A stretch of 10,502 bases of DNA, taken from contig JAPWUQ010000091.1 of the NCBI GenBank assembly GCA_028275445.1, forward strand, positions 1 to 10,502, read 5' to 3'. Below are positions 1 through 10,502 of this stretch, one piece after another. Source of the stretch: Anaerolineae bacterium. Lineage in GTDB: Bacteria > Chloroflexota > Anaerolineae > JACIWP01. Positions within the stretch are counted from its first letter, which is position 1; every line of letters begins with the position of its first letter. The position numbers and the translations under genes were made by a program. The notes beneath the pieces are model-generated. The model saw nothing but the letters and a program-made list of their open reading frames with translations, was not told the DNA's origin and searched no databases.

Positions 1-2
1 AC

Positions 3-401
3 CCGAAGGGGCGCGCCATGTTCCTCTCCCTGGCGGACGATGAGGCCACCCATCTGCGCGTGCTGGAGGAGCAGTTGGCGGCCATCCAGCAGAAGGGATA
101 CTGCGAGGTCCTGCCGGAGATGGGAGAGGCGCCGGCCGGCTGGGATGAGGAACTGTTCCCCAAGGACCCGGCTCTGCTGGAGAAAATCGTCCATCCGGAG
201 GCCAGCGATATTGACGCCCTGATCTTTGCGCTGCAAGCGGAACACAAGAGCTACGAGCTGTACCGCCGCATGGCGAAGGAGACGCAGGACGAGAAGGCGC
301 GCCAGATGTTCCGCTGGCTGGCCAGCGCGGAACGCGGCCATTTCAACCAGTTGATGCTCAATTACGAAGCACTGCTTCAGACCGGCCATTGGGCATCGTA
401 A
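3..401 (+). CDS. Ferritin-like/rubrerythrin-family diiron four-helix-bundle protein, 5'-truncated by window edge (paralog of the next gene)
   Basis: ORF 18..401 stays open upstream to the window start. The in-frame upstream residues 'PKGRA' followed by 'MFLSLADDEATHL' align with 'PKGKKMFMSLANDELGHL' of the downstream paralog (433..960). It contains ExxH motifs (DDEATH, SAERGH) and the same long inter-helix loop as the paralog. The first helix and its Glu ligand must lie upstream of the window. Confidence 0.65.
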   Translation, partial: PKGRAMFLSLADDEATHLRVLEEQLAAIQQKGYCEVLPEMGEAPAGWDEELFPKDPALLEKIVHPEASDIDALIFALQAEHKSYELYRRMAKETQDEKARQMFRWLASAERGHFNQLMLNYEALLQTGHWAS

Positions 402-432
402 TCCATTTTCACATTCAGAAAGGAGCGGTAGG

Positions 433-960
433 ATGCAGTTACAGGAGGCATTGGACATTCTGATTCGGGCGATGGTCAACGAGCAGGACGGCTACGACTT
501 TTACGTGGCGGCCGCCGGCCGGGTGAGCGATCCCAAGGGCAAAAAGATGTTCATGAGCCTGGCGAACGACGAGCTGGGGCATCTGCACATCATCAAGACG
601 GAATATGATAAGGTCACCGCCGGCGGCGGCTTTGTCAACCTCGACGAGGCGCGGCGGAGCCTCCCTCCCGACCCTTCCCTTCAGCTCTTCCCGGATAAGC
701 GCCAGGTACAGCGCATGCTGGAAGCCGCCACGGACGACGAAGCCGCTCTGCGCATCGCCCTGGATTTCGAGCAGAAGGGCTATCACATGTATTCCGACGC
801 GGCACAGCGCAGTACGGACCGCAACGCACAGGAGGTCTTCCGCTTCCTGGCGGATCAGGAGAGCCAGCATTATGAACTCATCCAGAACACCCTGCACTTC
901 CTGACGGACAGCGGGGTCTGGTACTTCCAGGACTCGGAGAAGCCGTTCTTTGAGGGATAA
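433..960 (+). CDS. Ferritin-like diiron four-helix-bundle protein (rubrerythrin/ferritin-like superfamily), 175 aa
   Basis: The RBS aaaGGAGcgg sits 5-8 nt upstream of the ATG. Motifs are E(18) in VNEQDGYDFY, ExxH in NDELGHLH, E in DFEQKGYHMY, and ExxH in DQESQHYE, the classic E/ExxH/E/ExxH diiron ligand pattern. A long loop of about 35 aa lies between helices B and C. No recognisable C-terminal encapsulin targeting peptide is present. Confidence 0.7.
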   Translation: MQLQEALDILIRAMVNEQDGYDFYVAAAGRVSDPKGKKMFMSLANDELGHLHIIKTEYDKVTAGGGFVNLDEARRSLPPDPSLQLFPDKRQVQRMLEAATDDEAALRIALDFEQKGYHMYSDAAQRSTDRNAQEVFRFLADQESQHYELIQNTLHFLTDSGVWYFQDSEKPFFEG

Positions 961-1029
961 CCCGACAGGCACTCGGGCGCTTCGGAAGGGGGAGGAAGGC
1001 ATTTCACACATTGCACAGGAGGTGGACGT

Positions 1030-1533
1030 ATGCGCAAGATGACCAAATCCAATCTGGAAGCGGCCTTCGCCGGCGAAAGCATGGCCCACATGAGGTACTC
1101 CATCTTCGCCGACAAGGCGCGGGAAGAGGGCTTCAACAACGTGGCCCGACTGTTTGAAGCCATCGCCTATGCCGAACGGGTCCATGCGACCAACCACCTG
1201 CGGGTGCTGGGGGGCATTGGCCATTCCACCAATAACCTCCAGACCGCCATTGACGGCGAGACCTTCGAGGTGGAAGAGATGTATCCCGCCTATCGGGTGG
1301 TGGCGGAATCGCAGGACGAGAAGGGTGCCGTGGTGAGCACCACTTACGCGCTGGAAGCGGAGAAGATCCATGCCGCGCTGTACACCGAGGCCAAGCAGGC
1401 GGTGGAGGCCGGCAAAGACATCGAGCCGCGCGATATCTTCATCTGCAGTGTGTGCGGCTACACCGGCTACGGGGAACCGCCGGATGTCTGCCCGGTCTGC
1501 AAGGCCAAGAAAGACAAGTTCCGCTTGTTCTAA
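1030..1533 (+). CDS. rbr: Rubrerythrin (N-terminal diiron ferritin-like domain + C-terminal rubredoxin-like Cys4 domain), 167 aa
   Basis: The RBS cAGGAGGtgg is upstream. The N-terminus 'AAFAGESMAHMRYSIFADKAREEG...AYAERVHA' is typical of rubrerythrin. The C-terminus 'CSVCGYTGYGEPPDVCPVCKAKK' gives a CxxC...CxxC rubredoxin-like Fe(Cys)4 site. Confidence 0.93.
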   Translation: MRKMTKSNLEAAFAGESMAHMRYSIFADKAREEGFNNVARLFEAIAYAERVHATNHLRVLGGIGHSTNNLQTAIDGETFEVEEMYPAYRVVAESQDEKGAVVSTTYALEAEKIHAALYTEAKQAVEAGKDIEPRDIFICSVCGYTGYGEPPDVCPVCKAKKDKFRLF

Positions 1534-1566
1534 ACCGCCCGTCCATCATAACAGGAGGATGCACAC

Positions 1567-1731
1567 ATGAAGAAATGGGAATGCCTGGCCTGCGGCTACA
1601 TCTATGACCCGGCGAAAGGGGACCCCGAAGCCGGCATCGCCCCCGGCACCCCCTTCGAAGACCTGCCTGATGATTGGGTCTGCCCCGAGTGCGGCGCCGC
1701 CAAGGACATGTTTGAGCCGGTAGAGGAATAA
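1567..1731 (+). CDS. Rubredoxin, 54 aa (not in the supplied ORF track because it is under 60 aa)
   Basis: Manual translation gives [54 protein letters not shown]. It has the canonical CxxCG(Y)xYD and CPxCG rubredoxin knuckles. An AGGAGG RBS lies 8 nt upstream, and the TAA stop is at 1729-1731. Confidence 0.9.
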
Positions 1732-1741
1732 TGGATGCCCA

Positions 1742-1777
1742 GGGTGCGGGACGCGCGACCGGACGCGTCCCGCACCC
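1742..1777 (+). other. Perfect 14-bp GC-rich inverted repeat (GGGTGCGGGACGCG / CGCGTCCCGCACCC, 8-nt loop) in the rd-NROR intergenic region. No U-tract follows.
   Basis: Read directly: 1742-1755 is the exact reverse complement of 1764-1777. Confidence 0.8.
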
Positions 1778-1817
1778 CACTCCACGGAACCATGCAGACT
1801 CCAGGAGGGCTTGCCTC

Positions 1818-3038
1818 ATGCGCTATGTGATCATTGGGCAGGGGGTGGCCGGCGTCAACGCCGCGCGCAGTCTGGCCCAGGTCCGCTCCAACGATGATGA
1901 AATCCATATCTATACCGATGAGCAATACCTCTATTATCCCCGGCCGCGCCTGCCGGCCTTCCTGGCCGGCGAGATCACCCTCGATGAGCTGATCCTGTAC
2001 CCGGCCGAGTGGTACGAGAAGCGCGGCATCCAGGTGCATCTCGGCCAGACGGTGACAGCGGTGGACCCGAGGGCCCGAAACATCACCCTGGCGGACGGCC
2101 GGCGGGTGGAATATGACCGCCTCCTGCTGGCCAACGGAAGCCGGCCCAATGTCCCGCCCATCAAGGGCGCGGACAAGAAGGGCGTTTTCACCCTGCGCAC
2201 CATCGCCAATGCCCTGGAAATCCAGGCCTTCGCCCGCACGGTCGAGCGCGCGGTGGTCATCGGCGGGGGGCTGTTGGGCCTGGAAGCGGCGCGAGCGGTC
2301 AGCGCCCTTGGGCCGAAGGTCACGGTGGTGGAGTTCTTCGAGCGCCTGCTCCCCCGCCAGCTCGACTTCGAAGGGGCGCAGGTGCTCCAGCGCGAGATGG
2401 AGCGCTTTGGCCTGACCATCATCACCGGCGCCGCCACGGAGGAGATCCTCGGCGACGGCGCAGTGCGCGGCATCCGGCTGAAAGACGGCCGGGAGATCCC
2501 TGGCGAGATGGTGCTCATCTCCGCCGGCATCCGCCCCAACACCGAGCTGGCCGCGGCCGCCGGCATCCAGGTCCAGCGCGGTGTGGTGGTGGATAACGCC
2601 ATGCGCACCTCCGCCGAGGATATCTGGGCGGCCGGCGATGTGGCGGAGTTCGAGGGGCGCATCTGGGGCATCGTGACCGCGGCGACGGAGCAGGCGCGCG
2701 TCGCGGCCGCCAATATGGCCGCGCCGGCGGGGGAAACGCCGGCGACCTACGTGGACATCATCCCGTCCAACACCCTGAAGGTGGTGGGCATTGACCTCAC
2801 CTCCATCGGCCTGGTGAACCCCGAGGGGGATGGCTATGAGGAAGTGCGGCGCGTGGACGAGGCGGCCGGCCGCTATGAAAAACTGGTGCTCAAGGACGGC
2901 CGCATCGTCGGCGCCATCCTGCTGGGCAATAAGGACAAGGTGCGGCCGGTCACCGAAGCTATCACCCGCAAAATCGATGTCTCCGCGCATAAAGAGGCGC
3001 TGTTGGACGATGCGTTCGATTGGAATTCCCTGCTGTAA
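1818..3038 (+). CDS. NAD(P)H:rubredoxin oxidoreductase (FAD-dependent pyridine nucleotide-disulfide oxidoreductase family)
   Basis: The N-terminal FAD Rossmann motif 'MRYVIIGQGVAGVNAARSL' (GxGxxG) starts at the ATG at 1818, with AGGAGG 9 nt upstream. A second Rossmann motif 'AVVIGGGLLGLEAARAV' binds NAD. 'AAGDVAE' is near the C-terminal FAD contact. The gene sits directly downstream of rubredoxin. The alternative ATG at 1731 overlaps the rd stop (TAATG) but would add a 29-aa Arg/Pro/Gly-rich extension that spans a 14-bp hairpin, so 1818 is preferred. Confidence 0.85.
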   Translation: MRYVIIGQGVAGVNAARSLAQVRSNDDEIHIYTDEQYLYYPRPRLPAFLAGEITLDELILYPAEWYEKRGIQVHLGQTVTAVDPRARNITLADGRRVEYDRLLLANGSRPNVPPIKGADKKGVFTLRTIANALEIQAFARTVERAVVIGGGLLGLEAARAVSALGPKVTVVEFFERLLPRQLDFEGAQVLQREMERFGLTIITGAATEEILGDGAVRGIRLKDGREIPGEMVLISAGIRPNTELAAAAGIQVQRGVVVDNAMRTSAEDIWAAGDVAEFEGRIWGIVTAATEQARVAAANMAAPAGETPATYVDIIPSNTLKVVGIDLTSIGLVNPEGDGYEEVRRVDEAAGRYEKLVLKDGRIVGAILLGNKDKVRPVTEAITRKIDVSAHKEALLDDAFDWNSLL

Positions 3039-3076
3039 CGTCGGGGATACCGCATAAGGTCATATGAGGGAGGGAT

Positions 3077-4021
3077 ATGGACAAGGAAAAGATTATCGAG
3101 CTACTGCATCGGGATATGCAGGATGAGCATGCCGCCGTCATCCAGTACTTGCGCCACGCCTATGCCTTTGGCGAAGGGGAGTTGGCGGCGGAACTGGAGG
3201 CCATTGCCCGCGAGGAAATGCAGCATTTCCGCTGGCTGGCGGATATTGTGGTGGGCCTGGGCGGGAAGCCCAGCATGGTGCGGGGTGAAGTGGTCTTCAA
3301 CGGCCCCAAAATCGTGGATATGCTCCAGGCCGACGTGGAGGCGGAGCAGAGGGCCATTGATCAGTATCTGACCCACATCGCTCTGATTGATGACCCGGAA
3401 ATCGTGGAGGTCCTGCGGCGTATCGTGGCGGATGAGCGCGCCCATATGGGTAAGTTCGAGAAATACGCCGGCGAACAGGACCCCTCAGCCGAAGTCCGCA
3501 TGGAGCCGACCATCACCGAGGCCGACCGCCCTAAGGCGGAGTACCTCCAAAAAGACCTGAAGCATGAGTACACCGTCGTGCTCCAGTACCTGGCCCATGC
3601 CTTCATGACGCCGCACTGCGAGGTCGAACACGAGATGGAATGGCAGGCCATCGAGGAAATGCGCCACATGGGCTGGCTGGCCGAGGAGATGGAATCGCTG
3701 GGCACCCGCGCCGAGATGGTGCATGATCCCCTGATCCTGCCGGATGCGACGGCGGAGATGCTCCAGGCCGACATCGCCATCGAGAAGGAGGTGTCTTCGG
3801 AGTACCGCCGGCAGGCGCTCTCCCTGGGCGCGTCGGACCTGGCCGACCTGTTAGAGCGCATTGCCGGCGAGGAGGACCACCACGTGGTGGTCTTCTCCAA
3901 GCTGTTGGGGGAAGTGGAAGAAGCCGAAAAGCCGGCCCAGCCGGCGGTCAAGCCGGCCTCGTCGGCCGGCGCCAAACCCGGCTTCACCGTTGGAAGCCTG
4001 TTGGGCAAACCGCAGAAGTAA
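3077..4021 (+). CDS. Candidate encapsulin cargo: tandem double ferritin-like/rubrerythrin-like diiron protein (314 aa) with C-terminal flexible linker and cargo-loading peptide
   Basis: The RBS GAGGGAGGG is upstream. There are two internally repeated four-helix-bundle halves. Domain A has approx. E17, E47xxH50, E88/E90 and E120xxH123. Domain B has E164, E194xxH197, E236/E238 and E265/266xxH268/269. A Pro/Ala-rich linker 'EVEEAEKPAQPAVKPASSAGAKP' is followed by the C-terminal 'GFTVGSLLGKPQK' (nt 3980-4018). This resembles family-1 encapsulin targeting peptides such as the '...LTVGSLR..' type recalled for the Myxococcus EncB/C cargo. The gene ends 33 nt before an encapsulin shell gene. Confidence 0.8.
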   Translation: MDKEKIIELLHRDMQDEHAAVIQYLRHAYAFGEGELAAELEAIAREEMQHFRWLADIVVGLGGKPSMVRGEVVFNGPKIVDMLQADVEAEQRAIDQYLTHIALIDDPEIVEVLRRIVADERAHMGKFEKYAGEQDPSAEVRMEPTITEADRPKAEYLQKDLKHEYTVVLQYLAHAFMTPHCEVEHEMEWQAIEEMRHMGWLAEEMESLGTRAEMVHDPLILPDATAEMLQADIAIEKEVSSEYRRQALSLGASDLADLLERIAGEEDHHVVVFSKLLGEVEEAEKPAQPAVKPASSAGAKPGFTVGSLLGKPQK

Positions 4022-4054
4022 CGCAAGCCACCGCGAACATCAGGAGGTATACCG

Positions 4055-4828
4055 ATGACCGATTTGTTGCTGCGCGAGAACGCTCCGTTCGATGCGTCTT
4101 TCTGGCAGATGATTGATGAGGAGGTGCGCGTCGTGGCCTCCCAGCATCTGGTGGGGCGCCGATTTCTCCACCTGGTGGGGCCGCTGGGCGCCGGCGCCCT
4201 GGGCGTGCCGGTCTCCCATCTGGATGTGGAGGGTGCGCCGCGCGTGACCAGCCGCGAGCTGGTGCCCTTCACCACGCTGAGCAAAGAGTTCGTGCTGGCC
4301 TGGGAGGATTTCACCACGGCGGAGCAGTTCGGTCTCCCGCTGGAGCTGGGGCCAGTGGCTATCGCCACCATCCAGTTGGCCGCCGAGGAGGATGGGCTGA
4401 TCTTCGCCGGCCTGCGCCAGGCCAAGGGCACCCATCACGTCTCCCTGGAGAAATGGTCGGAGAGCGGCGGCGCCCTGGCCACGGTGAGCGCGGCGCTGGA
4501 GAAGCTGATGAGCGCCGGCATCTACGGGCCTTACGTGCTGGTGCTGAGCGCCCCGCTGTATGCCCAGGCACAGCGCATCATGGCCAACACCGATGAGCTG
4601 GAGCTGGAGTTCATCGAGGAGTTGGTGGATAAGGTGTACTTCTCGCCCCATTTGCCGGCGAAGGAGGGCTTCCTTATCGCCAACGCGCCCTATAACCTCG
4701 ACCTGGCATTGGCGATGGATATGAGCGTCGCCTATATGGGGAATGAGGGCATGGATCACCGCTTCCGCCTTTTGGAGCGCGTCGCCCTGCGGTTGAAGCA
4801 TCCGCAGGCGGTCTGTGTGCTGAAATAA
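4055..4828 (+). CDS. Family 1 encapsulin shell protein (HK97-fold, Linocin_M18/PF04454-type), 257 aa
   Basis: AGGAGG lies 7 nt upstream. It aligns by eye with the Thermotoga maritima encapsulin. 'ENAPFDASFWQMIDEEV...LVGRRFLHLVGPLG' matches 'SFAPLTEKQWQEIDNRA...LYGRKFVDVEGPYG'. 'SAGIYGPYVLVLS' matches 'KDGIEGPYTLVIN'. C-terminal 'LDLALAMDMSVAY' matches 'FKLILGQDLSIGY'. The length fits a T=1-type family-1 shell. Confidence 0.9.
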   Translation: MTDLLLRENAPFDASFWQMIDEEVRVVASQHLVGRRFLHLVGPLGAGALGVPVSHLDVEGAPRVTSRELVPFTTLSKEFVLAWEDFTTAEQFGLPLELGPVAIATIQLAAEEDGLIFAGLRQAKGTHHVSLEKWSESGGALATVSAALEKLMSAGIYGPYVLVLSAPLYAQAQRIMANTDELELEFIEELVDKVYFSPHLPAKEGFLIANAPYNLDLALAMDMSVAYMGNEGMDHRFRLLERVALRLKHPQAVCVLK

Positions 4829-4834
4829 CCTCTT

Positions 4835-4889
4835 GCGGGCATGGGCCGGCTGGCGAACCCCGCCGCTCCTGCCAGCCGGCCCATGCCGC
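4835..4889 (+). terminator. Strong GC hairpin immediately after the encapsulin stop (17-bp perfect stem GGCATGGGCCGGCTGGC/GCCAGCCGGCCCATGCC, ~16-nt loop) with no U-tract. Putative U-less terminator/attenuator or RNA-stability element.
   Basis: Read directly: 4838-4854 is the reverse complement of 4871-4887, and flanking G-C pairs extend the stem to 19 bp. It lies between the shell stop (4828) and the CorA start (4914). Confidence 0.55.
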
Positions 4890-4913
4890 ACCATCTCTAA
4901 CGGGAGAGCCGCA

Positions 4914-5828
4914 ATGGCACTGCAGGCCGTGACCGAGGCCGGCAGCATGTGGGTGCACATCGCGCCCCTGTCTTCGGAAGACCTGGAGTATCTGCGCCGG
5001 CATTTCCGCTTCCATCCTCTCGACCTGGAAGACCTGACCAGCAAGACCGAACACCCCAAGTTGGATATCTACGACGATTACTTCTTTGCGGTGATGCATT
5101 TTCCGGTCTACAACACCACGCACCGCTTCAGCGCGCCCTGCGAACTGCACTGCTTCGTGGGGGCCAATTACGTGGTGACGGTGCATGACGGCCGGCTGAA
5201 ACCGGTGGATGACCTCTTCGCGGAGTGTCAGCGCAATCCCGTCCTGCGCCAGGACGTGTTGGGGAAAGGTGCCGGCCGGCTGTTCTATGTCATCCTCGAC
5301 CGGCTGGTGGATTACATCTTCCCCATGCTGGGCAGAGTGGGCGGGGAGATATCAGAGATCGAGGAAGAGCTGTTCAGCGCCGACATGGGGGAACTGATCA
5401 CGCGCATCGCCTACCTGCGGCGCGATATTATCACCCTGCGGAGCATCCTTCAGCCGCAGAAGATGGTCATCAGCCACTTAGAGGCGGAGCGCTTCCCGTT
5501 TTTGCCGGCGGAAATGAAAGCCTATTTCGGCGACATCCTGGACGGCTTCACCCGAGCGCTGGACCTGGTGCAGAACTATCATGAGGTCATCCAGAGCCTG
5601 AGCGATACCAGCATGGCCCTGACGTCCTACCGCATCAACGAGGTGATGCGCATCCTGACCATCATATCGGTCATCCTGCTTCCGCTGAGCCTGATCAGCG
5701 GGATTTACGGCATGAATATCGCCCTGCCGCTGGCCGATTCCCCCTGGGCGTTCCTGGTGATCCTGGGCTGGATGGCGCTGGTCGCCGGCATCATGCTGGC
5801 CTTTTTCCGCCGGCGCGGTTGGCTGTGA
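4914..5828 (+). CDS. corA: CorA-family Mg2+/Co2+ (divalent cation) transporter
   Basis: The C-terminal two-TM region carries the signature 'YGMNI' (GMN motif), followed by the second TM 'WAFLVILGWMALVAGIMLAFF' and a basic tail. There is an N-terminal cytoplasmic alpha/beta domain. The start was chosen at the ATG at 4914 (GGGAGAG RBS). The track's ORF start at 4833 lies inside the hairpin and is rejected. An ATG at 4947 is also possible. Confidence 0.88.
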   Translation: MALQAVTEAGSMWVHIAPLSSEDLEYLRRHFRFHPLDLEDLTSKTEHPKLDIYDDYFFAVMHFPVYNTTHRFSAPCELHCFVGANYVVTVHDGRLKPVDDLFAECQRNPVLRQDVLGKGAGRLFYVILDRLVDYIFPMLGRVGGEISEIEEELFSADMGELITRIAYLRRDIITLRSILQPQKMVISHLEAERFPFLPAEMKAYFGDILDGFTRALDLVQNYHEVIQSLSDTSMALTSYRINEVMRILTIISVILLPLSLISGIYGMNIALPLADSPWAFLVILGWMALVAGIMLAFFRRRGWL

Positions 5829-5832
5829 CAAA

Positions 5833-5865
5833 GCGGCCCGGCCGCTAAGCGCGGCCGGGCCTTTC
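5833..5865. terminator. Bidirectional intrinsic terminator between convergent corA (+) and the E2 gene (-)
   Basis: It reads AAA-GGCCCGGCCGC-taagc-GCGGCCGGGCC-TTT. An 11-bp perfect GC stem (5836-5846/5852-5862) with a 5-nt loop is flanked by A-run and T-run, so it can function on both strands. Confidence 0.75.
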
Positions 5866-5883
5866 GCTATGCCCGAGCACAGC

Positions 5884-7230
5884 TCAGGCCAGGAGGAGGT
5901 AGGGGCGCTCGATGAGCTGTTTGACGCGCTGGAGGAAGCGGGCCGCCGGCGCGCCGTCGTTGATGCGGTGATCGAAGGTCAGGCTGAGCACCATCATGGG
6001 GCGGATGACCACCTGGCCGTTGACGGCCGCCGGCTTTTCCACGATGCGGCCGACGCCCAGGATGGCGCATTCGGGCAGGTTGATGATGGGGGTGAAGCCG
6101 TCCACATCATACATCCCCAGGTTGGTGATGGTGAAGGTGCCGCCGCTGAGGTCGTCCGGCAGACTGCGGCCGGCGCGCGCCCGTTCTACCAGCTCGCGGA
6201 ACTCGCTCACGATGTCACCAAGCCGTTTGGAAGCCACATCGCGGATGACCGGCACCAGCAGGCCGCGCTCCGTGTCTACCGCGACCCCGATGTTGATGAC
6301 CCCCAGTTGTTCGATGCGGTTCTCCACCAACCTGGCGTTCATGTTGGGATGTTCCTGCAGTGCCCTGGCGACGATGAGCACCAGGATCTCATTGTATCCA
6401 GGCACCACGCCGCCGGGCAGGGGGGACTGCTTGAAGCTCTCGCGCAACTGCACCAGCGCGGTGGCGTCCACCTCGGTGAAGAGGGTCACTGCGGCGGTGG
6501 TGTGGGCGCTGGCGCTCATGCGTTCGGCGATGATGGCGCGCACGCCGGCCATCGGGATGGCCTGTACGGCCGGCGCGGGGGCCGGCGCCGCCGGCGTCAC
6601 CGGCATGGCGGCGCGTTCCACCGCCAATTTGGTGATGCGCTCCGGGCCGGCGGCCAGCGTCTCCAGGGGCACGCCCATTTCCTCAGCCAGTTTGCGGGCG
6701 GCCGGCGTCGCCTTCGGCAGGGAAGCGGCATAGGCCAGCACATCCCGCTCCACGATGCGGCCGCCTGGTCCGGTGCCGGTGATGCGCTCCAGGGGCACGC
6801 CCAACTGTCGGGCGGCCATGCGCGCCCTGGGAGAGGCAAACCGCCGGCCTTCCGGTGCAGGCGGTGCTTCCGGGGCGGATGGGGCGGCCGGCGCGGCAGG
6901 GGCGGCCGCCGGCGCGGGGGCCGATGGTGCGGTGGCCGGCGCGGCGGTTTCCGGCGCGGCCGCCGGCTTCAGGTAGCGGCTGATATCCTCGCCCGGCTCC
7001 CCGATAATTCCCACTACTTCCAGGATGGGGACCGTCTCGCCGGGATGGCGCAGGATTTTGAGCAGGGTGCCGCTGGCCGGCGCCTCCGCTTCCAGCGCCG
7101 CCTTGTCCGACTCGAACTTGAAGATGGGCTCGCCCTTTTTGACGGTGTCGCCTTCTTTGACGTACCACTCGATGATGGTGCCGGCCTCCATGGTCTGGCC
7201 CATCTTGGGCATAATCACTTCTTTCGCCAT
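5884..7230 (-). CDS. Dihydrolipoamide acyltransferase (E2) of a 2-oxoacid dehydrogenase complex: lipoyl domain, two peripheral-subunit-binding domains, catalytic domain
   Basis: The start 'MAKEVIMPKMGQTMEAG' has a GGAG RBS and lies 20 nt after the E1 stop. The lipoyl motif is 'FESDKAALE', with the lipoyl-Lys codon at 7102-7104. Ala/Pro linkers are present. PSBD-1 is 'SPRARMAARQLGVPLERITGTGPGGRIVERDV'. PSBD-2 is degenerate: 'TPAARKLAEEMGVPLETLAAGPERITKLAV'. The catalytic 'DHRxxDG' motif is 'TFDHRINDGAPAARF'. The track ORF (to 7518) over-extends into E1. Confidence 0.92.
   Translation of the reverse strand: MAKEVIMPKMGQTMEAGTIIEWYVKEGDTVKKGEPIFKFESDKAALEAEAPASGTLLKILRHPGETVPILEVVGIIGEPGEDISRYLKPAAAPETAAPATAPSAPAPAAAPAAPAAPSAPEAPPAPEGRRFASPRARMAARQLGVPLERITGTGPGGRIVERDVLAYAASLPKATPAARKLAEEMGVPLETLAAGPERITKLAVERAAMPVTPAAPAPAPAVQAIPMAGVRAIIAERMSASAHTTAAVTLFTEVDATALVQLRESFKQSPLPGGVVPGYNEILVLIVARALQEHPNMNARLVENRIEQLGVINIGVAVDTERGLLVPVIRDVASKRLGDIVSEFRELVERARAGRSLPDDLSGGTFTITNLGMYDVDGFTPIINLPECAILGVGRIVEKPAAVNGQVVIRPMMVLSLTFDHRINDGAPAARFLQRVKQLIERPYLLLA
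6850..6966 (-). repeat. Low-complexity GC-rich tract encoding the Ala/Pro-rich inter-domain linker of E2 (PAAAPETAAPATAPSAPAPAAAPAAPAAPSAPEAPPAPE)
   Basis: The DNA is runs of GCSGCCGGCGCG-type imperfect repeats, and the protein linker is typical of E2 lipoyl-arm hinges. Confidence 0.7.
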
Positions 7231-7250
7231 GGCGCTACTCCTATCCCTGA

Positions 7251-9323
7251 TTAATACACCAGTTGACGGACGGCGGCCTCGATGCGCTCGACGTTCGGGA
7301 TGGCCGCATCCTCCAGCGTCTCCGCCATGGGGACCGGCACATCCGCCGCCGCCACCCGCACCATCGGCGCATCCAGATAATCGAATGCCAGCTCGTTGAT
7401 GATGGTGAAGACCTCGCTGATGAAACTGCCGGTCTTGTAGGCCTCCGTGACCCCGACGACGCGCCCGGTCTTCTTGACCGATTCGATGATGGTGTCCACG
7501 TCGAGGGGCTTCAAGCACCGCAGGTCCACCACCTCGACATCAATGCCCTCTTTGGCAAGGTTCTCGGCGGCCTCCAGGGCGCGCAGGACCATGCGGGAGT
7601 AGGTGATGATGGTGACATCCTTGCCTGGGCGCTTGATGTCGGCGACGCCCAGGGGGATGGTGTATTCCTCTTCGGGCACCGGCCCTTTGGTGCCGTAGAG
7701 CATCTTGTGCTCGATGAACATGATGGGGTTATCGTTGCGGATGCACTCTTTGAGCAGGCCCTTGGCGTCGTACGGGGTGGCCGGCATGACCACATAGATG
7801 CCCGGGAAGTGGGTCCACAGCGCTTCCAGGCTCTGGGAGTGGTGCGCGGCGATGGAGCGGCCGGCGCCCCCTTCGGTGCGGATGACCATGGGCACCTTGG
7901 TCTTGCCGCCGAACATATAGCGGTTCTTGGCGCCCTGATTGGCGATCTGGTCCATGGCCAGCGGGGTGAAGTCCACGTACATGATCTCGGCGACCGGGCG
8001 CATGCCGGTCATGGCGGCGCCCACTGCCGCGCCGCCGATGGCGGCCTCGGAGATGGGCGTGTCAATGACCCGCTCCGGCCCAAATTCCTGGTACAGCCCG
8101 CGCGTGGCGCCATATGCCCCGCCGTACAGGCCGACATCCTCGCCCATGATGAAGACGTGGGGATCGCGCTTCATCTCCTCGCGGAAGGCCTCCACCAGCG
8201 CCTCCCAATAGTAAATCTGGCGCATGTTGGGGTCACTGCGCACCCGCTCCCGCAGTTCCCGCTCTTTGGCGATCTGGCTGGGCGTATAGATCGTCGGGAC
8301 GTAGACGTCGTCGTACAGCTCGGAGGGGTCGGGGAAGGGGGAGTTCAGGGCGAAATCAATGGAGATTTCGACGGCCTTCTCGCAGGCTTTGGCCAGCTCG
8401 TCCAGCTCCTGCTGGGTGACTAGGCCGGCCTCCAGCATGCGCCGCTCCAGGTTGGTGATGGGGTCGCGTTCCTTCCAGGCCTTCTCCTCCTCGCGGGTGC
8501 GGTACACGCGCGGGTCGGAGCGCGAATGCCCGTACCAGCGGTAGGTCTTGCATTCGATGAGGGACGGCCCTTCCCCGCGGCGGGCGCGCTCCACGGCGCG
8601 GGAGACGGCGTCGCGCACGGCCAGCACATCCATGCCGTCCACCACCTCGCCCGGGATGCAGTAGGCGCAGGCGCGATCGGCGATGTTCTTACAGCTCGAG
8701 GCCTTTTCAAAGGGCACGGACATGCCGTACAGGTTGTTCTCCACGATGTAGACGACGGGAAGCTTCCAGATGGCGGCCATGTTGAGCGATTCGTGGAAGT
8801 TGCCGGTGTTGGCCGCGCCGTCGCCGAAGAAGCAGAGCACCACGCGGTCCGATTTCTGGAGTTTCATGGAGAGGCCGGCGCCGGTGGCCACGGGGATGTT
8901 GCCGCCCACGATGCCGGTGGCGCCCAGGTTGCCGCGCTCCACGTCGGCGATGTGCATGGAGCCGCCGCGGCCGCGGCAGTAGCCGGTGGAGCGCCCGCAC
9001 AGCTCCGCCATCATTTTGTTCAGGTGCTCCTGCTTCTCCTCGGGGGTTTTGGCGAGCCGGTCGCCGCGGGCGTAGCAATGTCCGTGGCCGCGATGGGTGC
9101 TGGTGATGAGATCGTCATCGCGCAGGACGCTGATGGCGCCGACGGCGACGGCTTCCTGGCCGGCGTACAGGTGGGACGCGCCCTTGATGATGTTGCGGCC
9201 CAATAGGTCATAGACCGCTTCCTCAAAGTTGCGGATGATGCGCATCTGGCGCAGGTAATCCAGCAAATCCTCGCGGGTGATGCCCTGTGCCTGCATGATG
9301 GTCTTCAAGTCGGTGACGTTCAT
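7251..9323 (-). CDS. Fused E1 alpha-beta component of a 2-oxoacid (pyruvate/acetoin/branched-chain) dehydrogenase, TPP-dependent, 690 aa
   Basis: The N-terminal half is E1-alpha: 'YAGQEAVAVGA...HRGHGHCYARG', the TPP motif 'GDGAANTGNFHESLNMAAIWKLPVVYIVENN', and 'YRWYGHSRSDP'. The C-terminal half is E1-beta: 'GEDVGLYGGAYGATRGLYQEFGPERVIDTPISEAAIGGAAVGAAMTGMRPV' plus the C-terminal transketolase-like domain. The RBS GAGGAG is 5 nt upstream of the ATG at 9323. Confidence 0.9.
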   Translation of the reverse strand: MNVTDLKTIMQAQGITREDLLDYLRQMRIIRNFEEAVYDLLGRNIIKGASHLYAGQEAVAVGAISVLRDDDLITSTHRGHGHCYARGDRLAKTPEEKQEHLNKMMAELCGRSTGYCRGRGGSMHIADVERGNLGATGIVGGNIPVATGAGLSMKLQKSDRVVLCFFGDGAANTGNFHESLNMAAIWKLPVVYIVENNLYGMSVPFEKASSCKNIADRACAYCIPGEVVDGMDVLAVRDAVSRAVERARRGEGPSLIECKTYRWYGHSRSDPRVYRTREEEKAWKERDPITNLERRMLEAGLVTQQELDELAKACEKAVEISIDFALNSPFPDPSELYDDVYVPTIYTPSQIAKERELRERVRSDPNMRQIYYWEALVEAFREEMKRDPHVFIMGEDVGLYGGAYGATRGLYQEFGPERVIDTPISEAAIGGAAVGAAMTGMRPVAEIMYVDFTPLAMDQIANQGAKNRYMFGGKTKVPMVIRTEGGAGRSIAAHHSQSLEALWTHFPGIYVVMPATPYDAKGLLKECIRNDNPIMFIEHKMLYGTKGPVPEEEYTIPLGVADIKRPGKDVTIITYSRMVLRALEAAENLAKEGIDVEVVDLRCLKPLDVDTIIESVKKTGRVVGVTEAYKTGSFISEVFTIINELAFDYLDAPMVRVAAADVPVPMAETLEDAAIPNVERIEAAVRQLVY

Positions 9324-9341
9324 GTTCTCCTCTTACCCCTT

Positions 9342-10163
9342 TTATCGTTCTGGTCTGCGCAAGGGCAGTGTTGGGACGGGTGATGCGGCCGGCTCCTGGA
9401 GCGGGGCGACGCGCACATCCACGCCGGCGGCGCGGAGGCGCGCAATCACATCCGCCGGCGTCCGCTCATCGGTGATGATGCGGTCGAAGGCCTGGATGGG
9501 GGCTACAATGGCGTAGGAAGTGCGCCCGAACTTGGTGTGATCCACCAGCAGGATCTTCTGGCGGGCGATTTCCAGCATGGCCGCCTTGACCTCCGCCTCG
9601 TACAGGTTGCTGTTGGTGACGCCGGCCTCCAGGGAGATGGCCGGCGTGGCCAGGAAGGCCTTGTCGGCGGTGAAGCGGCGCAGGGCGGCCACCGCCAGCG
9701 GCCCGACGAAGGAAGCAGTCGGCTCCCATAGGGCGCCGCCGGTGTGGATGACGGTGATGTCCGGCGCTCCGATGAGGATGTTGACGACGTAGAGGGAGTT
9801 AGTGATGACGGTGAGATGGCGTTTGCCGATGAGCCGGCGGGCGAAATGGGCGATGGTGGTGCCGGCGTCCAGCACGATGGTGTCGCCGTCCTCCACCAGT
9901 TCCGCCGCCAGGCGGGCGATGGCCTCTTTCTCGGCCAGTTGGGTGCCTTCGCGGGCATAATAGGGCAGGTCGCCGGGGGGATATTTCAGCAGTACCGCGC
10001 CGCCGTGGGTGCGCCGCAGGACGCCGCGCTCCTCCAGCCGCGCCAGGTCCCGGCGGATGGTCATCTCCGAGACGCCAAGCTCCTCGCTCAATTCCGCCAC
10101 GGAGACGCTCTGCCGCTCGTTGATCAATTGGAGGATCCTGGTCTGGCGTTCTGCCGGCTGCAT
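9342..10163 (-). CDS. DeoR-family transcriptional regulator (N-terminal HTH + DeoR C-terminal sugar-phosphate-binding domain)
   Basis: The sequence is 'MQPAERQTRILQLINERQSVSVAELSEELGVSEMTIRRDLARLEERG' (DeoR HTH) followed by 'TIVLDAGTTIAH...LTVITNSL' of the DeoR C-domain. The start is the ATG at 10163, preceded by a GGGGTGGGG purine tract. The 23-aa extension in the track is discounted. The stop is 18 nt before the E1 start, so they are likely co-transcribed. Confidence 0.85.
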   Translation of the reverse strand: MQPAERQTRILQLINERQSVSVAELSEELGVSEMTIRRDLARLEERGVLRRTHGGAVLLKYPPGDLPYYAREGTQLAEKEAIARLAAELVEDGDTIVLDAGTTIAHFARRLIGKRHLTVITNSLYVVNILIGAPDITVIHTGGALWEPTASFVGPLAVAALRRFTADKAFLATPAISLEAGVTNSNLYEAEVKAAMLEIARQKILLVDHTKFGRTSYAIVAPIQAFDRIITDERTPADVIARLRAAGVDVRVAPLQEPAASPVPTLPLRRPER

Positions 10164-10191
10164 TCCCCACCCCTGCTGTTCATTCAAACAC

Positions 10192-10220
10192 ATTATATCA
10201 CACTTTCTTGCGCATTTCAA
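10192..10220 (-). promoter_or_regulatory. Near-consensus sigma70 promoter for the DeoR/E1/E2 operon: -35 TTGAAA, 17-nt spacer, extended -10 TGaTATAAT
   Basis: The minus-strand read is cTTGAAAtgcgcaagaaagtgTGaTATAATgtgtttgaatgaacagcaggggtgggga-ATG. The -10 is at 10192-10197 and the -35 at 10215-10220. It lies in a ~70-bp AT-rich island (about 35% GC against ~67% around it). The predicted TSS is ~20-25 nt before the ATG. Confidence 0.7.
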
Positions 10221-10301
10221 GATAGATAGCACAAGATATCCGACAGCAAAGGGCTGGGCGCCGCGGTGCTCCCGCGGCGGGTCAAGGAGGGGGAGGGAAC
10301 G

Positions 10302-10329
10302 AAAAAGGCCCGGGTTATGTCCCCAGGCC
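10302..10329 (-). terminator. Intrinsic terminator for the edge gene (stem GGCCUGGG/CCCGGGCC with one G-U wobble, loop GACAUAA, then UUUUU on the minus-strand RNA); the stem overlaps the stop codon
   Basis: Read directly: the plus strand is AAAAAGGCCCGGGttatgtCCCCAGGCCttt, and on the minus strand the stem is followed by a U5 run. Confidence 0.6.
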
Positions 10330-10502
10330 TTTCAGCAGGGCGCCGACGGCATAGGCGACGCCGGCGGCCAACCCGCCCACAATCAGCATCTCCAGCCCAC
10401 TGCGCAGGGGGTTCTGCCCGGTGACGTACACCTTGGCCGCGCCCAGGCCGAAGAGCGCCAGGGCCGAAAGGGCCAGGGAAACGGGGAAGGACAGGTGTGA
10501 AG
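10316..10502 (-). CDS. 3' part of a small Gly/Ala-rich membrane protein (possibly GlsB/YeaQ/YmgE 'transglycosylase-associated' family); 5' end beyond the window
   Basis: The minus-strand translation ends ...SLALSALALFGLGAAKVYVTGQNPLRSGLEMLIVGGLAAGVAYAVGALLKGLGT* with a TAA at 10316-10318. It has a hydrophobic GxxxG/AxxxG-rich TM-like sequence. The family call is by resemblance only. Confidence 0.4.

Follow-up and report, generated by a model that had tools for sequence, protein, structure and literature searches.

Rubredoxin and its putative reductase adjoin a DFLP cargo and encapsulin pair in an Anaerolineae bacterium: a possible two-arm defence island against peroxide and iron

A stretch of 10,502 nucleotides from an Anaerolineae bacterium (contig JAPWUQ010000091.1, hereafter the window) carries genes of a putative peroxide-reducing electron chain next to those of an encapsulin shell and its cargo. 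This raises the question of whether both sets of genes form one defence unit, whether the chain delivers electrons to the cargo itself, or whether they are only neighbours. The locus bears on how iron-storing encapsulins gain or release electrons and recover their stored iron, and double ferritin-like protein (DFLP) cargos, such as the one described here, were first characterised in 2025 (bioRxiv 10.1101/2025.09.13.676036).

Positions 1030-4828 contain, all on the (+) strand, genes for a rubrerythrin (Rbr), a rubredoxin (Rd), an FAD/NAD(P)H oxidoreductase (NROR), a DFLP cargo and a family 1 encapsulin (Enc). The gaps between consecutive genes, from 433-960 to 4055-4828, are 69, 33, 86, 38 and 33 nt, and GGAGG or AGGAGG (Shine-Dalgarno) lies ahead of every start codon. 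Rbr (1030-1533, +; 167 amino acids; PF02915, 1.2e-24; PF21349, RUBY_RBDX, 1.6e-11) shows a diiron four-helix bundle (E, ExxH, E, ExxH) followed by a C-terminal Cys4 rubredoxin-like domain (CSVCGY...CPVCKA), and scores 93.6 bits against NCBIfam RuberyRbr, under the equivalog cut-off of 200, so its assignment is at family level. Rd (1567-1731, +; 54 amino acids; PF00301, 1.3e-25) exceeds the cut-off of NF045768 (RubredRD; 105.5 bits, cut-off 90) and carries two CxxCG knuckles, CLACGY and CPECG. NROR (1818-3038, +; 406 amino acids) has two Rossmann dinucleotide folds (PF07992, Pyr_redox_2, 1.1e-62; PF00070, 2.3e-23) and a C-terminal rubredoxin-reductase domain (PF18267, Rubredoxin_C, 3.1e-20). 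None of the NCBIfam equivalogs matched it above its cut-off; these domains and the adjoining rubredoxin gene, present in most relatives too, place it as a putative NADH:rubredoxin oxidoreductase.

Upstream of Rbr there are two genes encoding rubrerythrin-family diiron proteins, both with the full E/ExxH/E/ExxH ligand set as read from their translations. Flp-a (1-401, +; 165 amino acids; PF02915, 2.9e-07) is represented by its 3' part, since the full gene (L001 6828-7325) starts 96 nt left of the window and is cut by its edge; Flp-b (433-960, +; 175 amino acids; PF02915, 1e-12) is complete, with E17, ExxH (DELGH), E and ExxH (ESQH). No rubredoxin domain was found in either translation, and an encapsulin targeting peptide was sought in Rbr, Rd, NROR, Flp-a and Flp-b and found in none of them, the cargo being its sole carrier. 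The last gene of the same-strand run encodes a CorA-family divalent-metal channel (4914-5828, +; PF01544, 1.1e-67; TIGR00383, 209.6 bits, cut-off 200.75), which is limited to this lineage: it occurs here and in L011 only, and in one of 15 targeting-peptide loci. Gene calls and profile matches bear out all gene identities and junction positions of the first-pass annotation, including its two additional ferritin-like genes; where it described the encapsulin locus as fused to the redox cassette, the genes are indeed adjacent but separate.

The cargo (3077-4021, +; 314 amino acids; two Ferritin stretches) contains two bacterioferritin-like four-helix domains within one chain. The third-best PDB match of its N-terminal domain is 1nf4, the Bfr of Desulfovibrio desulfuricans. 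The full-length cargo is homologous to the solved DFLP 9viw (9viw_A, E 4.8e-38, query residues 3-272 against chain residues 13-286). Both domains have the diiron ligands EEHEEH (E17, E47, H50, E90, E120 and H123; E164, E194, H197, E236, E266 and H269), and in an alignment of 30 sequences neither these twelve residues nor the two haem-ligand methionines (M48, M195) vary. Across the DFLP family, N-terminal domains have EEHEEH, as do 57% of C-terminal domains, and the corresponding methionines of TmDFLP, M48 and M198, are fully conserved (bioRxiv 10.1101/2025.09.13.676036). The C-terminus, where the targeting peptide FTVGSL (cargo residues 303-308; 3983-4000, +; homologue alignment) follows an Ala/Pro-rich linker of about 25 residues, fits the targeting motif [LF]-x-[VI]-G-x-[LI] defined in the same work; TVGSL is kept in 24 of the 30 aligned homologues, and the encapsulin gene starts 33 nt downstream. 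By these sequence features the cargo is a member of the DFLP family, whose characterised representatives are reported to be ferroxidases that bind haem substoichiometrically and are predicted to be targeted to encapsulins (bioRxiv 10.1101/2025.09.13.676036). The rubrerythrin-type cargo that the first-pass annotation had considered as an alternative thus gives way to a DFLP of bacterioferritin-like build, and the homologue with a solved structure works as a ferroxidase. The shell protein (4055-4828, +; 257 amino acids; NF041155, encap_f1, 209.6 bits, cut-off 100; PF04454, Linocin_M18, 1.4e-53) is of the HK97-fold type and has M. xanthus EncA as its closest solved relative (4pt2, 7s20, ~5e-43). 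The FMN-stacking aromatic of T. maritima (Trp87; W90 in PMC8610991) is absent, with E or R at this position in this and four related shells, and a conserved Trp lies one column before it in the shells compared.

The locus belongs to an 11-gene run on one strand of the source contig, with gaps of 22-86 nt. A perfect promoter match (TTGACA-17-TATAAT, 12/12) is located upstream of the window, at L001 5304-5332, and this promoter footprint is retained in L011 (cargo 92% identical), where both hexamers are kept and the spacer has diverged. No terminator-like sites were found between the genes of the run, and the sole internal promoter candidate (1703-1732, 9/12) is not conserved in L011. Short gaps, ribosome-binding sites, the lack of terminators and one strong upstream promoter are consistent with a single rbr-to-enc transcript. 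A PerR/Fur-type promoter had been presumed upstream of the window: the strong promoter is there, but none of the Fur, PerR or Rex boxes sought at it beats shuffled sequence (best Fur match 13/19, best PerR match 9/14), a weak negative as the consensuses come from other phyla. Three hairpins were found. The first, between Rd and NROR (1742-1777, +; z -2.6), is G+C-rich with a 14-15 bp stem and no U tract, its stem is retained in L011 with diverged loop and flanks, and it is possibly a transcript-stabilising or attenuating element. The second, just 3' of the encapsulin gene (4834-4890, +; about 20 bp stem, no U tract; -52.9 kcal/mol, z -5.4), was not equalled by any of 200 shuffles and shows one compensatory U-A to G-C change in L011; it is likely a 3'-end or stability element that sets CorA expression apart from the rest. 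The third, between the convergent CorA and E2 genes (5835-5861; -40.8 kcal/mol, z -4.4) and followed by UUUCGCU, is probably a bidirectional terminator closing the run.

The reading that we prefer, and which we hold to have about an even chance of being right, is a single island devoted to oxidative stress and iron in which two arms run in parallel, one reducing H2O2 in the cytosol and the other oxidising Fe2+ inside the shell. A single long transcript, begun at the sigma-70-type consensus promoter some 1.6 kb to the left of the window, would carry an MTHFR-like gene, Grx-PDZ, Flp-a, Flp-b, Rbr, Rd, NROR, DFLP and Enc, and part of the transcription would continue into CorA; we infer both the co-transcription of the run and its induction by oxidants. 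In the cytosolic arm, with activities ascribed by analogy to characterised family members, electrons would pass from NAD(P)H to the FAD of NROR, to rubredoxin and then to the Cys4 domain and diiron site of Rbr. Rubredoxin would probably also reduce the Rd-less Flp-a and Flp-b, and these terminal proteins would convert H2O2 to water. In the other arm, DFLP dimers would be held inside the shell by the C-terminal FTVGSL, Fe2+ would enter via the pores and be oxidised by DFLP with O2 or H2O2, and ferric mineral would be laid down in the lumen, so that both arms combined would remove both Fenton reagents. The host would be an anaerobic or microaerophilic Anaerolineae-type Chloroflexota with this locus as the core of its O2, peroxide and iron defence island, a proposal that we judge evenly balanced. 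A precedent for cooperation between rubrerythrin and encapsulin exists in P. furiosus, where under O2 stress rubrerythrin tubules enclose ferritin-encapsulin particles (bioRxiv 10.1101/2025.03.19.643997). Besides the lack of a Fur, PerR or Rex operator, the conserved hairpins after Rd and Enc count against the two-arm island, as they could divide the run into differently expressed units, and so do three results from relatives given below, the low frequency of Rbr, clusters that encode no terminal enzyme for the cytosolic arm and a rubredoxin::DFLP fusion.

Neighbourhoods were surveyed in 80 species-level Chloroflexota genomes and compared over 13 lineages in which the DFLP has a targeting peptide. 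The arrangement is not due to chance, as other Chloroflexota show it at 43-49% cargo identity, with order and strand of the genes preserved across classes. NROR and rubredoxin adjoin the DFLP-encapsulin pair in 11 of the 13 lineages and Rbr is near it in only four; the synteny comparison proposed in the first-pass annotation thus supports the block belonging with the pair as far as Rd and NROR are concerned, but the full Rbr cassette is not kept, and what is conserved beside the shell system is rubredoxin with its reductase. Same-strand neighbours of DFLP across the 80 genomes include Rbr, superoxide reductase, flavodiiron protein, peroxiredoxin, Grx-PDZ and Flp proteins. Rbr, superoxide reductase and flavodiiron protein are classical rubredoxin-dependent oxidative-stress enzymes. 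All 45 same-strand rubredoxin genes are located upstream of DFLP and none downstream. In at least 12 species of Dehalococcoidia, a rubredoxin gene lies 13-80 nt ahead of a DFLP without targeting peptide, and a flavin reductase gene (PF01613) comes before it in what looks, from the sequences, like a non-orthologous replacement of NROR. Rubredoxin and a reductase are the most conserved neighbours of DFLP, shell or no shell, and that most related lineages keep them beside cargo and shell suggests a common role in defending against oxygen and iron. This conservation of Rd and NROR is neither reported nor analysed in bioRxiv 10.1101/2025.09.13.676036 or PMC8346489.

In the main rival explanation, possible but rather doubtful, NROR-reduced rubredoxin would be the dedicated electron donor of the DFLP cargo and Rbr an optional extra. 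Electrons would enter at the inter-domain haem or at a diiron site and drive either a rubrerythrin-like H2O2/O2 reductase cycle or a Bfd/bacterioferritin-like reductive mobilisation of stored iron; in the encapsulated form this would require either passage of the electrons through the shell or co-packaging of rubredoxin. Beyond the greater frequency of NROR than Rbr, the fixed upstream position of rubredoxin and the Dehalococcoidia pairs, it is favoured by L012, L019 and L094, which show a compact Rd-NROR-DJ1-DFLP-Enc cluster flanked by housekeeping genes and no Rbr, superoxide reductase, flavodiiron protein or Flp gene within 7-10 kb, so the cytosolic arm would lack an encoded terminal enzyme there and the cluster holds no other acceptor candidate. 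Furthermore, cytochrome b5 takes the rubredoxin position in L092, both haem-ligand methionines of the cargo are invariant, and one lineage, represented by three independent samples, encodes a 392-residue rubredoxin::DFLP::targeting-peptide fusion (P0076/P0182) with encapsulin downstream of it. This natural fusion lends some support to the first-pass suggestion that the cargo may need a reductant. In addition, da Costa and colleagues reportedly described in 2001 a bfr-rd2 operon of Desulfovibrio desulfuricans whose rubredoxin-2 reduces bacterioferritin.

Against this explanation, the fusion occurs in one lineage only, and its relatives in L097 and L098 (about 84% cargo identity) lack the fusion, with neither Rd nor NROR encoded within 9 kb of the cargo. 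Neither rubredoxin nor NROR has a targeting peptide, and both, to our knowledge, exceed the size of known encapsulin pores. Equally plausible acceptors are frequently encoded nearby, namely Flp-a and Flp-b or superoxide reductase and flavodiiron protein; the closest NROR relatives in metagenomes also adjoin flavodiiron protein, superoxide reductase or Rbr with no DFLP, so NROR-Rd is not a cargo-specific reductase. Finally, the flavin-binding shell Trp of T. maritima is not conserved here, and the characterised DFLP homologue acts as a ferroxidase with no reductant added. The broader proposal that rubredoxin, with NROR or with the flavin reductase of the Dehalococcoidia, is the physiological electron donor of DFLP, making DFLP a rubredoxin-coupled haem/diiron oxidoreductase, we consider unlikely. 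If it is true, then in the encapsulated form reducing equivalents would have to pass across or into the shell, to reduce peroxide or O2 or to release iron in a controlled way, and the fusion would be one lineage's partial answer to the access problem.

That rbr-rd-nror and dflp-enc are independent units under unrelated regulation, in a region where stress genes just cluster, is improbable. The fluid island composition between lineages, the conserved hairpins and the DFLP-Enc pairs of L014 and L083, which have no redox neighbours whatever, would fit it, but order and strand are preserved across classes, gaps are short with a ribosome-binding site at each start, intrinsic terminators between the genes were not found, and no strong, conserved internal promoter exists. 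Very improbable is a role of NROR-Rd (elsewhere of an FMN reductase beside the shell gene) in reducing diffusible mediators such as flavins that would pass into the shell and there reduce the ferric core, so that the redox genes would serve iron recovery and not peroxide removal: L094 and L097 have an FMN_red/Flavodoxin_2 gene immediately downstream of Enc or close to it, a flavin reductase takes the NROR position in Dehalococcoidia, and in-shell reductive precedents exist in the EncD ferric reductase (PMC11126975) and the Bfd-like ferredoxin of IMEF systems (PMC8346489), but nothing within the window points to a mediator, the shell-less Dehalococcoidia DFLPs have no core to mobilise, and the idea is inference alone.

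NROR, Rd, DFLP and Enc provide a concrete four-protein set, probably thermostable given a source that appears hot-spring-like, for distinguishing redox coupling between cargo and cytosol from mere co-regulation of shell and peroxidase. If co-regulation alone is true, the locus would still be a clean case of one unit that encodes both the Fe2+ and the H2O2 side of Fenton defence.

Compared with known systems, all three components of the NROR/Rd/Rbr NAD(P)H peroxidase chain of anaerobes (Clostridium, Pyrococcus, Desulfovibrio) appear to be present with diagnostic domains and ligands, but here NROR is under every NCBIfam equivalog cut-off, Rbr is dispensable across relatives and the cassette is inside a putative encapsulin operon. 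The Bfr of Desulfovibrio with rubredoxin-2 is said to show the same pairing of a bacterioferritin-type protein with a small iron protein. With the Bfr-Bfd ferredoxin (PMC7762939) and the IMEF Bfd-like ferredoxin (PMC8346489) systems, the shared feature is a haem-type bacterioferritin beside a small iron protein as possible donor; however, DFLPs are dimers and not cages, and the IMEF ferredoxin has its own targeting peptide, while rubredoxin here has none, the fused lineage excepted. In the tubules of P. furiosus, to which the locus is likened from genes alone, rubrerythrin and an iron-mineralising encapsulin act jointly against O2 and H2O2 (bioRxiv 10.1101/2025.03.19.643997), but the link there is physical, the genes lie apart (PF1283 versus PF1191/PF1192) and a fused single Flp domain takes the place of a DFLP as cargo. 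Reverse rubrerythrin (an N-terminal rubredoxin domain and a diiron bundle) shares the rubredoxin-first order of the P0076/P0182 fusion, which differs in having two ferritin domains and an encapsulin targeting peptide; the cargo of the window is unfused. TmDFLP and CaDFLP (bioRxiv 10.1101/2025.09.13.676036; the 'Bfr' cargo in Andreas & Giessen 2021, PMC8346489) have in common with this cargo the two-domain chain, EEHEEH, the two methionines, FTVGSL and a downstream encapsulin. The C-terminal domain of TmDFLP shows ESHEEH, whereas the window cargo keeps the full ligands in both domains. One rubredoxin-domain and one rubrerythrin-domain gene lie near CaDFLP too (bioRxiv 10.1101/2025.09.13.676036); here the cargo-shell pair is collinear with a full set of Rd, NROR and Rbr genes and with genes for two more diiron proteins.

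The + strand of window positions 1-5828 contains eight closely spaced genes. The first two encode Flp-a (1-401, truncated at the window edge; 165 aa in full; PF02915) and Flp-b (433-960; 175 aa; PF02915), rubrerythrin-family diiron proteins without a rubredoxin domain, and are followed by genes encoding a rubrerythrin (Rbr, 1030-1533; 167 aa; PF02915 1.2e-24, RUBY_RBDX 1.6e-11), a rubredoxin (Rd, 1567-1731; 54 aa; NCBIfam RubredRD 105.5 bits, cut-off 90), a rubredoxin-reductase-type flavoprotein (NROR, 1818-3038; 406 aa; Pyr_redox_2 1.1e-62, Rubredoxin_C 3.1e-20), the cargo (3077-4021; 314 aa; two Ferritin stretches), a family 1 encapsulin (Enc, 4055-4828; 257 aa; NF041155 209.6 bits, cut-off 100) and CorA (4914-5828; 304 aa; PF01544). 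Intergenic gaps from Flp-a to CorA are 31, 69, 33, 86, 38, 33, and 85 nt. Every start codon in the run has a ribosome-binding site of the GGAGG type 5' of it. Translations, domain matches and gaps agree with the coordinates and gene calls of the first-pass annotation, which also described the encapsulin locus as fused to the redox genes; this holds as adjacency but not as a literal fusion. The cargo is the sole window protein that ends in an encapsulin targeting peptide, a FTVGSL-type C-terminal motif (...GFTVGSLLGKPQK). The peptide is absent from the translations of Rbr, Rd, NROR, Flp-a and Flp-b, therefore these five proteins are predicted to be cytosolic. The nearest solved relative of the shell is M. 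xanthus EncA. Antisense ORFs of 339-462 aa at 1602-2990 (-), 4040-5059 (-) and 5869-7254 (+) overlap NROR, Enc and a convergent E2 gene; their translations are of low complexity and rich in Arg, Gly and Ala, and they are most likely spurious, a product of the high G+C content.

The cargo belongs to the double ferritin-like protein (DFLP) family and is not of the rubrerythrin type, which the first-pass annotation had offered as an alternative. It aligns along its full length with PDB 9viw, the only solved DFLP (E 4.8e-38), and both EEHEEH ligand sets and the haem-ligand methionines M48 and M195 are invariant in an alignment of 30 homologues. The predicted fold is thus already settled through homology to the solved DFLP. 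The family was described as such in a preprint of September 2025, in which TmDFLP is a dimer with substoichiometric haem binding and ferroxidase activity, and encapsulin docking is predicted for the C-terminal peptides of DFLPs (bioRxiv 10.1101/2025.09.13.676036). Under the name of two-bundle 'Bfr' cargo, the same proteins had already been listed for Firmicutes, Aquificae, Chloroflexi and Cyanobacteria (Andreas & Giessen 2021; PMC8346489).

When one genome per species was scanned, 410 genomes proved to carry DFLP, and the best 80 of these 410 loci, all from metagenome-assembled genomes of a single phylum, Chloroflexota, were analyzed. Neighbors were identified by profile searches seeded with the window proteins and with Pfam-identified neighbors, on six-frame ORFs with phmmer and with Pfam confirmation of the family for representatives only. 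Locus counts are not phylogenetically independent, which was mitigated by clustering into 13 lineages at 70% cargo identity. Within these best 80 loci, DFLPs with a targeting peptide are mostly labelled Anaerolineae, and a few Chloroflexia or just Chloroflexota. Enc adjoins the DFLP in 13 of the 15 loci of this type having at least 3 kb upstream. NROR is near the DFLP in 11/15 informative loci and 11/13 lineages, rubredoxin in 9/15 loci, and rubrerythrin in 6/15 loci and 4/13 lineages, with Rd-NROR-(Rbr-SOR or DJ-1)-DFLP-Enc as the usual order (SOR, superoxide reductase). All 45 same-strand rubredoxin genes in the best 80 loci are upstream of DFLP and none downstream. Other frequent neighbors in this set, nearly always on the same strand, are superoxide reductase, flavodiiron protein, 1-Cys peroxiredoxin and SufBD, as well as a PAS_10 protein, a Cu-ATPase, Grx-PDZ and Flp-a/Flp-b-like proteins. 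One locus (L049) shows a targeting-peptide DFLP at 2659-3606 with Rd-NROR upstream and no encapsulin gene within 8.8 kb downstream; by analogy with the proposal for TmDFLP, this DFLP may serve as secondary cargo of a shell whose gene lies elsewhere. Furthermore, in one clade a small ORF of 61-73 aa with a weak match to DUF2383 (ferritin-like) lies directly 5' of DFLP (L091 4997-5218, L095 6481-6702, L097 7741-7926 and L098 5090-5278), possibly a half-ferritin or else a remnant.

DFLPs without a targeting peptide account for 48 informative loci among the best 80 of 410, mostly from Dehalococcoidia. None of the 48 has Enc and two have NROR (Fisher p = 1.5e-7, uncorrected for relatedness); in place of NROR, a flavin reductase (PF01613) is found upstream in 26 of them, and rubredoxin in 33, frequently at 13-80 nt from DFLP. 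Many Dehalococcoidia loci (L016, L025, L030, L033, L034, L041, L054, L056, L067, L072, L075, L082 and others) share a collinear string of Flp, SufBD, flavin reductase (PF01613), rubredoxin, sometimes PAS_10, DFLP, Flp and Grx-PDZ. In some loci of this type the flavin-reductase ORF also matches rubredoxin, which suggests a fusion. At L092, a 78-aa cytochrome b5-like protein (6712-6948) is encoded directly 5' of a DFLP without targeting peptide, at the usual position of rubredoxin, and may be a non-orthologous replacement of the small electron carrier.

In a reverse test, an NROR alignment was used to retrieve the 80 closest metagenomic loci. Among the seven nearest of these (at least 48% identity), DFLP and/or Enc is present in three, and a flavodiiron protein, superoxide reductase or Rbr in the others; DFLP was never found near the more distant relatives within the 80 loci. 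NROR specific to DFLP systems is thereby rejected, and NROR-Rd is, judged by gene neighborhood, a general module and not a cargo-specific one. Longest-ORF calls also gave NROR ORFs of 464-487 aa (L024 2042-3436, L049 1181-2596 and L051 8265-9728) that end like a rubredoxin C-terminus (...GA.K..F..LEE), which suggests NROR-rubredoxin fusions adjoining DFLP.

The exact cargo sequence was found on at least 20 metagenomic contigs. On the longest of them (L001), the same-strand run starts left of the window and encodes, in order, SH3-domain, MTHFR-like, glutaredoxin-PDZ, Flp-a, Flp-b, Rbr, Rd, NROR, DFLP, Enc and CorA proteins. The SH3 and MTHFR-like genes are separated by a region with a perfect TTGACA-17-TATAAT promoter at L001 5304-5332, about 1.6 kb to the left of the window. 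In L011, a relative with 92% cargo identity, the two hexamers are kept while spacer and flanks diverged, a phylogenetic footprint of the promoter. The first-pass annotation had presumed a PerR/Fur-type promoter upstream of the window: the strong promoter is there, but its control by PerR/Fur is not borne out, since Fur, PerR, Rex and Zur boxes (consensus from other phyla) scored no better than shuffled sequence across L001 4000-12900. The run has no conserved internal promoter: the one candidate, at 1703-1732 (9/12), was rejected, as it is not conserved in L011. No intrinsic terminators were found between the genes of the run, just hairpins lacking U tracts: a G+C-rich one after Rd (1742-1777) is retained in L011, and a second one after Enc (4834-4890; -52.9 kcal/mol, z -5.4) is retained there with one compensatory change. 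A third hairpin (5835-5861) lies between CorA and the convergent E2 gene. The Rfam scan of the 21-kb source locus matched solely a tRNA-Sec, with no riboswitch in the leader of about 95 nt. This tRNA-Sec gene (L001 4116-4214 (-); RF01852 69.2 bits; ARAGORN anticodon TCA) lies between divergent genes upstream of the run, about 2.7 kb left of the window, and the organism therefore probably uses selenocysteine. The MTHFR-like flavoprotein gene (PF02219, 271-281 aa), the first after the promoter in the window's organism, recurs in same-strand DFLP-Enc runs of several lineages (L001 5431-6246, L011, L018, L091 3280-4107, L095 4764-5591 and L098 2342-3187).

Convergent with the island is a 2-oxoacid dehydrogenase operon (5884-7518 (-) and 7251-9323 (-)) with a 690-aa E1 alpha-beta fusion and an E2 that ranges between 432 and 448 aa among strains and contains an Ala/Pro-rich linker region of up to 76% G+C; it is followed by a DeoR-family regulator (9342-10232). 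A VIT1-family iron/manganese transporter gene is found on the other strand, about 0.2 kb beyond the right end of the window (L001 17222-18040 (-)), also in L011, and adjoins TldD/PmbA genes.

The first-pass annotation had proposed one regulon with two arms, and for this window, where Rbr and two more diiron proteins are encoded, we give about even chances to a co-regulated island of this kind, whose activities, co-transcription and induction we infer. The sequence data directly establish the gene identities and order, the ligands, the targeting peptide, the footprint of the promoter and the synteny. One arm would pass electrons from NAD(P)H through NROR and Rd to Rbr/Flp against H2O2, and the parallel arm, DFLP inside encapsulin, would act against Fe2+. 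DFLP would then be a regular member of a rubredoxin-centered oxygen-defense island of anaerobic Chloroflexota, in which the known rubredoxin users (Rbr, superoxide reductase and flavodiiron protein) would deal with reactive oxygen and DFLP, shell-enclosed in Anaerolineae, with Fe2+. The general distribution of NROR in the reverse test supports these parallel arms. In P. furiosus, rubrerythrin tubules enclose ferritin-encapsulin particles under O2 (bioRxiv 10.1101/2025.03.19.643997), a precedent for Rbr-encapsulin cooperation.

A second reading that fits the synteny, possible if somewhat doubtful, is that rubredoxin feeds DFLP itself. The Desulfovibrio Bfr/rubredoxin-2 operon is reportedly a precedent. 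Rbr is the least conserved neighbor of targeting-peptide DFLPs, and in 25 of the best 80 of 410 loci the captured flank has rubredoxin but none of Rbr, superoxide reductase and flavodiiron protein. In L012, L019 and L094, a compact Rd-NROR-DJ1-DFLP-Enc(-FMN reductase-Crp) cluster is set amid housekeeping genes, and no further metalloprotein that could act as acceptor is encoded within 7-10 kb. The cytochrome b5 of L092 also fits direct coupling. Furthermore, a 392-aa rubredoxin::DFLP::targeting-peptide fusion, with Enc 3 nt later, occurs in three independent samples (L091 5517-6695, L095 7001-8179 and L096 252-1430) with one amino-acid difference, and on this ground an assembly artefact was rejected. 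In L095, a separate Rd-NROR-Rbr set lies 5 kb upstream of the fusion, and its free Rd is 67% identical to the fused domain. However, the fusion is confined to one lineage: its relatives at about 84% identity are unfused, L097 and L098 have neither Rd nor NROR within 9 kb, and neither a word-indexed search with the fusion protein (P0076) nor a scan of all 1.84 billion representatives turned up a second Rd-DFLP architecture. Flp-a and Flp-b are alternative acceptors, Rd and NROR both lack a targeting peptide, the Trp that stacks on flavin in the T. maritima shell has no conserved counterpart here, and TmDFLP oxidizes iron without reductant (bioRxiv 10.1101/2025.09.13.676036). That an encapsulin cargo is redox-coupled to a cytosolic rubredoxin chain is, overall, unlikely; if true, it would matter greatly for how electrons reach the inside of encapsulins and how iron is recovered from there.

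Unlinked adjacency of the redox block and the DFLP-Enc pair is improbable, and the synteny, whose absence in relatives would have refuted the first-pass annotation, is kept across classes, at 43-49% cargo identity. Flavin-mediated iron release is more improbable still: an FMN reductase/Flavodoxin_2 gene and a Crp/Fnr-family regulator, candidates for a flavin-based release route and the missing regulator, adjoin DFLP-Enc in other lineages (L094 8891-9559 and 9773-10435; L097 6525-7154 and 12477-13142), but neither is in the window.

Compared with known systems, every component of the two-arm island is a member of a known family, the DFLP-encapsulin pair has been described before, and there is one earlier mention of a rubredoxin/rubrerythrin neighbor; for the Firmicute CaDFLP, genes with rubredoxin and rubrerythrin domains a few positions off are mentioned only (bioRxiv 10.1101/2025.09.13.676036). 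Just two papers of the literature searched name encapsulin and rubredoxin together. Rubredoxin and NROR, and not rubrerythrin, as the conserved companions of targeting-peptide DFLPs appear to be undescribed, as do the retention of rubredoxin with exchange of the reductase in unencapsulated DFLPs, the putative packaged rubredoxin-DFLP fusion, and the full 11-gene putative unit with its footprinted promoter.

Follow-up and report, generated by a model that had tools for sequence, protein, structure and literature searches.

A Family 1 encapsulin shell gene paired with a double ferritin-like cargo gene in an uncultured Anaerolineae bacterium

The question raised by positions 3077–4828 of the window, by which the whole analysed stretch of 10,502 nucleotides is meant, is whether two adjacent genes of an uncultured Anaerolineae bacterium (Chloroflexota) encode a complete encapsulin nanocompartment and what such a compartment would be used for. 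The initial annotation had read the two genes as the cargo and shell of a Family 1 operon unit, and this reading is supported by hidden Markov model matches, the predicted fold, the C-terminal peptide of the cargo, the co-occurrence of peptide and shell gene, and purifying selection. With a probability of roughly 0.85, we consider the segment to be a complete Family 1 encapsulin unit, which combines an HK97-fold shell with a double ferritin-like protein (DFLP) as cargo and serves iron oxidation and storage. As this type of system has been described before, the locus is a new example of it and not a discovery.

The gene pair and its encapsulin shell

Both open reading frames are intact and lie at the positions, on the shared strand and with the 33-nt spacing that had been given for them; they also share a reading frame, with one TAA and 11 codons between them. 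The motifs quoted for the shell (NAPFDASFWQMIDEE...GRRFLHLVGPLG, GIYGPYVLVLS and DMSVAY) and for the tail of the cargo (...AKPGFTVGSLLGKPQK) are all present, and ribosome binding sites precede both genes, as had been reported. The features of the pair are as follows:

3066–3074 (+): Shine-Dalgarno-like GAGGGAGGG preceding the cargo ATG (3077), read directly from the sequence
3077–4021 (+): cargo gene, DFLP, 314 aa (Pfam PF00210, match to 9viw_A, AF2 model, dN/dS)
3077–3475 (+): N-terminal four-helix ferritin domain, residues 1–133 (AF2 helices 3–31, 35–60, 79–103 and 107–133)
3518–3928 (+): C-terminal four-helix ferritin domain, residues 148–284 (AF2 helices 148–177, 181–207, 225–250 and 254–284)
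3929–3976 (+): flexible Pro/Ala/Lys/Ser linker, residues 285–300 (pLDDT 55–59, no secondary structure)
3977–4018 (+): C-terminal targeting peptide PGFTVGSLLGKPQK, residues 301–314, fitting [LF]-x-[VI]-G-x-[LI]
4042–4047 (+): ribosome binding site AGGAGG, 7 nt ahead of the shell ATG, read directly from the sequence
4055–4828 (+): shell gene, Family 1 encapsulin, 257 aa, HK97 fold (NF041155, PF04454, AF2 model)

The scores of the shell against models of its family are far beyond chance. The NCBIfam equivalog NF041155 ("family 1 encapsulin nanocompartment shell protein") is matched over residues 5–256 with 209.6 bits, more than twice its cutoff of 100. Pfam PF04454, the model proposed as a check in the initial annotation, reaches 182.2 bits where 24.3 are required (E = 1.4e-53). 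Among solved shells, M. xanthus EncA (4pt2; T=3) is closest by sequence (E = 4.8e-43, ~37% identity), although the window shell lacks three EncA segments of 8, 5 and 8 residues; the Q. thermotolerans shell (6nj8) was matched with E = 1.5e-39. The T. maritima encapsulin, which had been put forward as comparator, does align along the whole length (residues 4–257 to 3dkt 3–264, E = 1.7e-11), but the M. xanthus and Q. thermotolerans shells are far closer: the T. maritima shell, while also belonging to Family 1, shares only ~22–23% identity and superimposes with a TM-score of ~0.8 and an rmsd of 5.6–6 Å.

The HK97-like fold that had been expected is predicted by AF2 with a pLDDT of 91.7. In a Foldseek search this model reached TM-scores of 0.89–0.93 to the shells of M. 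xanthus, D. quercicolus and Q. thermotolerans (0.90 for the latter), and each of the best 50 matches was the structure of an encapsulin or a related shell particle, with TM-scores of up to 0.93. In the model, a helix at residues 14–31 appears to take the place of the N-arm of phage capsids. The N-terminal region of encapsulin shells has been described to form a helix that belongs to the peptide-binding pocket (PMC8346489); of the 24 invariant columns in the shell alignment, 11 fall within the first 45 residues. Compared with its orthologue in the related locus L009, the shell gene shows a dN/dS of 0.107, which indicates purifying selection.

As encapsulins have the fold of HK97 capsids and misannotation of shell genes is common (PMC8346489), the 257-aa protein might be taken for a degenerate major capsid protein of an HK97-like prophage with a fortuitous ferritin-like neighbour. 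This is practically impossible and can be regarded as effectively refuted: the encapsulin-specific equivalog is passed at twice its cutoff, a PHROGs search with the shell protein gave no match, and no terminase, portal, protease or tail genes occur within ±10 kb in locus L001, where the surroundings consist solely of redox, metabolic and transport genes. The N-terminal helix in place of an extended N-arm, the selective constraint and the conserved pairing with a peptide-bearing cargo (see below) argue in the same direction.

One element of the initial annotation found no support. A T=1 particle of ~24 nm had been expected, whereas the nearest shells (M. xanthus, Q. thermotolerans, B. methanolicus and D. 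quercicolus) form T=3 or T=4 particles. The shell belongs to a short subclade (257–259 aa) of this T=3/T=4 lineage, a length distribution that stems from a small sample, namely 20 proteins from a word-indexed homologue search plus the related loci.

The cargo as a double ferritin-like protein

The domains of the cargo had been left unassigned in the initial annotation. The protein is a DFLP, a group also referred to as "Bfr-type" cargo. Pfam Ferritin (PF00210) matches it in two stretches (E = 7.5e-25), and the AF2 model (pLDDT 93.5) comprises eight long helices that form two four-helix bundles, followed by a disordered tail. The two halves align to each other with a score of 189. The chain thus holds two tandem ferritin domains which are related by duplication. 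The best solved relative is the DFLP of Thermocrinis minervae (TmDFLP, 9viw_A), which covers both domains (residues 3–272, E = 4.8e-38). This tie rests on the sequence search because the PDB copy used for the fold search did not include 9viw; there, Foldseek returned only single-domain bacterioferritins and 12-mer mini-bacterioferritins.

Each of the two domains contains a complete bacterioferritin-type EEHEEH set of di-iron ligands. In the N-terminal domain these are E17, E47, H50, E90, E120 and H123, with M48 as heme-ligand candidate, and they match E17, E47, H50, E92, E122, H125 and M48 of TmDFLP. The C-terminal domain contributes E164, E194, H197, E236, E266 and H269, with M195 as heme-ligand candidate. 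All 12 di-iron ligands and both methionines are invariant in 56 aligned DFLPs. M48 and M195 correspond to M48 and M198 of TmDFLP and are candidate heme ligands. Unlike the C-terminal domain described here, that of TmDFLP has an ESHEEH site, and only 57% of DFLP C-terminal domains are reported to be canonical at this position (10.1101/2025.09.13.676036). Furthermore, Cys181 aligns with the cysteine that forms an inter-protomer disulfide in TmDFLP (C184). The cargo gene is under purifying selection as well (dN/dS = 0.056 against the L009 orthologue).

Two other ferritin-like families were considered for the cargo and rejected. An EncFtn/EncB-type ferritin does not fit, as the score for NF058679 (EncB_fam), 57.8 bits, stays below the cutoff of 90 and matches to models of this type are limited to residues 76–143; for the model of encapsulin-associated ferritin-like proteins (TIGR04535), 33.8 of the required 125 bits are reached. 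In this respect the cargo differs from M. xanthus EncB and EncC, each of which is a single half-ferritin of EncFtn type that assembles into decamers, and from the T. maritima cargo, likewise an EncFtn-type decamer. A classical bacterioferritin is also not indicated: the equivalog TIGR00754 gives 48.4 bits where 125.55 are required, and the cargo has 314 aa and two bundles in one chain in place of a single subunit of ~158 aa. Nevertheless, each DFLP domain has the bacterioferritin fold and bacterioferritin-type di-iron ligands, and the inter-domain methionine pair mimics the inter-subunit heme site of bacterioferritin.

This likeness bears on the oligomeric state. When such two-bundle cargos were first catalogued as "Bfr", with Chloroflexi among the phyla listed, it was assumed that they form a bacterioferritin-like cage of their own, which would result in a shell-within-a-shell iron store (Andreas and Giessen, 2021; PMC8346489). 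The closeness of each domain to bacterioferritins and 12-mer mini-bacterioferritins would agree with such an arrangement. However, TmDFLP and the DFLP of Caldanaerovirga acetigignens (CaDFLP) are reported as monomers or dimers and never as cages, based on SEC-MALS, SAXS, a crystal structure and AlphaFold3 modelling (Anuchina et al., preprint 2025; 10.1101/2025.09.13.676036), and the low score against the bacterioferritin equivalog speaks against it, too. A cage inside the shell is therefore very improbable, and the cargo is expected to be a small oligomer, presumably a dimer, by homology with TmDFLP.

Targeting peptide and coupling to the shell gene

A Gly/Ser/Leu-rich C-terminal peptide of docking type behind a Pro/Ala linker had been proposed for the cargo, and its similarity to a "LTVGSLR"-like motif of M. 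xanthus EncB/C had been pointed out; both observations hold. The core of the peptide is FTVGSL (residues 303–308, nt 3983–4000), which fits the Family 1 motif defined as [LF]-x-[VI]-G-x-[LI] and is identical to the structurally defined peptide core of the Q. thermotolerans cargo IMEF and to that of CaDFLP; LTVGSL of M. xanthus EncB/C/D, also structurally defined, is nearly identical (10.1101/2025.09.13.676036). The core of the T. maritima cargo peptide is shorter (LGIRK). Towards the L009 orthologue the peptide shows no substitution at all, while the preceding linker varies, with 5 of the 24 amino-acid differences between the two cargos falling into residues 291–299. Across homologues both length and sequence of the linker vary, whereas most of them carry a TVGSL-type tail.

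The presence of the peptide is strongly coupled to that of a shell gene. Among 77 usable loci (out of 88 related loci), a shell gene follows within 400 nt downstream in 19 of the 20 with a peptide-bearing DFLP and in none of the 57 without (Fisher p = 4e-17), a statistic which is inflated by shared ancestry, as the peptide-bearing loci are mostly from Anaerolineae and the peptide-less ones mostly from Dehalococcoidia. The order of cargo and then shell on the same strand is repeated in these 19 loci. The exception, L047, has a peptide-bearing DFLP and no shell gene within 8 kb.

Apart from the DFLP, no further cargo with a TVGSL-type motif was found among the real genes of the 20 peptide-bearing loci; the only two other matches are spurious and lie in short antisense open reading frames. 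The motif is also absent from the C-termini of the two rubrerythrin-like products encoded at 433–960 and 18–401 of the window. The idea that rubredoxin, reductase and rubrerythrins encoded upstream are co-packaged by means of the same peptide was dropped, as none of them carries it.

Gene neighbourhood and possible function

The genes upstream and downstream of the pair, together with one RNA element, are:

433–960 (+): rubrerythrin/ferritin-like protein, 175 aa (PF02915, E = 1e-12)
1030–1533 (+): rubrerythrin with C-terminal rubredoxin-like domain, 167 aa (PF02915, E = 1.2e-24; PF21349, E = 1.6e-11)
1567–1731 (+): rubredoxin, 54 aa, CxxCG...CPxCG (PF00301, matched by the identical L001 gene)
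1818–3038 (+): NAD(P)H:rubredoxin-oxidoreductase-like flavoprotein, 406 aa (Pyr_redox_2, E = 1.4e-62; Rubredoxin_C, E = 3.7e-20)
4838–4887 (+): perfect 17-bp inverted repeat (stable RNA hairpin) with 100% complementary arms, lying past the shell stop codon and ahead of corA
4914–5828 (+): CorA-family divalent-metal channel, 304 aa (PF01544, E = 1.5e-67; TIGR00383, 209.6 bits, cutoff 200.75)

The gene at 18–401, which is cut by the window start, encodes a second rubrerythrin-like protein similar to the product of 433–960. Together, the rubrerythrin-type genes, rubredoxin and reductase constitute a peroxide-detoxification set as it is found in anaerobes, and rubrerythrin, rubredoxin and reductase genes recur upstream in related loci. 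The reductase gene, which is also called as a gene in L001, ends 38 nt ahead of the cargo gene and is its probable operon partner; a reductase lies upstream of the DFLP in 13 of 19 loci with the targeting peptide versus 1 of 49 without. For rubredoxin (within 3 kb upstream) the corresponding counts are 11 of 19 and 24 of 49. Rubredoxin and rubrerythrin genes have also been noted near CaDFLP (10.1101/2025.09.13.676036), while a reductase-like gene abutting the cargo is not discussed in the available portions of this preprint and of PMC8346489. The operon context, with three rubrerythrin-type genes, a rubredoxin and a reductase upstream, can be seen as a modestly new point.

Such a neighbourhood invites the view that the encapsulated DFLP is mainly a rubredoxin-dependent peroxidase, comparable to a split rubrerythrin, and that the compartment serves as a nanoreactor for peroxide detoxification instead of storing iron. 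Electrons would then pass from NADH via the reductase and rubredoxin to the di-iron or heme site of the DFLP and on to H2O2. The position of the cargo gene directly 3′ of the rubrerythrin, rubredoxin and reductase-like genes, the frequency of rubredoxin genes upstream of DFLPs and a match of the cargo to the Rubrerythrin Pfam model (E = 1.1e-10) are in line with this, as is the oxygen response of P. furiosus, which pairs rubrerythrin with a ferritin-like/encapsulin fusion (10.1101/2025.03.19.643997). Yet, as rubredoxin and reductase have no targeting peptide, a folded donor protein would need a way across the shell or would have to pass electrons through it. In addition, ferroxidase activity was demonstrated for TmDFLP, the window already provides for the peroxidase task with a bona fide rubrerythrin gene, and the synteny may just mirror a single oxidative-stress regulon. 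We therefore consider a primarily peroxidatic compartment quite unlikely.

Iron oxidation and sequestration under oxidative stress is the most likely function of the pair in this bacterium. By homology, a course of assembly, packaging, ferroxidase activity and mineralisation can be proposed. The 257-aa shell protein would self-assemble into an icosahedral cage, and FTVGSL, held on a flexible linker of ~16 residues, would dock in a luminal pocket to which the N-terminal helix and the P-domain of the shell contribute, so that the DFLP would be packaged while the shell assembles. The di-iron centres, for which both domains hold the full ligand set, would oxidise Fe2+, possibly with a heme bound between the domains via Met48 and Met195, and Fe3+ would mineralise within the shell; the storage container would be the shell and not the ferritin fold. 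TmDFLP, a dimer with demonstrated ferroxidase activity, contains sub-stoichiometric heme in solution, whereas heme is absent from its crystal (10.1101/2025.09.13.676036); the biochemically studied DFLPs share only ~40–50% identity with the cargo described here. As the pair ends a same-strand cluster of peroxide-detoxification genes, the physiological role would most likely be the clearing of Fenton-active Fe2+ under oxygen or peroxide stress, in addition to iron storage.

It is unlikely, though worth consideration, that rubredoxin and the NADH:rubredoxin-reductase-like flavoprotein are dedicated electron-supply partners of the encapsulated heme/di-iron cargo. Such a chain might act as Bfd does on bacterioferritin, reducing and releasing the stored iron, or might drive peroxide reduction inside the shell, and since neither protein has a targeting peptide, electrons would have to be delivered across or through the shell. 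An accessory electron carrier is also encoded in the operon of the iron-mineralising Q. thermotolerans encapsulin (T=4), where a ferredoxin has been proposed to aid iron release (PMC8346489). However, this ferredoxin has an N-terminal TVGSL peptide, and the IMEF cargo belongs to a different family with a single four-helix bundle. If the redox genes do service the compartment, the locus would be relevant to the question of how stored iron is retrieved from encapsulins.

Among known systems, that of C. acetigignens is most similar in layout: a DFLP of ~300–320 aa with two bundles, di-iron ligands, two methionines and FTVGSL is followed immediately by a Family 1 shell gene whose product is nearest to M. 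xanthus EncA. The system described here differs from this type in its host, an uncultured member of the Anaerolineae, and in the affiliation of its shell with the short subclade. The M. xanthus system likewise combines its shell with ferritin-like ferroxidase cargos for iron sequestration, and in T. maritima (T=1) a Family 1 shell is combined with the ferritin-like cargo Flp, which has a C-terminal peptide. The locus is a clean case of a Family 1 encapsulin with Bfr/DFLP-type cargo and adds little to the catalogue of Andreas and Giessen (2021) and to the 2025 preprint, in which DFLPs were characterised as encapsulin-targeted ferroxidases (Anuchina et al.; 10.1101/2025.09.13.676036). Its value is that of a well-behaved test case, with complete di-iron sites, heme methionines, the dimer-interface cysteine, a compact shell of 257–259 aa and a conserved rubrerythrin, rubredoxin and reductase cluster around the pair.

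The boundaries of the operon could not be set by a promoter and terminator consensus scan, as it gave nothing above shuffle expectation. An Rfam scan of the whole window yielded no family match, and the hairpin before corA is therefore no known riboswitch; as it lacks a T tract, the terminator scan did not classify it as an intrinsic terminator either. Downstream of it, corA is also called as a gene in L001. The hairpin folds with −50.3 kcal/mol (z = −5.0) and is kept in L009 with one compensatory change, and it possibly acts as an operon boundary, an attenuator or an mRNA-stabilising element.

The gene pair and the encapsulin shell

The initial annotation had placed a cargo gene and a Family 1 encapsulin shell gene side by side on the same strand, 33 nt apart, and the sequence bears out both open reading frames exactly:

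3077-4021, + strand, cargo gene, 314 aa
4055-4828, + strand, Family 1 encapsulin shell gene, 257 aa

Every peptide motif quoted for them is found in the window, as are the strong ribosome binding sites, with AGGAGG 7 nt ahead of the shell ATG and GAGGGAGGG directly ahead of the cargo ATG. The two genes are in frame with each other, with one TAA and 11 codons between them, and stop-codon read-through would give a cargo-shell fusion. This is probably a coincidence, as the phase is not kept in a related locus (L002), with its start-to-start distance of 1028 nt.

The shell protein was recognized by Pfam PF04454 (182.2 bits, cutoff 24.3, E=1.4e-53), the search proposed initially, as well as by the NCBIfam equivalog NF041155 'family 1 encapsulin nanocompartment shell protein' (209.6 bits, cutoff 100, residues 5-256), and its close relatives carry automatic annotations as Family 1 encapsulin shell proteins. 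The proposed full-length alignment with the Thermotoga maritima encapsulin does exist (query 4-257, chain 3-264), but only at E=1.7e-11. Among PDB sequences, the top hits were EncA of M. xanthus (4pt2, E=4.8e-43) and the shell of Q. thermotolerans (6nj8, E=1.5e-39), both far better. In Foldseek, an AF2 model calculated from 17 homologues (pLDDT 91.7) grouped with the solved shells of M. xanthus, Q. thermotolerans, B. methanolicus and D. quercicolus (TM 0.89-0.93, rmsd 1.6-3.6 A), whereas the matches to T. maritima and M. tuberculosis, whose shells are T=1, were poorer (TM ~0.8, rmsd 5.6-6 A). These values point to the HK97-type fold that had been claimed, while the better matches to T=3/T=4 shells do not support the expected T=1 particle of ~24 nm. 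Compared to the T=3 shell EncA, stretches of 8, 5 and 8 residues are missing from the window shell. The first and second of these are located in the E-loop region, and all three occur in the closest solved relatives (T=3/T=4). The shell falls into a compact subclade of 257-259 aa. Eleven of the 24 invariant columns in the shell homologue alignment lie within the first 45 residues, i.e., the N-terminal helix region, which contributes to the peptide-binding pocket of Family 1 shells (PMC8346489).

As the shell yielded no match in PHROGs and the +/-10 kb around it are free of phage genes in the source contig (L001, a 79-kb metagenome contig matching the window, its DFLP differing at one residue), a prophage capsid can be excluded, and it is hardly conceivable that the shell is a prophage remnant.

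A double ferritin-like cargo and its targeting peptide

For the cargo, the initial annotation described the tail but left the body undescribed. This body identifies the cargo as a double ferritin-like protein (DFLP). Pfam Ferritin hits it in two stretches, and the AF2 model (pLDDT 93.5) predicts one four-helix bundle at residues 3-133 and another at 148-284, with a tail of low confidence behind them. Its closest solved relative is the DFLP of Thermocrinis minervae (TmDFLP, 9viw_A, E=4.8e-38, residues 3-272). Among 56 aligned homologues, the putative ligands E17, E47, H50, E90, E120 and H123 in the N-terminal domain and E164, E194, H197, E236, E266 and H269 in the C-terminal domain are invariant, and so are M48 and M195. 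By alignment, these ligands match the di-iron site of TmDFLP, the two methionines its proposed heme ligands M48/M198, and Cys181 the cysteine of its inter-protomer disulfide. Both cargo domains carry a canonical EEHEEH set, unlike TmDFLP, which has a Ser at one C-terminal-domain position; canonical C-terminal domains are reported for only 57% of DFLPs in Anuchina et al. 2025 (10.1101/2025.09.13.676036). The cargo stays below the cutoffs of the curated models for classical bacterioferritins (48.4 bits, cutoff 125.55) and for EncB/EncFtn cargos (57.8 against 90 and 33.8 against 125).

The bundles are followed by two further elements:

Cargo residues 285-300, Pro/Ala/Lys/Ser linker
Cargo residues 301-314, targeting peptide PGFTVGSLLGKPQK

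The FTVGSL of this peptide conforms to the Family 1 motif [LF]-x-[VI]-G-x-[LI], is the same as in the peptides of Q. thermotolerans IMEF and the Caldanaerovirga acetigignens DFLP (CaDFLP), and differs by a single residue from LTVGSL of M. xanthus EncB/C/D. Among the best 120 cargo homologues, 67 have the strict motif within their last 30 residues and ~20 more a close variant (e.g., PTVGSL, WTVGSL); the others are proteins of ~280 aa ending directly past the last helix. Relative to the 92%-identical orthologue in locus L009, the dN/dS values are 0.056 (cargo) and 0.107 (shell); linker residues 291-299 hold five substitutions, and the peptide is free of any.

Related loci (88 fetched, 77 usable) were scored with an HMM of the shell, counting same-strand genes that follow within 400 nt. 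A shell gene was found in 19 of 20 loci with a TVGSL-type tail vs. none of 57 tail-less ones (Fisher p=4e-17), a statistic inflated by shared ancestry, as most loci with the tail come from Anaerolineae and most of those lacking it from Dehalococcoidia. The exception is L047, whose DFLP (2626-3606) carries a clear targeting peptide (PTVGSLFGQKQE) and is followed by 8 kb in which no shell gene occurs. This DFLP may belong to a remote shell gene as a secondary cargo, an idea put forward for TmDFLP (Anuchina et al. 2025). In the peptide-bearing loci the DFLP is the sole carrier of a TVGSL-type motif.

Judging from homologues, the basis for inferring assembly, packaging, ferroxidase activity and dimer state, we consider it likely (probability roughly 0.85) that the shell would assemble around DFLP dimers held by FTVGSL, and that Fe2+ would enter via shell pores, be oxidized at the di-iron sites and mineralize in the lumen. 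A Bfr-like cage formed inside the shell is very improbable, as it is contradicted by oligomer data for TmDFLP and CaDFLP, which are monomers or dimers (Anuchina et al. 2025).

Andreas and Giessen 2021 (PMC8346489) already describe 'Bfr' cargos with two four-helix bundles and conserved C-terminal peptides from Firmicutes, Aquificae, Chloroflexi and Cyanobacteria, and the DFLP family was established by Anuchina et al. 2025, who also solved the TmDFLP structure, demonstrated ferroxidase activity and linked FTVGSL to encapsulins. Given these papers and the annotated shell relatives, the locus is therefore a further example of a described system; only the tight synteny of reductase, DFLP and shell and the compact subclade of the latter are modestly new.

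Redox and metal-transport genes around the pair

Upstream of the cargo gene lies a redox cluster:

18-401, + strand, rubrerythrin-like gene, cut by the window start (165 aa in L001)
433-960, + strand, rubrerythrin-like gene (175 aa in L001)
1030-1533, + strand, rubrerythrin
1567-1731, + strand, rubredoxin, 54 aa, between rubrerythrin and reductase
1818-3038, + strand, rubredoxin-reductase-like flavoprotein (Pyr_redox_2 and Rubredoxin_C), directly upstream of the cargo gene

The rubredoxin is easily overlooked below a 60-aa ORF threshold, and the 435-aa reductase ORF from 1731 is an over-extension of the gene called at 1818. The first two paralogues matched the EncB cargo family weakly and below threshold (E=3.6e-4 and 2.2e-6), and neither has a targeting peptide. 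The reductase is found upstream of 13/19 peptide-bearing DFLPs vs. 1/49 peptide-less ones, which may reflect clade-specific synteny, as these counts carry no phylogenetic correction. A rubredoxin gene occurs at most 3 kb upstream in 11/19 and 24/49, respectively, and at most 1 kb upstream on the same strand in 20 of the 49 peptide-less DFLPs, which suggests a DFLP-rubredoxin partnership independent of encapsulation. In peptide-less, shell-less Dehalococcoidia loci (L014, L019, L023, L024, L027, L028 and others) the rubredoxin ORF is often immediately upstream. Rubredoxin and rubrerythrin genes are likewise reported close to CaDFLP (Anuchina et al. 2025). That the encapsulated cargo acts as a rubredoxin-driven peroxidase appears unlikely; the encapsulin system probably limits Fenton chemistry in this anaerobe alongside the peroxide-detoxifying rubrerythrin, rubredoxin and reductase genes. 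Encapsulin and rubredoxin occur together in only two papers of the library searched; according to one of these, ferritin-like/encapsulin-fusion particles are enclosed in rubrerythrin tubules in oxygen-stressed P. furiosus (10.1101/2025.03.19.643997).

The region downstream of the shell gene contains:

4838-4887, + strand, perfect 17-bp inverted repeat (hairpin) between the shell stop codon and corA
4914-5828, + strand, CorA-family channel gene
5884-7230, - strand, 2-oxoacid dehydrogenase E2 gene
7251-9323, - strand, fused E1 alpha-beta gene, 690 aa
9341-10162, - strand, DeoR-family regulator gene
L001 17237-18055, - strand, VIT1-family (vacuolar iron transporter-like) gene, ~5 kb beyond corA

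The hairpin (-50.3 kcal/mol, z=-5.0) has neither a T tract nor an Rfam match and is kept in L009 (9764-9813), where one pair has changed in a compensatory manner; this element may mark an operon boundary or act as an attenuator or an mRNA stabilizer. For corA, ATG 4914 is the called start, and the ORF from TTG 4833 is an over-extension. The opposite-strand genes at 5884-10162 appear unrelated to the encapsulin unit. The nearest named relatives of the window are Anaerolineae MAGs. With the CorA-family channel and the VIT1-family gene, the cluster is flanked by metal-transport genes.
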